Shown here: positions 1 to 64,000 of the stretch, one piece after another
Numbering within the stretch: position 1 is the stretch's first letter
How the letters are laid out: the number at the start of each line of letters is the position of its first letter
Virus record (IMG/VR): IMGVR_UViG_3300022902_000008
DNA: 64,000 nt
From: a virus
Reading direction: 5' to 3' (one strand)
Notes under the pieces: generated by a model
Databases searched by the model: none
Seen by the model: only the letters and a program-made list of their open reading frames with translations
Told to the model about the DNA's origin: nothing
Translations under genes and position numbers: made by a program

Positions 1-1
1 T

Positions 2-1261
2 GGCGAAGACCCAAGAATTAGCATTGTTGATCAATTAAAACCATACTCTGATGATCCGTATGCAATGTTACATATGTCAGACTCAACTAAGGTGGGAATT
101 AATGTTAAATCAGCGGGTAAATTTGACACTCCAGTAGGAATTTATTTTTATCCCATCAAGTTAATGTGGGCAGACATTTCTAAGTGGAGCCTCCCATATG
201 CAGGTGAGCGTAAAAATGTATTTATTGCTAAGTTAGATAAAGATATTAAGTTATTAAGGTTTGATAATTATTTTGAAAAAAGTTACAATGAAGACATTAA
301 AAGGCTAAAGAGTTTTTGGGAAGGCTTGTCTTTAGATAGGAAAAGGAAAGTTGTATATGCATTTGATGCAAACAAATTTAGTCTTGCAGACAAAAACATT
401 AATGAGTTTATAGATAAAATTATTAATGAGTTCAGCCGACATAGAGATTCAAGGCTTTCATATGATGCGTTTAAAATATATAAATTGTGTTTGATTTTGG
501 CTGAGGGAGGTCGGAACACTACTCGATGGTCTGTCATAATAAACAAAATATTAGGTTATGACGGGGTTTATGACCCCGGCCTGGGCTTTATTCATGACAA
601 TGAGCCAGAGCAAGTTCTTGTATTTAGTAGCAATAAATTTAAAGTTAAAAAGTTGTTTAAGAATAAACAATATCATGTAATTACAATTATGAGTGAGTTG
701 TTTAAAAATCATGACTTAGATAATCATAAATATATGTTAGATTATTTTCATACATTTGCTAAATTGCATAAGTTTATAAGTACAATTAAGGTTATCAAAA
801 ACAATAGGCTTCCTAAAGAAATAAAACATTTATCAAAACATAAAGAGCAAGTTTGGAAAAATATTATATATTTTATAACAAACATATTGCCAAAAGAAAA
901 AGTTCTTATTAATTATAATAAATTTAATTTTATTAAACATGCTTATTTTAGTGAAAAACTTTTTGACAATGAGGTCTTTTTAGAATTTTTGGTTAATTTA
1001 TATGATAAAGATAGTTTATATCACTATCTTTCAGAACAAAATATATTTGAAATTGTTAAACAACTGTTATCTAACAATAAGCTTAAAAATAGTGATGGTG
1101 TATTTAATCTTTTAAAAGATTTTTACTTGGATCACAACGTAAAGGTTCGAGTGAAACATGACATATTTGTGGATGTTGTAAAGTTGATAGAAGAAAACAA
1201 CATAACAAACCAAGATCTTATTCAGTGGCTAAAAAGTAAGAACATTATTAAAGATAAATAA
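2..1261 (+). CDS. Putative ADP-ribosyltransferase-like (ART-PolyVal type) phage protein, 5'-truncated by the window edge
   Basis: Frame is open back to nt 2. Motifs TPVGIYFYP and LGYDGVYD...EPEQVLVF resemble phage ART-fold domains. Confidence 0.5.
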   Translation, partial: GEDPRISIVDQLKPYSDDPYAMLHMSDSTKVGINVKSAGKFDTPVGIYFYPIKLMWADISKWSLPYAGERKNVFIAKLDKDIKLLRFDNYFEKSYNEDIKRLKSFWEGLSLDRKRKVVYAFDANKFSLADKNINEFIDKIINEFSRHRDSRLSYDAFKIYKLCLILAEGGRNTTRWSVIINKILGYDGVYDPGLGFIHDNEPEQVLVFSSNKFKVKKLFKNKQYHVITIMSELFKNHDLDNHKYMLDYFHTFAKLHKFISTIKVIKNNRLPKEIKHLSKHKEQVWKNIIYFITNILPKEKVLINYNKFNFIKHAYFSEKLFDNEVFLEFLVNLYDKDSLYHYLSEQNIFEIVKQLLSNNKLKNSDGVFNLLKDFYLDHNVKVRVKHDIFVDVVKLIEENNITNQDLIQWLKSKNIIKDK

Positions 1262-1728
1262 TGAAAAAGCTGTTAAAAAAAATAATAATAGAAGAAACAA
1301 AAGAATTATACTATAATGAGTTTAAAGAGAGGTTGAAGAGGGTTAAAGCAAAAAATTCATTAATGTTAGATGATTACGATAGCTTAGAGGTTGTTCCAAT
1401 TCGCATATTAGACTTAGCTGCATTTGGAATATCTGATGGGGAATATAAGGTTCCATTAAATATGATAAATATTGTTTACAATGATCTTGAAATTGCAGAA
1501 GGTGAGATTGATCTTAAAGTAAAAAGCGGACAATTTAATAATAACATAGAATGGGCAAAAACTGTTTTATTTAAAGAGCCAATTGAGATAAAATATAAGA
1601 GTGGAGGGTTTCAGTTGGAAGATGGTCATCACAGATATTATGCAGCAAAACTATTAAACAAACCTTGGCTTTTATCTGAAATTACAATTGATGATAGCCC
1701 AATTAAAGAGTTAGAAAGAAATGAATAG
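1261..1728 (+). CDS. ParB/Srx N-terminal-like domain protein
   Basis: PIEI...FQLEDGHHRYYAAKLL motif; N-terminal LLKKIIIEE leader. Confidence 0.75.
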   Translation: MKKLLKKIIIEETKELYYNEFKERLKRVKAKNSLMLDDYDSLEVVPIRILDLAAFGISDGEYKVPLNMINIVYNDLEIAEGEIDLKVKSGQFNNNIEWAKTVLFKEPIEIKYKSGGFQLEDGHHRYYAAKLLNKPWLLSEITIDDSPIKELERNE

Positions 1729-2101
1729 CGGTCTTATAGTTTCGAAATGTTTATTTTGTGGTGAATTAAATGTAATGATCATTTATCCTAAGCATGAAAA
1801 TTATTCTTGGTTTAAAGTTGCATTTGAAAACACTAATGCTTTTTTAATGGCAAAAGATAAAATGATTGTTATTGATGGCAACAAGGTAAGTCAAAGTTGG
1901 TTTAAAAGAAAACATATGCTAATTATTCAAGCTCATGAAGCAGCACATTATTTGATGGGACATACGAAAGAAACTGATTGTACCGATGAGTTGGAACATG
2001 AAGTGGATCTGTTTGCAATAGAATTGTTAAAAAAACATAATTATGAAAAAGTAATTGAGTTTTACAAAGACTTTATAGGGGAAAAAAATGAAACTAAATA
2101 A
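1721..2101 (+). CDS. IrrE/ImmA-like Zn metallopeptidase
   Basis: AHEAAH (HExxH) and downstream ELEHEVDLFA. Confidence 0.65.
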   Translation: MNSGLIVSKCLFCGELNVMIIYPKHENYSWFKVAFENTNAFLMAKDKMIVIDGNKVSQSWFKRKHMLIIQAHEAAHYLMGHTKETDCTDELEHEVDLFAIELLKKHNYEKVIEFYKDFIGEKNETK

Positions 2102-2552
2102 GAAAATTATTAACAAAATTATTAAAGAAATCAAAGAGGATAACAAACAAAAGTATGAAAGTTTCTTAAGTGAACTTAAAAATGTTGGTTTCGATGTCAA
2201 AAATACTTATTATGCAAAGTTAGCAAGTAGCAAAAATGTTATATTTTTTGATTTTGATAGCAGCTTGTTTATGGAGTGGAATGGAAAAGAGTACGAAAAT
2301 CTTTCACCTAAAAAAATAACATATAAAGAACTTAAACTAGGAATGATGGGGATGAAGTTAAGAAGTTGGGAGAATATATATTTCACAGAGTTAGAAAGGG
2401 GAACAAATCTAATTTTCAACCTTAATAGTTATGACGAAGTTGTAGAAGATGTTGGTGGTAGTGGTGACAGGTTAAAATTTTTAGACTTATTGAAGGTCAC
2501 AAGCAATTATGGTTTTGAAGACTTCGGGACAGGAGAACATTTTAAAGGTTAA
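2088..2552 (+). CDS. Hypothetical protein with MKLNKKIINKIIKE leader
   Basis: Long ORF, SD, tight gene packing. Confidence 0.7.
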   Translation: MKLNKKIINKIIKEIKEDNKQKYESFLSELKNVGFDVKNTYYAKLASSKNVIFFDFDSSLFMEWNGKEYENLSPKKITYKELKLGMMGMKLRSWENIYFTELERGTNLIFNLNSYDEVVEDVGGSGDRLKFLDLLKVTSNYGFEDFGTGEHFKG

Positions 2553-2554
2553 TA

Positions 2555-3298
2555 ATGGAAGAACCACAACAAAAAAAGAGAAACATAGTAAGAAAGGATA
2601 GGGTTTGCCCTATTTGCAAGCGTGTGTTTAAAAATGCTCCCCCTCAAGCTTTACAAATGCATATTTTCAGAGCACATAAAAAAGAAGGGCAATATGATAC
2701 ATGGTCAGAGAAAACTAAAAAAAGGTGGGAAGACAAAAAGGAAAGAAAGAAGACTGGCAGAAAGCCAGGAAGAAAAAAGAATCCTGAAAATTATATCAAC
2801 TTTAATTGTGCTGAATGTGGGAAAGAGGAAGAGATACGAATAAGGATATATGAAAAGAGAAAGAAGAAAAATAAAGGTGGGTTAATGTTTTGTAGTATTC
2901 AATGCTCTTTAAAGTATTATAGAAGAGATGACATAACAAGAAGTCTGCTACAAGAAAGTTTAATGAGGGCTGAGCTTGCTTGTGAAAATTGTGGGTTTGA
3001 TGACATTATTATGATGTATTATATTGTATACCCAGGTCAAAAAGGATTTAAGTTTAATGTAAATAATACAATTGTTTTGTGTCCTAATTGTAGGGTGTTG
3101 TGGAGAATGGGTAAGGCAAAAATAGACTCAGAAACAAGAGAGTACAAAAGAACTGACATTGCTACTGAAGAAGAAGAATTATATGACATTGATACAGATA
3201 AAATATTTGATAGTATCGGTGATATTGATACAATTATGGAAGAACATAAAGAAAAAAAGCAAAATAAGGAACAATTGACATGGGAACAAGTAGATTAG
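2555..3298 (+). CDS. Multi zinc-finger protein with degenerate HNH-like C-terminal domain
   Basis: CPIC...HIFRAH (C2H2); CAEC...FCSIQC; CENC...NTIVLCPNC. Confidence 0.6.
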   Translation: MEEPQQKKRNIVRKDRVCPICKRVFKNAPPQALQMHIFRAHKKEGQYDTWSEKTKKRWEDKKERKKTGRKPGRKKNPENYINFNCAECGKEEEIRIRIYEKRKKKNKGGLMFCSIQCSLKYYRRDDITRSLLQESLMRAELACENCGFDDIIMMYYIVYPGQKGFKFNVNNTIVLCPNCRVLWRMGKAKIDSETREYKRTDIATEEEELYDIDTDKIFDSIGDIDTIMEEHKEKKQNKEQLTWEQVD

Positions 3299-3774
3299 TT
3301 AAAGAATGGCAAGGAAGTCTTCAAGAGCAAAATGGAAATGTTAATTTTACAAACTGGGTAAGGCCTGATCATGATGCAATTAGGTTAGAATATGATGTTG
3401 AGTATAAAAACCATATTGTATATTCTTTTGGAGATATTTTTCCAACTTTGGAGGACTTTGAAAGGGCTGTAAAGGATGGTGAAATAGTTAGCTTAACTAA
3501 AAGCTTAGACTCAATGGTTGATAACAGAAGTAGAACGAAAAATATGAAGCAATTAACTAGCTTGTTAAAATCATATAGATCATGGCCAGAGTTTAGAAAC
3601 GAAAAAACTACCCAAGCAATTGTTGACGGTTTTAAAAACAATGAACCAATGAAAATGCCATTTATCTTGGAATACGCACCTGATGATTGGTGGATAATGT
3701 CTGGTAACACAAGGCTAGACATTGCATATATGATGGGAATTATCCCAAAAGTTATTATTATAAAAGGATATTAA
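3280..3774 (+). CDS. ParB/Srx-like domain protein
   Basis: MPFIL...WIMSGNTRLDIA variant of the ParB GxxR motif. Confidence 0.6.
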   Translation: MGTSRLVKEWQGSLQEQNGNVNFTNWVRPDHDAIRLEYDVEYKNHIVYSFGDIFPTLEDFERAVKDGEIVSLTKSLDSMVDNRSRTKNMKQLTSLLKSYRSWPEFRNEKTTQAIVDGFKNNEPMKMPFILEYAPDDWWIMSGNTRLDIAYMMGIIPKVIIIKGY

Positions 3775-3776
3775 AC

Positions 3777-4007
3777 ATGAGAAGAAAAAAAAGAGTACAG
3801 TTTAATGTGGCAGAAAAAATTTGGGTATGTATTGAGAACATCATAGAAAGGTATGAGGGGGTGGGCAAAATAGTCGGGTCAGAATATAAAAAATATGGTT
3901 ATTATTATGTTAAAATTCCGAAACCAATAAATCAAACATATGATCATTTAGTTTATTGGGATAAAATAAAGAAAATAAAAAATGGAGAACCGATTGAGCA
4001 TGAATAA
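3777..4007 (+). CDS. Small SH3/KOW-like paralogue family member
   Basis: FNVAEKIWV...YEGVGKIV. Confidence 0.6.
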   Translation: MRRKKRVQFNVAEKIWVCIENIIERYEGVGKIVGSEYKKYGYYYVKIPKPINQTYDHLVYWDKIKKIKNGEPIEHE

Positions 4008-4338
4008 CACTAAAAAACAAATAGAAAAATATATATTAGAACACATTAATGATGTAGAGAAACAAAAGATTATAAATGAATTCATGGGGAGATTGCAAAA
4101 TAAAATGATGTCAATAAAAACAGCAGAAACTCCAATGTCCGTTGCACAAGATATTGATAAAACTGTTGATGTAAATGTAATCAAACAAAAATATGGTGAC
4201 AAATTTGTTAAAAAGATTATTGATCTTTATCTTTCTAGGGCAGAAGTCGAAGAGAGTGAAAAGAAAAAATGGGAAGAGGAAGTTAGACGACAGTTAGCTA
4301 ACAGAAAGAAGCTTTGGGGAGAAAGTGAGGGGGTTTAA
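3982..4338 (+). CDS. Hypothetical protein (start may be 4000)
   Basis: ORF within a packed operon. Confidence 0.6.
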   Translation: MENRLSMNNTKKQIEKYILEHINDVEKQKIINEFMGRLQNKMMSIKTAETPMSVAQDIDKTVDVNVIKQKYGDKFVKKIIDLYLSRAEVEESEKKKWEEEVRRQLANRKKLWGESEGV

Positions 4339-4668
4339 TTGAAGTCAGGCAGCAAGCTTGGAGAATTAAATCTTTATTTTCTTAATTTAGATCAAAAAAC
4401 ATTAGCAGATATGATTTGGAAAGTTAACATCCACCAAGCTCTTTACAAGGGAATAACAATTCCAGATCAAACTTATTATGGCCCAGTCATTCTAGATAGA
4501 AGAAAAATTGGTTGGGATATATTATTATTTCCAAAAAAAATTAAAATGATTAAAACAAGTGAGTACTACATTGGCGTAGTAAGATCATCAGCTAACTTTA
4601 AAAGCGATAGCCTAGATCTTAATTATGCTATTCATTCAGAAGTGGTTAACAAACTAATAGAAATATGA
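4339..4668 (+). CDS. Paralogue of the WIH...YxGPxI...FPxK subfamily
   Basis: IWKVNIH...YYGPVIL...ILLFPKKI; C-terminus runs into the promoter repeat. Confidence 0.65.
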   Translation: MKSGSKLGELNLYFLNLDQKTLADMIWKVNIHQALYKGITIPDQTYYGPVILDRRKIGWDILLFPKKIKMIKTSEYYIGVVRSSANFKSDSLDLNYAIHSEVVNKLIEI

Positions 4669-4674
4669 TATAAT
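4646..4674 (+). promoter_or_regulatory. Conserved phage sigma70-type promoter (probably leaderless)
   Basis: GG-TTAACA-17nt-TATAAT with TGn extension; ATG 7 nt after the -10. Confidence 0.85.
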
Positions 4675-4681
4675 GTTTTTC

Positions 4682-4962
4682 ATGAAAAGAAAAAGCTATA
4701 AGGTTGGAGATACAATTTGGATTAAATCAGGATTACAAATGGAAAGTTTCATCGAACTGATGGTCCTGCTGCTGAATATCATGATGGATTAAAATATTGG
4801 TATCTAAATGATCAGTTTTATGATCACATCAAAGGAAAGTTGCACAACAACAACTTCCTGATATCAGACAAATATACAGGACCAGTAATAATAACGGGAG
4901 GAAAAAATAAAACAAAGTTCATGAGAACAATGAACAACAAACACTTGGTAATTGAACCATAA
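4682..4962 (+). pseudogene. Frameshifted chimera: SH3-like N-terminus fused to an HRxDGPA-repeat gene C-terminus
   Basis: Frame 1 MKRKSYKVGDTIWIKSG stops at 4790. The -1 frame reads NGKFHRTDGPAAEY...KGKLHNNNFLISDKYTGPVII to TAA 4962. Confidence 0.75.
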
Positions 4963-5022
4963 AAGCAAATTTATACAACAAACAATATCAGATAAAATTT
5001 ATATAACTAACAAAATAAATAA

Positions 5023-5091
5023 TATCAATTTTTATTGCACACATAAGGCCCCAAACTGATACCTAAAAAACCAAACTTGACCTGTAATCAA
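5023..5091 (+). repeat. ~70-bp non-coding element; inverted copy at 17961-18030
   Basis: Colinear alignment with the reverse complement of 17961-18030, about three-quarters identical. Confidence 0.8.
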
Positions 5092-5213
5092 CTTGAATGT
5101 AAAGCCTATATACAACCATTGATTAATACTAGAATGATTTATAAGGGAAGTGAGAAACATTTCTGTTAAAATAAGGACGAAAGTTATATAAGAAAATTGT
5201 CTGACTTAAATGG

Positions 5214-5242
5214 TTAACAAAGTGAATGGTTTGTGGTATTGT
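5214..5242 (+). promoter_or_regulatory. Conserved phage promoter
   Basis: TTAACA-17-TATTGT, TGn. Confidence 0.8.
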
Positions 5243-5260
5243 ATTTAAAAGGGAGGGTTC

Positions 5261-5614
5261 ATGAACAACAAGCCAACAATGAAAGAATATTCTGATGGGA
5301 CAAAAGAATGGTGGTTGAATGGAGCGTTGCACAGAGAGGATGGTCCGGCTGGAGAATATCCTAGTGGATCAAAACGTTGGTATTTAAATGGGCTTCTATA
5401 TCGAGAAGATGGCCCTGCTGTTGAATGGGCTAATGGAGAGAAATTTTGGTGGTTAAATAGTCAAGATTATGAATATACCAAAGGAAAGCTGCACAACAAT
5501 AACTTCTTAACATCAGATCAATATACAGGGCCAATAATAATAATGGGGGGAAAGAATAAAATAAGGTTCATGAAGGCAACAAACAATAAACATTATGTTA
5601 TTAAAGGCTATTAA
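5261..5614 (+). CDS. HRxDGPA (MORN-variant/YwqK-like) repeat protein
   Basis: W(W/Y)LNGxxHREDGPA repeats plus conserved KGKLHNNNFL...YTGPIIIMGGK tail. Confidence 0.85.
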   Translation: MNNKPTMKEYSDGTKEWWLNGALHREDGPAGEYPSGSKRWYLNGLLYREDGPAVEWANGEKFWWLNSQDYEYTKGKLHNNNFLTSDQYTGPIIIMGGKNKIRFMKATNNKHYVIKGY

Positions 5615-5617
5615 ATA

Positions 5618-5845
5618 ATGAACATCCAATATAAAGATATAAAAATCAATGATGTGGTCTGGTTTAAAACAATAAATAATGAATATGGTTCTGGAATTGG
5701 AATTGTCATAGATAAACGGTGTGAAGAGGTAAATAAAATATATGTTAAAATTCCAACCATCCACTTAAATGAAGAAGGCTATAAACTTCATTATATATTT
5801 CCCTTTGAGATTAAAAAGATAATTAAAAAAGGTAAAACTAAATAA
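5618..5845 (+). CDS. Small SH3/KOW-like paralogue
   Basis: IKINDVVWFK...GIGIVI. Confidence 0.7.
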   Translation: MNIQYKDIKINDVVWFKTINNEYGSGIGIVIDKRCEEVNKIYVKIPTIHLNEEGYKLHYIFPFEIKKIIKKGKTK

Positions 5846-6113
5846 ATTCAAGAAGTTTATGCATTTTAAAATAATTAAAATGATGAATGGATATTGTAAT
5901 TGACTTGTTATATCTTGGCACAAGCCTGCCAATATTAACAGGATATAGATAATTTAAAACCTTGTGTGGAAAATAAATAATAACAAGATCAGTATTGTTG
6001 CCACAAGAACAAACAATTGCAGGTCCAATATATAAACAATCAACACAGGCGTTGTTCGAATGATATATGTTAAGCAAATGCCTGTTAATCCATATGTTGT
6101 GTTTGTTGGTCAA
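5838..6113 (-). CDS. WIH...YIGP...FPxK subfamily paralogue
   Basis: NIWINRHL...YIGPAIV...IYFPHKV. Confidence 0.75.
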   Translation of the reverse strand: MTNKHNIWINRHLLNIYHSNNACVDCLYIGPAIVCSCGNNTDLVIIYFPHKVLNYLYPVNIGRLVPRYNKSITISIHHFNYFKMHKLLEFI

Positions 6114-6367
6114 TCCAAAACCTCAATACATCCTTCAGATATTAAATAATCTAACTCAAGACCATTATAATAACCAAGTATGTCAGAAGATTGAACACGA
6201 TTGTTAACTTTAATGTTAATCTTATAAGGAAAAGAAATGTAATAATCTGTTGAGCCAAACCTTGTTGTTGGCTTTATAATACAAGGACCAATATAATTAT
6301 AATAGAAGTTTGGAGGACTCGAACCCTCGATATGTTTATGAATCCATATTTTCCTTAATTTGTTCAT
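6110..6367 (-). CDS. WIH...YIGP...FPxK subfamily paralogue
   Basis: KIWIHKHI...YIGPCII...ISFPYKI. Confidence 0.8.
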   Translation of the reverse strand: MNKLRKIWIHKHIEGSSPPNFYYNYIGPCIIKPTTRFGSTDYYISFPYKINIKVNNRVQSSDILGYYNGLELDYLISEGCIEVLD

Positions 6368-6397
6368 GATTTATATATCCTTTCTAATTGTAAACCC

Positions 6398-6436
6398 TTA
6401 TTCATATGAGATAAAAAATAATAATCAAACATAACT
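6398..6436. repeat. 39-bp perfect direct repeat (second copy 6692-6730) at tandem-gene junctions
   Basis: ttattcatatgagataaaaaataataatcaaacataact occurs twice. Confidence 0.95.
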
Positions 6437-6682
6437 GATTGCACCTTTAGATACCAAATTAATAAATAATTCATTGTTAATAACAGCAACATTATCCTTA
6501 CAAAGAATACCAATTGCAGGAGGATAATTAATAACGTTTATCTTTTTAGGAAATAAAATATTATGATAATCAAAATTATATTTCCTTATCCTTAATATTG
6601 CTGGGCCAATATAATCATAATAATAGTTTAGATTTGTACTTATGATATGTTTATGAATCCATATGTTTTTTAGTTTGTTCAT
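6425..6682 (-). CDS. WIH...YIGP...FPxK subfamily paralogue
   Basis: NIWIHKHI...YIGPAIL...ILFPKKI. Confidence 0.8.
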   Translation of the reverse strand: MNKLKNIWIHKHIISTNLNYYYDYIGPAILRIRKYNFDYHNILFPKKINVINYPPAIGILCKDNVAVINNELFINLVSKGAISYV

Positions 6683-6718
6683 GTGATCCTTTTATTCATA
6701 TGAGATAAAAAATAATAA

Positions 6719-6982
6719 TCAAACATAACTAATATAACCTTCAGATAACAATCTTTCTAATTGTACATGTTCAAATGGTTGACCAAATTTAATATTATAT
6801 TTATAATATATGCTTTTACTATTGTTGAATTTTGTTAATGTTACCTTTCTAGGAAATATAATATTATAATAACCAGAATCAAATCGGCTTGTTGTCAATA
6901 AAGCAAAACCAATGTATTTATAATGATAATCTACATGATATGCAGTAGGCATTGTAATATTCTTATGAATCCATATAACCAT
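6719..6982 (-). CDS. WIH...YIG...FPxK subfamily paralogue
   Basis: IWIHKNI...YIGFALL...IIFPRKV. Confidence 0.8.
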   Translation of the reverse strand: MVIWIHKNITMPTAYHVDYHYKYIGFALLTTSRFDSGYYNIIFPRKVTLTKFNNSKSIYYKYNIKFGQPFEHVQLERLLSEGYISYV

Positions 6983-7325
6983 TTTTTTTATATCCTTTTT
7001 AATTGTGTATTATTGTTAATAACTTGTGAGTTATATAATTAATTGTTATGTAAAATAATAATTGTCAGTTTAATAGGCTTGATTGATGATTGCTTAAAGG
7101 GGGGTATAAATTTGACAACAATAACCAACAAATTCTCCACAAGTTTTCCACAATCAAATAACAATAAACTTACAATAAACAACAAATACAATAATAACAA
7201 TAAAACCAACAATCAGCAATATTTTTAACAAACCTTTTATCAACCGTATATATTGGCACGGTTATTGATTAGGTTTATTTTATCAAGCATATGTCAAAGA
7301 GCTTATTTATTCTTTTGACTTCTAA

Positions 7326-7649
7326 CTACATTATAGCACAAGATGGTGTATTTGTTAACCTATTTGGGGGATTTATTTTATATAAAATGCTTTTTTTGCA
7401 AACTGAGAAGGCTTCGTATTTACTTATGAGAGCAAGGGAATTTATGGTATATGCAGTGCATGAGAAGTTTTTTAAGCTAAAAAATGTTCTTAAGCTAGGG
7501 TTTTCTGTTATTATTGCCAACCCCATATAGATTAATTTATTTTTTTTGATCTCATGATTATTTTCATGTTCAAAGTAAGCTATGACATGTTCATATACTT
7601 TAACCCAAACTATGTCACCTTTTTTATATTTTGGTTTGCTGTTATTCAT
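7326..7649 (-). CDS. Small SH3/KOW-like paralogue
   Basis: PKYKKGDIVWVK...YMGLAII. Confidence 0.75.
   Translation of the reverse strand: MNNSKPKYKKGDIVWVKVYEHVIAYFEHENNHEIKKNKLIYMGLAIITENPSLRTFFSLKNFSCTAYTINSLALISKYEAFSVCKKSILYKINPPNRLTNTPSCAIM
7330..7358 (-). promoter_or_regulatory. Conserved phage promoter
   Basis: Minus strand GG-TTAACA-17-TATAAT, TGn. Confidence 0.85.
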
Positions 7650-7999
7650 TGTTCCTTAATTACCAAGTATGTATTGTTTGTTGTTTTCATGAATCTTATT
7701 TTATTTTTCCCCCCCATTATTATTATTGGCCCTGTATATTGATCTGATATCAGGAAGTTATTATTGTGCAGTTTTCCTTTGATGTGACTATAATGTTGAT
7801 CATTGAGAAACCATTCTTTATATCCATCAAAACAATCATATGCAGGACCATTTTCACGATGACGTTCTCCACTTAGATACCATATTTTTGTTCCGTTGGA
7901 ATGTTCAATAGCAGGCCCATCAGTTCGATGACACTCTCCATTTAGATACCATCGTTTTGATCCATCAGGATATTCTTTCATTATTGGCTTGTTGCTCAT
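7646..7999 (-). CDS. HRxDGPA repeat protein
   Basis: Paralogue of 5261..5614. Confidence 0.85.
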   Translation of the reverse strand: MSNKPIMKEYPDGSKRWYLNGECHRTDGPAIEHSNGTKIWYLSGERHRENGPAYDCFDGYKEWFLNDQHYSHIKGKLHNNNFLISDQYTGPIIIMGGKNKIRFMKTTNNTYLVIKEQ

Positions 8000-8036
8000 G
8001 ATTCCTCCCTTTCAACTGACAACAATATACCACAAC
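7978..8036. repeat. 59-bp perfect direct repeat (second copy 9324-9382) covering the -10, SD and gene start
   Basis: Identical sequence at both positions. Confidence 0.95.
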
Positions 8037-8052
8037 AAGGTTGATTTGTTAA
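8024..8052 (-). promoter_or_regulatory. Conserved phage promoter
   Basis: TTAACA-17-TATATT, TGn. Confidence 0.85.
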
Positions 8053-8287
8053 CCAAATTAGGCATTTATTTTCTTTTTTATTGATGGTTTTTATATAAGC
8101 CAAAAAGCGTGCCAAAAAGTTATATAACTTGGGTTTTTTTTGTACTTTTTGCTCCTATTGATTTAAGGTATTGCAAGTGGAATTCTATATATTTTTGTTT
8201 CAATTTCCTATAGGGGGATAAGAAACATTTTAGTTAATTTTCTAATTGTGTTATACTGACATAAATGGGGTAGAAATAATCATTGAT

Positions 8288-8488
8288 TTACGGGCTTATA
8301 TGGTAAGCGGAAGAGAAGGTTGAGACAGGAAAGTGTACACAACTAGTTGTTGGTGTTAATCCTGGCCAAATTACTTTATAATAAATTGGTTTAGATTTTT
8401 TATAAATATAGCCAATAACAATTATTGGTCCAACATAGTTTTTATGGGTAATCCACACAACATTATTTATTTTATATTCTGGTTTCAT
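8288..8488 (-). CDS. Small SH3/KOW-like paralogue
   Basis: PEYKINNVVWI...YVGPIIV...YYKVIWPGL. Confidence 0.75.
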   Translation of the reverse strand: MKPEYKINNVVWITHKNYVGPIIVIGYIYKKSKPIYYKVIWPGLTPTTSCVHFPVSTFSSAYHISP

Positions 8489-8492
8489 ATAG

Positions 8493-8726
8493 TTATTTTA
8501 TGTCACAAAACAAATAATGTTTATGCATAGGCAAGTGTACATATCTAATTGATGATTTTAATCCTGGCCAAGTTAGTTTATAGTATTGCAGTTCTATATC
8601 TTGATCATCAAAATATGGTTTGTGTGTGGTATAGCCAACAATAATAGCTAGTCCTTTATATGGTGGGTATTGATCATAGTTAATCCATATTACATCTCCA
8701 GGTTTATATTCTAGTTTTGGTTTCAT
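8493..8726 (-). CDS. Small SH3/KOW-like paralogue
   Basis: MKPKLEYKPGDVIWI...YKGLAII...YYKLTWPGL; SD-supported start at 8726. Confidence 0.75.
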   Translation of the reverse strand: MKPKLEYKPGDVIWINYDQYPPYKGLAIIVGYTTHKPYFDDQDIELQYYKLTWPGLKSSIRYVHLPMHKHYLFCDIK

Positions 8727-8926
8727 GTAGTTACTTCTCCTTTTATATGGTGGTTGCCTATGCACCAACAATCTGAATCCATTGTTTTTATATCATAAGC
8801 GCCATATGGTAAAACATTTGTTATTATTGCAATACCATAATATTTATATCTAATTGGATTTATTGGTGATTGAACATGTATCCATATGGCATCACCTATT
8901 TTATATTTTGGTTTGTTGTTATTCAT
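8723..8926 (-). CDS. Small SH3/KOW-like paralogue
   Basis: PKYKIGDAIWI...YYGIAII. Confidence 0.75.
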   Translation of the reverse strand: MNNNKPKYKIGDAIWIHVQSPINPIRYKYYGIAIITNVLPYGAYDIKTMDSDCWCIGNHHIKGEVTT

Positions 8927-9345
8927 TGTTCCTCAATTACCAAATATTTATTGTTTATTGTTCTCATGAACTTTATTTTATTTTTTCCTCCCATTATTAT
9001 TACTGGACCTGTATACTGATCTGATACTAAGAAATTGTTGTTGTGCAGCTTCCCTTTGATATGATAATAAAGTATGTCATTTAGATACCATACAAATGTT
9101 CCATCAGAATATTCAACAGCAGGACCATCTTCTCTATGATGGTTCCCATTTAGATACCATGATTTTGTTCCATCAGGATATTCAACAGCAGGACCATCAA
9201 TTCGATGATGCTTTCCATTTAACCACCATTCTTTATGGCCATTAGAATCTTCAACAGCAGGGCCATCAGTTCGATGAAAATAGCCATTTAGGTGCCATGA
9301 TTTTGTTCCATTAGGATGTTCTGTCATTATTGGCTTGTTGCTCAT
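8923..9345 (-). CDS. HRxDGPA repeat protein (3 repeats)
   Basis: HRTDGPA, HRIDGPA and HREDGPA plus the conserved tail. Confidence 0.85.
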   Translation of the reverse strand: MSNKPIMTEHPNGTKSWHLNGYFHRTDGPAVEDSNGHKEWWLNGKHHRIDGPAVEYPDGTKSWYLNGNHHREDGPAVEYSDGTFVWYLNDILYYHIKGKLHNNNFLVSDQYTGPVIIMGGKNKIKFMRTINNKYLVIEEQ

Positions 9346-9369
9346 GATTCCTCCCTTTCAACTGACAAC

Positions 9370-9398
9370 AATATACCACAACCAACTTCATTTGTTAA
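9370..9398 (-). promoter_or_regulatory. Conserved phage promoter (divergent pair with 9443)
   Basis: TTAACA-17-TATATT, TGn. Confidence 0.85.
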
Positions 9399-9442
9399 CC
9401 TATTTCAAGAAATATTTTATTAAAAAAAGTTTATTTATGGGG

Positions 9443-9471
9443 TTAACAAACGGGATAGTTTGTGGTATAAG
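9443..9471 (+). promoter_or_regulatory. Conserved phage promoter
   Basis: TTAACA-17-TATAAG, TGn. Confidence 0.85.
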
Positions 9472-9496
9472 GGTGTTGAAGGAGGGAGAAAATAAA

Positions 9497-9751
9497 ATGA
9501 GCCAACCAAAATATAAGTTAGGAGACATAGTTTGGGTTAAAACGGATAATACTAATTATCCTGAAGATCTTACTGATCATAACAATAACAATAAGATATA
9601 TTATCAATTAGCAAGGATACAAAATTGGTATTTAAGGGAAAAGGAAGTTTCAGATAAATCTTTTACTATATATACAGTTAAATATTGTTGCAATACTTTT
9701 TTGTTGAACAATGTTTCAGAGATGGAAATACTGAGGAAGGAGGACATTTAA
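9497..9751 (+). CDS. Small SH3/KOW-like paralogue
   Basis: MSQPKYKLGDIVWVK...NVSEMEIL; SD GGAGG. Confidence 0.75.
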   Translation: MSQPKYKLGDIVWVKTDNTNYPEDLTDHNNNNKIYYQLARIQNWYLREKEVSDKSFTIYTVKYCCNTFLLNNVSEMEILRKEDI

Positions 9752-10015
9752 ATGCTAACACAGAAGATTTTTAATCCTGTTGATTATTATTTTGAATGGA
9801 CTGATGATGGATGGTATGAGTGGGATCGAAGGGCGGCTCACACAATGGCTCTTAAGGATCGGAACAAGAAAGTAAGGGAGCTAAGAGGGAAAGGACACAA
9901 GGTTTCAGTCTTCAGTCTTTCAGGCCAGTTAATTACAAAGGGTGGAATTGGAACTGGGAAGCCTCAAGTAGAGTTTGTTGTTAATTGTTATGGTTACAAT
10001 ATGTGGGGAAAATAA
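9752..10015 (+). CDS. Hypothetical phage protein
   Basis: ORF with SD GGAGG. Confidence 0.7.
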   Translation: MLTQKIFNPVDYYFEWTDDGWYEWDRRAAHTMALKDRNKKVRELRGKGHKVSVFSLSGQLITKGGIGTGKPQVEFVVNCYGYNMWGK

Positions 10016-10016
10016 A

Positions 10017-10367
10017 ATGATTATTAATGGAAAAGAGTATCCAACAGTGTACCCAACTAAGGAAGATGTTGTTTATAATTATAAGGTGGGTGACATTATT
10101 TATTTTAAGGTATTAAATGACAGTATTTATATTGAAGTGGTTAACCTTGTTAATGATAAGATATTATCTCCTGGCAGAAGAATTAGTAGAGAAGGAGATT
10201 TTTATGTTTTAGATTCTCCTCGTTGTCTCATAGGTATAATTGATTTTTGTGATTATGTTAATGAATGTGATTATTATTATCCTGTTTACACTGTTGTTAC
10301 GCTTAATGATAAGCAATCAATCAATGTTTCAGAATTAGAGATTGTAGAAAGGGTTGAGGCTTCATGA
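10017..10367 (+). CDS. SH3/KOW-like paralogue
   Basis: YKVGDIIYFK...IGII...NVSELEIV. Confidence 0.7.
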   Translation: MIINGKEYPTVYPTKEDVVYNYKVGDIIYFKVLNDSIYIEVVNLVNDKILSPGRRISREGDFYVLDSPRCLIGIIDFCDYVNECDYYYPVYTVVTLNDKQSINVSELEIVERVEAS

Positions 10368-10750
10368 ACAACAAGCCAACAATGACAGAACATTCTAATG
10401 GAACAAAACATTGGCTTTTAAATGAAAAACTTCATCGAGAAGATGGTCCTGCAATAGTTCGGCCTAATGGAACAAAGGCATGGTATCTAAATGGAAAACG
10501 TCATCGAGAAGATGGGCCTGCTATTGAAAGTCTATATAAAAGAAAAGAATGGTGGTTGAATGGAAAGTGTTATTGTGATATTATCAAAGGAAAGTTGCAT
10601 AACAACAATTTCCTGGTATCAGATCGATATATAGGACTAGTAATAATAATGGGGGGAAAAGAAAGAGTAAGGTTCATGAAGACAACAAACAACAAATATT
10701 TTGTAATTGAGGAAAATAATACTTCAGAAGTGGTTAACAAACAGGGTTGA
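10364..10750 (+). CDS. HRxDGPA repeat protein
   Basis: Paralogue of 5261; C-terminus reads into the promoter repeat (SEVVNKQG). Confidence 0.85.
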   Translation: MNNKPTMTEHSNGTKHWLLNEKLHREDGPAIVRPNGTKAWYLNGKRHREDGPAIESLYKRKEWWLNGKCYCDIIKGKLHNNNFLVSDRYIGLVIIMGGKERVRFMKTTNNKYFVIEENNTSEVVNKQG

Positions 10751-10762
10751 TTGTGTTATAGT
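10734..10762 (+). promoter_or_regulatory. Conserved phage promoter
   Basis: TTAACA-17-TATAGT, TGn. Confidence 0.85.
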
Positions 10763-10852
10763 GGTTTCAGAGATTGACAGAAAGAGAGTTCTTTGACAAT
10801 AAGGGGGGAAAGAAAAAGAGACAAAAAAAATAAAATTAATTTCAAAAAGTGG

Positions 10853-10881
10853 TTAACAGAATGGTCAAAGTGTGTTATAGT
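10853..10881 (+). promoter_or_regulatory. Conserved phage promoter
   Basis: TTAACA-17-TATAGT, TGn; A-rich UP element. Confidence 0.85.
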
Positions 10882-11039
10882 GGTTTTGTTGATAACGGAG
10901 GCCGTCGCTCATTGATAATTTAAAAACGTTAATAATAAAACAAAGAAGGAGGGATATTTATTTTGATTGTTTAAAATTTTATTATAAAGACTTGACAGAC
11001 TTGGTATTAGCATTATATTAAACAGAAGGGAAACATTAG

Positions 11040-11066
11040 ATGAATAGAATTCGAGATCAGACTTAA
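11040..11066 (+). CDS. Candidate micropeptide MNRIRDQT
   Basis: SD GAAGGGA, ATG, RIRD-x-x-stop shared with two neighbours. Confidence 0.5.
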   Translation: MNRIRDQT

Positions 11067-11168
11067 AAGGTAAATTATATTTAAATTTAATTAGATGTTT
11101 GATTTGATTGTTAGTTGTTTGATAATAAAATATATAAATAATAATTTAAAATAAAAGGTTAAAACATA

Positions 11169-11201
11169 ATGATTAATAATAGAATTCGAGATGGCCCTTG
11201 A
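11169..11201 (+). CDS. Candidate micropeptide MINNRIRDGP
   Basis: AAAGG upstream, ATG, RIRD-x-P-stop. Confidence 0.5.
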   Translation: MINNRIRDGP

Positions 11202-11257
11202 CAATAAATAAACCGAAAGTTTGATTATATAAAATTTAGCATGGAGAAAATAAATTA

Positions 11258-11290
11258 ATGAGTAATATTAGAATTAGAGATGTGCCTTGA
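11258..11290 (+). CDS. Candidate micropeptide MSNIRIRDVP
   Basis: GGAG upstream, ATG, RIRD-x-P-stop; synonymous CGA>AGA change relative to the other copies. Confidence 0.5.
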   Translation: MSNIRIRDVP

Positions 11291-11339
11291 CAATAAAATA
11301 AAAGTTCTTGGTTGGCTGTAATAGTAAAGTGAGCATGTG

Positions 11340-11523
11340 TTCATGACACCAACAAGAAGATCCTCTATGTGTTGTTCATTGTTAATGTATTATTGTCACT
11401 GTTTTTCTGAAAATTTAGGGGAGTTTTTAGAAGTGACAAAAGTGATGTCAATAGCTTTCCTCCTTTCGTTATTGACATCTAGTTCTTATCAGGGGCCAAC
11501 GTTCATTGTTGGCCCTTTTTTTT
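11340..11523 (+). ncRNA. Candidate multi-hairpin RNA with an anti-SD loop
   Basis: Stems TTGTCACT/AGTGACAA (11393-11439) and GATGTCAATA/TATTGACATC (11444-11479, loop contains TTCCTCCTTT), followed by a terminator. Confidence 0.5.
11491..11523 (+). terminator. Rho-independent terminator
   Basis: GGGCCAAC-7nt-GTTGGCCC followed by T8. Confidence 0.9.
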
Positions 11524-11561
11524 ATAAGGGAGATAAAAATAAAATTAATCTTCAAAAATGG

Positions 11562-11590
11562 TTAACAAGCAGAGTTGTTTATGATATAGT
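11562..11590 (+). promoter_or_regulatory. Conserved phage promoter
   Basis: TTAACA-17-TATAGT, TGn. Confidence 0.85.
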
Positions 11591-11627
11591 GTGGTTATGT
11601 TCAGTTGATAACAACAAAAGGGAGGTC

Positions 11628-11777
11628 ATGATGATTGGAAAGGAAGTAAGGGCAATTGTGGGTTCTTCATTTACTTCTTATCGATCTGTGATGGTTGATC
11701 GTGCAACGAAGGGAAAGGTCAAACTAACCTTCCAGTATGTGAGTACGTTTGGCAAGGATAAAAGGGGAGAGGAATAA
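11628..11777 (+). CDS. Small hypothetical cassette gene
   Basis: SD GGGAGG before ATG 11628/11631; lies between two promoter repeats. Confidence 0.6.
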   Translation: MMIGKEVRAIVGSSFTSYRSVMVDRATKGKVKLTFQYVSTFGKDKRGEE

Positions 11778-11812
11778 AAAATAAAAAACTTTCAAAAAGT
11801 GGTTAACAAACA
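11768..11812. repeat. 45-bp perfect direct repeat (second copy 12141-12185): gene end, UP element and -35
   Basis: agaggaataaaaaataaaaaactttcaaaaagtggttaacaaaca occurs twice. Confidence 0.95.
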
Positions 11813-11831
11813 AAGTTGTTTATGATATAGT
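11803..11831 (+). promoter_or_regulatory. Conserved phage promoter
   Basis: TTAACA-17-TATAGT, TGn. Confidence 0.85.
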
Positions 11832-11877
11832 GTGGTTATGTTCGGTTGCAGTTGACAACAACAAGAAGGAGAAACCG

Positions 11878-12150
11878 ATGGAAAGCATAACTGAGAAAGA
11901 GAGGAAAGTTCTTCAGGGTATTATTACTAATGATTTTCAGGATGCCGCAACTGGAACTGAGGCTGTGATTATGAATGATATTTGGGTTGATTGCCTGGAA
12001 GATTCCACAGGAGATATTCGGGGAAAAATTTTGTCTGGTGTGGTTTCTAGCCTTTCTAAAAAAGGCCTTGTCTGGACTGATGGGGAAGGTATCGCAATAA
12101 CTAAGGAGGGATGGACCGTTCTGAACTCAACGAATAGCGAAGAGGAATAA
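11878..12150 (+). CDS. Winged-helix DNA-binding protein
   Basis: ITEKERKVL...SGVVSSLSKKGLV...IAITKEG; SD AAGGAG. Confidence 0.7.
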   Translation: MESITEKERKVLQGIITNDFQDAATGTEAVIMNDIWVDCLEDSTGDIRGKILSGVVSSLSKKGLVWTDGEGIAITKEGWTVLNSTNSEEE

Positions 12151-12175
12151 AAAATAAAAAACTTTCAAAAAGTGG

Positions 12176-12204
12176 TTAACAAACAGGAGGAAGTGTGATA
12201 TAAA
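12176..12204 (+). promoter_or_regulatory. Conserved phage promoter
   Basis: TTAACA-17-TATAAA, TGn. Confidence 0.8.
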
Positions 12205-12261
12205 GGTTTCGAAATAAAGGTTGGTAAGTTTAAATTCTAGACGGTTAAAAGGAGGTTTATT

Positions 12262-13407
12262 GTGGCAAAGCTTAACGTAAAATCAGCACTGAAGGTTCTT
12301 GATAATCTGCCGAAAGAGCAGGCCGTTCTCGTTGATGGCCCTCATGGTATTGGCAAGAGTACTATCTTTAGAGATCTTGCAAAGAAGAGAAATGCACATT
12401 TTATCGATATGCGGCTCTCACAGGTTGAGTATGTAGATCTGATTGGTATGCCTCAGTCTGTTAATGGAGAAATGATCTACTCGTCCCCTTGGTGGCGACG
12501 GGAGATTGAGGCATGTGCAGAGAGAGGACAGAACGTTGTTCTCCTTCTTGATGAGATTAACCGTGCTCATCGTGATGTTCTCCAGTCAGTGTTTCAGTTG
12601 ATTCTGGATCGTCGTATCCAGGATTGGGCACTTCCATCCAACGTTGACGTGTGGGTGTATGGTGCAGTCAACATGGGTGATGACTATGACGTGTCTATGA
12701 TGGACCCTGCACTGTTGGATCGTTTCTATCGGTTTACCCTTGAGCCATCACCGGCAGAGTGGCTGAGGTGGTCAAAGAGCGTTGGTATCCATCGTGCAAT
12801 TCACATGTTCATTGAAAAGAACCATAACTATTTGTATTTCACTGGCACGCCTGAAGAGGGCCGGATTTATCCTTCTCCTCGTTCATGGGCTATGCTTTCT
12901 AATTGTATGAATCTAAACAAAAAACTTGTTGACGATCATCATGCTCTTACTCTTCTCTCAATGGGTTTTGTTGGTGAAGAAGGGGCAACTAGGTTTGTTG
13001 ACTTTGTAAAGAAGGAGTTTAATCAAATGACAGCAAAAGACATTCTTGAAAAATGGAAGGACCGGGGGCAGGATATTACTGAACTGGTAACTGATGATGT
13101 GGTTGAGGCTTCAACTCTCATGGATCAGTGCATTGAGTTTTTCCGTGCAAAGGGAGAGGATGGGGTTAAGCCTCGTCACATTAAGAACTTTACTGAGTAT
13201 ATGTTGATTGTCCCACTGGATGTGATCAACTATGCATGGCAGGCTCTCCAGGAGTACACTGAGGATGGTGGTGACGTAAAGAACATCAACTTTGTGGCCT
13301 CAAAGCTTGGTGATGATGAGCGGATCAGGACTAGGGTGGTGGAAGCCAATAGCGAGTGGATCAGGGAAGAGCAGGAGAAAGTAAAGAAGGGTGCCGAGGG
13401 CGAATAA
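12262..13407 (+). CDS. MoxR-like AAA+ ATPase
   Basis: Walker A GPHGIGKS, Walker B LLLDEINR, DPALLDRF, PSPRSW. Confidence 0.9.
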   Translation: MAKLNVKSALKVLDNLPKEQAVLVDGPHGIGKSTIFRDLAKKRNAHFIDMRLSQVEYVDLIGMPQSVNGEMIYSSPWWRREIEACAERGQNVVLLLDEINRAHRDVLQSVFQLILDRRIQDWALPSNVDVWVYGAVNMGDDYDVSMMDPALLDRFYRFTLEPSPAEWLRWSKSVGIHRAIHMFIEKNHNYLYFTGTPEEGRIYPSPRSWAMLSNCMNLNKKLVDDHHALTLLSMGFVGEEGATRFVDFVKKEFNQMTAKDILEKWKDRGQDITELVTDDVVEASTLMDQCIEFFRAKGEDGVKPRHIKNFTEYMLIVPLDVINYAWQALQEYTEDGGDVKNINFVASKLGDDERIRTRVVEANSEWIREEQEKVKKGAEGE

Positions 13408-13424
13408 ACAACAAGCAGTTCTTT

Positions 13425-13456
13425 GGGGGGCGCAATGCCCCCTTACTTATTTCTTT
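13425..13456 (+). terminator. Probable intrinsic terminator
   Basis: GGGGGC-gcaat-GCCCCC followed by a T-rich tract. Confidence 0.7.
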
Positions 13457-13486
13457 GGTAATAACAATCAACAATGAGGTTGTCTT

Positions 13487-14011
13487 ATGGGAAGACTAAA
13501 AGGTACAATTAACAAAAAGACTCTTGCAAAGAAAGCAATTGCATATTCTTTAGGGGACATAAAAAAGCTTTCAGAAAGCATATTGAATAAAATGTATCGC
13601 AATAATATTATTGATGAGAACACAGACAAGCCAACCAGTGATTGTTATAAGTTAATGTCACTTGAAGAATATAAGAATATTAAATCAGGCAAGAAGAAGA
13701 AAAAGCAACAAGAGGCAACGGAAACAACAAACATCACAAAGTACTTCTTTTATAAAACAAGCAATCTAAAGAAGTTTGGCACAAAAAAATATATTTGGAA
13801 AATGGTTGATCGAGACTATGGACTTCAGGTTCATGGCATCAATGAGATAGAAGCAAAGTTATTTGCAAAGCATATTAATTGCATAATATACGCTGAAGAG
13901 CTTATGGGTAATAAAAAAGAAAAGTTTTATTGTTTCAAAAAACAGTATTCAAATATGATATCAGCAAGAAAGTGGGCGAAGCAATCAGGCTTTGAGTTTA
14001 TAAAGGAGTGA
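13487..14011 (+). CDS. Basic hypothetical protein
   Basis: ORF with SD GAGG. Confidence 0.7.
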   Translation: MGRLKGTINKKTLAKKAIAYSLGDIKKLSESILNKMYRNNIIDENTDKPTSDCYKLMSLEEYKNIKSGKKKKKQQEATETTNITKYFFYKTSNLKKFGTKKYIWKMVDRDYGLQVHGINEIEAKLFAKHINCIIYAEELMGNKKEKFYCFKKQYSNMISARKWAKQSGFEFIKE

Positions 14012-14012
14012 G

Positions 14013-14110
14013 ACAACAAGCAACAAACACTTGGTAATATCTAAACCTAAAAAACGATCTAACAATTAAGGCCCATTGACATCAATACCCTTGACAATCA
14101 ATTTATTTTA
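14013..14110 (+). pseudogene. Decayed relic of the HRxDGPA-gene 3' end plus the downstream element
   Basis: caacaaacacttggtaat is shared with 4935-4952, followed by taaggccc...atacc...aatcaa as at 5044-5091. Confidence 0.5.
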
Positions 14111-14211
14111 CAATCAAATGTCGGAAACTAGTTTATAGACAGCAAAATCCATGCTACCATTAAAAACAACTTAACAGACACAGCAACCCAGGGGGTAGAC
14201 AAAAAAACATT

Positions 14212-14694
14212 ATGGGAAAAATAAAAAGAAATACAACAAAGAATAAAGAAAAAGAATTACAAAATAACAATAAACAACATATAGAAGATACACAAAAAGA
14301 ATCAACAAAGAATAAAGAAAAAGATTCTGTTGAACAAGAAGATTGCAATAAGAACAACAAAGAGAAAGGGGATCAAAAAAAAGATATTAATACTTTAGAT
14401 AATATCCAACATGAACTACAAAATGCAATAGGCCTTGTCAAATCATTAGAATCAAAATATAAAGAAGCAAGGTATAAAGAAGATGAACCAAAAAGATTAC
14501 TATTCAGTTATATTATAGATAACTTGCTCCCAGAAGAAAATAGAACAAAAGAAAAGTTACATGATGAACTTAGTACTTATGGACAAGAAGTATTCTATAA
14601 AAAAGATACATTACATAATAAGCTATTCATGGTCGCAGAAAACCTATTAAGCTTTATTAAGTTAAATAAAGAAAGAATATTTAAGGATAATTAA
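14212..14694 (+). CDS. Hypothetical protein, low-complexity N-terminus
   Basis: ORF. Confidence 0.65.
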   Translation: MGKIKRNTTKNKEKELQNNNKQHIEDTQKESTKNKEKDSVEQEDCNKNNKEKGDQKKDINTLDNIQHELQNAIGLVKSLESKYKEARYKEDEPKRLLFSYIIDNLLPEENRTKEKLHDELSTYGQEVFYKKDTLHNKLFMVAENLLSFIKLNKERIFKDN

Positions 14695-14696
14695 TC

Positions 14697-14975
14697 ATGA
14701 GCACTATCTTATGGCTATTATTAATATTGTTTGTTGCGTTCTTAGGAACATTTCAATTATTAGCATTAATGTTTATTATAATGTTCTTAGTAGCATGTAC
14801 ACCAGCAATTGTTGTGTTGACTATTGGAATATACTTAACAATAAAGATAGGTGGGTTCATTGGTGCATTGTTGGTAATATTAACATTGTTTGGTGCAGGG
14901 TTTGTAACTTATCATTGGTTCGAAAGTGGAGCAGTTGATGCAATTACAAAGACCCTTGGTATGGACAATTGGTAA
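14697..14975 (+). CDS. Small membrane protein
   Basis: Several hydrophobic segments. Confidence 0.7.
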   Translation: MSTILWLLLILFVAFLGTFQLLALMFIIMFLVACTPAIVVLTIGIYLTIKIGGFIGALLVILTLFGAGFVTYHWFESGAVDAITKTLGMDNW

Positions 14976-15229
14976 AAGAAATAAAAAAATGGAACAAAGG
15001 TGATATTGTTTGGGTCAAAGTAAATACTTATATGTGTGGATCAGAAAGCGAAAAGAGATATGATAACCCTCCTCTATATAAAGGACCAGCAATTATTGTC
15101 AGTGTTAATTACAATTTAAGTTATAGGCCTATATATAGAATCAAAACAATGTATGATCGCAATGTCTTGTACAATTATAATTATAGAATAACAGAAGAAA
15201 ATATATTGTACAAGATACCCCAAGGTTAA
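14969..15229 (+). CDS. Small SH3/KOW-like paralogue
   Basis: KWNKGDIVWVK...YKGPAII...ITEENILYKI. Confidence 0.75.
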   Translation: MVKEIKKWNKGDIVWVKVNTYMCGSESEKRYDNPPLYKGPAIIVSVNYNLSYRPIYRIKTMYDRNVLYNYNYRITEENILYKIPQG

Positions 15230-15319
15230 CATTGTAGTAATAATAGTAAAAAAAAATGTATTTAATGTTATATATAATATATATATTATTATATTAACAT
15301 TTTCAACGGAGGTTAAGCA

Positions 15320-15730
15320 ATGAAAAACAAATTTAAATCTATAGTAAAGAATATTATTAAAGAAGAGACTAGAAAGCTTATAAAGGAGGCTAGCTATAAA
15401 GATTTAACAGATGAAGAGAAAGACTTTTACAACACAACAAAAGGCCTTAATCGTGGTAAAGTTATTAAAGTTAACTTTCCCGCAACTACCATTAAAACTA
15501 AACTTGGCTGGGGATCAGGCACCACACCATCTATACCAGACATGTCTAACCTGTTAGATTTATATTGGAATAACGTTAAAGATGAGGTGCTTAATAGCAT
15601 ATTAAATTCATCTGAGTATTTAAATTATGAAGATCAACTTAAAGATATATCTAGAGAAGTAGGAGATAATGAAAGGTTCTGGGATTTTGTTAATAAGACT
15701 GGCCCTTGTCCTTCTGGCAATTGTGGCTAA
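15320..15730 (+). CDS. Hypothetical protein with KNIIKEE leader
   Basis: SD GGAGG; leader resembles those of 1261 and 2088. Confidence 0.75.
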   Translation: MKNKFKSIVKNIIKEETRKLIKEASYKDLTDEEKDFYNTTKGLNRGKVIKVNFPATTIKTKLGWGSGTTPSIPDMSNLLDLYWNNVKDEVLNSILNSSEYLNYEDQLKDISREVGDNERFWDFVNKTGPCPSGNCG

Positions 15731-15786
15731 CCAACCCTTCCTTCCAATATATCTGCATATACAATAAAATTAATTCTTAAAAATGG

Positions 15787-15815
15787 TTAACAAATCAAGG
15801 TACTTATGGTATAGT
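15787..15815 (+). promoter_or_regulatory. Conserved phage promoter
   Basis: TTAACA-17-TATAGT, TGn. Confidence 0.85.
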
Positions 15816-15875
15816 ATGATTGCAAGTCAGGGATAAGTACTTGACAATAAAAGAAAGGGGGGGGAAAAAAAGAAA

Positions 15876-16181
15876 ATGATAACTGAAGGAACCATGCTGT
15901 GGGTTAGTGAAGTTGCATTGTATTCTTATGTTACTCCTCCAGGTTGTTATAAAGGTGCCTATAAGAAAGTAATGGACTATTCAGGACCAGTTAATGTTGT
16001 TGTTGTTGAACCATTAATGAATGAAGAAGACAGAGGGAAGCTGGTTAGTCATGATTATGAACGTGTAGTGTCCGTTGAGATATGTGTGATTACTAAAGTA
16101 GATAGTAATGATTATCATGACAATACGTTTATTATGATAGTTGATGATGAGGATAAGAGTGTGAAGAGGATGAACGGATAA
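15876..16181 (+). CDS. Divergent SH3/KOW-like paralogue
   Basis: EGTMLWV...YSGPVNV. Confidence 0.65.
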   Translation: MITEGTMLWVSEVALYSYVTPPGCYKGAYKKVMDYSGPVNVVVVEPLMNEEDRGKLVSHDYERVVSVEICVITKVDSNDYHDNTFIMIVDDEDKSVKRMNG

Positions 16182-16214
16182 AAGATATATATATAAATTA
16201 ATGATTGTAGGTGG

Positions 16215-16243
16215 TTAACAGATGAGGTTGATTGTGGTATATT
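16215..16243 (+). promoter_or_regulatory. Conserved phage promoter driving a candidate ncRNA
   Basis: TTAACA-17-TATATT, TGn. Confidence 0.85.
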
Positions 16244-16249
16244 GTGTGT

Positions 16250-16331
16250 AGGTGGATGGTTGGATTGTTATGTCCTGGAGACAGGACACCGCAGACTTAA
16301 AGTTAGCGTATATGCGGGTTGACCCATTTTT
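16250..16331 (+). ncRNA. Candidate ~80-nt structured RNA (three-way junction, GNRA hairpin)
   Basis: TGTCCTG-GAGA-CAGGACA; CCGCA...TGCGG; basal GGTTGG/TTGACC; T-run at the end; GC-rich island directly after a promoter. Confidence 0.55.
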
Positions 16332-16469
16332 ATTGGACAGATAATTTTTTTGATATTGGAATTGTTGATTTAAGGGGTTAAACAACAATAACCAACAATA
16401 AAGACGATCAACAATATGTTTAATATAATAAAATTCAAAAGACATGTTTAAATATTAATAAAAGGAGAT

Positions 16470-16748
16470 ATGGTTATGAGGAAAATCATTGGTGGCATGT
16501 CATTTAGAAATAAGATGATTTTAAAGACAGAAGATGCAATGTCTATTTCTACAGTTGACAAAAATGGAATCTATAATTCGAAAGCATATTTCAGATATAA
16601 TAAAAAAGAAAACAAAAGGGACACATTATACAAAAGGAATAGGCTTGACAATCTAATTAAAATTTTAAGCTTAATAGTACTTTCTCAAATATTTTACATG
16701 ATATTTGGCTCATTAATTGGTGTGATATTATTAATACTAAAGTCATGA
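16470..16748 (+). CDS. Hypothetical protein with C-terminal TM segment
   Basis: SD AAGGAG; hydrophobic C-terminus. Confidence 0.6.
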   Translation: MVMRKIIGGMSFRNKMILKTEDAMSISTVDKNGIYNSKAYFRYNKKENKRDTLYKRNRLDNLIKILSLIVLSQIFYMIFGSLIGVILLILKS

Positions 16749-16891
16749 CAAATTTATTAAGTTATTGTGATGGCAGTTTATCTTTACTTGAGGTTGCTGA
16801 GAAAATTAATGTTCCAATGTGGCAACTTTTTGATGTTATCGATATTTTATTAAAAAATAAATTATTGAAAGTGGTTAACAAACAGAGTTGA
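16745..16891 (+). CDS. 48-aa winged-helix fragment resembling the C-terminus of DUF4910/DUF2172 aminopeptidase-like proteins (not in the ORF track)
   Basis: MTNLLSYCDGSLSLLEVAEKINVPMWQLFDVIDILLKNKLL; ATGA overlap with the upstream gene. Confidence 0.6.
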   Translation: MTNLLSYCDGSLSLLEVAEKINVPMWQLFDVIDILLKNKLLKVVNKQS

Positions 16892-16903
16892 TTGTGGTAT
16901 AAG
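16875..16903 (+). promoter_or_regulatory. Conserved phage promoter (probably leaderless)
   Basis: TTAACA-17-TATAAG; ATG 7 nt after the -10. Confidence 0.85.
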
Positions 16904-16910
16904 GGTATTC

Positions 16911-17234
16911 ATGAAAATGGAAAAAATACAACTTAGTGATCTTAGGGCTGCAAGCAAACCATATATATGTTGGCTTAAGATTGATAGGGAACTGGCTATA
17001 AATTTAGGTTGGCATTTTTATTATAATCATAATGGTCTAGTTACTATATATTGTGATTGTAATGAGCGATTAACAATTAAATTTCTGCATATGTTTAAAC
17101 AAATATCTTCTTATACTTATAGGTCAGGGATAGCATTTAATCGGATTAATTTAAATGACAATTTAAACATTAATAAGTTTTTTGATTATTGTTATAATAA
17201 CGATAGGTTATTTATTGTTAATAAGGGAGGTTAA
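16911..17234 (+). CDS. Divergent member of the beta-rich paralogue family
   Basis: ICWLKI...HNGLVTI. Confidence 0.65.
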   Translation: MKMEKIQLSDLRAASKPYICWLKIDRELAINLGWHFYYNHNGLVTIYCDCNERLTIKFLHMFKQISSYTYRSGIAFNRINLNDNLNINKFFDYCYNNDRLFIVNKGG

Positions 17235-17236
17235 AA

Positions 17237-17476
17237 ATGAAAGTATTGGAAAGCATGGTTTATGTTGGTAATCGTATTTTGTTTAGCATGGTATTGCTTA
17301 TGCTTATGTGTGTCTATGCATATCTTGCGCCATGGGGTATTGGGAATGTTGCAATGAATTTATTTGTGTTATGTGTTTCAGCATTTCTTTATGTTGTGGT
17401 TTGGGTTCCATATGCGAAGCTGAGCCTTCGTTATGAGCTTGTAAGAATTAAGAATAAGTATAGAAATGAGCAATAA
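17237..17476 (+). CDS. Small membrane protein (2 TM)
   Basis: Hydrophobic segments; SD GGAGG. Confidence 0.7.
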   Translation: MKVLESMVYVGNRILFSMVLLMLMCVYAYLAPWGIGNVAMNLFVLCVSAFLYVVVWVPYAKLSLRYELVRIKNKYRNEQ

Positions 17477-17756
17477 TAAAAACAATACGTTTAATGCTGG
17501 TGATGTTGTTTGTGTACAATTACCAAGTGATCCTAAAGAATGTGGTTGGACAAATGGAAAGTCTACTTATACTGGATATAATGGAATTGTTTTAATAATG
17601 GAAGAGTGTGACTTTACATACACTTCTTTTGATTATAAAATTAAAATACTTGGAACAAAAAAACAACGTGATCAGTTTTTTGTAAGAACCAATTGGATCA
17701 CACACAAATTAAGCAATGGAGGAAACAATGAGGTCAAATGGATTAAGTGTAAATGA
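17466..17756 (+). CDS. Small SH3/KOW-like paralogue
   Basis: FNAGDVVCV...YNGIVLI...YKIKIL. Confidence 0.75.
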   Translation: MSNNKNNTFNAGDVVCVQLPSDPKECGWTNGKSTYTGYNGIVLIMEECDFTYTSFDYKIKILGTKKQRDQFFVRTNWITHKLSNGGNNEVKWIKCK

Positions 17757-17955
17757 GTTATTCAATTTGATGCAGACTTTAAAATCTGCTGGTCATGGTG
17801 ATTGCGAGGTATTGATTCGTTCTATTGATGAGATTACATGCAATGTTTTTACAGATAAGTACACAATGTATATTTTGGGTGATAATAATTGTCTCTCTAA
17901 GATCGACCCAGAATCGACTGGCGAGAAGCCTAATGTCATTGTATTAGAATATTGA
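17728..17955 (+). CDS. Hypothetical phage protein
   Basis: SD GGAGG before ATG 17728. Confidence 0.65.
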   Translation: MRSNGLSVNELFNLMQTLKSAGHGDCEVLIRSIDEITCNVFTDKYTMYILGDNNCLSKIDPESTGEKPNVIVLEY

Positions 17956-17960
17956 CAGGA

Positions 17961-18030
17961 TTGATTGTGGGCTAAATTTGGTTTTATTGGTATTGATTTG
18001 GGGCTTTATATGTGCAATAAAAAAGTGATA
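17961..18030 (-). repeat. Inverted copy of the 5023-5091 element
   Basis: See 5023-5091. Confidence 0.8.
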
Positions 18031-18131
18031 AAAATAAAGGCTGGACAATGGCATAACTTAGGTTTAAAAGAGGGGAAGAAATATCTTATATGGTTGGTTG
18101 TTAATGGTGATCTTAATAATAAAGAGTTAAA

Positions 18132-18425
18132 TTGATGGACAATAAATATAAAGTAGGTGATGTTATATTTTGCAAAGCATATTATTATAATTATAGAAAA
18201 GATGTTTATTATAATAAAAAAGATATTGATAATAAATATTACTATATGGCTGATGATGCAGGTGATATTTATTATTATGGTGTTGGCATAATAGCTGGTT
18301 ATAGAACTAGTGGTATGTATCATGATCATGATGCTATATATTTAGTTAATGGCATTGCCAGTGGTATTAATAATTATGATCATGATTCAATGGTGGTTCG
18401 AGAGAGGGATATAATGCAAGGTTGA
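18132..18425 (+). CDS. Small SH3/KOW-like paralogue
   Basis: KYKVGDVIFCK...YYGVGII. Confidence 0.75.
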   Translation: MMDNKYKVGDVIFCKAYYYNYRKDVYYNKKDIDNKYYYMADDAGDIYYYGVGIIAGYRTSGMYHDHDAIYLVNGIASGINNYDHDSMVVRERDIMQG

Positions 18426-18481
18426 TTTTTGCAGAGCTTTGGATTTTCTAGAAAATAATATTAAATAATTTTCAAAAGTGG

Positions 18482-18510
18482 TTAACAAACAGGAGTGATT
18501 ATGGTATAAG
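18482..18510 (+). promoter_or_regulatory. Conserved phage promoter
   Basis: TTAACA-17-TATAAG, TGn. Confidence 0.85.
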
Positions 18511-18552
18511 GGTTTTGTTGACAAGTTATAACTTTTAAAGGGGAGGCAAAAA

Positions 18553-19635
18553 ATGTCAAAGAAAATTCTTGTTAAAGAGACAAAAAAGATTCTTGCTGAC
18601 ATGGTAACAAAAGATATTAATAAATACATTCGAATTGCTTATAAAGCGAGAGACATTTTAAATGATAAGGTTCGTGATTGTTGTGAGAGATCTATTAATC
18701 ATACTAACACAATTGATATTGATTGGAATCGTTTTATTTCTAATATGTATTCCGGAATGCATATCAGTAATAAAAACACATCAAAAGACATAAGTTGGCT
18801 TCGTAAACAAAATAACTTTAATGATTCAGTTGATAGTTTTATGTGTAATGATAAGTTTAAAGCCAACGTAAATTATTTTGAAACAAGGGTTAATGCGTCA
18901 AAGTTACACAAAGAACACAAACAATTAGATGTTGATGGCAATGATTGTACTGTTTCTATTTTTACTTTTGATATTTACAGTGAAGATTTAAAGTCTCGTC
19001 GATCATTTTCAGACTTACTGTCTGACAGTTGTTATTTGTCTGACAATTATTTTTGTCGCATTGAATTTGTTGTGGTTTATAACAAAGAACAAACAGAGAT
19101 TAAGTATATTTATGTTTGCGATAATAATTATGGCAACATTACTTATCATAATTATGGTGATTTTATTAATAATACTTATATGCCTATTGATAATGTTGTT
19201 TCTACTGCTGAGGATTGTTTTTATTATAGGTATGATTTAAGCAACAATACTGAGAAAGTTAATAATGAGAATGATATTGCAAATACTTTTTATGTATCAT
19301 TTCTTGAGCGCAAGCTTAATAGGTTTAACAATTGTATTTGCGAATATGGAAATGAAGTTAAAAAGTCTAAAGCTTCTGTTGTTGATATGCAGAAAAAGGA
19401 GGCTGACAATTATAATTTGATTAACATCATTAAGGGTGTGATTGGTAAAGAAAAGTTTGATTTAATCAAAAAGGTTTCAACTGTTTGTTCTGCCAAAGGC
19501 TCTAATGTTTCAATTAATGATATTGTTAGTTTGGGTAAGTTGTTCTGTAGCACCAATGAAAATAAGAGTAATAAAAGGGAAGATGGAGTAATTTACTTTA
19601 ATGGTATGCCTTGCAACTATCCGCCTTATAAATAA
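18553..19635 (+). CDS. Hypothetical protein
   Basis: 360-aa ORF, SD GGGAGG, own promoter. Confidence 0.8.
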   Translation: MSKKILVKETKKILADMVTKDINKYIRIAYKARDILNDKVRDCCERSINHTNTIDIDWNRFISNMYSGMHISNKNTSKDISWLRKQNNFNDSVDSFMCNDKFKANVNYFETRVNASKLHKEHKQLDVDGNDCTVSIFTFDIYSEDLKSRRSFSDLLSDSCYLSDNYFCRIEFVVVYNKEQTEIKYIYVCDNNYGNITYHNYGDFINNTYMPIDNVVSTAEDCFYYRYDLSNNTEKVNNENDIANTFYVSFLERKLNRFNNCICEYGNEVKKSKASVVDMQKKEADNYNLINIIKGVIGKEKFDLIKKVSTVCSAKGSNVSINDIVSLGKLFCSTNENKSNKREDGVIYFNGMPCNYPPYK

Positions 19636-19669
19636 TTGACAAACTAGTTTTTTAAAAAAGGAGGTTATC

Positions 19670-19897
19670 ATGTCTTCTAATTCTTATTCTAAGGTTTATA
19701 TTCCTATAAAAATTGGTCGTTCTAGTTATTGCTATGGTTGTGACGTTGATTATTATAACCAGAATGAGATTAATGTGGCAGATCGTATTTCTATTGTTCT
19801 CCAAGTTGAGGGTATTCTTAATGTTAAAAATATTATTAATTGGCATGTACACATGAACAATATTAAAAATGATGTTAATAGAAAGGTTAAAGGGTAA
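19670..19897 (+). CDS. Hypothetical protein
   Basis: SD AGGAGG. Confidence 0.65.
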   Translation: MSSNSYSKVYIPIKIGRSSYCYGCDVDYYNQNEINVADRISIVLQVEGILNVKNIINWHVHMNNIKNDVNRKVKG

Positions 19898-19905
19898 AGG
19901 TTTCA

Positions 19906-20151
19906 ATGATATGTCCTATTAATCCTGGTGTTTATTTTTTGAGACAAAGCCAAACAAGTGACTTTTTAAACATTAATGATATTCTTCCTTTGTCAATTAA
20001 ATATAAGGACTATTCAGGTTTAGTTTTTATTAAAGGTTTTGTTTGTAATGCTAAGAAGGGCCGAGTAGTTTTTAAGGTTAAGGTTTTGGGTTATGATAGG
20101 TCATGTTATCTGAGATGTTTTATTGGTAATTTAATAAAGGTTGAGTGTTAA
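19906..20151 (+). CDS. Divergent SH3/KOW-like paralogue
   Basis: PGVYFL...YSGLVFI...FKVKVLG. Confidence 0.6.
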   Translation: MICPINPGVYFLRQSQTSDFLNINDILPLSIKYKDYSGLVFIKGFVCNAKKGRVVFKVKVLGYDRSCYLRCFIGNLIKVEC

Positions 20152-20421
20152 ATGAGTTATTCTGATCAGTTTTATATGGGAAGAGGCTTTTATTGGATTG
20201 ATGGGCTATCAATATATAATTCAGATATTGGGTATCCAATTAGATATTATGGCTTGGCTTTAATTAATGATTTTTTTCAAAACACAAAAGGACAAAATTT
20301 TGTTAAGTTTCATGTTTTAATGGGTGGCGCAATAAAGAAGAGAGAGTTTTATTATCAGGTTTGGGGTGATGATTTTAAAAAAATAAAGTTTATTGAAAAA
20401 ACAGGAGGGCAAGATGAATGA
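20152..20421 (+). CDS. Divergent SH3/KOW-like paralogue
   Basis: GFYWI...YYGLALI. Confidence 0.6.
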   Translation: MSYSDQFYMGRGFYWIDGLSIYNSDIGYPIRYYGLALINDFFQNTKGQNFVKFHVLMGGAIKKREFYYQVWGDDFKKIKFIEKTGGQDE

Positions 20422-20809
20422 GTTTAGTGAAGGTAGTGATTTGATAACCTTAAAAGAGGCAAAGGTTATTTTAGCTAAAATTTTCTTAGGAATTATTGTG
20501 TTAGTTTTTATTGTTGGTGCTATTGGTGTTGGTTATAAATATGTATTCGCTCCGATTGACAAGAAGATTGAGCGAAAGGTAGCTGTTGAGTCTCATCAAT
20601 ATCAAGAATCAGCACAAAATGCATTGGTACAACTTGCGGAACAATATAGACGCCTTGAAGTTGACGTGGCAAAAAATATAAATAATCAAGTTGTGGTTGA
20701 TGCATTAAATAGTCAGATGTCTGCTATTAAAAGTCAAATGAGACTTAAGGTTAAAAATGTTCCTGGTGATATGGTTCCAATTGGAGTTCGTTCTATTATT
20801 AATAATTAA
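20414..20809 (+). CDS. Membrane-anchored coiled-coil protein
   Basis: Single TM segment followed by a helical domain; SD GGAGG. Confidence 0.75.
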   Translation: MNEFSEGSDLITLKEAKVILAKIFLGIIVLVFIVGAIGVGYKYVFAPIDKKIERKVAVESHQYQESAQNALVQLAEQYRRLEVDVAKNINNQVVVDALNSQMSAIKSQMRLKVKNVPGDMVPIGVRSIINN

Positions 20810-20822
20810 TTTTCAAAACTGG

Positions 20823-20851
20823 TTAACAAATGTGATAGTTTGTGGTATAAG
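20823..20851 (+). promoter_or_regulatory. Conserved phage promoter
   Basis: TTAACA-17-TATAAG, TGn. Confidence 0.85.
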
Positions 20852-20906
20852 GGTCTTGTTGATAACGGGAGATAATATTTTTAAACAAAAAAATGGAGGT
20901 TTTGTT

Positions 20907-21491
20907 ATGAGAAGGTTTTTTGTATATTTTATGGTTGTTGTCTTTGTTATGGTTGGCATGGTTGGCTGCAAAGACTTTAATAATAATTCTAATAATAAAG
21001 AAAACGAAGCTGTTGAACAGCAACAGGCTCATTATCTTGCTGCACAACCAATTCCATTTTTTGAATGGAGTTTTGAAAGAGATCTTGTGGTTAAGTTATA
21101 TGAGTTAAGGAATAAAAAGGTTGCAACATATTCTGTTTGGAGGTCTTTAAGTGGTGTGATTGAAGATCATTGCCCAAGTATTGGGTTTGGAATTCCTTAT
21201 GATACTTCACTTACTAATCCACTTACTGCTACTAATATGGCTGATAATGGTCAGCGACGAGGCCGGGGAGCACTTACTTCAGTTGGCAAGGCTGAGCCTA
21301 ATGGAATATATCAGTCTCAGAATACTAATGCTACATGGGTGATGTGTGTTGGTGATGATGGTAATATTGAGCCAGTTTATGTGGAAAGCAAGGTGACTAC
21401 ATATCCTTATATGGTAACGGTAGACATGGATAAAAACAGAGTTAAACGTATTGGAAAGTCAAGTGTTGTTTTTTCTTTAAATGAAAAATAA
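20907..21491 (+). CDS. Lipoprotein
   Basis: MRR-hydrophobic-MVGC lipobox; AEPNGIY...ATWVMC...PVYVES. Confidence 0.8.
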   Translation: MRRFFVYFMVVVFVMVGMVGCKDFNNNSNNKENEAVEQQQAHYLAAQPIPFFEWSFERDLVVKLYELRNKKVATYSVWRSLSGVIEDHCPSIGFGIPYDTSLTNPLTATNMADNGQRRGRGALTSVGKAEPNGIYQSQNTNATWVMCVGDDGNIEPVYVESKVTTYPYMVTVDMDKNRVKRIGKSSVVFSLNEK

Positions 21492-21510
21492 AGTTAATTT
21501 CAAAAAGTGG

Positions 21511-21539
21511 TTAACAAACGGACTTGTTTATGGTATAAG
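21511..21539 (+). promoter_or_regulatory. Conserved phage promoter
   Basis: TTAACA-17-TATAAG, TGn. Confidence 0.85.
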
Positions 21540-21600
21540 GGTCTTGTTGACAGGTTGATTGATTGTTTTAATTGTTTTAATTGATGAAATGGAGGTTAGC

Positions 21601-21993
21601 ATGTTTAATTTTGGTGGAAATGATGTTCTTGGTCTTACGGATATGGCTGAGCTTCTTGGTGAGGCTGGCGTAACAATGGATGATGTTGCTCGTCGTTATG
21701 CCGAGAAGCGCCCTGGTTGGGATAATTATGATAGGGCGGTTGTTACTATTAGTGGAATTGCTATGATGCTTGGTCTTGAGGGTAATCTTGGTTTTGCTCT
21801 GGGAGTTCTTGAGACTGCATATGTGGAGCAGGAGAAGCGAAACGTTGTTGACGATGTTATTGCTACTCGTCAGGCCGATCTTCTTGCCCGTCGTGATGAA
21901 ATTGATGCAGAGCTTAGTGAGCTTGAGAATGATGAAGTAATTCGGGATCTGAATGCTGATTCTTGTCCTTGTCCTCATTGTGGTGGTTGTTAA
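21601..21993 (+). CDS. Acidic hypothetical protein with C-terminal CxCxxC
   Basis: SD GGAGG; higher-GC codon usage. Confidence 0.75.
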   Translation: MFNFGGNDVLGLTDMAELLGEAGVTMDDVARRYAEKRPGWDNYDRAVVTISGIAMMLGLEGNLGFALGVLETAYVEQEKRNVVDDVIATRQADLLARRDEIDAELSELENDEVIRDLNADSCPCPHCGGC

Positions 21994-22048
21994 TTTTAAG
22001 AGAGTGTGGTGTAGGTGTTTTGGTGTTGATAACAAGGAGGTAGTTAAA

Positions 22049-22459
22049 ATGAACCTTCCCTTGTCGTTGTCTAATAAGGATCGTTCTTATATGGAAATGG
22101 CGATACAAGAAGCATTTAATGCAGACCGATTTTTTCGGGCTAGACATGGTGCTGTTCTTATTAAGGGAGGTTCGTTAATTTCAAGGGGATATAATAAAAA
22201 CTCTCATTGCTCTTTTGGTGGTCGATTTCGTAATTTGTTTGTAAAGGGTGAGCCAACACTTCATGCAGAGCTTGCTTGTGTACTTGGCATTTCTAGGGGT
22301 AAAACAAGCGGTGCTACTATTTATGTTGTTAGGCTCGACAAGGACGATCATCTTCGTATGAGCAAGCCTTGTCCTATGTGTATGGCGGCTCTTAGGTTTG
22401 TTGGTGTAAATAAGGTTGTTTTTACGACGAATGATGGTGTGGATATTATTAGGATTTAG
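22049..22459 (+). CDS. Cytidine/dCMP deaminase-family protein
   Basis: HGAVL, HAE, SKPCPMC zinc motifs. Confidence 0.9.
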   Translation: MNLPLSLSNKDRSYMEMAIQEAFNADRFFRARHGAVLIKGGSLISRGYNKNSHCSFGGRFRNLFVKGEPTLHAELACVLGISRGKTSGATIYVVRLDKDDHLRMSKPCPMCMAALRFVGVNKVVFTTNDGVDIIRI

Positions 22460-22472
22460 GGTTTATAATATA

Positions 22473-22697
22473 ATGGGCAAAAACAAGAAAAAAAGAAAAA
22501 AAGGTAACAAGAAAATGAAAGGCAACAAGAAAGACAATGCTTATATGAATTACAAAAAGATCATGCGTGATCAAATGGTTAACGATGGTTTTTTTGATGG
22601 TCGTTTTAAAGAGAGGAGTGTTCCAAACAAAAAGAAGAAGGCATATGACAAGAAGGGACAGAGAAAGTGGGATTGGAGAAAAGAAGTTGATTGTTGA
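22473..22697 (+). CDS. Small basic protein, possibly ArfA-like
   Basis: DGRFKERSVPNKKKKAY. Confidence 0.5.
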   Translation: MGKNKKKRKKGNKKMKGNKKDNAYMNYKKIMRDQMVNDGFFDGRFKERSVPNKKKKAYDKKGQRKWDWRKEVDC

Positions 22698-23196
22698 TAA
22701 GAAAACATACCTCACGTCAGATTTTCATTTTGGCCATGAGAACATTATAAAGTTTTGCAATAGGCCATTTAAAAATCGACATCAAATGGACTCAGCTATG
22801 ATTGACAATTACAATTCAATAGTTGCTGATGATGATATTGTTTTCATTCTTGGTGATTTTTCTATGTCAAATAATAGAGAGGTCATTTCTTCTTATTGCA
22901 ATAAACTTAAGGGACAAAAACATTTAATACTTGGCAATCATGATAGGATGAGGCCTTTTGCATATGTTGACTGTGGCTTTGCATCTGTTCATACATCTTA
23001 TGTTTTAGAAAAATATAATTTATTTATGGTTCATGATCCTGCTGTTTGTGTTGTTGGTAAACAGATGGGATACAATTGTGTTTGTGGTCATATCCATAAT
23101 TTATTTAAGTTTCATAATGGTGTTCTTAATGTTGGCGTTGATGTTAGTGATTTTAAACCGATATCAATTGACAAGGTAATGGAACATTATGTTTGA
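22687..23196 (+). CDS. Calcineurin-like metallophosphoesterase
   Basis: SDFHFGH, LGDF, GNHD, GHIH, NVGVD. Confidence 0.9.
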   Translation: MIVDKKTYLTSDFHFGHENIIKFCNRPFKNRHQMDSAMIDNYNSIVADDDIVFILGDFSMSNNREVISSYCNKLKGQKHLILGNHDRMRPFAYVDCGFASVHTSYVLEKYNLFMVHDPAVCVVGKQMGYNCVCGHIHNLFKFHNGVLNVGVDVSDFKPISIDKVMEHYV

Positions 23197-23473
23197 TGTT
23201 GGAGATGTAGTTTGGATTGGTGAGGCTAATGTAGTAAAAAGTCATTTAATGAACTTATATATTGCCAACAAAGTTAAAGATAAGTTTGGTATTGTTGTTG
23301 GCTTTAATGGCTCGTTTAATAAAAATAATGCAGATGTTTATGTCAAAGTTAAAATTAATTATAATGCAAAAAGAGATTCTTGGAATTTTATAGGAATAGA
23401 AGACAATACATCTATTGTGTTTCTTTTTGATCATGATTGTGATTGTTTATCATTGGTAAAGAAAAATGGCTGA
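23189..23473 (+). CDS. Small SH3/KOW-like paralogue
   Basis: FDVGDVVWI...KFGIVV. Confidence 0.7.
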   Translation: MFDVGDVVWIGEANVVKSHLMNLYIANKVKDKFGIVVGFNGSFNKNNADVYVKVKINYNAKRDSWNFIGIEDNTSIVFLFDHDCDCLSLVKKNG

Positions 23474-23783
23474 TAAAAATAAAAAACTTAACATAGTTCC
23501 AAACTATAAAATTGGTGATGTTGTGTGGGTTAAGTGTGCCCTTGAAGAATCTAATTATTATGAAATTTATTTATATAATAATAATATTGATCAATATAAA
23601 AATGATTTTAATGAGAATTCATTTGTTGGTGTTGCAATTATTAATTATGTTGAATTATATTTAGGCGCTGACAAATATGATTTTGAAAGTCCAGAATTAA
23701 ACTTTATTACATATGAAGTTTATTTATCTAACGGGGTGTTCCACTCCATATCGGAACATGAGATATTATATAAAATAGGATAA
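23466..23783 (+). CDS. Small SH3/KOW-like paralogue
   Basis: YKIGDVVWVK...FVGVAII...ISEHEILYKI. Confidence 0.75.
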   Translation: MADKNKKLNIVPNYKIGDVVWVKCALEESNYYEIYLYNNNIDQYKNDFNENSFVGVAIINYVELYLGADKYDFESPELNFITYEVYLSNGVFHSISEHEILYKIG

Positions 23784-23786
23784 CAA

Positions 23787-24449
23787 ATGGTTATTAACAA
23801 TAAAGGTAAGTGTAAAAAGTTAAGTTTATATCAGAGGATAAAGATTATTAATTATAATCAATCTGCGTTCTTTTATATGTTTATACTTAATTTTATATTG
23901 TTTAATATTTTTGCTTTGTTTTTTTTGGCATTTAATGTTTATTCTTGTGGTTTTATTGTTATTTCATATTCAATATCATCTGTATTATATTTATTGTTTG
24001 ATTTTTTTAAATTTCATTCTATTGATAACATTATAAGAAATTGGAATAATTATTTTTCAATTGAAGATAATAATTTATTTTTTGTATCATTTAAGATGGA
24101 GCCATTTATGTTTGATGTTGATTATATTGCTAAAAAATATTTTAAAGATAGTGGTCCTTATCATTTTTCTTGTCGATTAAATGCGTATGATTATTTAGAT
24201 AATAATGTTAAAAATAGACAATATAATGGGCTGATTAAGATTGATTTTAAAAACTCTAAATTATATAGTAATAATGACATTGTGTTTTTTAGTGAAAGTA
24301 AGAAAGGTTTTAACGGAATTAATAATAGGTTTATTGATGATATGTTTTTAGAGTTATCTTTTTATGTTTTTACTGATAATAAAATGTTGTATTTAAATCA
24401 TTTTGTAGGTAGTTTTGATAAATTTTATATAGTAGAAAATCATGATTAA
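23787..24449 (+). CDS. Membrane protein (2 TM plus soluble domain)
   Basis: Hydrophobic N-terminal half. Confidence 0.7.
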   Translation: MVINNKGKCKKLSLYQRIKIINYNQSAFFYMFILNFILFNIFALFFLAFNVYSCGFIVISYSISSVLYLLFDFFKFHSIDNIIRNWNNYFSIEDNNLFFVSFKMEPFMFDVDYIAKKYFKDSGPYHFSCRLNAYDYLDNNVKNRQYNGLIKIDFKNSKLYSNNDIVFFSESKKGFNGINNRFIDDMFLELSFYVFTDNKMLYLNHFVGSFDKFYIVENHD

Positions 24450-25098
24450 TTTTTTTAAACAATTTAAGCTTGATTTTAAAAAGTTAAGTTATATTTATAA
24501 AATGTTGTTTTGTTCTATTTATGGAAATGATGCTTATTTTGTTGTATTTGCTTTACCTGCTATTTGTCTTGTGTTGTCTGCTGTTTGTTTAAGCATAAGC
24601 AGTCTCCCTTCCCTTTATTATCTAATGGTTATTTTTTGTTGCATTTTTATGTTTGTGTGTGTTATATTTTCTATTGTTTGTAGAGTACTTGATGATAAAT
24701 ATATATCTGAAATATTTGATAATTTAGTTTATTTGGAAAGTGGTAAAATTTATTGGGTTGATAACTTTTGTTATAATAAAATAGACTTTATTGATAGTAA
24801 TAAAAATAAATTTATTAATAATTTTTTTGGTATTGTTAAAGTTTGTTATATTGGCGAATGTTCATACTCTTTTGAGAGATGTAGTCATGATAATTTTTTC
24901 ATATTAAAAGATCGATATCGTTTAAATGGTAATAAATATATTAAAGGATTTAATAGGTATTATGAGTTGGTTCTTAGATTAAGTGGGAATAATAATGAAG
25001 ATATAAAGCTTGGTTTTTCTGGATCTTCTTTTCTTGAGCGAACTGATTATAGTTTTGATGGTATAAAAGAAATTAATATGGAGGAGACAAATGGCTAG
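24442..25098 (+). CDS. Membrane protein (2 TM plus beta-rich family-like domain)
   Basis: TM pair followed by ESGKIYWV...FFGIVKV. Confidence 0.7.
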   Translation: MINFFKQFKLDFKKLSYIYKMLFCSIYGNDAYFVVFALPAICLVLSAVCLSISSLPSLYYLMVIFCCIFMFVCVIFSIVCRVLDDKYISEIFDNLVYLESGKIYWVDNFCYNKIDFIDSNKNKFINNFFGIVKVCYIGECSYSFERCSHDNFFILKDRYRLNGNKYIKGFNRYYELVLRLSGNNNEDIKLGFSGSSFLERTDYSFDGIKEINMEETNG

Positions 25099-25855
25099 TT
25101 ATGATTCACATTATTATTTTTGTGCTTGTATGTGCAAAGAGCTAGGTTTATCTGAGAAAGCAATAAAAAATGTTGCTTGGGCAAATCAGGCAATTGATGA
25201 AATGACTCCAAGAAAATTGCAACAGCATATTGGTTCGTCTGCGAAGAAAATGGTTTCGACACAGTGTTATGATTTTGATTGGTGGAAGAGTTCTGATTAT
25301 CCTGATCCAAGAACAATAATTTGGAAGAAGTTTCATTTTCCTGATATTATTACATGTCATATAAAAGATATTTGTAAGCTTATTTCTGATGATCGAATGA
25401 ATATCGATCATGATTTATATAATCAGTTATTGTTGGGCAGGTATTTTCATACATATATGGATAGTTTTACTCATCAAGGATTTTTACCTTATTGTTCTGA
25501 CAAGAATAAAAATAATTTGAAGGGTAGACCATGGAAAGAATTTTGGAAGAAAGTCCCACCTTCAATTGGTCATGCTGAGTTTGGAAATGAGCCAGATGAA
25601 ATAGATATGGTATGGTATAATCAACTTGGTGATGTTGTCGATAATAAGAAAAGGTGGATTCAAATAGTTCAAACTGCAAGAGAACATTTAATGAAGTTTT
25701 TTCCTGATTGTATTGATTTGATTGTTGGCTATTATGATAAGGGTTCTAGGGTCAAGGCGATGAAAGAATATTCTGGAATTGGGGAGTCTTGGAAATGGAG
25801 TGATAAAAAAATAATGGTAATGCAGAATATTGTTAAGAGGGAGTTTTTTGGATAA
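25091..25855 (+). CDS. DUF6765-like putative Zn-dependent (phospholipase C-fold) hydrolase
   Basis: SHYY...ANQAID...FHF...LGRYFHTYMDSFTHQGF...IGHA. Confidence 0.6.
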   Translation: MASYDSHYYFCACMCKELGLSEKAIKNVAWANQAIDEMTPRKLQQHIGSSAKKMVSTQCYDFDWWKSSDYPDPRTIIWKKFHFPDIITCHIKDICKLISDDRMNIDHDLYNQLLLGRYFHTYMDSFTHQGFLPYCSDKNKNNLKGRPWKEFWKKVPPSIGHAEFGNEPDEIDMVWYNQLGDVVDNKKRWIQIVQTAREHLMKFFPDCIDLIVGYYDKGSRVKAMKEYSGIGESWKWSDKKIMVMQNIVKREFFG

Positions 25856-26405
25856 ATTTAAGAATGTTATATATGATGATCAAGTTGTGCTTAAGAGACA
25901 TATTATAGATAGGTTTATTGAGAATTATAATAATGGTTTAAAGCTTGGTAATGTTGTTTGGACTAAAGTATATGAATTTATGTGTAATGACAATCGTTTA
26001 AGTTTTGAAGAGTATGACAAGAAATATGTAGAAAATAATTGTTTGTCTGATTGTATAGTTTATGATGGGTTAGCGATTGTCAGTAATCAGGATTGTGATG
26101 GTGAAATTGATGATGACTTAAGATATGAAAATGTATGTGGGTTGAGTCTTGATAGTTTCGATAAATATTTTGTTGATTTAGAGTTTTTGGATGGTGTTGG
26201 AGAAGTTTGCCGTAAAATAAATCGTGATATTTTAACTCAAAGGCTTTTCTTTATGAATGATTATTGTTATTATGATGCAAAGATAGATAAGTTTTTTTAT
26301 TATGTTAGCTTTCCTTTTGATATTGCCGTTAAAAGTATTATGGGTAAGTCTGTTTTTAGGTGTAATTATTTTGATGTTCTTGAAGATAACATTAAGGCAA
26401 TTTAA
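25830..26405 (+). CDS. Hypothetical protein containing the family motif
   Basis: LKLGNVVWTK...YDGLAIV. Confidence 0.65.
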   Translation: MLRGSFLDKFKNVIYDDQVVLKRHIIDRFIENYNNGLKLGNVVWTKVYEFMCNDNRLSFEEYDKKYVENNCLSDCIVYDGLAIVSNQDCDGEIDDDLRYENVCGLSLDSFDKYFVDLEFLDGVGEVCRKINRDILTQRLFFMNDYCYYDAKIDKFFYYVSFPFDIAVKSIMGKSVFRCNYFDVLEDNIKAI

Positions 26406-26427
26406 TTAAAAAAAATAGCTATTATGG

Positions 26428-26456
26428 TTAACAGATGTTGTTTAATATGTTATAGT
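26428..26456 (+). promoter_or_regulatory. Conserved phage promoter
   Basis: TTAACA-17-TATAGT, TGn. Confidence 0.8.
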
Positions 26457-26490
26457 GTCTTTGTTGACAATGAAGGAAGGGGGCTTTTTA

Positions 26491-27672
26491 ATGAAGATAT
26501 ATCAAGTAGGTGGTAGCATTAGAGATGAGGTTCTTGGTATAGAGGCCAAGGATTTTGATTATGTTGTAGTTGGCGCTACTGTTGCTGAGTTTAAGGATAA
26601 ATATCCTGAAGCTGAGTTGGTTGGTAAATCTTTTCCTGTTTTTATTGTTGATGGTGATGAATATGCTTTTGCAAGGATTGAAAGAAAGATTGGTGTTGGT
26701 CATTGTGGGTTTGATGTTGATTATGAACCTACTGTAACCATTGAAGAGGATTTGATGAGAAGGGATCTTACGATTAACGCAATTGCAAGAGATGTTGAAA
26801 CTGGCGAAGTGGTTTATGTTGATGGTGCTTATGAAGATATTAAAAGTGGTGTTCTTCGTCATGTATCTGATGCTTTTTGTGAAGACCCTTTGAGGGTTTA
26901 TAGGCTTGCAAGATTTGCTGCTAAGTTTCCTGAGTTTGTTGTTTGTGACAAAACCAAAAAGCTCTGCGAAGGCATGAAGCGTGAGCTTTCTCACCTCCCG
27001 ACTGAGCGTGTTTTTGCCGAACTTTGCAAGGCGCTTAATTGCGAAATGCCGAGTAGGTTTTTTACTGTCCTTGATGAATGTGGTGTGCTCGATGTTCATT
27101 TTAGTGAGATTGTTAAAATGAAAATTATCCCCGCAGGCCCAATTGAACACCATCCAGAGGGAGATCTTTTTAGTCATACTATGCAAGTGGTTGATGGTAC
27201 TGTTAAGGATAGTGTGGCTAGGTTTGGAGCTTTGGTTCATGATTTTGGTAAGCTTGTTACTGACTCTAATAATTATCCTTGCCATTACCGTCATGATAGC
27301 GAAGGTGTTTTTAGTAGTGTCGTTATGGCTTTTTGTGATAAGTTTAAGGTAGGTGTAGAATATTCTAGGATGGCAACGTTTTGTGCGAGGCATCATATGA
27401 GGGTTGGAAAGTTTTTTGAAATGAAGCCTGGGAAGCTTGTTTCTATGTTTGAGTATATGTCTAGGTTTGTTATTGATTCTGATAAGTTTTTGTCTGTTGT
27501 TAATGCTGACGGTCAGAATGTTTGTAAAAAAGCTTTTGATTGTTGCTTAAAAAGTGTTATGATGGTAAAGCTTCCGGTGGAATATCATGATCGTGGAACT
27601 AAGTGTAAAGATATTCTTATGAATCTTAGATGTCATAAACTTAACAATTGTAGGAATTTTTATAGTAAATAA
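26491..27672 (+). CDS. cca: Multifunctional CCA-adding tRNA nucleotidyltransferase with HD domain
   Basis: VGGSIRD, DFDY, EDLMRRDLTINAIA, EDPLRVYRLARF, HHPEGD, HDFGK. Confidence 0.92.
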   Translation: MKIYQVGGSIRDEVLGIEAKDFDYVVVGATVAEFKDKYPEAELVGKSFPVFIVDGDEYAFARIERKIGVGHCGFDVDYEPTVTIEEDLMRRDLTINAIARDVETGEVVYVDGAYEDIKSGVLRHVSDAFCEDPLRVYRLARFAAKFPEFVVCDKTKKLCEGMKRELSHLPTERVFAELCKALNCEMPSRFFTVLDECGVLDVHFSEIVKMKIIPAGPIEHHPEGDLFSHTMQVVDGTVKDSVARFGALVHDFGKLVTDSNNYPCHYRHDSEGVFSSVVMAFCDKFKVGVEYSRMATFCARHHMRVGKFFEMKPGKLVSMFEYMSRFVIDSDKFLSVVNADGQNVCKKAFDCCLKSVMMVKLPVEYHDRGTKCKDILMNLRCHKLNNCRNFYSK

Positions 27673-27693
27673 TTTGAATGGGGGAAGTTAATA

Positions 27694-28011
27694 TTGTCTG
27701 ATTTAAATAATGATAAAAAATATGAAATAAATGATTTGTTGGATAGTGACGAAGTAAAACATTGCTTTCTTTATTGCAACCATTTAGGTCAAAAAACTAA
27801 TACTAGGTGTTGTATATCTTATTGTTGTGATAAGAGTCAAAAATTTTCTGAGAAGTGGCGAATAAAGAGAATGGTCAAGTGTAATGTTTTTTTAAGTTGG
27901 CTACCATTGGTGTACAAAGAATCATTTTTAGAGGAAAATAAACCAAAGAAAAAAAAGAGGCAAGAAAGTAAGCCAAGGAAGAGGGTAACTAATAGAAAGA
28001 AAAAGAAATGA
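27694..28011 (+). CDS. Cys-rich basic hypothetical protein
   Basis: ORF. Confidence 0.6.
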   Translation: MSDLNNDKKYEINDLLDSDEVKHCFLYCNHLGQKTNTRCCISYCCDKSQKFSEKWRIKRMVKCNVFLSWLPLVYKESFLEENKPKKKKRQESKPRKRVTNRKKKK

Positions 28012-28081
28012 TTTTATAAATATTGTAATGTTTGCTAAGCTATATATAACTGTTAACATATTAAAAAAGGACTTTTAATTA

Positions 28082-29179
28082 ATGAATATGAAAAGTGTTT
28101 GTGTTGTTGAAGATGGTTTAACTTTTGATGATGTTTCAATTATTCCAAAATATTCAGATATAAAAACGAGAGCTAATGTTGACTTGTCTGTTGATTTGGG
28201 TGTTGGCATTAAACTGAATGTTCCCATTATTGCTAGTCCTATGAAAAGTGTCTGCGAAGTTGATATGGCAGTCGCTATGGCAAGGTTAGGTGGCATTGGT
28301 ATTATACATAGATTTTGCACTATTGATGAACAGGTAAAAATGGTTAAGGATGCTAAGGATATTTTGTGTAGGGATAATGCTATTGGAAATATTAATTGTT
28401 ATGTTGGTGCTGCTATTGGTGTTAATGAATATGAATATAAAGAAAGAATGGCTGCTTTAGTTGATGCGGGAGTTGATTTGATTAATTTGGATGTTGCTCA
28501 TGGTCATCATGTTTTATCTAAAATTGCGTTAAAATATATTAAAAATAATTTATCAAGGCCGGTTCATATTATGGGCGGTGCAGTTTGTACTTCTGAAGCA
28601 GTTAGGGATTTAGCTAAATGGGGTGTTGATAGTGTTCGTTGTGGCATTGGCCCAGGTTCTGGATGTACTACTAGGTTGATGGCTGGTATTGGTGTTCCTC
28701 AAGTTACAGCAATTAGCAATTGTTCATGGGCTGCTGATGAGTTTGGTATAAAAGTAATTGCTGATGGTGGTATAAGAATTCCTGGCGATGTTTGTAAGGC
28801 AATTGCTCTTGGCTCTGATGTTTGTATGCTTGGAGGTTTGTTGGCAGCAACCATGGAATCTCCAGGTATAATTATTAAAGAGGGAATGTGGCCTAATGAG
28901 AAAAAGTATAAGACTTATTCTGGTTCAGCGTCGTATGCTGCAAAAGCTGAGCGTGGGGAATCAGATAGCAATGTTGAGGGAGCTTCTATGAGATTACCAT
29001 ACAAGGGCAATGTTGATCATATTGTTAATAGTATATGTGATGGCTTAAAGAGTTCGTTATCGTATGTTGGTGTTGATAACATTAGGGCATTTCAGATTAA
29101 GTCTACGTTTGTTAAGGTTAGTGCATCTAGTATTGTTGAAAGTAAGCCGCATGGCTTGTTTAATAGTTTTGGGGGGTAA
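28082..29179 (+). CDS. guaC: IMPDH/GMP reductase family protein without CBS domain; GMP reductase favoured
   Basis: GIGPGSGCTTR catalytic loop, IADGG; flap reads YSGSAS...NVEG without the MGS or RY of IMPDH. Confidence 0.7.
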   Translation: MNMKSVCVVEDGLTFDDVSIIPKYSDIKTRANVDLSVDLGVGIKLNVPIIASPMKSVCEVDMAVAMARLGGIGIIHRFCTIDEQVKMVKDAKDILCRDNAIGNINCYVGAAIGVNEYEYKERMAALVDAGVDLINLDVAHGHHVLSKIALKYIKNNLSRPVHIMGGAVCTSEAVRDLAKWGVDSVRCGIGPGSGCTTRLMAGIGVPQVTAISNCSWAADEFGIKVIADGGIRIPGDVCKAIALGSDVCMLGGLLAATMESPGIIIKEGMWPNEKKYKTYSGSASYAAKAERGESDSNVEGASMRLPYKGNVDHIVNSICDGLKSSLSYVGVDNIRAFQIKSTFVKVSASSIVESKPHGLFNSFGG

Positions 29180-30265
29180 ATGCGAAATTTTAATTTTAAT
29201 GACAATGGTGTTGATGGTGTTGATAGGGATATTTTAAACTTTGGCTTAAAAGAAATTTCTTCTGACGTAATTGTTGGTTTACAATATGGTGATTGTGCTA
29301 AAGGCAAAGTTACTAAATGGTTGTTAGATAAATATTTTTATGATTATTGTGTTAGGTATAATGGTGGTGATAATGCTGGCCATACTATTTATAAAAAAGG
29401 TAAGAAGTTGGTTACTCATTTTGTTCCAGCAGGTGCTTTTAGTGATTTACGAACTGTTTCGGTAATTGGTCCCAATTGTTTGCTTCATGTTAATAAGTTC
29501 TTTAAGGAACTCAAATATTTAAATGATAATGGTATTAATGTTAATAGTGATAATATTAAAATTTCTTATAATACTCACATTATTACTGATGATAATATTC
29601 TTGAGGATGAGGAAATGGATTATATTGGTAGTACAAAAAGAGGCATTACTTTTGCGTATAGAGATCGTGTTCTTAAGAATTCTAGTAGGGCAGAAGACAT
29701 ACCTGAATTAGATGATTTTATTTGTGATCCTGTACAGTTGTTTAATAAGTCTGATAAGCATAGTGGTACAACACGCATATTATTTGAAGGCGCACAAGGT
29801 TTTGGCTTAGATTTATCTTTTGGTGATTATCCATATGTTACTTCCTCTAATTGTATTGCTAGTTCTGCGTTTTTAAATGGTGTTTCTCCGAAAACATTGC
29901 GTAAAGTTTATGGTTGTGCAAAAATTTATGAGACATATGTTGGAACAAAGGATTTTCATGGTGATGGTGATATTTTTAATGAGTTGCAAAAGCTAGGAAA
30001 TGAATATGGCGCAACTACTGGCAGATCTAGACAATGTAATTGGTTGGATTTGGGCTTGTTAGTTCGTGCTATTATTGTCAATGGTGTTGATGTTGTCATT
30101 TTTTCTAAAGTTGATGTAATAAAAGAGTTGAATCATTTTGAAATAAGAAACCCAAATATTAAGTTTTCTAATTATGATGATATGGAATACTTTATTTCTG
30201 AGCGCCTTCATCGAGCTTTTCCTAATATTGAATTGATTTTTTCTGATGTTCCTCACACTGTTTAA
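29180..30265 (+). CDS. purA: Adenylosuccinate synthetase (short form)
   Basis: GLQYGDCAKGK, NAGH, GSTKRGI, EGAQG, YPYVTSS, GATTGRSR. Confidence 0.9.
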   Translation: MRNFNFNDNGVDGVDRDILNFGLKEISSDVIVGLQYGDCAKGKVTKWLLDKYFYDYCVRYNGGDNAGHTIYKKGKKLVTHFVPAGAFSDLRTVSVIGPNCLLHVNKFFKELKYLNDNGINVNSDNIKISYNTHIITDDNILEDEEMDYIGSTKRGITFAYRDRVLKNSSRAEDIPELDDFICDPVQLFNKSDKHSGTTRILFEGAQGFGLDLSFGDYPYVTSSNCIASSAFLNGVSPKTLRKVYGCAKIYETYVGTKDFHGDGDIFNELQKLGNEYGATTGRSRQCNWLDLGLLVRAIIVNGVDVVIFSKVDVIKELNHFEIRNPNIKFSNYDDMEYFISERLHRAFPNIELIFSDVPHTV

Positions 30266-30339
30266 AAATATTTTTGTTTTTTTTGGTTTTAGCAATATAC
30301 TTATAGTTGTGTAATGTTTTTTATGTTGGATAGGTGTGT

Positions 30340-30696
30340 ATGAGTAAAGACAACAAAGAAGATAATATAGAACAAAAGCAACCTGATGTAGATGTTGATA
30401 TGCTATATAAGGGCTTAAAAGATGGTACAAATATAATTGTTGACAAAAAAGAGCATGAGTTTTTAATTAGCTATTTTGCCGATACTATTGATGTTATTGA
30501 AAAAATGGAAAAACATACAGATGAGGAAGATTCAGAAGAAGAGTGCGATTGTGAGGTTTGTCAGAGTGCTGATGTCTCTGACGATCCTTTCGTTTACATG
30601 TACTTCTCTGATAATTTAAATGGTATTTTTTATAATATGAAAATGCCTGTATCTATTACTGATCAACAAATTGATAAAATATTGGAGGAAGAATAA
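30340..30696 (+). CDS. Acidic hypothetical protein
   Basis: ORF. Confidence 0.65.
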   Translation: MSKDNKEDNIEQKQPDVDVDMLYKGLKDGTNIIVDKKEHEFLISYFADTIDVIEKMEKHTDEEDSEEECDCEVCQSADVSDDPFVYMYFSDNLNGIFYNMKMPVSITDQQIDKILEEE

Positions 30697-30947
30697 TGGG
30701 TCAAACGTTAGCTAACATTAAGCGTGCTAAGATTAAAAAGAAAGTAATTAAAGGGTCAAGGCCAAAGCCCAAGCTAGAAGTTAAGACTAAAAGGGAAGAA
30801 GATGTTGTTGAAGATGTTGTTGAAGATGTTGTTGAAGATGTTGTTGATGTTGAAAAAAACATTGTTAAGAAGAAGTATGGTGGTAGTAGGAAAGTTAAGG
30901 GTAGTAAGGGTAGTAAGGGTAAAAAAAAGAACTTTAAGAAAGATTAA
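30696..30947 (+). CDS. Small basic protein with EDVV tandem repeat
   Basis: 12-bp unit gaagatgttgtt repeated 4 times near 30798-30845. Confidence 0.65.
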   Translation: MGQTLANIKRAKIKKKVIKGSRPKPKLEVKTKREEDVVEDVVEDVVEDVVDVEKNIVKKKYGGSRKVKGSKGSKGKKKNFKKD

Positions 30948-30964
30948 TATAGGAAATTTATTTT

Positions 30965-31516
30965 ATGAATAACAAAGTATTATTATTAGAAAAAAAGCTT
31001 GCGGATTCTTCTGCCGATTCGCAAATTGACTCCTTTATTATTGATGCAGAAAAAAACGCAGCACAGATCAAGCCTTCTATTGGGGATGATTTAGATTTAT
31101 CTGGTGCGCCACCAACATCAGACATTGACAGTTCTGTACAAAAGACTGAGAGCGTTAAGTTTTTTGGAAATGATTATGTGTCTAGTGTTTTAAGGGAAAA
31201 TATTGATATATTAAATGAAGAGGGTGAGGATGACAAGGGCATTAAAAATAATTTAAAGCTAAAAGTCAATGTTGACTCTCCTTCTAAGCCCGATAGGAAG
31301 TTAGACAAAATTGATGTTGATGTTTTTGTTGCTAATATGGCAAGGTTAATGCAACATACTGAAGACTTGTTGTCTATTAAAAAGGTTGTTTATAATAGGA
31401 GTTTAAACTTTCTTGAAAAAAATTATGGTTTAGATTCTAAAAGGTTAGCTAAGATTTCATTTAATGTAAATTTTGATGTAAAAGAAGAAGATTTTGAATT
31501 TGATAATGGAGAATAA
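30965..31516 (+). CDS. Hypothetical (possible virion) protein
   Basis: ORF. Confidence 0.7.
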   Translation: MNNKVLLLEKKLADSSADSQIDSFIIDAEKNAAQIKPSIGDDLDLSGAPPTSDIDSSVQKTESVKFFGNDYVSSVLRENIDILNEEGEDDKGIKNNLKLKVNVDSPSKPDRKLDKIDVDVFVANMARLMQHTEDLLSIKKVVYNRSLNFLEKNYGLDSKRLAKISFNVNFDVKEEDFEFDNGE

Positions 31517-31521
31517 ATAAC

Positions 31522-32121
31522 ATGTCTTTAATTAATGATATTTTTGATAGAGATTTAGATAGTAAATTTGACAAGCTTGTTTCAGAGGCAATCACAGGTC
31601 AAACAATTCCAGCAGATATTTTGCAAAAGGTAAAAGATAAGTGTAATGAAATTATTATAAAAGCTGATCAAGCTTCTAAGCTTGGTGTTAATGGTTGTGA
31701 GGAACTTATTAAAGTTGTCAATGATCTATATCCATTGATGGATGCTTTAAAGGCCAGCTTTTCAGAGTTTGAACGATTACCTTATATTGAAAATGTTGTA
31801 GATAAGTTTGTTACGGCAGTGTCTGATATGTTGAGATCTGATGTTGAAGAAGGAATTATTGATGTTGGGACTAATTATTCCAACATTAACGTTATGGAAT
31901 ATATTAATGATATTATAGCAAACAATATTAATGGCTTAGGTGACGTTGTAGATAAGATTTTTATGGACAAAGATGCGTCTGAGTTGGATGATAATGTTGT
32001 TTATGATGATTTTGTTGGAAAGGTTTTAAGAGTTGTTGGCGCTAATTCGGATGGGTTTTTATCAACCTTAGATAGAGTTAACCTATCAGATATGTTTAAT
32101 AGTGATGGTAATGCTGTTTAA
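31522..32121 (+). CDS. Hypothetical protein
   Basis: ORF. Confidence 0.7.
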   Translation: MSLINDIFDRDLDSKFDKLVSEAITGQTIPADILQKVKDKCNEIIIKADQASKLGVNGCEELIKVVNDLYPLMDALKASFSEFERLPYIENVVDKFVTAVSDMLRSDVEEGIIDVGTNYSNINVMEYINDIIANNINGLGDVVDKIFMDKDASELDDNVVYDDFVGKVLRVVGANSDGFLSTLDRVNLSDMFNSDGNAV

Positions 32122-32123
32122 TA

Positions 32124-32540
32124 ATGTTTACTTTTAAAAAGTTTTTATTGTTCATTAAGAATTATTGGTATGTTCCAGTGTTAGCTTTAGGTTTGTTTGC
32201 TTTATTTTTTTTGACAATGTTTATTAAGGACAAAGTTAAAGGCAAAAAGGTTAGAGATAACAATAAAAATGTTTTGAATATGTATAATGATATAATTTCT
32301 AAAATATCTGATAGTAGTAAAAAATATGTGGAAGATTGTAAGAAGCTTAATAAAAAATATGATAACAATATTGAAGAAGTTGACAAGAAGTTACATGATG
32401 ATATAAAAGATATAGATAATAAATATGATGTTAAAAAAGAAGAAGTTAAAAATGAAATAAAGAATAAAATTGATAATCAAACTGAACATTATGAAAAGAA
32501 TCCTGAAGATTTGGAAGGATGGTTTAATGATAGGCTGTGA
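32124..32540 (+). CDS. Membrane-anchored coiled-coil protein (spanin-like?)
   Basis: N-terminal TM segment plus coiled coil. Confidence 0.55.
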   Translation: MFTFKKFLLFIKNYWYVPVLALGLFALFFLTMFIKDKVKGKKVRDNNKNVLNMYNDIISKISDSSKKYVEDCKKLNKKYDNNIEEVDKKLHDDIKDIDNKYDVKKEEVKNEIKNKIDNQTEHYEKNPEDLEGWFNDRL

Positions 32541-32572
32541 TTGTTGTATTTAGCTTATGGAGAAATAATTAA

Positions 32573-32881
32573 TTGGAAGTTAAAATTATAGCGACTATTT
32601 GTGCTGCTGTTTTCTCTTTGTTGTCTGGTGTTATATTATTGCTTATAAAAAAAGTTTTTGATTTTATAACTATGAAAAAATCTGTTGTGGAAAAGCTTGA
32701 TGAGCTTAAGTGTTCAATTAATGATCTTAATAATAATGTTGAGGATCATAATAATAGCTCTAAAGAGTTTTTTTTGACTGGAAAATTGCACACAGAGTTT
32801 CAGAATAAAGAAGTCGATAAAATAACTGGATTGTTGGGTGATATTAGGGATCAGTTAATTAATAATAACAATAGGAAGTAA
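32573..32881 (+). CDS. Single-TM coiled-coil protein (holin-like?)
   Basis: N-terminal TM segment. Confidence 0.5.
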   Translation: MEVKIIATICAAVFSLLSGVILLLIKKVFDFITMKKSVVEKLDELKCSINDLNNNVEDHNNSSKEFFLTGKLHTEFQNKEVDKITGLLGDIRDQLINNNNRK

Positions 32882-33058
32882 AAAGTAAAATGGGAGTTTT
32901 AACTTATGAATAAATTGAAAGTTTTTTATGATTCTAATAGGTGTTTTAAAGTATTTATTGACAATGGGTATAAGGTTTTTTTTGGTTTAAGTATTATGAT
33001 TTTTATTTTGACATTTGCAGTTGCTTGTTTGTAATTTGTAAAGTAATAAGGTTTTATT

Positions 33059-33556
33059 ATGATTAAAATATTTAGATTTATTATTGTGGTATTTATTTGC
33101 ATTGGTTTTTCTTTTAACGTTTTGGCTGATGAGATTATTAAGGGCGCTACATATGTTTCTTATGGTGAAAAGGTTTTAGTAGATTCAATGTGTTTTACTA
33201 TTCCTTATGCGACTAGGTTAAAGGTAGAGTTAGAGTATTGTGATAATAAAATTTCTTATATTGAATTAGATAGAATTGCTGAAAAGTTGCGTGCTGAACA
33301 TTTAGCATTTGTTGTAAAAGTTAAATTAAAGTATCAGTTGGATTTGGATAAATGTAATTTATTAGTTGAAAAGGAGAGGAATGATTTTATTGTTGTTAAC
33401 GATAAGTTTCAAAAGCTTTCTAATGATTATATTAATTTGAACAATTCAACAAATGACTTTAGTTCTGGTAAAAAGATAGTTTGGTTTTCTGTTGGTGTTG
33501 GTACAGCGGCAGTTATTATATTTGGTTCAATATATTTTGTAAGTTTATTAAAATAA
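33059..33556 (+). CDS. Exported protein with signal peptide, coiled coil and C-terminal TM
   Basis: VLA/DE cleavage-like site; C-terminal hydrophobic helix. Confidence 0.65.
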   Translation: MIKIFRFIIVVFICIGFSFNVLADEIIKGATYVSYGEKVLVDSMCFTIPYATRLKVELEYCDNKISYIELDRIAEKLRAEHLAFVVKVKLKYQLDLDKCNLLVEKERNDFIVVNDKFQKLSNDYINLNNSTNDFSSGKKIVWFSVGVGTAAVIIFGSIYFVSLLK

Positions 33557-33568
33557 AGTGGAGGTATT

Positions 33569-33913
33569 ATGGGTAATAATTTAACTAGTTTGCAGACTGA
33601 AAGGATTAGTGATTGTGTTAGCAAGTTGTTGTCATTAGCAGATCCTAATAAGTGGAAGAATGATCCAGGGTTTTTGCCGTTAGTAAGAAGTATAGTTATT
33701 TCGGTTAAGAATGGCTTGGAGAATGTTGGCGTTAAAAACATTGATTTAATAAAGGCTATCGAGTGTATTGATTATGCAAGGCCTGATTTGGCGTATAAGT
33801 ATTTATTTGAGTCTTCATCCGTTATTGATGTTATGTCAGGCCAGTTATCTAGCAAGTACGGTGACGGCTATAAAGATGGTGCTTATAAGGATTTGCATAG
33901 TTTGATAGTTTAA
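33569..33913 (+). CDS. Hypothetical protein
   Basis: SD GGAGG. Confidence 0.7.
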   Translation: MGNNLTSLQTERISDCVSKLLSLADPNKWKNDPGFLPLVRSIVISVKNGLENVGVKNIDLIKAIECIDYARPDLAYKYLFESSSVIDVMSGQLSSKYGDGYKDGAYKDLHSLIV

Positions 33914-33938
33914 TTTTTATGGAGAACTTTTAGTGTTA

Positions 33939-34295
33939 ATGAAAAAGCATTTAAATATTTTACTGGAAGGCATTTCTGATGTTTTTAATAACAAAGAAGT
34001 GGAGGTGATTGATGATGAACATATTGATGCCTTAAATGAGAATATCTTTTTTGATGGTGATTTGTTTACTAAATTTTTTGATGATAACGTTGTTTTATCT
34101 TCTCTAGAAAAATGTATAATGTTGGCTTTAAAGTCTGGAGAGAGCATTCCTACTTCTTCACAAACTATGGATAAGTGTGGGTTTTATGAAGAAGTTAATT
34201 TGTATATGAATGGAGTGGGGGAGTCTGAGGCAACTATAAAAGATATTAAAGATTGTTTGTTGGCTATGATTTTAAATGGTTCTATGGAGAAGTAA
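33939..34295 (+). CDS. Hypothetical protein
   Basis: ORF. Confidence 0.65.
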   Translation: MKKHLNILLEGISDVFNNKEVEVIDDEHIDALNENIFFDGDLFTKFFDDNVVLSSLEKCIMLALKSGESIPTSSQTMDKCGFYEEVNLYMNGVGESEATIKDIKDCLLAMILNGSMEK

Positions 34296-36363
34296 TGGTT
34301 TGTCTGACAAGAAAAAGAAGGTAATCCAGGAAATTAGTTTAGTGCCGAATGTAGATCGTCCTGCAATTGAATTTTCTTCTTATCGTGGTGCTAGCTCTTC
34401 TGATTGTCTTGTTGGTAGTGGTAGTTATTATGATTTCAATGGCCTCCCTTATGAAGAATATGATTTATATGACATTTGTTTAAGTGAAGAAGGGGGTGTT
34501 GTTGACAAACCTAACGTTGGTGTTGTTGGGTATTTCATTGGTGGTTTCCGGCCCCCTCACTTAGCTCATTTTAATCATATTATTGAAGCAGCTAGCAAGT
34601 GTGACAAGCTGTTTGTCGTTTCTTCTACTAAATCTAAAAGAACATGTTTTTCTAATTTGTATAACAAAGAGTTGATTTTTGATTTTGATATCACTGAGCA
34701 CATTTTTAATGTATTTAAAGGGTACGTTAACAGTGGCGTGGTTAAATTTATTTATGTTGATGAAAGTCCCTTTAAGTATGTTTGGGATTCTATTGACGGT
34801 TATTTAAATAATGGTTTTGATTTTAAGGAGGTTAAATTGTTTGTTGGAAGTAAAGATTCAGGTAGGTTTGATTATTTTATTAATAACTTTGGTGATAAAT
34901 ATGGTTGTGATTGTATTAATGTAGAACAATTCGAGTCTCCAGCCTTTCCAAACTCTACTGATGTTCGGCAGGCTATATGTGATGGGGATATAAAGAAATT
35001 TTACATGTCAATGCCACAAGTAGTTAAGTATGGTAAGGTTAGAGATATAATTGGACATATATATGATCATAATGGTATTGATGTTAATGGTATTAATGAG
35101 GTTAATAAAAGAGATTTTTTAGGTGGCAGGCTGCTGTTGTGTGGAGGTCTGGGTGGTCATATAATGCACCCATATGAGAATGTTAATTTAAAGTTCTCAG
35201 ATTTGGCTGACTTAGTTGATGACTTTAAGTTTGGCAAAATTGATAATGTGGTTGAGAAGACAGATGGTGTAAATATTTTTGTATCTTGGGATGACGATAG
35301 AAATGTTGTGGTATTTGCTAGAAATGTTGGAGAAGTTGTTCGAGGGGGGTTAACAAAAGACGAATTGTGTGGTAAGTTTGCTGGTAGGGGAAGTTTGTAT
35401 GATTTGTTTAAGCATTCTTCTGATGTCATAAGTGATGTGTTTGTTAGGGTTGGCAATGATATTAAAGAGGTGCTAAGTGATAACAAGTGGGTGAGCGTTG
35501 AAATTATTTATAACGATCACAACAATGTAATAAGATATGGTAAGAATTATATTGTTTTTCATAATGTTGTGAGTTTTGATAATGATAAAAGGGAGTTTAT
35601 TGGTTGTAATGAGTATCTTTGTAACGACAATTTGTTTGATAGGTTAAATGTGGTTGTAAAAAAATCACAAAAGTTGTGGAATGTTATGTCAGATGTAAAA
35701 CATAATATTGACAATGTTAGTTTTGACGATGGATTTATTGGCGAGGTTAAGGGTATGATTAAATCGATTACTAATAGTTCTGAAAATTTAAGTAATGATA
35801 GTACTATTTCTGATTATTTGTATGATAAGTTTTATAAGGCTCTAGGTAAGTTGTTTGATAAATATGATTTAAATGATGATAGCTTAGTTGATTTACTTGC
35901 TAAGAGAATGGCATTTAATGACAAAAAGGCAATAACTATTAATCAACTTAAAAAGAAGATTAGTGATGTTGATTTGTTTAATGAGCTTAAGGTGTTCTTG
36001 TCTGACCCTAATACTAGTAAACTGAAGAATCAATACTTAAGGCCATTAATGGTGATATTTATAAAATTTGGTATACATGTTTTACAGCAGATAGAGTCTG
36101 GTTTGCTTAACAATAAGGATGATGAGGCTAAGCGTTTGGCTAAGCTTATTGATAATGAAATTAACTCTATATTATCTTCTAATGATGATGATAAGGTTAG
36201 TAGGTTAAATAGGGCGCTTGAATTATTATCAGATAGCGGCAGTGATGATATTGATCTTTCTAGTGTTATTGAGGGCATTGTGTTTAATTGGAAAGGTAGT
36301 GTGTATAAATTAACTGGAATTTTTTCACAACTTAATAAAATTTTGTGGCTCAATAAAAAATAA
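34276..36363 (+). CDS. Phage cytidylyltransferase-like (HxxH) domain fused to a DUF6267-like domain
   Basis: GGFRPPHLAH; GHIMHPYE, EKTDG, EGIVF...YKLTG typical of large-phage proteins. Confidence 0.75.
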   Translation: MVLWRSNGLSDKKKKVIQEISLVPNVDRPAIEFSSYRGASSSDCLVGSGSYYDFNGLPYEEYDLYDICLSEEGGVVDKPNVGVVGYFIGGFRPPHLAHFNHIIEAASKCDKLFVVSSTKSKRTCFSNLYNKELIFDFDITEHIFNVFKGYVNSGVVKFIYVDESPFKYVWDSIDGYLNNGFDFKEVKLFVGSKDSGRFDYFINNFGDKYGCDCINVEQFESPAFPNSTDVRQAICDGDIKKFYMSMPQVVKYGKVRDIIGHIYDHNGIDVNGINEVNKRDFLGGRLLLCGGLGGHIMHPYENVNLKFSDLADLVDDFKFGKIDNVVEKTDGVNIFVSWDDDRNVVVFARNVGEVVRGGLTKDELCGKFAGRGSLYDLFKHSSDVISDVFVRVGNDIKEVLSDNKWVSVEIIYNDHNNVIRYGKNYIVFHNVVSFDNDKREFIGCNEYLCNDNLFDRLNVVVKKSQKLWNVMSDVKHNIDNVSFDDGFIGEVKGMIKSITNSSENLSNDSTISDYLYDKFYKALGKLFDKYDLNDDSLVDLLAKRMAFNDKKAITINQLKKKISDVDLFNELKVFLSDPNTSKLKNQYLRPLMVIFIKFGIHVLQQIESGLLNNKDDEAKRLAKLIDNEINSILSSNDDDKVSRLNRALELLSDSGSDDIDLSSVIEGIVFNWKGSVYKLTGIFSQLNKILWLNKK

Positions 36364-36376
36364 TTTTCAAAAGTGG

Positions 36377-36405
36377 TTAACAAATGGGTGCCAATGTGGT
36401 ACAGT
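36377..36405 (+). promoter_or_regulatory. Conserved phage promoter
   Basis: TTAACA-17-TACAGT, TGn; upstream 27 bp identical to the 18463 copy. Confidence 0.8.
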
Positions 36406-36454
36406 GTGTCTGCGTCTTGATGATTTTCACATTTTGACTGGAATGGAGGGTTTG

Positions 36455-37999
36455 ATGAAGGTTTATGATTTTAAAAATCTTGACGAGAATGACAAGCCAA
36501 AAGAGATTGATGTTCCTTATAGGGATTTGATGGATAAGCTTGAGCTTACTATCTCAACTCTTTTGTCTAGGAATGCTCTTTATGGTGATGTTTTTATTCG
36601 TTTGGATCGAAGGTTGCAGAATTTTATGCCACCTACTGCTGCTGTTGCTCCTCGCAATGACAAATGCTATGATATTATTGATGGTGATAATGGCAAGAAT
36701 CGTAAGTTTAAACTTCGCAAGAATAAAAGTGGCAAGGTCAGTGACATCTCTCTTATTTTTGCTCCCCAAATGCTCCATGATAATGATATTAATCAGTTGG
36801 TTGAGATCTTGTCTCATGAGGCAATGCATATTTTGTTGAGACATATTGAACGTTCTGATTTTATTTTTTCTGATTCTGACAATGATTCTAGTTCTGGTGG
36901 AGGCAACTTCATTCGGCGGAAGTGGAATCTTGCATGTGACTGCGTTGTCAACAGTTATCTAAATAAGGATCTCCTTGATAGCTGTATGGTAATGGGTAAA
37001 AATTTGGATGGAATTTTTCCTGAAAAATTTAAGCTTGAATCTAAGCAGTCCGCTGAATATTACTATGCTAATCTTAAGGATGATGATGTCGGCGTTTGTA
37101 AAAGTTGTGATGGTACTGGAATCGTAAAAAATGGTGATGGTAATCAGTCTTCCCCAGGCGACGGCTCTGATTCTGCTGATAGTGATGGCGATGGTAATCC
37201 AGGTGGCAGCGGCACATCAGGGGATAAGGAGTCTGATAACGACAGTAATGGCTCAGGCGGCAGTATTGATGTTGGTGATGGATATGAGCTTTGTCCTGAC
37301 TGTTGTGGCTCTGGCCATTCTGGTGTTGACTCTCACGATTTTTGGGAGCAGATTTCACAAGATCCCGTTTTGAAAGAAAAGATTGCTAGGGCTGCTCAGT
37401 CGGCACTTCGTAATGCTGGAAATAAGGTAGCTGGCTCTATGCCTGGAGATCTTTATGCTGCGATCATTAAGGCTAATGAAACAAAGGTAGACTGGCGATC
37501 TGCTCTTCGTTTCTTTATAAAGAAGAATATTTTTATGGGTAGAAACTTTACTCGAAAGCGCCCTGATCGTCGCCTTGGTTATGTGAACCCTGGTAAGAAG
37601 CGTGAGTATGAGACTGACCTTGTTTTGGCAATTGATACAAGCGGGAGTATTTCAGATGTCGATTTGTCTCAGTTCTTGGCAGAAATGAACGACATTGTTG
37701 ATCGTGTTGCAGAACTTACAGTTGTGGAGTTTGATTCAAGAGTTACTAAGGTTACTGAGAAGGTTAAAAAGGTTAGGAATACATGGAGCTTTTCCGGTCG
37801 GGGCGGCACATGTTTTCAGCCAGTGATCGAACTACTCCAGGACCGCCGTTCAGATGCTTGTATTTTCCTTACAGACCTTTATCCTTGTGATGATGTGCAT
37901 AAGCCTAAGAATAGTTGTCAGATTATGTGGTGTGGCACTGCTGATGCATCTAAGGACTTTAACCCTGGCTTTGGCAAGACTATTTATATGGAGGATTGA
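36455..37999 (+). CDS. DUF2201-type metallopeptidase-like plus vWA domain protein
   Basis: HEAMH, WNLACDCVVN, DTSGS MIDAS, GRGGT, LTD. Confidence 0.9.
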   Translation: MKVYDFKNLDENDKPKEIDVPYRDLMDKLELTISTLLSRNALYGDVFIRLDRRLQNFMPPTAAVAPRNDKCYDIIDGDNGKNRKFKLRKNKSGKVSDISLIFAPQMLHDNDINQLVEILSHEAMHILLRHIERSDFIFSDSDNDSSSGGGNFIRRKWNLACDCVVNSYLNKDLLDSCMVMGKNLDGIFPEKFKLESKQSAEYYYANLKDDDVGVCKSCDGTGIVKNGDGNQSSPGDGSDSADSDGDGNPGGSGTSGDKESDNDSNGSGGSIDVGDGYELCPDCCGSGHSGVDSHDFWEQISQDPVLKEKIARAAQSALRNAGNKVAGSMPGDLYAAIIKANETKVDWRSALRFFIKKNIFMGRNFTRKRPDRRLGYVNPGKKREYETDLVLAIDTSGSISDVDLSQFLAEMNDIVDRVAELTVVEFDSRVTKVTEKVKKVRNTWSFSGRGGTCFQPVIELLQDRRSDACIFLTDLYPCDDVHKPKNSCQIMWCGTADASKDFNPGFGKTIYMED

Positions 38000-38184
38000 T
38001 TATGGAAGGTTATATTTTTTGTAAAAAATGTGGTGTTAAATATATGCCAACAGTTTGTGTGAATGAGGATTTTGAGTCTGACGAAGACAAAGGCAAATGC
38101 CTTATAAACTATTGTTGTCCTCAATGTGGTGAGATTAATGAATCATCTGCTGCCGTAGATAATAAGAAGCTTCTTCTAGATTAG
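37996..38184 (+). CDS. Zinc-ribbon protein
   Basis: CKKC...CPQC. Confidence 0.65.
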   Translation: MIMEGYIFCKKCGVKYMPTVCVNEDFESDEDKGKCLINYCCPQCGEINESSAAVDNKKLLLD

Positions 38185-38211
38185 ATTGTTAGTTTAAAAT
38201 TGGAGTTTTTA

Positions 38212-38928
38212 ATGAGTAATAGACTTACTATATTTGCATTATTTTTTGTAATAACATTTGCTATTTTGTTTTGGGTTACTACTGTTTCTGTATATGCTTT
38301 TGATTTGAGTAAAAGTAATTTTAGGGTCTTGCATATTGGTGACTCACATGTTTGTGGGTGCTATGGTGAAGAGGTACATAAGGGCCTTGTTAATGTTTTT
38401 GGCAAGGACAATGTTGTTACTGTTGGTATAGGTGGGGCTATTTTAAATAACTTTTTTAATGGTAAGAGGCATTGCAATATTAGGTGTCTTGGTTGTGATA
38501 ATAACAACTTGAATGTTGGCGAATGTGATAGGGATGTTTTCAAGTCTTTGAGTAATGGTAATTTTGAGTATGATGTTGTTATTGTGTCTTTAGGTTCTAA
38601 TTACAGAGGCAAGAGAAGGGTTGTAAAATATAATAAATATATTGGTAAGTTTTTGGATCTAATGTATAAAGATGGTACAATGTGTTTTTGGGTAGGTGCA
38701 GCTAAATCAAAGCGTGACTATATTGATAGTCGTGTTATTAATAAATATTTGGAGAGATATGTTGGGAACTATTGTTATTTTATTGATCCGGCTGAAATTG
38801 TGCAGTTAAGATGGCTCTCCCCAGATTTACTTCATTTTAGTAGGTATGGTTGTAATGTTTTTTCTAATTTTGTTGTTAGTGAAGTTGCTGGTTTGTTGAA
38901 GTTGTTTTGTAAATATTGGATAAACTGA
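38212..38928 (+). CDS. Exported SGNH/GDSL hydrolase
   Basis: Signal peptide; IGDSH, LGSN, DLLH blocks. Confidence 0.8.
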   Translation: MSNRLTIFALFFVITFAILFWVTTVSVYAFDLSKSNFRVLHIGDSHVCGCYGEEVHKGLVNVFGKDNVVTVGIGGAILNNFFNGKRHCNIRCLGCDNNNLNVGECDRDVFKSLSNGNFEYDVVIVSLGSNYRGKRRVVKYNKYIGKFLDLMYKDGTMCFWVGAAKSKRDYIDSRVINKYLERYVGNYCYFIDPAEIVQLRWLSPDLLHFSRYGCNVFSNFVVSEVAGLLKLFCKYWIN

Positions 38929-38944
38929 GTGGAGAATTAAAATA

Positions 38945-39640
38945 ATGTTTGAATCTTTTTCTTTTTTTGTTGTAGTGCTTAAGTTAATGTTATATGTTTC
39001 TGGAATTTTTGATTGCGTTGGTTATGTTGTCTTGTTTGATGATAATAAACATTTGTCTCAATATTTTGTTAATACATATGTAAAAGAAGCTTCTTATATA
39101 AATGGCTTGGATGAAAGAGATGTTAAAACTATTATATCAATGGAATCAGGTGGTAGATCAGGCGTTGTCGGGAAAAGTGGGGAGTATGGTATGATGCAAA
39201 TTATGCCATATAATTTTGAGAACTTTTATGTTGAGGGAGTCAATAAAAAGCTTGCTCAGCGAGGGCGTGAAAAATTGTTTTTTAATAATGATTCTGATCG
39301 GTTTAACGTTAGGAGTAACATAATTCTTGGTTCTTATATTTTCTACACTAAGGTTAGATATTATAAGAGTTATATTTGGGCGGCTATGTCATATAACTTA
39401 GGCCCAGGTGGAGTTAAAAAGGCGATAAATATTTGGAAGAGTCGTGAAAACGATAATAGGTGGTTTTGTAAAAAAATTAGCAATGTTAGGTTTGGTAGAC
39501 AGTTTTCATATAGTTATAAATATGCTAAACGATCTGGTCGCCTGAGAGAGTGGAACAAGATGTTTGGCTCTATACCTAATGATGCTATGGATGCGTTTTT
39601 AAGTAGGAAGGGTGGTAAATATTGTGAAAGAACTAAATAG
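38945..39640 (+). CDS. Lytic transglycosylase (SLT domain)
   Basis: MESGG, YGMMQI, SYNLGP. Confidence 0.85.
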   Translation: MFESFSFFVVVLKLMLYVSGIFDCVGYVVLFDDNKHLSQYFVNTYVKEASYINGLDERDVKTIISMESGGRSGVVGKSGEYGMMQIMPYNFENFYVEGVNKKLAQRGREKLFFNNDSDRFNVRSNIILGSYIFYTKVRYYKSYIWAAMSYNLGPGGVKKAINIWKSRENDNRWFCKKISNVRFGRQFSYSYKYAKRSGRLREWNKMFGSIPNDAMDAFLSRKGGKYCERTK

Positions 39641-40280
39641 ATTTTTTTATAAGCTTATTAATTTTATTGTTATTTTCATAGTTGCAATATTGTTGTTTTA
39701 TGTTTTATCTTATTTTGCTCATTGTTTTATTGGGTGTAGTAGTAATAATAATGTTTATGCGAATGGTTTGAAATATAAAACAAACTTCTCTTATAAAGAT
39801 GAGTGTGTGAGTTATAAGTCTAATATTTTTATTGTTCTTGGTAACAGGAAAAAGACAGTTAGTATTAAAAGGGTTGATTGTTTGGCTAGCTTTTTAAAAA
39901 ATGCAGGCTTTAGTGTTGATGACATTAGGTGTGTTGTATTTTCTGGTAGGGGAACTAGGTTTTATAATAAGTTTTATGAGTCAGAATATATGTTAGATTA
40001 TTTTGCTGACCATTATTTTCAGTTATATAAAAAGCTTATAGCAAGAGATGTGTGTGTGATTGTTGAAAATAAGTCTGATTGCACTTTTAATAATGTTGTC
40101 TTCTCTTTAAACATGTTAATGAAAAAAGGTTTTATTTATAAAAGGGGGTGTGTGTTTTTTGTTTCTAATATGGATCATGTTTTTGGTGCTGTAAAGGTGG
40201 CAAAAAAGTTTTTTAAGAAGCTTGGTTATGATAAATATGGATTTATTTCTAACGATGTTTTTTTTATAAAATGTTTTTAG
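39612..40280 (+). CDS. DUF218/YdcF (ElyC-like) protein
   Basis: N-terminal TM; IVLG, VFSG, SEYM, ENKSxxTxxN, VSNxxH. Confidence 0.7.
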   Translation: MVNIVKELNRFFYKLINFIVIFIVAILLFYVLSYFAHCFIGCSSNNNVYANGLKYKTNFSYKDECVSYKSNIFIVLGNRKKTVSIKRVDCLASFLKNAGFSVDDIRCVVFSGRGTRFYNKFYESEYMLDYFADHYFQLYKKLIARDVCVIVENKSDCTFNNVVFSLNMLMKKGFIYKRGCVFFVSNMDHVFGAVKVAKKFFKKLGYDKYGFISNDVFFIKCF

Positions 40281-40349
40281 TTGTCAACTATATATGTTAT
40301 AATTTAATTAATGGTATTGTTTAACTTTAATTGTTCTAATTAGGAGGTT

Positions 40350-40808
40350 ATGATGAAAAATGGCAAAGGTAAGAAAAGTGGTCTGAAGCAAGTTGATTTT
40401 TTTAGGTATTATTTCAATAAAAAAGTTTGTGCGGCAGTTAGTGTAGGTAGTGATAATAACTATTATGTTGGCTTTTCATTTAAACATCCTTGCGATAATT
40501 ATGATAAAAGTAGGGCTAGGATGGTTGCTCAATCAAGGTTAAATAACTTTCCAGTTGTAATTGATAAGAAATTAGTAGATAATCTTGGAAGTATCTTTCT
40601 TGCCATTTGTAGCGTTATTGTGAGTTGTAAAAAAGAGGCTCTTCATTATGCTAAGTCTTCATGTAAATTGACTACAGATAGTAAGAAAGTTCCAAGCAGT
40701 GTTTATAGTGAGTATGCTGTGCGTAAAGTTCGTGAAAAATATGATATTCCATATTGGGCAATTAGGAAGTTTATAACATCATCTACTTCTAATAAAATGA
40801 TAGGTTGA
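40350..40808 (+). CDS. Hypothetical phage protein
   Basis: SD GGAGG; GFSFKHPCDNYDK motif. Confidence 0.7.
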   Translation: MMKNGKGKKSGLKQVDFFRYYFNKKVCAAVSVGSDNNYYVGFSFKHPCDNYDKSRARMVAQSRLNNFPVVIDKKLVDNLGSIFLAICSVIVSCKKEALHYAKSSCKLTTDSKKVPSSVYSEYAVRKVREKYDIPYWAIRKFITSSTSNKMIG

Positions 40809-40810
40809 TT

Positions 40811-41473
40811 ATGAGTGTGGATAAGTGTGTTTTTAATAATGTTGATATGGTTAGATTGCAACAAAGTAAATCAACTGATGATAATATTGATGTAGGTGTT
40901 AAATATAGTGATGATTGTTCTTCTGGTTCTGATTATTTAGATGTAAGTGTTGTTAATAATGATATTTATTTATATAGGCCAATAGATAAAAACGCATCTT
41001 TTAATTTAAGGAGAGCTTTTAAAGAATTAGAATGCTCTCTTAATGATGCATGTATTAAATATAACTTAGACACGCTTCCAGATATTAACATACATATTAA
41101 TAGTTGTGGTGGTCTTTTATTGGAAGGTTTTAATATTGTTGATTTGATATTAGGTTCTAATTTGAACGTAAACACTTATGTTGAAGGCTCTGCTGCTTCG
41201 GCAGCGTCTATTATATCTATTGTTGGCTCTAATAGGTATATGACTAAGAATTCTTTTATTTTGATTCATGAGCTTAGGAGTGCATCTTTTGGCAAGTATT
41301 CTGAGATCAAAGATGACGTTTCTAATTGTGATTTGTTTATGCAGAAAATTAGAGGTTTTTATGAACAATATACAAACATACCTGTTGGTGAGTTGGATAA
41401 TATATTAAAGCATGATTTATATTGGGATAGTGATAAGTGTCTAGAGTATGGTTTGGTTGACTTTGTAGTTTGA
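40811..41473 (+). CDS. clpP: ClpP-family protease
   Basis: HINSCGG, AASAAS (catalytic Ser), LIHE, EYGLVD. Confidence 0.85.
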   Translation: MSVDKCVFNNVDMVRLQQSKSTDDNIDVGVKYSDDCSSGSDYLDVSVVNNDIYLYRPIDKNASFNLRRAFKELECSLNDACIKYNLDTLPDINIHINSCGGLLLEGFNIVDLILGSNLNVNTYVEGSAASAASIISIVGSNRYMTKNSFILIHELRSASFGKYSEIKDDVSNCDLFMQKIRGFYEQYTNIPVGELDNILKHDLYWDSDKCLEYGLVDFVV

Positions 41474-41860
41474 ATGATAAAACTAAATAATAACTCAAAG
41501 AGGGTAAGAAGCTTTATTAATAACTGTATATTAGTTAACAATATGCTTAACATAAAGCTTTTCAGTGATGCAGACAAGGTGGATTCAGATATTATTTCTG
41601 ATCGTATTAATTTTATGTTGTTTAATATATATAAGCAATTAAAAAGTGGTAATAAAATTAATGAATTTAAATTGGGAAAAATTGGTGTCTGTATTGTTGA
41701 TAAAGATGAGTTCATGGCCATAAGTAAGGTTTATAGTGTGGATGTTAATGATGATGACTTTATTATTAATAATGATGATAACGTGTTAAAAAACAAATGT
41801 GTTAAACTTTTTTTTAATTTTGATAATTTTTTTGGTGTTAATGACTTTGTTTTTAAGTAA
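41474..41860 (+). CDS. Hypothetical protein
   Basis: ORF. Confidence 0.65.
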   Translation: MIKLNNNSKRVRSFINNCILVNNMLNIKLFSDADKVDSDIISDRINFMLFNIYKQLKSGNKINEFKLGKIGVCIVDKDEFMAISKVYSVDVNDDDFIINNDDNVLKNKCVKLFFNFDNFFGVNDFVFK

Positions 41861-41898
41861 TTAGTAATGTAGTTTAATTTAACTTTGGAATTATAATA

Positions 41899-42984
41899 AT
41901 GTTTGATGTTAAAAAAGATATTTTATTGGAAAGTGTTTATAATAAATACAACTCTGTTGGTAATAAATATTTTTCTTTTAACAAACAACGTGAGAAAATG
42001 TCAATTAATAGTGGATGCTTGAATTACTTTGTTGACTATGTTAATGAGTGCTTTTCAGGTGTAGGGCTAGATTTGAATGTTATTAGTGATATTGCTGTCA
42101 TTGGTAGTATAATAACTCCCCTTAGTGATGATAATAGTTTTGTTGACATTGTTGTTATTTTAGATAAGGTTAAGTTTTATAATTTTATTAGAAGTAATTT
42201 ATACTCTAATGAGTTTATAGACTTTATTATTTCTAACAATGATTCTTTAAAAAACTTTGATTTTAATGAAACATTTAATGATGCTCAATATAATTTAATT
42301 TTAAGAAGTGTTAGCAAGAGTATTTGTGATAAAAAAGAGAAGAATGTTAATTTATTTCTAACTGTTGATTCTTTATTTTTAAATGATTATAATTATTATA
42401 TGTTGGTTAAGAGTGGTAATGTTTTTAATAGGTATGTTGAAAATGTTGTTGTTGACTATGTTGACTTTTTAAATGATGTTAATGATAAGCAGTTTTATAA
42501 TTTAGTGATTAATGTTTTATATAAATCATTTGAAGATTATAAGTTTTTAATTAAGTGCATTTTAAATAAGAAGGACAATTTTGATGAGTTGTCTGAAAGT
42601 ACTAAGTTTTATGAGTCATATAATAGGCTGGTTAAGTTTAAAAATGATTTACATGTTAATAGGTTTAACAATAATTTAAATGTTTTGTGGCTAGATAAAG
42701 ATGATAATAATTTGATTGTTGGATATAATAATGTTAATTTAGATTATAAAAAAACTTATTGTTATATGAATATTTTGTATAGTACAATTAATAAGAATTT
42801 ATTTTCTAACTTTGAATATAGCTTTAATAGTTTCTTATCTATTGTTAATGCTGTTGTTTTTAATAACAAACATACGAAATCTTTGAAGCTTAAGGATGCT
42901 TGTAGTGTTAGCAATAGTTATTTTGGTGATTTTGTCCCAGGTAGTTTTTTGACTGAAAAGGTTAAAGATAGTATCTTTTTTTAG
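41899..42984 (+). CDS. Degenerate Pol-beta-type nucleotidyltransferase-like protein
   Basis: DIAVIGS...SFVDIVVI. Confidence 0.45.
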   Translation: MFDVKKDILLESVYNKYNSVGNKYFSFNKQREKMSINSGCLNYFVDYVNECFSGVGLDLNVISDIAVIGSIITPLSDDNSFVDIVVILDKVKFYNFIRSNLYSNEFIDFIISNNDSLKNFDFNETFNDAQYNLILRSVSKSICDKKEKNVNLFLTVDSLFLNDYNYYMLVKSGNVFNRYVENVVVDYVDFLNDVNDKQFYNLVINVLYKSFEDYKFLIKCILNKKDNFDELSESTKFYESYNRLVKFKNDLHVNRFNNNLNVLWLDKDDNNLIVGYNNVNLDYKKTYCYMNILYSTINKNLFSNFEYSFNSFLSIVNAVVFNNKHTKSLKLKDACSVSNSYFGDFVPGSFLTEKVKDSIFF

Positions 42985-43045
42985 TTTTTTTGTTGTTTGC
43001 GATATATTTATTGTTAGAACTTTTAAAATTGGAGACTTTAGTTTA

Positions 43046-43447
43046 ATGAGTAATAAAAATATTAAGGCTATTTATGAAGAGTTAGAAAAGATTGTTTTAG
43101 AATATTCTGATGATGATGAGCATGATGAAGATAGTGATCCTGGTGATGAGGAAGAGGTTGGTATGCGGTCTTCAACTATTGAAATGACTACTAGGCAAAT
43201 TGCTGATGAAGTTGGTGTTTCTCATGTGATGGTTTCTAAGATAGTCAACAAGGCTCTTAAAAAGGCGGCTATTGCTTTTGTTGCAAGCCAGTTAGAAGAT
43301 GCTGTTGAGCAATATGAGAATGGCAATATGAAGTTTGTTGACTATAAAAAGAAAGTTGATAGGCTAGTTCCTATTGAAAAGGTTGCAAAAGAGCTTTATA
43401 AGGCTGATCATTTTGTTGAATATTTTATTGCTACTTATTTAAAATAA
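43046..43447 (+). CDS. HTH (sigma region-4-like) protein
   Basis: MTTRQIADEVGVSHVMVSKIVNKALKK. Confidence 0.7.
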   Translation: MSNKNIKAIYEELEKIVLEYSDDDEHDEDSDPGDEEEVGMRSSTIEMTTRQIADEVGVSHVMVSKIVNKALKKAAIAFVASQLEDAVEQYENGNMKFVDYKKKVDRLVPIEKVAKELYKADHFVEYFIATYLK

Positions 43448-43463
43448 TTTTTTGGAGGTTTTT

Positions 43464-43820
43464 ATGTTTTGTAAGAATGATTGTAATAATAGTTTTACTA
43501 TAAAACAGAGCGATATAAATATGTTAAAAAACCTTCTTGAGCGTGCTGGCGTTAAAAAGGCTGGAAAATATACTGATGATATGGAAGTTATCTTTAAGGC
43601 TAGTAATGATGTGCGATTAACTAATTATGAAATTTCGGCATTAAAAAGGTTGCTTGAAACGGCTAGTTTAAATATGATTTTTAATTCAATGGGTGAAAAA
43701 ATAACTAAAAAAGTTAACCTTGTTGACGATGTATTAGATAGGTTCGAGGATAAAATTAAAGATAAAGATGATGGGTTGGGTTGTCTTGGTGATAATGATG
43801 AGAATAAGGATAATGGTTAA
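43464..43820 (+). CDS. Hypothetical protein
   Basis: SD GGAGG. Confidence 0.65.
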   Translation: MFCKNDCNNSFTIKQSDINMLKNLLERAGVKKAGKYTDDMEVIFKASNDVRLTNYEISALKRLLETASLNMIFNSMGEKITKKVNLVDDVLDRFEDKIKDKDDGLGCLGDNDENKDNG

Positions 43821-44627
43821 ATGAGCAAAAGCTTTTATGATTATTTGCCCAAAGAGTGGGACGAAAATGAGGTTTTGGCTAATTTATTTCCAGCCGGGTC
43901 GTATGAGGGTATTGTACATATAAAGACAGTGCCTTTGATTTTTGATGGTGGCTTATCTTGTAAAGTTAGAATTGTTGTTAAGCCAAGTAGCAATCTTGGT
44001 TCCTTAAATAGTAATTTTGATTATAGTTATTTGTCTGAAAGTTTACATAATTTTGTTGTAGATTATTTTGATGTAATTGGCTGTAGTTTTGACATAGAGA
44101 GTGTTTCGAATGATGAAAACTATTGTACTTGTGATGTTAACATATTAGACTTTGCTGATTTTTCATGTGAAAAAATAAGTCTTTGTAAGCATAATTTAAG
44201 TATGTTGAAAAATTATATAGCAGAGTTGAAAACTATTGAATATAGCTTTATTGGTGATTCATATCCTGGTTGGAAAGAATTTGTTAATAGTGGTATGCTT
44301 CATTATGATATGATTAATGTTGATGATATTGTTGGTGGCACTAGTGTTCGTAATGATTGGGTGCCAAAAAATGCATTTTCATTTGTTAATTTTATTAAGA
44401 AATTTTCTTTAGGAATTCCTATTATAGATGGCAATCCGATTTCTATTTTAGTAATTTCAGATCGTAACGGTGGTAATTGTTTTATTAATGGTGATGGTAT
44501 GGCAAGAGTAGCAGCAGCAAAAGTGCTTGATGTAAAATATCTGCCATGTAAGGTTGAATATTGTGATTATTCTGATACTGATGATTATAGTTATTTGAAG
44601 AATAATTATGGTTATAATTTTTGTTAA
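43821..44627 (+). CDS. Protein with C-terminal ParB-like domain
   Basis: PISIL...INGDGMARVAAAKVL. Confidence 0.55.
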   Translation: MSKSFYDYLPKEWDENEVLANLFPAGSYEGIVHIKTVPLIFDGGLSCKVRIVVKPSSNLGSLNSNFDYSYLSESLHNFVVDYFDVIGCSFDIESVSNDENYCTCDVNILDFADFSCEKISLCKHNLSMLKNYIAELKTIEYSFIGDSYPGWKEFVNSGMLHYDMINVDDIVGGTSVRNDWVPKNAFSFVNFIKKFSLGIPIIDGNPISILVISDRNGGNCFINGDGMARVAAAKVLDVKYLPCKVEYCDYSDTDDYSYLKNNYGYNFC

Positions 44628-44648
44628 GAATTTTTTTTGGGGGTTTTT

Positions 44649-45059
44649 ATGTCTGATAATAAGGATTTTAATATTGTTGATTTGTCTAAGCCTGGAGAGA
44701 GAAATAAAGCCTATGGCTTTAATGATGACAACACTAACATAAAGTCAAAGGATGACTTGCCATTAAGAATGGTAACTGAACAAACTAAAGATGCTATTAT
44801 TGCTAGAATGGAGGCTACATATAGAAAAATTCTTAATGTTAATAAAGAGTTAAAGAGACAGGGTAGCTCAGAGGTCTTAAGGGTGGCTGATGTGTTAGAA
44901 AACATTCCAGTGTCTAATATTTTCAGGTTGGTATTTGCTGAGGCGTGGAATAATGATGAAATGATGTTTAAGCTTAAGGGAAAGGTGGGTGAGCTAGATT
45001 CTAGATTAATTGAAGGTTTGAGTAGGGTTAACTTAAAGGTAGTTAAGGTGGAAAAATAG
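44649..45059 (+). CDS. Hypothetical protein
   Basis: ORF. Confidence 0.65.
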   Translation: MSDNKDFNIVDLSKPGERNKAYGFNDDNTNIKSKDDLPLRMVTEQTKDAIIARMEATYRKILNVNKELKRQGSSEVLRVADVLENIPVSNIFRLVFAEAWNNDEMMFKLKGKVGELDSRLIEGLSRVNLKVVKVEK

Positions 45060-45071
45060 TTTTTAATTAAA

Positions 45072-45587
45072 ATGTCTAAAAAGAATAATAAAAGTAAATA
45101 TTTTTATGAGAAGCATATTGTAGAATGTGTTTGTACACATCAATTACAAAAAAACAAGAAAGTCTTTATCCCATATGTTATTGAGGTTTTTTCCTTAATA
45201 TTGGTTGATGATTTATCTGTTGTCCCGAAGGTAGTTGTTTGTGAAAATTGCGGTAGATTTCATAATGTGTATGAGGTCGGCAAAAGTGATATGGTTGATG
45301 GCGGTGAATATATAGATTTAAGTGATGTTAAAAAGTCTATAGGTTACGATGACTTGTTAGAGGTTATGGATGATTTAGTTTGTTCTTTTGCTACATATGA
45401 AGAGGTAGAGTTTTGTATTAAAGAAAAGCTGTATGATAGAAAGATTTGTCTGAGTAAGAACATCTCAGATGATAACGAAGATGTGTATGGCAAGACTTTA
45501 GTTTTAAGTAAGTGTACAAAGAAGAAATGTGACTTTTTAGTGAAAAACTATTCTTTTAAGAGGAGAAGTGGTTTACAAATTGTATGA
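45072..45587 (+). CDS. Zn-binding hypothetical protein
   Basis: KHIVECVC...CENCGRFH. Confidence 0.7.
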   Translation: MSKKNNKSKYFYEKHIVECVCTHQLQKNKKVFIPYVIEVFSLILVDDLSVVPKVVVCENCGRFHNVYEVGKSDMVDGGEYIDLSDVKKSIGYDDLLEVMDDLVCSFATYEEVEFCIKEKLYDRKICLSKNISDDNEDVYGKTLVLSKCTKKKCDFLVKNYSFKRRSGLQIV

Positions 45588-45633
45588 GTTGTGTTATAAT
45601 AATATTGTAATATTAAGTTAAAGTGAGTTTTTT

Positions 45634-45918
45634 ATGTCTAAAATAATTAAAAGTATAGATGATGTTGGTTCATCAGGTTTGTTATCTTCTGTTCCGCTAG
45701 TTTTTAATAGCAAAAAAGAGATAGAGGCAGAGCGTCAAACTGAGCGTATGGAAGCTAAGAAGTTAGTTAGGCGGCTTGTTGATGACAATAATTTAAATCA
45801 AAGACAAATATTATATGTGATCAGAAATCTAGCATTAGAGATCGAGAAATCTTCTTATTCTAGAAGAATGTATGATTTAGCTAAGGAGTGTATTGAAGAG
45901 ATTACAATCTCTATTTAA
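45634..45918 (+). CDS. Hypothetical protein
   Basis: ORF. Confidence 0.65.
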   Translation: MSKIIKSIDDVGSSGLLSSVPLVFNSKKEIEAERQTERMEAKKLVRRLVDDNNLNQRQILYVIRNLALEIEKSSYSRRMYDLAKECIEEITISI

Positions 45919-45942
45919 TTTTTAACTATGGAGGTAGATTTT

Positions 45943-46122
45943 ATGGATTTTACAAACAGGTTTGAAGAGATTAAGGCTTTGGTTGAGGAACTGACTGTTG
46001 ATGCAGCTAAAACTTATGGTAAGAAAAATAAGAGTGCTGGAAAGCGTGTTCGTAAAGGGCTGCTTCAACTCAAGAAGTTGGCAACTGAGTGTAGAAAGGA
46101 AACTCTAGAAATTTGTAAATAA
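45943..46122 (+). CDS. Histone H1-like Hc1 family protein
   Basis: DAAK...KNKSAGKRVRKGLLQLKKLATECRK. Confidence 0.8.
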   Translation: MDFTNRFEEIKALVEELTVDAAKTYGKKNKSAGKRVRKGLLQLKKLATECRKETLEICK

Positions 46123-46153
46123 ATTTTTATAGGTATAGGGGAGGGGTTTTAAT

Positions 46154-46450
46154 ATGAATAAGGTTCTTGAAGATAAGTTGTTGTTGGGCTTTAAGAAAAA
46201 GTTTGGTGAATGTTATAGCTTATGTAATAGTTGTGATGTTGAGTGTCCTAATAATGATTGTAGATACTGGGTTGATTGTGATAAATATAAAAATTGTTCT
46301 ATCATTGTAGCTAATGATGGACCTAAAACACAGGCTGAGGTTGGTGATATAATAGGGTGTACTGGTATGAGGGTTTGTCAATTGGAAAAATCTTCACTAA
46401 AAAAGATGGTTAAACGTGGTTGTAAAAGCAGGAAGGACTGGGTTAATTAA
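46154..46450 (+). CDS. Cys-rich protein with sigma-70 region-4 HTH
   Basis: GPKTQAEVGDIIGCTGMRVCQLEKSSLKKM. Confidence 0.75.
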   Translation: MNKVLEDKLLLGFKKKFGECYSLCNSCDVECPNNDCRYWVDCDKYKNCSIIVANDGPKTQAEVGDIIGCTGMRVCQLEKSSLKKMVKRGCKSRKDWVN

Positions 46451-46451
46451 T

Positions 46452-46754
46452 ATGCCTATGTATGAATATGTTTGTAAAAGTTGTGGTGACTCTTTTGAAG
46501 AAATAGTGCCAATGTCTGAACGGGATGCCATGCCAGTATGCCCCAAGTGTAACTCTAGCGAAGGAGTCAAGAGGGCTGTTTCAGCAACTAATTTTAGGTT
46601 AGCAGGTACTGGCTGGGCTAGTGATGGCTATTCTTCTACTAGTATGAATCGTAAAACAAAGCCAGGGCAGGCATTGTCACATGCTGTTGATGATGCTAAG
46701 GATTCCTTGAGTGAAACTAAAGAAGAACTTAACAAAAAGAGGTTGGGTAAATAA
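46452..46754 (+). CDS. FmdB-family zinc-ribbon protein
   Basis: MPMYEYVCKSCG...CPKC...GTGW. Confidence 0.85.
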   Translation: MPMYEYVCKSCGDSFEEIVPMSERDAMPVCPKCNSSEGVKRAVSATNFRLAGTGWASDGYSSTSMNRKTKPGQALSHAVDDAKDSLSETKEELNKKRLGK

Positions 46755-48688
46755 TGAGTAATTTTAATTATATTAATATTGGTAGTGTTGATAGTGTTAA
46801 TGTGCCTGCTGAAACAGACGTAATATTTGTATCAGATTATTTTGATAATGAACATTCTGGTGGTGCGGAGTTAAGTGACAAGGCGTTGATAGAGAGTTGT
46901 ACTGGCAATGTTTTTTGTGTTAAGTCTAGGGATTTAAGTTTGAATTTGCTTAAAAATAACTCATCTAAGTATTGGTTGTTTTCTAATATTGGTGAGATTA
47001 ATTTAGATTTTTTACCTACTATAGCTACAAACCTTAAGTATTCTGTTATTGAATATGATTTTAAGTACTGCAAATATCGTTCGCCAAGAAAACATCAGAT
47101 GTCTGAAGGGGTTCCATGTGATTGTGAAAAAACAGAATGGGGTAAGCTTATTGAGTTTTATTTTGGTAGTGCCGATACAGTGTTTTTTATGTCTGAGAAA
47201 CAGCGTGATATTTATTTTGGCAAGCTTCCAGGCTTAGCTAATACTTGTAAATGGAGTGTTTTATCTTCTATTTTTGATGAAAACTTTTTTAAGAAAATTA
47301 ACCTCCTTAGAAATTCTGATGAGATTAAAAATAAAAATGATAAATATTTGATTCTTAACTCACCAAGTTGGATTAAGGGTGTTGACGAGTGTGTTAAATA
47401 TTGTGAGGAAAACAAACTAGAATATGAATTGGCTTTTGGCCTTTCTTATAGTGACTTTTTAGATAAGATGGTTGAATCTAAGGGCGTTGTACTTATGCCT
47501 ATGGATTGGGATACTTGCCCTAGAGTAGCAATTGAAGCCAAGCTGCTTGATTGTGATGTTAGGATGAACAACAATGTTTTGCATCGTGATGAAGAGTGGT
47601 TTGATACTGATGATATAAATACAATTACTGGTTATTTGTATGCATCTAGAAATAATTTTTGGAAGCTTGTGTATAACAATATGAATTATAAGCCAACTAT
47701 TTCTGGATATACAACCACCTATAATTGTGTTAGTGGTGATTTTCCATACATGTCATGCATTAAATCTATGTTGGATTTTTGTGATGAAGTTGTCGTTGTT
47801 GATGGTGGCAGTGATGATGGTACATATAAACAATTGTTAGAGTGGTCTGAAAAAGAGCCTAAGTTGTGTTTATATAAAAATAAAATTAAGTGGGGAACTA
47901 AAGAATCCTCCTTGGCCGATGGCCAACAAAAAGCGTTGGCTAGATCCTTGTGTACAAAAGACTTTTGTTGGCAAATGGATTCTGACGAGTGTGTTCATGA
48001 AAATGATATTGCTAAGATACATGATATTGTCAGGCATTTCCCGAAGGGTGTTGATATTTTAAGCCTTCCGGTTGTAGAATACTGGGGTTCTTTAGATAGT
48101 GTTAGGATGGACATACAGCCTTGGAAATGGAGGTTGTCTAGAAATAAACCTAATATCACTCATGGAGTTCCAAAGCATTTGTTAGAATATGATGATGATG
48201 GTAATGTTAAGATTAAATTTGGTCTTTCTGATGGGTGTGATTATATTGATGTTAATAATTTGACTTCAATGCCCCATGCGTCCTTTTATGATGCTTCTGC
48301 TGAACAGATTAGAACTAATAATATTGTTGAGTTTGCTAAGTTTTATAATTGGGTAGCGAAAAGTTATCCAACTGTATATCATTTTTCTTGGGCTTCATTG
48401 GAAAGAAAGCTTCGAAGTTTTAAAGGTTTTTGGTCAGTACAGTGGGCTGCAACGTTTGGTTGTGATTTGAAAGATACTGCTGAAAATAATGTGTTCTTTG
48501 ATAAGCCTTGGACTAATGTTAATGACGATGATATCAAAGAAACTGCTGAAAAACTTAAGTGCATTGGCCCTAGACTGGCTCATGAAAAAATTGATTATAA
48601 TTTAAATACTAGTCATATGTTGACTGACCTTAGTGTTGATCCACCTAAGTATATGCATTCCTGGTTAATTAAAAACAAGCTGATGTAA
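46754..48688 (+). CDS. Two-domain glycosyltransferase (GT4-like plus GT2)
   Basis: GGAE, KG...DTCPRVAIEA; VVVDGGSDDGT, MDSDE. Confidence 0.85.
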   Translation: MSNFNYINIGSVDSVNVPAETDVIFVSDYFDNEHSGGAELSDKALIESCTGNVFCVKSRDLSLNLLKNNSSKYWLFSNIGEINLDFLPTIATNLKYSVIEYDFKYCKYRSPRKHQMSEGVPCDCEKTEWGKLIEFYFGSADTVFFMSEKQRDIYFGKLPGLANTCKWSVLSSIFDENFFKKINLLRNSDEIKNKNDKYLILNSPSWIKGVDECVKYCEENKLEYELAFGLSYSDFLDKMVESKGVVLMPMDWDTCPRVAIEAKLLDCDVRMNNNVLHRDEEWFDTDDINTITGYLYASRNNFWKLVYNNMNYKPTISGYTTTYNCVSGDFPYMSCIKSMLDFCDEVVVVDGGSDDGTYKQLLEWSEKEPKLCLYKNKIKWGTKESSLADGQQKALARSLCTKDFCWQMDSDECVHENDIAKIHDIVRHFPKGVDILSLPVVEYWGSLDSVRMDIQPWKWRLSRNKPNITHGVPKHLLEYDDDGNVKIKFGLSDGCDYIDVNNLTSMPHASFYDASAEQIRTNNIVEFAKFYNWVAKSYPTVYHFSWASLERKLRSFKGFWSVQWAATFGCDLKDTAENNVFFDKPWTNVNDDDIKETAEKLKCIGPRLAHEKIDYNLNTSHMLTDLSVDPPKYMHSWLIKNKLM

Positions 48689-48690
48689 AA

Positions 48691-49434
48691 ATGGATAACT
48701 TTAATTTTGTCATAATAACACCTTGTTATAATGCATCTTCAAATTTATATAATATATACAATAGTTTATTAGAACAGACTTATGATAAGTGGATCTGGAT
48801 CATTTCAGATGATTTGTCAACTGATGATACATGCGAGGTGGCTAAAAATATTGTTAATGATGATAAATCTTTGGGTAGGGTTGTATTTTTATCTAATGGT
48901 AGTGATAAGAAATATGCCCTTAAAAATATAGTTGATGTTATCAACGGTTCTTGTTTTAGCAATATTGGTTCTGAAGTAATTATTGGTATTATAGATGGCG
49001 ATGACCAACTGTGTAATAAAAATGCCTTACAGTTGATTCTTGATGAGTATAGTAATGGTAATGATGTCGTTTGGACAGCGCATATGTGGGATGTTAATAA
49101 CAATATGAATGTTTCAGGTGATATGCCAAATAATATTAACCCATATTTATATCAATGGTGTTCTTCTCATTTTAGAACGTTTAGGAAAAGTATTTTTGAT
49201 AAGATTTCCCATGATAATTTTAAGGACATTAATGGTAATTGGTTTAAACGTGGTTATGATCAAGCGTTAATGTTGCCAATATTAAAGCTATCTAAAAAGA
49301 GAAAGTATGTTAATGAAGTTTGTTATCTTTATAATATAAACTCTGTGTCAATTGATCGTAATATGGACACCACATCAGATCAATTAAATGTTGTTAGGTT
49401 TGTTAGGGCTAGGGGTTTTAAAGAAAGTTGTTAG
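48691..49434 (+). CDS. GT2 glycosyltransferase
   Basis: ITPCYN, DDLSTD, IDGDD. Confidence 0.9.
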   Translation: MDNFNFVIITPCYNASSNLYNIYNSLLEQTYDKWIWIISDDLSTDDTCEVAKNIVNDDKSLGRVVFLSNGSDKKYALKNIVDVINGSCFSNIGSEVIIGIIDGDDQLCNKNALQLILDEYSNGNDVVWTAHMWDVNNNMNVSGDMPNNINPYLYQWCSSHFRTFRKSIFDKISHDNFKDINGNWFKRGYDQALMLPILKLSKKRKYVNEVCYLYNINSVSIDRNMDTTSDQLNVVRFVRARGFKESC

Positions 49435-49489
49435 ATGTTTTGTATTGGTTGTGTTTTTTAAAGTAAGTTTATTTTGGAGGGTAATAATA

Positions 49490-51136
49490 ATGAAAATTGT
49501 ATCTTTTTGGTCTGGTCATGATTGTTCGTTTTGTGTTTTGGAAAATGGAATGCCTAAGCTTCATGTTGAATATGAAAGATATATTAGAGAAAAGGAGCCT
49601 AAAGGTGATTCCATAAAGTTATTTTTTGATATTTGTGGCGAAGATGAACTAGAGGATGTTACTGATGTTGCTGTTTGTCATCCAATAAAAGATGTTTTCG
49701 ATTACGCAGAATCTTGGAAAAAATTATATAAAATTTGTGAAAAAAAGGGAATTAAAGTACATGTGCTTGGCCATCATTTTTCACATGCAGCACATGCGTT
49801 TTATTCTAGTAAATATGATGACTCATTGATATTGGTTGCCGATGGTGGTGGTGTCGAATTTGAAGATAAAAATGAAAGAATCGAAACTGCAACGTGTACA
49901 TATGTTGGAAATGGCAAGAGCATTAAAGCTGTAGATGTGTTTTCTATGCAAAGTATAAATATTGGTGGTTTATGGACAAGGGCCACAAGGTATATTTTTA
50001 AGCTACAGTCTGGTTGGCCACATGGCCATCAGGCAGGCACTGTAATGGCCATGTCATCGTTTGGTGACTCAAGTAAATATTACAATGATTTTTACAGGAT
50101 GTTGACTAAAGATATTGCAATGGCGTCAATAAAGCCAATGAGTCAGCCTGTTGGTGCGTATACTGGAAATGATCCAATCCATCCTTATTTGGATAAATGG
50201 GCTAAGATAGGTGAAAAAAGTGAGCAAGAACGTTTTGATTTGGCTGCTGGATTACAATCTGCCACTGAAACAGTGTTAAAAGATATGATAGCTAAATTAT
50301 CTAATGATAACCCAAATATTAGAAATCTTTGTTTGTGTGGTGGTGTTGCTTTAAATTCTGTAGCAATGGGTAAGATTGTTGATTGGGAAGACAATAATAT
50401 AGAGGCTGTTTATATACCTCCTTGTCCTCATGATGGTGGGTTGTCGATTGGTGCTGCACAATATGTTTGGCATAGTTATTGTGGGAATGATAGGATTGAG
50501 TGGAGTGACAATGTTTCTCCATATCTTGGTGAACTTTATGATGAGGAAGGTGTGAGAGGTTCTATTGAGCAATATAGGGACAGATTAAAAGTTTTGGATT
50601 GTGATGATAGATTAGTTATTGATTTTTTAGATAATCAAAAAATTGTTTCTGTGTTTAGGGGTGGATCTGAATCTGGCCGTAGAGCATTGGGAAATAGAAG
50701 TATTCTTGCAGATCCTAGAAGTGATAAAATGAAAAGTATGATTAATGAAAAAGTTAAGCATCGACAATGGTTTAGACCATTTGCACCATCAATATTGAGA
50801 GAACATGTATCTGATTGGTTTGTTAAGGATGTTGATAGCCCGTACATGTCTTTTGTTGTAAAAATTAGAAAGAATAAGCTAAGCATGATCCCAGCAGTTG
50901 CACATTATGATGAAACTGCTAGGTTACAAACTGTAACAAAGAATGATAATGTTTGGTATTACAATTTTTTATCGAAATGGAATGAGAAAACTAATGTTCC
51001 AATATTGTTAAACACAAGCTTTAATGATCGTGAACCAATTTGTGAAACTCCAGTTCATGCAATTAATTGTTTTCTTAGGACTGATATTGATTATCTTTAT
51101 TTTGCAGATTTTGGAATTGTTCTTTCAAAAAAATAA
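49490..51136 (+). CDS. O-carbamoyltransferase (NodU/CmcH family)
   Basis: HHFSHA, GGVALNS, ESGRRALGNRSILADP, RQWFRPFAPS, LNTSFN. Confidence 0.92.
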   Translation: MKIVSFWSGHDCSFCVLENGMPKLHVEYERYIREKEPKGDSIKLFFDICGEDELEDVTDVAVCHPIKDVFDYAESWKKLYKICEKKGIKVHVLGHHFSHAAHAFYSSKYDDSLILVADGGGVEFEDKNERIETATCTYVGNGKSIKAVDVFSMQSINIGGLWTRATRYIFKLQSGWPHGHQAGTVMAMSSFGDSSKYYNDFYRMLTKDIAMASIKPMSQPVGAYTGNDPIHPYLDKWAKIGEKSEQERFDLAAGLQSATETVLKDMIAKLSNDNPNIRNLCLCGGVALNSVAMGKIVDWEDNNIEAVYIPPCPHDGGLSIGAAQYVWHSYCGNDRIEWSDNVSPYLGELYDEEGVRGSIEQYRDRLKVLDCDDRLVIDFLDNQKIVSVFRGGSESGRRALGNRSILADPRSDKMKSMINEKVKHRQWFRPFAPSILREHVSDWFVKDVDSPYMSFVVKIRKNKLSMIPAVAHYDETARLQTVTKNDNVWYYNFLSKWNEKTNVPILLNTSFNDREPICETPVHAINCFLRTDIDYLYFADFGIVLSKK

Positions 51137-51226
51137 AAATAGTAAAATATTTTATTACTTTTATGGTAGAAATCATAGTTTTATTTTAGAATAATCAAAT
51201 GATTAGAGCGAGGGGTTGTTTTTATT

Positions 51227-52252
51227 TTGAATAATGCTAATTATAACTTTGTTGTTTCTGAATGTACTTTTCTTAGATATTTTATGCCTATAATAAATGA
51301 GTTAGTTAACAATGATATTGGTCATAATATAAATATATTTCTTGGTGATAGTAAAAAGTATAATAGCCCACTTTTAAAAGATAATTTAGATTTTATAAAA
51401 AAAAGTGTGTCTGATTTAAGTGTTTTTTATCGTGGCTCTATTAACATAGAGAATATTGAAAGGTTGGGTTTGCCTGAGTTTGCTGGCAATACATATTTTA
51501 TTGAAGGTGTTGGTATAGAATATTCATCTAGGCTTAATAATAATATTGTACTTACTTATATGACTGATTTTGTAAGTCTATTTGACAAGTATGTTGATTT
51601 GGCAGATTTTGTTGTTTTTCCTAATAAGAGTTTTGCTAACCATTACAACAAAGATTCGTGTAAAAATGTTTATATTGGTTCTCCTAAATATTGTGTTGAT
51701 TTTAACAAACAAACAATACTGGATAAGTATGGGTTGAATAGTGATAGAAATAATGCATTGATATTGTTACCAAAATTAAGGTATTTTGATGGTAAGATTA
51801 ACAATGTGTATGGTAAGCTGCGAGATGCTGGATATAATGTTATAACAAAAACTAGAGGCAAAGACTCAATTAGTGGTGATAAAAGTTTATTTTCTGATTA
51901 TTATTTTGAGGACTATTCATGGTTTCCACATACTAGCATGGAATTAATGTATGTATCTGACTTTGTTGTTAATTTTGACTCTACATCAATTAAAGAAAGC
52001 ATTATGTTGAGTAAGCCAATGGTTAACTTTAAGGTTAAGAAAGGCAGGATGCTACCATTTTTATATGATAATAATATTTTTTGTTTTGATTATGATTATA
52101 ACATAGATAACATTAATAATGGTATTGATAAGTTTTTAGATTATTATAATAACAACATTTCATTTATTGATAGTGAGTTTTATTTGATGAGGGAAAATTA
52201 TTTATTTAATGTTGAAAACAGTAATGTTTGCGAAAGGCTAATTCAATTATGA
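51227..52252 (+). CDS. GT-B fold transferase (TagF/CDP-glycerophosphotransferase-like)
   Basis: GSPKY; ELMYVSDFVVNFDSTSIKES...KPMV. Confidence 0.6.
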   Translation: MNNANYNFVVSECTFLRYFMPIINELVNNDIGHNINIFLGDSKKYNSPLLKDNLDFIKKSVSDLSVFYRGSINIENIERLGLPEFAGNTYFIEGVGIEYSSRLNNNIVLTYMTDFVSLFDKYVDLADFVVFPNKSFANHYNKDSCKNVYIGSPKYCVDFNKQTILDKYGLNSDRNNALILLPKLRYFDGKINNVYGKLRDAGYNVITKTRGKDSISGDKSLFSDYYFEDYSWFPHTSMELMYVSDFVVNFDSTSIKESIMLSKPMVNFKVKKGRMLPFLYDNNIFCFDYDYNIDNINNGIDKFLDYYNNNISFIDSEFYLMRENYLFNVENSNVCERLIQL

Positions 52253-52866
52253 TTAATAAAGATTTAAATATATTGTATGTAATTCCTGCTAGGGGTGGAT
52301 CTAAAAGGTTAAAAAATAAAAACATATATGTTGTAAATGGCAAGCCTTCTATAATCCATACTATAGATGCTGTTTTGGACTCTAAATATGTGTATTGTGG
52401 GAGTATGAAAAATAATATTGTAATTACCACTGAAAGCGATAAAATAAAAATTTGTGTTATAAACAATTGTTGTAATTATGATGACTTTAAAAAAATTAAT
52501 GTTATTGATAGGCCTGATGAGTTGGCTAAAGATGATGTTTGGAGGCAGGAAGTATTAAAACATGCAGTTGATAAGTTTGAGAGAGATAATAATGTTAGGT
52601 GCGATATAGTGGTATCGCTCCAGGCCAATTCTCCAGAAATAGAAGGTGTTCATATTGACTTAGCTATTGATAAGCTTATTGAAAATAATTTGTATGAATG
52701 TGTTTCTGTTGACAGTGATTTTATTACCGACGGAGCTATTCGTGTTATGAAAAGAGATTGTGTTTGGCAGGAAGCATTAAGTTGTTATTTAGGGTTTATA
52801 GTTACTGATTATATTGATGTTCATTATGTTGAAGATATTATTTCTATAGAATCTAAATATAATTAA
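52249..52866 (+). CDS. neuA: Acylneuraminate (CMP-NulO) cytidylyltransferase
   Basis: IPARGGSKRLKNKN, RPDELA, LQANSP. Confidence 0.88.
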   Translation: MINKDLNILYVIPARGGSKRLKNKNIYVVNGKPSIIHTIDAVLDSKYVYCGSMKNNIVITTESDKIKICVINNCCNYDDFKKINVIDRPDELAKDDVWRQEVLKHAVDKFERDNNVRCDIVVSLQANSPEIEGVHIDLAIDKLIENNLYECVSVDSDFITDGAIRVMKRDCVWQEALSCYLGFIVTDYIDVHYVEDIISIESKYN

Positions 52867-52910
52867 TTTTTTTCTTTATTTTTAAAGGTTAATGTAATAT
52901 AATGTAATTA

Positions 52911-53594
52911 ATGGAAAACTTTATAAAAAAAATAAGTGTTGTTGTAACTTGCTATAATTATGGTATATGGTTGGAAAGGTGTGTTAGAAGTCTTCTTAAT
53001 CAGAAGAATTTTTATGATTATGAGATTATAATAGTTGATGATTGTAGTAGTGATATTACCCCGTCTGTGTGTGGCAAATTAGTTTCTTTATATAACAAAC
53101 AAAATAATGTTAAATTTATTAGACTTGATTCTAATTGTGGCCTTCCGATTGCAGCTAATATTGGCATACAAAATTGTATTGGTCAATATGTTGTTAGGGT
53201 TGATGCAGATGATTATGTTGCATCTGATTTTTTATATTTATTAGATAGGTTTTTACAATTAAATAAAGATAAATACCAAGCTGTTGCATGTGATTATTTT
53301 AAGGTTGATTCAAATGAAAATAGGATTAGCAGGTTTAGTTGGGAAACTGAACAAATAGCTTGTGGTATACTTTATAATAAAACTTTCCTATATGATGTTG
53401 GTTTATATAATAATGATTTTAAATTTAGAGAAGGTCATGAATTAAATAAGAGGTTTAGTGAAAAGTATAATATTGGTGTTTTGGAAATGCCAATTTATAG
53501 ATATAGAATACATAATAATAATAGGACTATTGACATGTCTGAAGAAGTAAAAAAATATGATCTTAAACTGATGGATGGTGATAAAAATGAGTGA
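52911..53594 (+). CDS. GT2 glycosyltransferase
   Basis: VDDCSSD, RVDADD. Confidence 0.9.
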   Translation: MENFIKKISVVVTCYNYGIWLERCVRSLLNQKNFYDYEIIIVDDCSSDITPSVCGKLVSLYNKQNNVKFIRLDSNCGLPIAANIGIQNCIGQYVVRVDADDYVASDFLYLLDRFLQLNKDKYQAVACDYFKVDSNENRISRFSWETEQIACGILYNKTFLYDVGLYNNDFKFREGHELNKRFSEKYNIGVLEMPIYRYRIHNNNRTIDMSEEVKKYDLKLMDGDKNE

Positions 53595-54516
53595 GTTTAT
53601 TGCGTGGTCAGGTAGGAATGAGCTTGACTTTAAGGTTAATTTGATTGCTGAAATTGGTATTAATCATAATGGCGATATGTCTTTGGCAAAAGATATGATT
53701 TTATCTGCTAAAGATTGTGGTGCTGATTTTGTAAAGTTCCAGTCTTGGCAAGAAAAAAAATTAAAGCATGGTCCATGGGATGACGGAGAAACATTTTGTT
53801 CATTTGATAATAAAAGGGATTTTTATAAGAGTGTCGAATTGTCTGATGATCAGCATGTAGAATTAGTTAATTTTTGTAATAACAATGGTGTTAAGTTTTT
53901 AACTACATGCTTTGATGTTGGTAGAATTGACTTTTTAAATAGTTTGGGTATGGAATATATTAAAATAGCTAGTTCAGATGCATTTAATTTTGATTTGTTG
54001 GAGGCTGTGTCTAAGAAATTTAAGAAGATTATTATTTCAGTAGGAATGTTAAATAAAGATGAAATTATTAAATTAAATGATTTTTTATTTTACAATATTG
54101 GCAGCTTCAATAAGGATATAGTTATTTTACATTGTGTCTCTAATTATCCTGCTAAAAGATGTGACTTTAATGTAAATAAATTTATGTATATCAAGAACAA
54201 TATTGTAAAAAATAATACTAACAACTATTCAGGTTTTGGTCTTAGTGATCACACTGACTCTATAGATACTAGTGTGTTTGCTGTCTCTAATGGTGCCAAC
54301 TGGATTGAGAAGCACTTTACTTTAGATAAGAGTTCTGTTGGACCAGATAATGTATTTAGCTTAGAGCCAGTTCAACTTAAACAGCTAAGAACATATTGTG
54401 ATTATTATACTGAGATTATGTCTAAATATGTAGGTAATGTTATTGATGGTGATTATTTTGAGGTTAATGATGCTGAGGTTGAGTTGAGCAAGGTAGTAAG
54501 GGGGAGGTTTGAATAA
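53587..54516 (+). CDS. neuB: NulO synthase (NeuB family), no SAF domain
   Basis: IAEIGINHNG, VKFQ, HCVSNYP, GLSDHT, IEKHFT. Confidence 0.9.
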   Translation: MSEFIAWSGRNELDFKVNLIAEIGINHNGDMSLAKDMILSAKDCGADFVKFQSWQEKKLKHGPWDDGETFCSFDNKRDFYKSVELSDDQHVELVNFCNNNGVKFLTTCFDVGRIDFLNSLGMEYIKIASSDAFNFDLLEAVSKKFKKIIISVGMLNKDEIIKLNDFLFYNIGSFNKDIVILHCVSNYPAKRCDFNVNKFMYIKNNIVKNNTNNYSGFGLSDHTDSIDTSVFAVSNGANWIEKHFTLDKSSVGPDNVFSLEPVQLKQLRTYCDYYTEIMSKYVGNVIDGDYFEVNDAEVELSKVVRGRFE

Positions 54517-55714
54517 TAAAAAAGTTTATAATCATGAGCCATGTATGTGTGATGGTATTAACGATTATTTATATAATGGTGTTTTGAATAATATAGCAGA
54601 TCAGAGTTATAATAAAGAGTTTACAGACAAGCTTGTTAAGTATGTGTCTAAGTGTAATGATAAAATAAAGCTAAGTTTGTGCTCTAATGGAACCTCTGCC
54701 CTTCATGCTATTTTAAGGAGACTTAATATTAAAGATGGACAAAAGGTTATTTGTCCAAATGTGTCTTTTGCATCTACTTGGAATGTTATTAGGTATGTGG
54801 GGGCCATACCTGTATTTGTAGACATAGATTCAGAAACATGGTGTATTGATGTTGATAAAATAGAAGACAAGATTGATAAAGATGTTGTTGCCATAATTGC
54901 TGTTGATTTATATGGAAACATGTGTGATTATGATAGTTTAAGAAAGGTATGTGATAAACATAATTTAGTTTTAATTTCTGATGCTGCTGAATCATTTGGT
55001 TCTCTTTATAATAATAAGCTTGCGGGTTCTTTGGCTGATTATTCTATTTTTAGTTTTAATATTAATAAGCTGTTAACCTCTTCTGGTGGCGGTGCTATAT
55101 TGTTTGATTATGATCGTGATTGTGCGATCAAGCGTAGGACGTTTGTAGATAATGGTAAAATTATGGAAACAGAAGATTATTTTAATAAGTTAGTTGATCA
55201 AATGAAGGTTGGTTTTGATGGTCAATATAATTATTATGATGTTGGCTATAATTATAGAATGAATCCGATAAATGCAGCTATAGGCTTGTATAACTTTAAT
55301 AATATTGATTACATTTTACATTCTAAAAAAACACTAAGTAATTTGTATAAAATTAAGGTCACAGCAATTGAGGCAATGTTGTCTGCTGCTAAAATTGATG
55401 GTGATGTTAAGGTTAAATTTCAAAAAAATACTGATGGTTGTATGTCTAATAATTGGCTAAATGTGATTATGGTTTCAGATGAAACAACTAAGTATAACAT
55501 GTTGTCAGCATTTAATGATAACGATATTGAGGCAAGGCCGGTTTTTACACCAGCCAGTATGTTATCACATATGAGAGAATTTGTTAATGATGATGATGAT
55601 TTTAAGAATAGCACTAAGTTTTATGAAAATTCTTTGTCTTTGCCATCTAGCGTTTCATTGGGGGCAGAGGAAGTTAAATTAATTTGTGATATTATATTTG
55701 ATGTTTTGAGTTAG
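54509..55714 (+). CDS. DegT/DnrJ aminotransferase, LegC-like
   Basis: SNGTSALH, DAAES, SFNINKLLTSSGGG, GYNYRM, LSLPS. Confidence 0.88.
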   Translation: MNNKKVYNHEPCMCDGINDYLYNGVLNNIADQSYNKEFTDKLVKYVSKCNDKIKLSLCSNGTSALHAILRRLNIKDGQKVICPNVSFASTWNVIRYVGAIPVFVDIDSETWCIDVDKIEDKIDKDVVAIIAVDLYGNMCDYDSLRKVCDKHNLVLISDAAESFGSLYNNKLAGSLADYSIFSFNINKLLTSSGGGAILFDYDRDCAIKRRTFVDNGKIMETEDYFNKLVDQMKVGFDGQYNYYDVGYNYRMNPINAAIGLYNFNNIDYILHSKKTLSNLYKIKVTAIEAMLSAAKIDGDVKVKFQKNTDGCMSNNWLNVIMVSDETTKYNMLSAFNDNDIEARPVFTPASMLSHMREFVNDDDDFKNSTKFYENSLSLPSSVSLGAEEVKLICDIIFDVLS

Positions 55715-55731
55715 TCTTTGGAGGTTTTTTA

Positions 55732-57024
55732 ATGAGTAATTTTGGTATATTTAACGGGGTTAATCAGTCAGAGAATATTTGGCGCAGAGCTAAAAATGTT
55801 ATAATGGATGGCACACAATTATATTCTAAAGGGCCTATGATTGGTGTTGATGGTGTATACCCTAAGTATATTAAATCTGGAAAGGGAGCTTATGTTATTG
55901 ATGAAGATGAAAATAGATTTATTGATTATACTTCTGGAGTTGGCTCTGTTATACTTGGCTATAAAAATTCAAACGTTGATATGGCAATAATTAATCAGTT
56001 ACAAAATGGAATTAATTTTGGTTTAGTTAACAAATTAGAAGTTGAAGTGGCTGAGTTGTTGTGTGACATTATACCATGTGCAGAAAAGGTTAGGTTTTTT
56101 AAAACTGGTGCGGCCTCAACCTCTGCTGCTATAAGGTTGGCTAGGGCATATACTGGAAAAGATTTAATTATTAAGGGTGAATATCATGGTTGGCACGATT
56201 GGTGCATGGCTGCGTCCGAAAGAAATGCAGGAATTCCAGGTGACTTGAAGAACAGTGTTGTTTATTGTGAGTATAATGATATAGATAGTTTTGAAAAGGT
56301 TGTTAAAGATAATGATGTGGCAGCAATAATTTTAGAGCCAACTCAACTAGAGGCACCAAGAGATGGGTTTTTAAGTAAGCTTAGGATGTTATGTGATGAC
56401 AATGGTGTGTTATTGATTTTTGATGAAATAGTTACTGGCTTTAGGTTTTCTATTGGTGGTGCTCAAGAATATTTTGATGTTATTCCAGATCTTGCGTGTT
56501 TTGGAAAGGGTATTGCTAATGGTATGCCATTGTCTGCTGTCGTTGGTCGTAGTAATATTTTTGACAAGGTGTCTGATAGTATATTTATGTCAACTACATT
56601 TGGCGGTGAAACTTTATCTTTGGCCGCTTGCAAGGCAAACATACAATATATGTTAGATAATAATGTTTGTAGTTATTTGTGGGATATTGGCGCTAAAATA
56701 AAGGATGGGTTTAATATATATTGTCAAGATAATGATATTCCATTAGAGTGTGTTGGTTATCCATGTAGATTATTATTTATAAGTAAACTTGACGATAAGG
56801 AGTTGGATGTTAATATTAGGTCTTTATTTTTGCAAGAGTGTGTTAAGGGGGGAGTCTTAATGGCATGGCAAGTTTTGCCTATGTTTGCACATTGTAATAA
56901 TGATATTTTATATTCTATTAATGTTTTTAAAGATGCTGCAAGTATTTGTGCTGAAGCTTATATAAACAATAACATTGGTGGCTTGTTGCAAGGAAAGCCT
57001 GTTAATTGGGTTGAGGTTTTATGA
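55732..57024 (+). CDS. Class III PLP aminotransferase (GSA-aminomutase-like, sugar-cluster type)
   Basis: YHGWHD, IFDEIVTGFR, FGKGIANG, STTFGG. Confidence 0.88.
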   Translation: MSNFGIFNGVNQSENIWRRAKNVIMDGTQLYSKGPMIGVDGVYPKYIKSGKGAYVIDEDENRFIDYTSGVGSVILGYKNSNVDMAIINQLQNGINFGLVNKLEVEVAELLCDIIPCAEKVRFFKTGAASTSAAIRLARAYTGKDLIIKGEYHGWHDWCMAASERNAGIPGDLKNSVVYCEYNDIDSFEKVVKDNDVAAIILEPTQLEAPRDGFLSKLRMLCDDNGVLLIFDEIVTGFRFSIGGAQEYFDVIPDLACFGKGIANGMPLSAVVGRSNIFDKVSDSIFMSTTFGGETLSLAACKANIQYMLDNNVCSYLWDIGAKIKDGFNIYCQDNDIPLECVGYPCRLLFISKLDDKELDVNIRSLFLQECVKGGVLMAWQVLPMFAHCNNDILYSINVFKDAASICAEAYINNNIGGLLQGKPVNWVEVL

Positions 57025-58073
57025 TGGGTGACATTGATAAAAAATTGGCTGATTTTTTTAAAGACAAGGTTGTGTTAGTTACTGGCGGTGCAGGTACTAT
57101 TGGCTCTGGCATTTGTAAGAAAATATTGGAATGTTTTGATGTTGAGCAACTTAGGGTGTTTGACAACAGTGAATATTTGCTATATAAATTTATTAATAGT
57201 GTCGAGTCTGATGAAAGAGTCAGGGTTTTGATTGGCGATGTTCGTGACGGTGATAGGCTAGATAGGGCAGTTAGTGGTTGTGACATTGTTATTCATGCTG
57301 CTGCTTTGAAGCATGTATTTTTTTGTGAGTTTAATCCAGATGAGGCTTATAAAACTAATGTTGGCGGCACCGAAAATGTTATTGATTCTTGTAGGAAGTT
57401 TGGTGTAGAAAGGGCTTTGTTGATATCAACTGACAAAGCGGTAAACCCTGTTAATGTTATGGGTACAACAAAATTATTGGCAGAAAAGTTGTTTCTAAAT
57501 GCTATGGAAGTGGGTCGTAAAAATAAAAAAACTAAGTTTTCTGTGGTTAGGTTTGGTAATGTTTTTGGCTCTAATGGTTCATTTGTCGAGACTTTTTATA
57601 ACAATATGTCTAATGATGAAGAAATATTAGTTACAAATTTAAGTGCTTCTAGGTATATGATGTCAATTGATGACGCTATCAATCTAGTCCTTAGATCGTT
57701 TGTGTTGGGTGAGCATGATTTATATGTTTTGAAAATGGACAAGTGTATTTTAAGGCATGTGTTACATGCATTGTGTTTACATTTTAATATAAATTTTGAT
57801 GATCTTGTTATAAAAAAAATTGGTTTGTTGCCTGGGGAAAAGCTGTGTGAAGAGTTGTTGACTGGACATGAAAAGGCTATGGCTGCTATATATGACGATT
57901 TTGTTATTGTTGATTATGATAGGATACATTCTCATTTTATATCTGGAAACAATAATGGTTGTAACAATAGTTTAAGTGTTGATAAGGATAATTGTTTTGA
58001 TGATTTTGGTGATATGTCTATTGATGACATTGGTGTGCTGTTAGATAGATGGATTGAAGATAAAAGTAACTAA
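57021..58073 (+). CDS. NDP-GlcNAc 4,6-dehydratase (CapD/PseB-like)
   Basis: TGGAGTIG, HAAALKHV, STDKAVNP, RFGNVFGSNGS, GEKL. Confidence 0.9.
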   Translation: MMGDIDKKLADFFKDKVVLVTGGAGTIGSGICKKILECFDVEQLRVFDNSEYLLYKFINSVESDERVRVLIGDVRDGDRLDRAVSGCDIVIHAAALKHVFFCEFNPDEAYKTNVGGTENVIDSCRKFGVERALLISTDKAVNPVNVMGTTKLLAEKLFLNAMEVGRKNKKTKFSVVRFGNVFGSNGSFVETFYNNMSNDEEILVTNLSASRYMMSIDDAINLVLRSFVLGEHDLYVLKMDKCILRHVLHALCLHFNINFDDLVIKKIGLLPGEKLCEELLTGHEKAMAAIYDDFVIVDYDRIHSHFISGNNNGCNNSLSVDKDNCFDDFGDMSIDDIGVLLDRWIEDKSN

Positions 58074-58092
58074 TGATTGGGGATTAAAAAAC

Positions 58093-59169
58093 ATGTTTAA
58101 TGATTATAAGTTTGTTGTTGCTGGGTGTTGTGGTTCTATGGGTGCTAGAAGAATAGGTGTTATGATTAATAATTTCAATATTGATCCGTCTAATATTTAT
58201 GGATATGATGTTAGTAATAACAGTAAAGATAGAAGTTTTGATGGTGTTAATTATTTTGTTGGTACTGGGAACTTAGATGATGTTGAGAATTTGTTGAGGA
58301 ATGAAGATAAGGTTGTTTGTTTTATATGTACTCCACCTAATAAACATATGGGATATTATAGATTGTTTAGCGAATATAATTGTCATATTTTTTGCGAAGC
58401 ATCAGTATGCCCGTCAGACAGGTTTGCGTTATTAGACATATATGAAACAAGTAAAAATAATAATACAGTTGTATATCCATCTTCTACTTTGAAGTTTAAG
58501 GATTCTATTAGATATATAAAGGGTATTATTGATGATAATGTTATTGGCAAGCCACTTAGTTATATTTATAGAGTTTCACAGAATCTAAAACAATGGCACC
58601 CAGAACAAGATATTAATAGTTATTATGTGTCAAATGTTGACACTAGTGGTAGTAGAGAAATGATTCCATTTGAATTGTCATGGTTAGTCGATATCTTTGG
58701 GCCAATAGATTTTGACTCTATGTGTTCGTTAGTTAAGTCAAGATCGGTTATAGGTAAAAACACTGGTATAAATGATTGTTATTCAGTTATTTTTGAACAT
58801 ATGCTTGATGTGTGTAATAACAACTATGTTGGTGCTAATTTTTCTGTTGATGTTTATAGCCAAAAGCCGTATCGTAGGCTTTATTTATCTTGTGAGGGTG
58901 GTAATATAGAATGGGATTGGATTGACAATAATGTTTCTGTATATATTAACAGTAATGATAATGAATTTTTACCTGAAAAAATTGTATACAAAGAGGAGAG
59001 CGTCAGTGTTTTAAATGGGTATTCTGATTTTTCTACTCAAAAAATGTATGTTGATGAGGTTGGTCATTTTTTTGATTGTGTGTTGGGCAAAGATGTTCTT
59101 TGTAATACTTTATCTGATGACAATTATGTGTTAACATGTTTAGATGTTATAGAGAGGAGAACAAAGTGA
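58093..59169 (+). CDS. Gfo/Idh/MocA oxidoreductase
   Basis: GSMGARR, ICTPP, FCEAS, WHP. Confidence 0.8.
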   Translation: MFNDYKFVVAGCCGSMGARRIGVMINNFNIDPSNIYGYDVSNNSKDRSFDGVNYFVGTGNLDDVENLLRNEDKVVCFICTPPNKHMGYYRLFSEYNCHIFCEASVCPSDRFALLDIYETSKNNNTVVYPSSTLKFKDSIRYIKGIIDDNVIGKPLSYIYRVSQNLKQWHPEQDINSYYVSNVDTSGSREMIPFELSWLVDIFGPIDFDSMCSLVKSRSVIGKNTGINDCYSVIFEHMLDVCNNNYVGANFSVDVYSQKPYRRLYLSCEGGNIEWDWIDNNVSVYINSNDNEFLPEKIVYKEESVSVLNGYSDFSTQKMYVDEVGHFFDCVLGKDVLCNTLSDDNYVLTCLDVIERRTK

Positions 59170-59170
59170 A

Positions 59171-60082
59171 ATGAAGAGAAGTAATGTTGTTGATGGTAAA
59201 AAGTGGATTGACAGATTTAATATTAACAAAGATGGTTATATAAAGTATTTTTTTAAAAAGTTGTTTGGCTTATATAATAATAAAAATATAGCTATATTTG
59301 TATCTGCTAGGGATAAGTCAACTAGGCTAAAAAATAAAGAGTTTAAGAGGTTGACGTGTCATTGTGGGGACACAGTTATTGATTATATTTTAAATAGGTT
59401 GTTGTGTTGTTTTTGTTCCAGCACTCCAATTTCTAGCATTCCAATTGTTTTATGTACATCATATTATAAGGATGATTATAAGTTTTTTGATATTGATACT
59501 GTTAATGATAAAGCAAGGTTTAAAAATAAAAATAATTGTGGTATAGCTGTTTATGCAGGCCATCCTGATGATAAGCTAGATAGGTATTATTCTTGTATGG
59601 AATATTTTGGGTTAGACGGTGCTATCATAATTGATGGTGATAATTTATTTACATCGTTTGGTGCAATTAAATATACATATGATAAGTTACAAGAAGGCTT
59701 TGAATATGTTTACTCTAACTACAACGAGGTTCCCGATGGCTTATATTGTTATGGCATATCTAAGAAATCTCTTGAGGCAGTAATGGTTAATAAGAATAGC
59801 TCAGATACAGAAGTTTGGGGCCATTTATTTAAGGGTAAGTTTTATGAGAATGAATATATTTTTCCATATAAGTTTGATGATAGGTTAAGGTTAACTTTAG
59901 ATTACGAAGAGGATTTTGACTTTTTTAACATTATTTTAGATGCTTGTGTTAGTGTATATAATATTGATGTTCCACAAATACTAAATATACTAACAGATAA
60001 TGAAGATTTATATAGTATTAATTGTGGCAAGATAGATGAGTATAAAGAAAGGTTAAATGAAATTAAAGAAAGAACAAACTGA
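59171..60082 (+). CDS. SpsF-like cytidylyltransferase
   Basis: ARDKSTRLKNK, DGDN, RLTLDYEED. Confidence 0.82.
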   Translation: MKRSNVVDGKKWIDRFNINKDGYIKYFFKKLFGLYNNKNIAIFVSARDKSTRLKNKEFKRLTCHCGDTVIDYILNRLLCCFCSSTPISSIPIVLCTSYYKDDYKFFDIDTVNDKARFKNKNNCGIAVYAGHPDDKLDRYYSCMEYFGLDGAIIIDGDNLFTSFGAIKYTYDKLQEGFEYVYSNYNEVPDGLYCYGISKKSLEAVMVNKNSSDTEVWGHLFKGKFYENEYIFPYKFDDRLRLTLDYEEDFDFFNIILDACVSVYNIDVPQILNILTDNEDLYSINCGKIDEYKERLNEIKERTN

Positions 60083-61040
60083 TAAAAACATTGTATTGTT
60101 TTATAGCAGTCGTGCTGAATATTCTATATTAGAGCCTATTGTTAAACTGTATGGAAATTTTATAAATGTTGTAAATATAAATAATTGGTTTGATGGTGGT
60201 TTTAATTTAGAAGAGAATTATTCGAAACTTGGCGATGTGTATAATGCAGCTTATTCTTTTATAGTTAATAATAATGTTGATGTCGTTGTTTTATTGGGCG
60301 ACAGAAAGGAAATGTTTATGACAGCATCAGCAGCGTTTATGGCTGGAGTCGAGTTGGTTCATTTGGCAGCAGGGGACTTGTCTGAAAAGATTACTACCTA
60401 TGATGATTTTGTTAGACATATTATAACATTAATGAGCAGCAAACAAGTTTGTTTCTCAGATAGTTCGCTTAGTGTTGTCAATGATATGTTTTCAGTGGTG
60501 AATAAAGAGTGTTGTGCTAAAGCTTTTAATAATCCATCATTTTCATTAATAGATTTAGATGTTATAAAAAATAAAGTTTTTGACTGTAAAGATATTTATG
60601 ATAATATTGTAGATAATAATGAGAAATATATTTTATTTTTAGTACATCCAGAAAATGATGTTAACAATACTAAGAAAATAGCTGGTAGCATAGAAGAGCA
60701 TTGTAATTTTTATGTTAATAAAGGTTATAGTTTGGTTTTTATATTTGGTAATAAAGATCTTAATTATGAACTTATTTATAATAAAATATGTAACATTAAG
60801 CTTGAGTTTACAAATATGGTTTTTGTTTATAATAATTTAGAGAAGGATAGTTTTTTGAACTTAGTTGTTAATTGTGGCAAGTTTATTTCTAATAGTTCTT
60901 GTTTGTATTATGAAATACCAAAGTTGATTGATATGGATAATGTTATATTTTTAGGGGATAGAAATTATAAAAGAAATTGTGGTAATGTTAAATTTAATGA
61001 TAAAAAAAATGTAAATGATATATTTAATTTTATTTGGTAG
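60057..61040 (+). CDS. neuC: Hydrolysing NDP-GlcNAc 2-epimerase
   Basis: SRAEYS, LLGDRKE, HLAAGD, DDFVRH, SNSS, GDR. Confidence 0.8.
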   Translation: MKLKKEQTDKNIVLFYSSRAEYSILEPIVKLYGNFINVVNINNWFDGGFNLEENYSKLGDVYNAAYSFIVNNNVDVVVLLGDRKEMFMTASAAFMAGVELVHLAAGDLSEKITTYDDFVRHIITLMSSKQVCFSDSSLSVVNDMFSVVNKECCAKAFNNPSFSLIDLDVIKNKVFDCKDIYDNIVDNNEKYILFLVHPENDVNNTKKIAGSIEEHCNFYVNKGYSLVFIFGNKDLNYELIYNKICNIKLEFTNMVFVYNNLEKDSFLNLVVNCGKFISNSSCLYYEIPKLIDMDNVIFLGDRNYKRNCGNVKFNDKKNVNDIFNFIW

Positions 61041-61051
61041 GAGAACTTAAT

Positions 61052-62305
61052 ATGGCATCTTCGTTAAGGAATGTTAATAGGAAGAAAGGTAAGGGTAGTG
61101 TTGTTGTAAAAAAAGAGCGGGCTAGTACCGTTACTGTTGTTAAACCTAATGAAGTTGACATTATCAATAAAAATAAGCTAAAAAAGAATTTAAATAAAAG
61201 TAAAAGTGTTAGGCCCGAAGTTGCAGAAGCCAACATTAATAATTTTTTTGAATATAAATATAATAGTGATAGTGACTTTATTTTAAAATATAGTTATGAC
61301 AAGTTTAAGTTTAAATTTAATTCTGGTAATAGTATGAATAAACCATGGCATATTACTAATATGCCAGGAGGTGTTAGTGACTTTGTTGGTAGGTTTAAGA
61401 GTGATAGTTCTTCATTTTTAGCAAAAGATAGCGGTGCGTGCGACAAATATTTAATAAACTTTAAAGATTCTTACACTAAGTTTTCTTCTAATTATTTAAA
61501 GTATGATGTTAGTAATAACTTTAGTAATGATGTATGTGTGATAGTTGGTGGTGGAAAGACAACCGAATATTTTGATTTTTCTGTTTTAGAATCTCTCAGG
61601 AAGATTTATGGCAATGTCCACTTATGGTCTTGTAATGGTGGGTCTACTTTTTGTGAGTCCGATTGTGTGTGGTGTTCGTCAGACAAGCGAATACTAGATT
61701 TTCAATATAGATCTTTTATAGATAACAAACCTCAAATTGCCACTATTTTACATTATAGCCATGGGTCAGATGAAGCTATTTTTGATGATAAAATGTTTTT
61801 TCATATTAAATATTCTTATGATTTACCTAAAAATTATGATGTTTTTAAAAATGATGTTGATAATTTTTCTTTGGCTAGATCTGGTGATGACTTAGGTATG
61901 TTTGCTATAAAATCTGCTTTATCTTTGGGGTTTTCTAAAGTTTTTTTAGTTGGGTTTGATGGCAGAATTGATTGTGGTTCTTCTAAAGTTAAAGATATTT
62001 TAGATAATAATTGGGCTGGCGATCCGTCATTGATTAGTGCGGAGTATAATAAGATAATAAATTCTAATGATAGTGTTTTTAAAAAGCATATAAAGAAAAG
62101 AAACAATCAAAATATTATGTTATTTAATATGGTAAAAAAATATTGTTGTGAGAATGATATAGAGCTTAAGTGGTTAACTCCGTCAATATATGTTGAGAGG
62201 GATAAGGGTCGTTATTTTATGAGTTATAAAGATTTGTCTAGAAGGTATATTGATTATGTTAATAGTGTTAAATTTAGTATTGGTGGAGGGCGTGGTGTCA
62301 AATAA
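61052..62305 (+). CDS. Maf/GT42-like (CstII-fold) nonulosonate transferase with basic N-terminal extension
   Basis: CVIVGGGKT...WSCN...GMFAIKSALSLGFSKVFLVGFD. Confidence 0.65.
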   Translation: MASSLRNVNRKKGKGSVVVKKERASTVTVVKPNEVDIINKNKLKKNLNKSKSVRPEVAEANINNFFEYKYNSDSDFILKYSYDKFKFKFNSGNSMNKPWHITNMPGGVSDFVGRFKSDSSSFLAKDSGACDKYLINFKDSYTKFSSNYLKYDVSNNFSNDVCVIVGGGKTTEYFDFSVLESLRKIYGNVHLWSCNGGSTFCESDCVWCSSDKRILDFQYRSFIDNKPQIATILHYSHGSDEAIFDDKMFFHIKYSYDLPKNYDVFKNDVDNFSLARSGDDLGMFAIKSALSLGFSKVFLVGFDGRIDCGSSKVKDILDNNWAGDPSLISAEYNKIINSNDSVFKKHIKKRNNQNIMLFNMVKKYCCENDIELKWLTPSIYVERDKGRYFMSYKDLSRRYIDYVNSVKFSIGGGRGVK

Positions 62306-63344
62306 TAAGGTTAAAATAATAGCAGAAGTTGCCTGGGCGCATGATGGTGATCTCGATAAGGCAAAAATGTTAGTTAAAAATGCATCGTTGGCGGCTGTTG
62401 ATATAATTAATTTTCATATTACAGACATTCCTTCGTATATAACTAAAGACTATGGTAACAAAGATGGTTTATCTGTTTCTAAAAGAGGTGTAAGTGATAT
62501 ATATAAATTTTTACTAGATAACAACATATGTGTTGAAGATATAAATAAATTATTATATTTGTCTAAAAAGTTTAATTTATTAACATCTGTTATGATTAAT
62601 GACAGTGAATCTTTTTCAAGACTAGATTGTTCGTTAGTTGATTATATGTGCATAGCTCCAGCTATTGTAGATGAAAAGTCATTAATTGATAATATACATT
62701 TTGCTTTTAATAAGTTTGATAATATAAGAAAAGTTTTTGTTAGGTGTGGCGCATCTAATTTTAATGAAATAAAATGTATTGTAAATAAGTTTGGTGGTAG
62801 TAATGTTGTTTTATTGCATGGTGTTCAAAATTTCCCATCTGATGTCAATAGCTTAAATTTGAATTGTTTAGACACTTTAAGCAATAGTTTTGTTGATTGT
62901 GATGTTGGCTTGGCTGATCACTTAGATGCTGACAGTAGTTTAAGTTTAATTTTGCCATTAATGGCTATCTCTAAGGGATGTAATTATATAGAAAAACATA
63001 TTACATATTCTAGATTTGAAAGGGGAGAAGATTTTGAGTCTGCTTTAGAATTAAATGAGCTTTATAAGTTTGTTAATTATGTGAGACAAGCCGAAAATGC
63101 TTTGGGCAGTGGAGACATTAACAGTTTTTCAGTGAGTGAGTCAAAATATAATTCTGTTGTTAGAAAAAGGTTGGTTGCTAAAAATAAAGTATGTTCTGGT
63201 TGTGTTATATCTGCTGATGATGTTTGTTTTAAGAGGGCAAATGCAGGCTTTTTTATTGGTGATATTGATAAGGTTGTTGGAAAAATTGCAGTTAAAGATG
63301 TTTATATTGATATGTCATTTGATGAAGAAAGTGTTGGCGAATAA
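62295..63344 (+). CDS. neuB: Second NulO synthase (NeuB family) with SAF domain
   Basis: IAEVAWAHDG, GLADH, IEKHIT, C-terminal SAF-like domain. Confidence 0.85.
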   Translation: MSNNKVKIIAEVAWAHDGDLDKAKMLVKNASLAAVDIINFHITDIPSYITKDYGNKDGLSVSKRGVSDIYKFLLDNNICVEDINKLLYLSKKFNLLTSVMINDSESFSRLDCSLVDYMCIAPAIVDEKSLIDNIHFAFNKFDNIRKVFVRCGASNFNEIKCIVNKFGGSNVVLLHGVQNFPSDVNSLNLNCLDTLSNSFVDCDVGLADHLDADSSLSLILPLMAISKGCNYIEKHITYSRFERGEDFESALELNELYKFVNYVRQAENALGSGDINSFSVSESKYNSVVRKRLVAKNKVCSGCVISADDVCFKRANAGFFIGDIDKVVGKIAVKDVYIDMSFDEESVGE

Positions 63345-63396
63345 TAAAAATATTTTTAATGTATTGTGAGTTTAATTTATAATGGGAGGTTTTTTT

Positions 63397-64000
63397 ATGG
63401 TATCTTCATTAAAGAACATTAGTAGGAAGAAGGAGAGGAAAGAAAAAAAAGAACAGGTTAGCGTTACGGTTGTGGCCAAGCCTAATGAAGTTAGTATTAT
63501 CAATAAAAGCAAGTTAAGAAAGAATTTAAGTGTTAATAAAAGTGGAGATATCAATAAAAATAAATTAAAGAAGAATTTAAATATTAATAAAGATAAAGAT
63601 GTTAAGTTAGAAGCTAACATTAATGATCTTGTTGAATATAAATATAATAGTGACAGTGACTTTATTTTAAAATATAGTTATGATAAATTTAAGTTTAAAT
63701 TTAATTCTGGCAACAACATGAATAAACCATGGCACATTACTAATATGTCTGGAGGAGGTGCTAGTGACTTTGTTGGTAGGTTTAAGAGTGATAGTTCTGC
63801 ATTTTTAGCAAAAAATAATAGTATGTGTGACAAAGATTTGATAAACTTTAAAGATTCTTATATTAAATTTTCTTCTAATTATTTAAAGTATGATGTTAGT
63901 GATAACTTTAGTAATGATGTATGTGTGATAGTTGGTGGTGGAAAGACAACCGAATATTTTGATTTTTCTGTTTTAGAATCTCTCAGGAAGATTTATGGCA
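63397..64000 (+). CDS. Second Maf/GT42-like transferase, 3'-truncated by the window edge (not in the ORF track)
   Basis: SD GGAGG, open to the window end; 63902-64000 is identical to 61515-61613. Confidence 0.85.
   Translation, partial: MVSSLKNISRKKERKEKKEQVSVTVVAKPNEVSIINKSKLRKNLSVNKSGDINKNKLKKNLNINKDKDVKLEANINDLVEYKYNSDSDFILKYSYDKFKFKFNSGNNMNKPWHITNMSGGGASDFVGRFKSDSSAFLAKNNSMCDKDLINFKDSYIKFSSNYLKYDVSDNFSNDVCVIVGGGKTTEYFDFSVLESLRKIYG

Follow-up and report, generated by a model that had tools for sequence, protein, structure and literature searches.

Short leaders with an R/K-x-R/K motif precede inducible resistance genes of the ermD and mef/msr types, and dual-function small RNAs such as RNAIII with hld, SR1 with SR1P and SgrS with SgrT encode peptides of 26-43 residues. 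Ribosome arrest peptides (SecM, ApdA, ApdP, ApcA and YwcI) are found in bacteria, where they control a sec or yidC-type gene lying downstream; they have export signals and lengths of tens to hundreds of residues, and the arrest peptides known so far serve bacteria in sensing protein export or antibiotics. The mechanism of RAPP arrest has been described (PMC10951233), while IRAGP and RSPP are known arrest motifs, the latter used as a query motif, and peptides ending N-S-P or N-A-P stall with a stop codon in the A site (PMC10987492). Much shorter frames also affect translation: with early AGA codons, or in minigenes of 3-8 codons, peptidyl-tRNA-Arg builds up and protein synthesis is inhibited (PMC2490762). 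Work in B. subtilis shows that long untranslated RNA is stabilised when a ribosome stalls upstream of it, close to the 5′ end (PMC3997798). The phage frames analysed herein fall with arrest and leader peptides and minigenes, a known kind; the rows in which phages carry them seem undescribed, as a first-pass annotation of this DNA had supposed. In our literature search the peptide word occurred in no paper, and no published description of arrest-type minigene rows in phages was found.

The window, meaning the whole stretch of 64,000 nucleotides that was analysed, comprises bases 12312-76311 of a 76-kb IMG/VR virus record, which is about 13% complete according to CheckV; contigs of the same phage reach up to 217 kb, with a G+C content of about 30%. 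Directly 3′ of gene 10364-10750 there are 0.9 kb without a convincing gene, in which the first-pass annotation had placed three micropeptide genes behind two tandem early promoters and a third promoter. All of these elements are present exactly as it described them (Table 1), including the ATG codons and the stops two codons after R-I-R-D. The purine-rich Shine-Dalgarno (SD)-like runs lie 8, 10 and 11 nt upstream of frames 1, 2 and 3, respectively, and are weak and distant from the start as compared to those of the phage's real genes. The early promoter consensus of P1 and P2 recurs in about 20 copies in the window. Judging from the position of its -10 element, P3 is predicted to start transcription near 11026, which would place the SD of frame 1 at the extreme 5′ end of the RNA. 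The three-codon frame in the P2 leader is probably a further minigene of the array. Similarly, strong-SD frames of 1-9 codons lie ahead of R-x-R-D frames in other phage loci described below (L127, L132, L198, L129, L334 and L357), the opening frame being ATG-TAA in L127 and ATG-AAG-TAA in L132. In minigenes 2 and 3 an in-frame CAA-TAA after the TGA provides a back-up stop. The RNA domain behind the frames folds at -65.7 kcal/mol (z = -4.1; an equal fold in 0 of 200 shuffles), and no Rfam covariance model matched at the gathering threshold. Its loop UUUCCUCCUUUC is anti-Shine-Dalgarno-like and complementary to the strong SDs of the phage, including the one in its own leader at 10946-10953. The intrinsic terminator, 200 nt past frame 3, is the only one predicted in the array stretch, and the gene that follows it has its own promoter at 11560.

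Table 1. Features of the minigene array and its surroundings (window coordinates).
Feature	Positions	Strand	Details
Fourth 12-mer copy	10331..10342	+	inside gene 10017-10367, in another frame; not a minigene
Early promoter P1	10732..10762	+	GGTTAACA-N17-TATAGT; transcript enters the array
Early promoter P2	10851..10881	+	GGTTAACA-N17-TATAGT
Short frame with strong SD	10946..10974	+	AAGGAGGG at 10946-10953, 9 nt, then TTG-ATT-GTT-TAA at 10963-10974 (3 codons); in P2 leader
Promoter P3	10992..11019	+	TTGACA-16-TATATT; 11/12 to sigma-70 consensus
Minigene 1	11026..11066	+	AAGGGA at 11026-11031; frame 11040-11066, 8 codons, MNRIRDQT, ends Q-T-TAA
Minigene 2	11153..11207	+	AAAAGG at 11153-11158; frame 11169-11201, 10 codons, MINNRIRDGP, ends G-P-TGA
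Minigene 3	11243..11296	+	GGAG at 11243-11246; frame 11258-11290, 10 codons, MSNIRIRDVP, ends V-P-TGA
Structured 3′ RNA domain	11305..11479	+	three hairpins, the third with loop UUUCCUCCUUUC
Intrinsic terminator	11491..11525	+	11-bp stem, 6 G-C pairs, T8 tail

The endings of the Pro-class frames share some features with arrest peptides. Members of the proline class present R-x-x-P and then a stop, which in the window stands in a UGA-C context with the back-up UAA two codons on. The arrest motifs RAGP and RAPP have the same R-x-x-P spacing: R-D-G-P here corresponds to R-A-G-P in SecM and YwcI, and I-R-D-G-P of frame 2 to I-R-A-G-P in SecM. Furthermore, Pro directly precedes the stop, as in the N-S-P-stop and N-A-P-stop arrest classes. 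The motifs themselves differ, however, since R-D-G-P, R-D-V-P and R-D-Q-T carry Asp in place of Ala or Gly. The phage frames, at 7-11 codons and arranged in rows, also include a Thr class without Pro, unlike RAPP/RAGP peptides, and they precede non-coding RNA whereas the known peptides regulate a downstream protein gene. In place of the export signal, spacer and localisation gene of an arrest-peptide upstream frame, the array offers 8-10 codons without a hydrophobic segment, and a terminator comes next. Resistance leaders likewise combine short frames with an Arg-x-Arg motif, but there an antibiotic is required for stalling, which exposes the SD of the resistance gene, whereas here there are three frames and no gene before the terminator. 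Nor is the layout that of an attenuator leader of the erm, cat or trp type, as the terminator lies behind three stable hairpins and the next gene is self-promoted. Dual-function small RNAs resemble the array in carrying a small frame and a base-pairing domain on one transcript; their peptides are single-copy and act as proteins, in contrast to three frames of 8-10 codons with stall-like endings. Finally, the view that this is not a classical arbitrium precursor is upheld, as the frames lack a signal peptide and the neighbouring genes include no such families.

The window by itself does not prove selection on the peptide. Four copies of the 12-mer AGAATTMGAGAT are present in the 76-kb record, always on the + strand and all within 1 kb, and allowing up to one mismatch there are 6 matches in the window as compared to 0.96 expected, a number reached in 0 of 100 shuffles. 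The three array units are degenerate tandem duplicates, however, and copies 2 and 3 form a 42-nt repeat with 88% identity that continues beyond the stop as TGA-CAA-TAA, so the spacers are not unrelated, as had been claimed, and ATG and stop were inherited together rather than representing three independent finds. It is true that the sole difference in the core (CGA versus AGA) is synonymous, yet about one quarter of random changes there would be. A single synonymous change of chance ~0.25, together with inherited starts and stops, therefore makes the original argument for conservation acting on the peptide unsound. Other contigs of the same phage that cover the array (L005-L009, L015, L016 and L019) are identical across it and thus provide no within-species information; they differ only outside it, where L007 has an assembly gap and L019 has lost a 373-bp cassette. 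The phage collection contained no DNA match to this phage and no related locus traceable via the ATPase, whose next-best homologue is 39% identical, and a scan of viral contigs with the early promoter consensus gave single chance matches only.

Evidence from other phages is considerably more informative. A metagenome scan for two 12-mers spaced 62-92 nt apart returned mostly unrelated tandem repeats, along with four homologous loci, and later scans, mostly with nucleotide patterns, enlarged this family to a sample that is biased towards the Arg codons of those patterns. The resulting consensus, M-x(0-3)-R-[I/A]-R-D-x-[T/P]-(0-3 residues)-stop, was found in eight further lineages whose G+C contents range from 23 to 53% (Table 2), either as a single frame or as two or three in a row, and at least nine otherwise unrelated phage lineages carry these predicted frames. 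For example, the frame of minigene 1 is near-identical in L129 and L357, with related frames in L131, L132 and L127, while the R-D-x-P-stop ending of minigene 2 is also found in L129 (two copies), L198, L119 and L322/L334. Beyond approximately 45 nt of SD and frame the loci have no DNA in common, and no alignable domain was found between the downstream RNAs of different lineages. Matches to an 18-mer in bacterial genomes were rejected as members: with the exception of one prophage-like Oscillospiraceae locus they lie in ordinary proteins, one being a putatively RelA/SpoT-like SAR11 protein of 407 residues and the others resembling an internal helix of OmpR-type regulators.

Table 2. Short R-x-R-D frames and their companions by phage lineage.
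Lineage	G+C	Encoded peptides
This phage	30%	MNRIRDQT, MINNRIRDGP, MSNIRIRDVP
L129	49%	MNRIRDQTN, MMARARDQP, MNRARDQP
L198 (Oscillospiraceae isolate, prophage-like early region)	about 50% (estimate)	MNRIRDQP
L131/L132	23%	MNRIRDKTK or MNRIRDKTN; MHRIRDEMM (L132 only); MSLVMIRAGPR
L127	32%	MNRIRDSTE
L119	27%	MNRIRDAP, MCRIRDSTN
L076 group (240-kb phages)	39%	MNRIRDETKTF, twice
L322/L334	53%	MRARDQP
L357	46%	MNLNRIRDQT, preceded by MMHARSPPY

Several features of these loci argue that the frames are read as such. When the family loci were scanned with the core alone (AGR-NNN-MGA-GAY), demanding neither start nor stop, every copy in an intergenic row was preceded by an ATG at a distance of 1-4 codons and followed by a stop after 2-5 codons; the remaining matches were the in-gene copy at 10331 and two low-complexity ones. 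L322/L334 and L357 were also found by ATG-free patterns, yet they have an ATG behind GGAGG and AAGG, respectively. SD words (GGAG, GAGG, AGGA, AAGG or GGGA) lie upstream of 11 of the 16 members as compared to 12% of ATGs in the same loci (p = 2e-7), and GGAG or GAGG alone upstream of 8/16 versus 4.7%; the five members without an SD word come from very AT-rich phages. Ahead of the core, lengths differ by multiples of three; codon 8 reads ACN or CCN, its third base being T, C or G, and in all eight members of the Pro class the stop directly follows Pro. Six of the differences between close relatives are synonymous and one is an ATG-to-GTG start, while the two that are non-synonymous fall in the last sense codon; for seven silent-type changes out of nine, with ~25% synonymous by chance, a binomial estimate gives ~0.001. 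Between such relatives the frames change at the same pace as their flanks, but silently. At the level of sequence, this pattern of substitutions, starts and stops is that of a translated frame, and it supports the claim that conservation acts on the reading frame, with homologous frames in eight further lineages. The first-pass annotation had proposed a pattern search in related phages and had reasoned that homologues keeping the 12-mer while losing ATG, frame or stop would point to a protein-binding iteron. Instead, all array copies in nine lineages keep all three, and the only copy independent of frame is that at 10331-10342. An in-frame enrichment of ATGA upstream of the core was dropped as uninformative, because chance matches sit in coding DNA, which itself biases frames.

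The Arg codons are constrained in addition to the residues that they encode. AGA and AGG are the only codons at the first Arg, and CGA and AGA share the second about equally, even in phages of 46-53% G+C, where they make up 5-9% of Arg codons. When codons were allowed to be degenerate, the scan returned AGA/ATT/MGA/GAY alone and no recoded member, which may reflect AT-rich hosts or constraint at the codon level. Secondary nearby copies use these codons too, but they were picked with AGR-NNN-MGA-GAY or with the peptide pattern (R-I-R-D only), so that a bias in Arg codons remains; likewise, L129 and L131 share 28 of 30 bases, 18 of which are fixed by the search pattern. As judged by sequence comparison, nucleotides are nonetheless conserved beyond the needs of the peptide. 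Either the Arg codons matter alongside the residues, for instance because their tRNAs are slow or scarce, or an additional function resides in the RNA sequence.

In two lineages, companion frames carry known arrest motifs. On the reverse strands of L131 (34-69) and L132 (about 10159-10194), the same row includes an 11-codon frame ending I-R-A-G-P-R-stop, which contains the known IRAGP motif and differs between the two by nothing other than three synonymous changes and an ATG/GTG start. On the reverse strand of L357 (686-715), a frame of nine codons that follows AGGAG ends H-A-R-S-P-P-Y-stop, which is RAPP-like and contains RSPP, and it lies 45 nt upstream of the R-I-R-D-Q-T frame. Untranslated RNA follows the rows as well. 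A structured RNA and a terminator stand behind them in this phage, L119 and L357, and in L131/L132 a 230-nt non-coding RNA with a terminator is ~91% conserved while the flanking genes are unrelated. In L334 (1300-1750), six- and seven-codon minigenes lie between a putative reverse-transcriptase gene and two putative tRNA genes, the first of which is within ~100 nt of the stop of the second minigene.

These observations lead us to favour, with a probability of about 0.42, a reading in which the frames are genuine translated minigenes that pause ribosomes and act in cis on an early non-coding RNA. Cis-acting pausing is favoured by the R-x-x-P/stop geometry, the neighbouring arrest motifs, the untranslated RNA downstream and the precedent of the ermC 5′ stabiliser, where downstream RNA is protected or remodelled by a ribosome held close to the 5′ end (PMC3997798). 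From the observed frames and signals, their conservation among phages and the pattern of substitutions, we infer translation, pausing and the effect in cis. Specifically, the three tandem early promoters would yield an RNA of approximately 500-750 nt without an ordinary protein, onto which ribosomes would load at the SD-like sites to translate 8-10 codons. The nascent R-x-R-D-x-P would then slow or hold the ribosome at the stop, where a C-terminal Pro is followed by UGA-C, and the parked ribosomes would protect, in cis, the untranslated RNA that follows, forming a 5′ roadblock against 5′-to-3′ decay, premature termination or misfolding. As a result, the structured RNA with its anti-SD loop would accumulate early in infection; in other phages, the protected downstream RNA would be a different non-coding RNA or tRNA genes. 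A roadblock to an RNase J type of decay is suggested by analogy, the nature of the host being surmised from Firmicute-like promoters and SDs and from the one Oscillospiraceae prophage-like locus. Among the functions that the first-pass annotation had offered, ribosome-pausing frames ahead of an RNA fit best, owing to the Pro-stop rule, the R-x-x-P geometry and the arrest motifs nearby, while decoy or signal peptides gained no specific support. Several points count against pausing: 8-10 residues do not reach the tunnel constriction used in SecM-type arrest, members of the Thr class, including minigene 1, have no Pro, the SD-like runs of the window are weak and distant, and the nucleotides are conserved more strongly than a peptide requires. 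Moreover, neither R-D-x-P nor R-x-R-D is among the motifs tested in the arrest literature consulted (PMC10987492, PMC10951233), in which the listed RAPP/RAGP-like variants include RADP but not R-D-x-P (PMC10987492). A broader and more doubtful proposal is that unrelated groups of large phages make an early RNA that holds ribosomes, joining rows of stall-prone minigenes of the R-x-R-D-x-P/T, IRAGP and RSPP types to a decoy or base-pairing domain (here the anti-Shine-Dalgarno loop), in order to capture, park or probe host ribosomes or tRNAs during takeover. Such RNAs might, for example, detect or weaken defences that target translation, or shield tRNA operons and non-coding RNAs of the phage.

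Of the alternatives to pausing in cis, we rank sequestration in trans first, followed by a nucleic-acid signal, free peptides and relics. In the first of these, which we consider unlikely, the frames would behave as minigenes of the lambda bar type, in which peptidyl-tRNA drop-off or long-lived stalled complexes sequester tRNAs (Arg-UCU, Arg-ICG, Pro) or ribosomes and thereby damp early host translation. Bar and rare-codon minigenes are, like the array, very short SD-led early phage frames with AGA-type Arg near the start (PMC2490762), and the Arg codons fixed at codons 2-7 even where they are rare, together with this early-AGA precedent, would fit such sequestration. Multi-copy rows behind three promoters and the accompanying 1-3-codon frames with strong SDs would fit it as well, as would the tRNA nucleotidyltransferase (CCA-adding enzyme) encoded in the window at 26455-27672 (PHROG E = 2e-97) directly downstream of an early promoter at 26426. 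There is no tRNA gene within the 64-kb window. Bar frames have 2-3 codons (engineered ones up to ~8) and an irrelevant peptide; here the frames have 8, 10 and 10 codons, in addition to the three-codon frame at 10963-10974, and both peptide core and Pro-stop are conserved. Against sequestration, drop-off needs no conserved Asp, Thr or Pro, nor a Pro-stop rule. Furthermore, AGA is common in the phage's own genes (252 of 701 Arg codons), such that starving its tRNA would hurt the phage, and the 76-kb record, representing 13% of the genome, holds no Pth or RF-like gene.

An improbable alternative is that the repeats are a nucleic-acid signal and are open only incidentally, serving as operators or iterons, boxA-like antitermination sites or promoter elements. 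On the window alone a nucleic-acid repeat had first seemed likelier than a peptide, on account of the duplicates, the in-gene copy, the word TTGACAATAA and a minus-strand site. The repeat of copies 2 and 3 passes the stop, and their TGA belongs to TTGACAATAA, which recurs at 10793 and 15841, following the promoters at 10732 and 15785. In fact, TTGAYAA(C/T) appears about 8-20 nt after the -10 element of many early promoters (10889, 11605, 11852, 20859, 22026, 26464 and others) and could be an operator-like or boxA-like leader word. For boxA, the consensus is UGCUCUUUAACA in E. coli and AUGAUCUUUGAAA in its B. subtilis-like form (PMC13753749). Counted by hand, the words after the cores of frames 2 and 3 match 9/13 of the latter, which may not be the consensus of this host, with 9/11 at 10788; the boxA-like word is not common to other lineages. 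The fourth 12-mer copy is read E-L-E-I in its gene, and its R-I-R-D frame has no start and a later stop. Gene 10017-10367 contains this copy close to its 3′ end and also begins with four codons resembling those of minigene 2, and it may have recombined with the array. On the minus strand, copies 2 and 3 read TTGTCA-17-TATTAT (11176-11204) and TTGTCA-17-TAATAT (11265-11293), matching the sigma-70 consensus at 10 and 9 of 12 positions, respectively, from which the array may be transcribed antisense. By contrast, the TTGACA boxes of the repeats on the + strand were rejected as promoters, as they have no -10 element at 16-18 nt, the nearest candidate lying at 21-27 nt. Third codon positions are also nearly invariant across lineages, as a signal in the nucleic acid would have it. 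What the phages have in common is SD and frame, however, not TTGACAATAA; start, frame and stop persist in all array copies despite in-frame changes in length, the changes between close relatives are synonymous, and a single sequence-specific regulator across nine unrelated phages is unlikely.

It is less probable still that released peptides of 8-10 residues are themselves active, binding a host or phage protein via R-x-R-D and so serving as decoys, inhibitors or signals. A conserved R-x-R-D core between ends that vary in length and sequence would suit a binding peptide, and several copies per RNA would raise its dose. Very short cytoplasmic peptides are usually degraded, however, and the loci encode neither a signal peptide nor an enzyme for processing or modification, and no protein gene is conserved next to them. 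This explanation would also leave the fixed Arg codons, the Pro-stop rule and the company of IRAGP and RSPP unaccounted for. Least probable are functionless relics of deleted cassettes or local duplications in a recombination-prone early region: natural variants do drop whole cassettes between promoter repeats (L019 lacks 11768-12140), the start of frame 2 and the 12-mer resemble the start and the end, respectively, of gene 10017-10367 (repeat families D5 and D8), and P1 is followed by an SD-like G-run and no gene, but there is no protein remnant in 10751-11540 and the same frame in eight other lineages speaks against a local scar. In a translated search of all nearby open reading frames against 10751-11540, similarity was confined to promoters, and a pseudogene remnant was rejected.

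If the minigenes are indeed translated and stall ribosomes, phages would exploit arrest-type nascent peptides on RNAs that code for nothing else. This would represent a new class of early takeover element and would explain 'empty' promoter-rich stretches of large phage genomes, in which annotation should then go below 15 codons. The family is small and sharply defined, and its fixed Arg codons (AGA, CGA) and strict Pro-stop ending give clear mutational predictions.

Two further observations concern the early region around the array. The genes at 9497-9751 and 10017-10367, for which no Pfam or PHROG match was found, are small paralogues that both end N-V-S-E-(M/L)-E-I. In contig L019, as compared to window positions 11768-12140, exactly 373 bp are missing between promoter-containing direct repeats, which removes the 90-residue gene 11878-12150 and suggests that early genes behave as cassettes that are gained and lost.

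Follow-up and report, generated by a model that had tools for sequence, protein, structure and literature searches.

A Predicted Strand-Specific RNA Structure with an Anti-Shine–Dalgarno Loop Closes a Non-Coding Early Unit of a Large Uncultured Phage

The Source Phage and Its Gene Cassettes

The window, i.e., the whole 64-kb stretch of DNA that was analysed, corresponds to bases 12312–76311 of a 76-kb IMG/VR virus record with a CheckV completeness of 13%. It has a GC content of 30% and a strongly positive GC skew. Proteins encoded in the window include a MoxR-type ATPase, a VWA/DUF2201 protein, a PolyA_pol-family nucleotidyltransferase, an IMPDH/GMP-reductase-family protein and sugar-modifying enzymes, and therefore its source is a large uncultured phage. 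All ORFs of at least 120 aa starting to the right of 9335 were located on the + strand, except for those nested in longer + strand ORFs. Genes for tRNA or tmRNA were not found in the 64-kb window, and a tRNA-like reading of the locus was dropped; the PolyA_pol-family nucleotidyltransferase (CCA-adding or poly(A) type) is nevertheless encoded at 26455–27672.

The left part of the window is built of single-gene cassettes standing in a row, each after a common promoter module (GGTTAACA, a 17-nt spacer and a TG-extended TATAGT). One of these cassettes (11813–12140, promoter and gene) was exactly absent in two public assemblies, L004 and L016. The deletion falls between 45-bp repeats, and both assemblies retain the non-coding unit whose features are given in Table 1.

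Table 1. Features of the non-coding early unit and the adjacent gene (positions in the 64-kb window).
Feature	Position	Strand	Description
Early promoter P1	10734..10762	+	TTAACA, 17-nt spacer, TG-extended TATAGT
Leader 1 (of P1)	10782–10823	+	carries GUUCUUUGACAAU and AAGGGGGGAAAG
Early promoter P2	10853..10881	+	119 bp after P1
Leader 2 (of P2)	10888–10917	+	reads GUUGAUAAC-GGAGG...GCUCAUUGAUAA
Promoter P3, sigma-70-type	10992..11019	+	TTGACA, 16-nt spacer, TATATT; 11/12 matches
RIRD minigene 1	11040–11066	+	upstream of the hairpins, in the same unit
RIRD minigene 2	11169–11201	+	upstream of the hairpins, in the same unit
RIRD minigene 3	11258–11290	+	upstream of the hairpins, in the same unit
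ORF of 146 codons	11337–11777	+	called as a gene of 110–144 aa in public assemblies
Hairpin A	11393–11439	+	8-bp lower stem, 5-nt bulge, 11-bp upper stem, apical loop AGGG
Hairpin B	11444–11479	+	12-bp stem: 10 perfect pairs, one G·U, closing C-G
Intrinsic terminator	11491–11517 (through 11523 with tail)	+	11-bp stem (6 GC pairs), 5-nt loop, U8
Next cassette's promoter	11562..11590	+	marks the end of the non-coding unit
Downstream small gene	11628..11777	+	48–49 aa; own SD AAGGGAGG at 11618–11625

Organization of the Non-Coding Early Unit

The promoters P1–P3 lead into about 750 nt in which minigenes are the only ORFs. A promoter scan of the stretch from 11019 to hairpin A revealed no consensus-grade + strand promoter, only two 9/12 matches at 11099–11131. 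The nearest consensus-grade + strand promoter is P3, whose end (11019) lies about 370 nt upstream of hairpin A, and a discrete small RNA would consequently need processing. Judging by this arrangement, the hairpins and the terminator would be the 3′ end of a 500–755-nt RNA or a processed piece of it.

Leader 1 was homologous to a leader (15838–15875) that stands between the promoter at 15787 and a gene of 101 aa. Since there is no gene after P1, which runs directly into P2, the P1 cassette looks like one whose gene was lost.

Apart from the RIRD minigenes, the unit contains even shorter reading frames. Two three-codon minigenes, each with a strong SD, were found upstream of them, namely GGAGG-N10-TTG ATA ATT TAA at 10897–10923 and AAGGAGGG-N9-TTG ATT GTT TAA at 10946–10975, the latter of the TTG ATT GVT type. 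Both are reminiscent of the bar minigenes of phage lambda. In RIRD minigenes 2 and 3, the stop codon overlaps a TTG (CCTTGACAATAA; 11199–11225 and 11287–11303), and these TTGs start further mini-ORFs encoding MTINKPKV and MTIK, respectively. The string TTGACAATAA also occurs at 10793 (leader 1) and at 15841 (leader of the 15787 promoter). By its letters, it may equally well be read as a −35 box, a boxA-like element or a restart site.

Predicted Fold of the 3′ Part of the Unit

An earlier note, made from the letters of the window, had proposed a structured RNA at this locus, and the folding results bear this out. On the + strand, the 201-nt segment 11325–11525 has a predicted energy of −60.6 kcal/mol (z = −5.1), and none of the 200 shuffled sequences was as stable; the corresponding values for the minus strand were −44.5 kcal/mol and z = −3.6. 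The 131-nt core (11393–11523) ranked first in stability among 8,516 windows of 131 nt from both strands of the 64 kb. It has a GC content of only 37%, while the next non-overlapping stable windows have about 48%. A second stable window of low GC content, at 30526, turned out to be an ordinary coding sequence.

The minimum-energy structure and the centroid both contain hairpin A, hairpin B and the terminator. The earlier list of consecutive hairpins was thus recovered for the long stem at 11393–11439 and for the stem at 11444–11479, which extends to 12 bp, while its first member, a CAACA/TGTTG hairpin at 11350–11374, was missing from the centroid. Six of the 42 pairs in the + strand structure are G·U, and for this reason each hairpin is 3–9 kcal/mol weaker on the minus strand. 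Hairpin A, with three G·U pairs, has −16.4 kcal/mol on the + strand versus −7.5 kcal/mol on the minus strand. Its AGGGGAG is split half and half between loop and stem, with P(unpaired) of 0.59. The loop of hairpin B (11456–11467) is a 12-nt all-pyrimidine sequence, UUUCCUCCUUUC, with CCUCC inside, and its P(unpaired) is 1.00 in transcripts starting at 11026 or later. The kissing of the two loops suggested earlier found no support, as their complementarity is statistically weak and comprises only 8 bp including G·U (−8.8 kcal/mol, p ~0.02–0.03).

The strong terminator reported downstream of the hairpins was confirmed. It is the strongest in the first 20 kb, where very few terminators occur, and its stem is followed by a U tract (eight T in the DNA) on the + strand only, as in canonical intrinsic terminators. 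It is separated by 11 nt from the two extra hairpins (about −16 and −13 kcal/mol), which exceed the needs of a terminator. According to the folding models, 11393–11523 is a real, exceptional and strand-specific RNA structure closing a non-coding early unit.

The same stretch can also be viewed at the level of DNA. The two inverted repeats, each with a TTGACA/TGACAA-like box, would then be operators for a DNA-binding protein; TGACA-type boxes recur across 10776–11476, and the arms of hairpin B are similar to GTTGATAAC, the leader box found just after several early promoters. However, in a DNA cruciform the six G·U pairs would turn into mismatches, so that the repeats are imperfect, their arms are 12–14 bp apart, which is unusual for operators, and no promoter is located at the repeats to be controlled. 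We consider such operators highly improbable.

Coding Potential of the + Strand

The public assemblies assign a protein to this region, and the 146-codon ORF (11337–11777) was analysed accordingly. In a comparison with 5.8 billion proteins, the sole match was the identical ORF in this phage's own clones, and no match to Pfam or PHROG was obtained. The ORF crosses both the canonical terminator and the promoter module; this module recurs four times, and every copy is open in the same frame. Since it has no homologue and runs through a terminator and a promoter, the ORF is most likely an artefact, and 11628–11777 is probably its only real coding part.

The openness of the frame speaks for a real gene, either the whole ORF or a version of it from GTG 11433 or ATG 11445 behind AGGGGAG. 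Upstream of the 49-aa gene (11337–11627), 97 codons are open (p = 0.00025 by shuffling), and for the 66 codons outside the promoter module (11337–11534) the probability is 0.011, a minor anomaly; moreover, AGGGGAG stands 9 nt before GTG 11433. Against this, the composition of the product is odd, with five Cys among residues 11–22, and the true start has its own SD (Table 1). Together with the lack of homologues in the databases named above and the passage of the frame through the terminator and a promoter module that is open in each copy, this makes a + strand protein scarcely credible. A start at GTG 11433 or ATG 11445 would give a stop-less frame on the terminated RNA. The 110–144-aa “hypothetical protein” of the public assemblies is probably a mis-annotated non-coding RNA plus a promoter.

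Relation to the RIRD Minigenes

The third RIRD minigene ends about 100 nt before hairpin A, and the earlier note had considered a switch coupled to translation of the RIRD peptides. This idea found no support. In transcripts from 11026, the hairpins are predicted to form without competition from the minigene region, no antiterminator pairing was seen by eye, and in three other phage lineages that carry related minigenes these are not accompanied by the module, so a conserved peptide–RNA switch is not supported. A leader-peptide attenuator or riboswitch was also rejected; the terminator and both hairpins were unchanged in folds of 131–500 nt, and the best upstream complement to the 5′ arm of the terminator was 6–7 bp by eye.

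In the lineages with related minigenes, the sequence 3′ of them varies from one to another. In L089, MNRIRDQTN, MMARARDQP and MNRARDQP are followed by a protein gene; in L101, MNRIRDKTK and MSLVMIRAGPR come before a stretch of about 200 nt without structure (z = 0.16), behind which a terminator is located; and in L113/L115, which is a provirus, MRARDQP is placed ahead of tRNA-Ser and tRNA-Thr. A model search revealed nothing similar to the hairpin A/B module in these minigene loci.

Two of these loci show further features. In L115 (1400–1760; provirus record G003), GGAGGAAG precedes MRARDQP, and tRNA-Ser(GCU) and tRNA-Thr(AGU) follow about 100 nt farther downstream. Thus, the arrest-type minigene family heads tRNA genes as well. 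On the minus strand of L101, in the first 170 nt of the reverse strand, the minigene encoding MSLVMIRAGPR adjoins that encoding MNRIRDKTK; it carries the SecM-like motif IRAGP.

Hairpin B as an Antisense of the Leader–SD Module

The view of the locus as a structured, strand-specific, non-coding RNA with a fully exposed anti-SD loop before a strong terminator was upheld. The complementarity of the loop to SD regions is real and reaches past the loop into the leader box GUUGAUAAC. On the + strand, CCTCC occurs 12 times, versus 54 times for GGAGG. The box GTTGAYAAC is the neighbour of the SD in four promoter-proximal leaders (10888, 11604, 11851 and 20858) and also at 22025. The minus strand of hairpin B reads GTCAATAAC-GAAAGGAGGAAAG-cta-TTG, which is close to the leader–SD–start modules of the phage; real modules of this kind are GTTGATAAC-AAGGAGG...ATG at 22025 and GTTGTCAGTTGAAAGGGAGGAATCATG at 9360 (minus strand). 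Since the minus strand resembles early start modules, the + strand RNA would be an antisense copy of the leader–SD module. This is the new feature of the locus: by sequence comparison, the early leader-plus-Shine–Dalgarno module of the phage has its antisense in hairpin B.

The loop 14-mer was examined at 118 sampled places in IMG/VR, and it formed part of a hairpin at none of them. It was the antisense of an SD before an ORF of at least 50 codons at 86 of them, and at none was it closed by more than 4 pairs. The motif is therefore normally just the back of a ribosome-binding site, whereas here it is built into a strong hairpin on the transcribed strand. The real start regions of the phage are unstructured (z from −0.6 to +1.9), in contrast to the minus strand of hairpin B (z = −4.5).

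These comparisons bear on the main rival explanation, according to which the hairpins and the terminator form a passive 3′ end, which only stops transcription and protects the minigene RNA from 3′ exonucleases, and the loop is a leftover of an inverted leader–SD cassette. In keeping with this, neither conservation nor target specificity is demonstrable, the cassettes of the region are gained and lost by recombination (the deletion of 11813–12140 in two assemblies and the gene-less P1 relic), and the minus strand looks like a copy of the leader–SD–start module. On the other hand, the 12-bp perfect-type stem is unlike the real start regions, no other occurrence of the motif in the sample has a comparable stem, and a terminator does not need the two additional hairpins. 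We regard a passive end as unlikely, though it is the strongest of the competing explanations.

The resemblance of the minus strand to a start module can also be taken literally. In that case, AAAGGAGGAAAG would be the sequestered SD of a 28-codon TTG ORF (11451 down to 11365), which would belong to a type I pair or be the relic of an inverted gene. The likeness to the modules at 22025 and 9360 and the prevalence of SD antisense among the copies of the 14-mer in other phages fit this reading. However, neither the promoter scan nor inspection by eye revealed a minus-strand promoter to the right of the motif, the ORFs to the right of 9335 are biased to the + strand with a strongly positive GC skew, and the U tract of the terminator is present only on the + strand. 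The predicted peptide, MTSLLSLLKTPLNFQKNSDNNTLTMNNT, is polar after its first 8 residues, not membrane-like, and matches no family; in addition, the stems are less stable on the minus strand, and hairpin A, which lies inside the TTG ORF, is stable only on the + strand. Thus, the earlier suggestion of a minus-strand SD is retained as a resemblance to the leader–SD–start module, while its type I toxin–antitoxin reading is abandoned; a functional minus-strand element seems very unlikely to us.

Returning to the pairing of hairpin B with SD regions, possible partners were ranked by a target scan of the + strand with a window of 45 nt, which corresponds to about 1,400 site positions without overlap. 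The best predicted partner was the start region at 22011, with 19 bp, a 2-nt bulge and −28.3 kcal/mol; the gene at 22011 is deaminase-like, and its product has HAE and PCxxC motifs. Leader 1 ranked 3rd, the start region of the next gene 9th and leader 2 22nd, and 4 of the 22 top sites were located within 1.2 kb (expected ~0.3). The duplex of leader 2 with hairpin B has −24.5 kcal/mol; not one of 2,000 shuffles gave so low an energy. Pairing with the loop is somewhat stronger for starts in the left 23 kb than for those farther along (p = 0.006, for a split made by coordinate only). The target energies form a continuum; in terms of net binding after unfolding, genes with the leader box were not separated from other SD genes, and no target class was singled out. 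The extended target GAAAGGAGGAAAG showed no enrichment.

Folding of longer transcripts suggests that the state of hairpin B depends on the promoter used. In the primary transcripts of P1 and P2, the leaders are predicted to open it; in that of P1, the loop (11455–11466) pairs with 10801–10812 at P ~0.99. In transcripts from P3 or shorter ones, hairpin B is predicted to be closed with its loop free.

Such pairing leaves room for a control of transcription in cis, in which hairpin B pairs with boxA-like elements of its own leaders, or the hairpins act on RNA polymerase in a put-like way, thereby setting the readthrough of the terminator into the early genes downstream, as a feedback or a timer. 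In Nus-factor antitermination leaders, boxA stands shortly after the promoter and is bound by NusB/S10. The boxA is UGCUCUUUAACA in E. coli and AUGAUCUUUGAAA in B. subtilis (PMC13753749). Similar strings, a likeness of sequence only, occur in leader 1 (GUUCUUUGACAA) and, behind a small hairpin, in leader 2 (GCUCAUUGAUAA). For the full-length transcripts, pairing with hairpin B is predicted for either leader; the hairpins are situated 11 nt before the terminator. However, predictions of pairing over more than 550 nt are unreliable, no antiterminator alternative was seen for the terminator stem, the downstream genes have their own promoters, and the boxA-like strings are open to other readings, as −35 boxes or TTG-started mini-ORFs. 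In our opinion, control in cis is improbable.

Search for Related Loci

The 16 public copies of the locus are clonal, being identical save for one SNP at 15443, outside the unit, and one neighbouring cassette deletion. As a consequence, the copies offer no covariation, and the invariance of the locus is uninformative. A blastn search of GenBank phages gave nothing, and the exact hairpin B pattern was found neither in IMG/VR nor in 185,579 genomes. The phage ATPase has its nearest non-clonal relative at 39% identity, and ATPase-based searching of IMG/VR yielded no loci. For the covariance model R1, the sole match in the window and in G000 was the locus itself, and six other phage records gave none.

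Several candidates obtained in other ways were rejected. The promoter motif had three matches in IMG/VR, all by chance. The relatives of a MORN-repeat-like (HRxDGPA-repeat) protein came from unrelated phages with 39–46% GC and contained no model match. A stem-CCTCC-stem pattern was found at 54 places in metagenomes, none of them fitting the model beyond the pattern itself.

Four related metagenome contigs (L127:8596–8700, L151, L152 and L169) have in common a 9-bp hairpin, GTCAATGGA...TCCATTGAC. It has an anti-SD-like loop (ATTCCTCCTTAA, with variants) and precedes an AAGGAGGAG-ATG start by about 55 nt. This hairpin, found via a pattern that imposes the motif, may be a cis-acting SD/anti-SD element.

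Proposed Role of the RNA

Starting from the observed structure, strand bias, terminator, absence of credible coding and complementarities, we suggest the following course of events. An untranslated early RNA of about 500–755 nt would be transcribed from P1, P2 or P3 and end at the terminator (11491–11523). Within it, hairpin B would hold open the 12-nt pyrimidine loop, and this loop, together with the 3′ arm of the hairpin, would serve as the antisense of the early start module, that is, of the leader box GUUGAUAAC and then of a GGAGG-type SD. In full length or after trimming to the 3′ part, the RNA would most likely base-pair with SD regions and reduce their translation. The candidate targets are the early messages of the phage, the two leaders of the RNA itself and, possibly, host messages. 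A general SD blocker would not spare the phage, whose own genes have strong SDs.

We infer that the RNA is made, that it pairs and that it has an effect; we give a probability of roughly 40% to the reading of 11393–11523 as an SD-pairing regulatory RNA module of the RsaE/RNAIII kind, probably lowering translation. A more ambitious version, which we think improbable, is that one early untranslated RNA takes over translation through ribosome-arresting minigenes in its 5′ part and the leader–SD antisense in its 3′ part, and that, with its accumulation, the early genes and its own leaders would be switched off with no repressor protein involved.

If the RNA is made and pairs as predicted, the early-gene translation of a large phage would be timed or limited by RNA only. 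If true, this would add a case, joined to arrest-type minigenes, to the small set of phage regulatory RNAs with known action.

Comparison with Known Systems

Membership in a known RNA family, for which a comparison with Rfam had been proposed, was not confirmed; there were no matches to Rfam 15 at the gathering score in the whole window. The best sub-threshold scores (bits/gathering) belonged to DapZ (RF02551, 26.6/56), VrrA (RF01456, 24.7/50) and MmgR/suhB (RF00519, 22.4/41). These RNAs share their general layout with the locus studied here, in which a stretch rich in pyrimidines precedes a terminator hairpin ending in a U tail. It is the terminator that carries the alignments, and the phage RNA is thus not a member of these families.

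In arrangement, the closest systems are C4 of phages P1/P7 and CI of phage P4, leader-derived phage antisense RNAs that are small, structured and situated within the untranslated leader of an early operon. Their loops are complementary to other sites on their own transcript. C4 and CI have a single immunity target, whereas the predicted targets here are SD/leader modules common to many early genes. Also unlike them, the putative RNA belongs to a large phage in which no lysogeny genes were noticed on casual inspection.

Non-coding RNAs have been reported in giant phages (PMC7318152, PMC8244752, PMC11512511). In mode of action, the closest analogues of the phage RNA would be RsaE/RoxS and the 3′ hairpins of RNAIII, SD-blocking sRNAs of Gram-positive bacteria with C-rich loops (PMC2790875). 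The property that defines this class, an unpaired C-rich hairpin loop complementary to the SD, is predicted for UUUCCUCCUUUC. A stable hairpin, an unpaired C/U-rich motif directed against GGAGG-type SDs, a Rho-independent terminator and the predicted occlusion of ribosome-binding sites are shared, with no similarity of sequence or covariance model. The phage-encoded, putative transcript differs from the RsaE/RNAIII type in that the module has no consensus-grade promoter of its own and would be the 3′ end of a longer RNA bearing minigenes. It also has a single loop, in which the full CCUCC is placed in a 12-nt pyrimidine tract, and its complementarity runs on into a phage-specific leader box.
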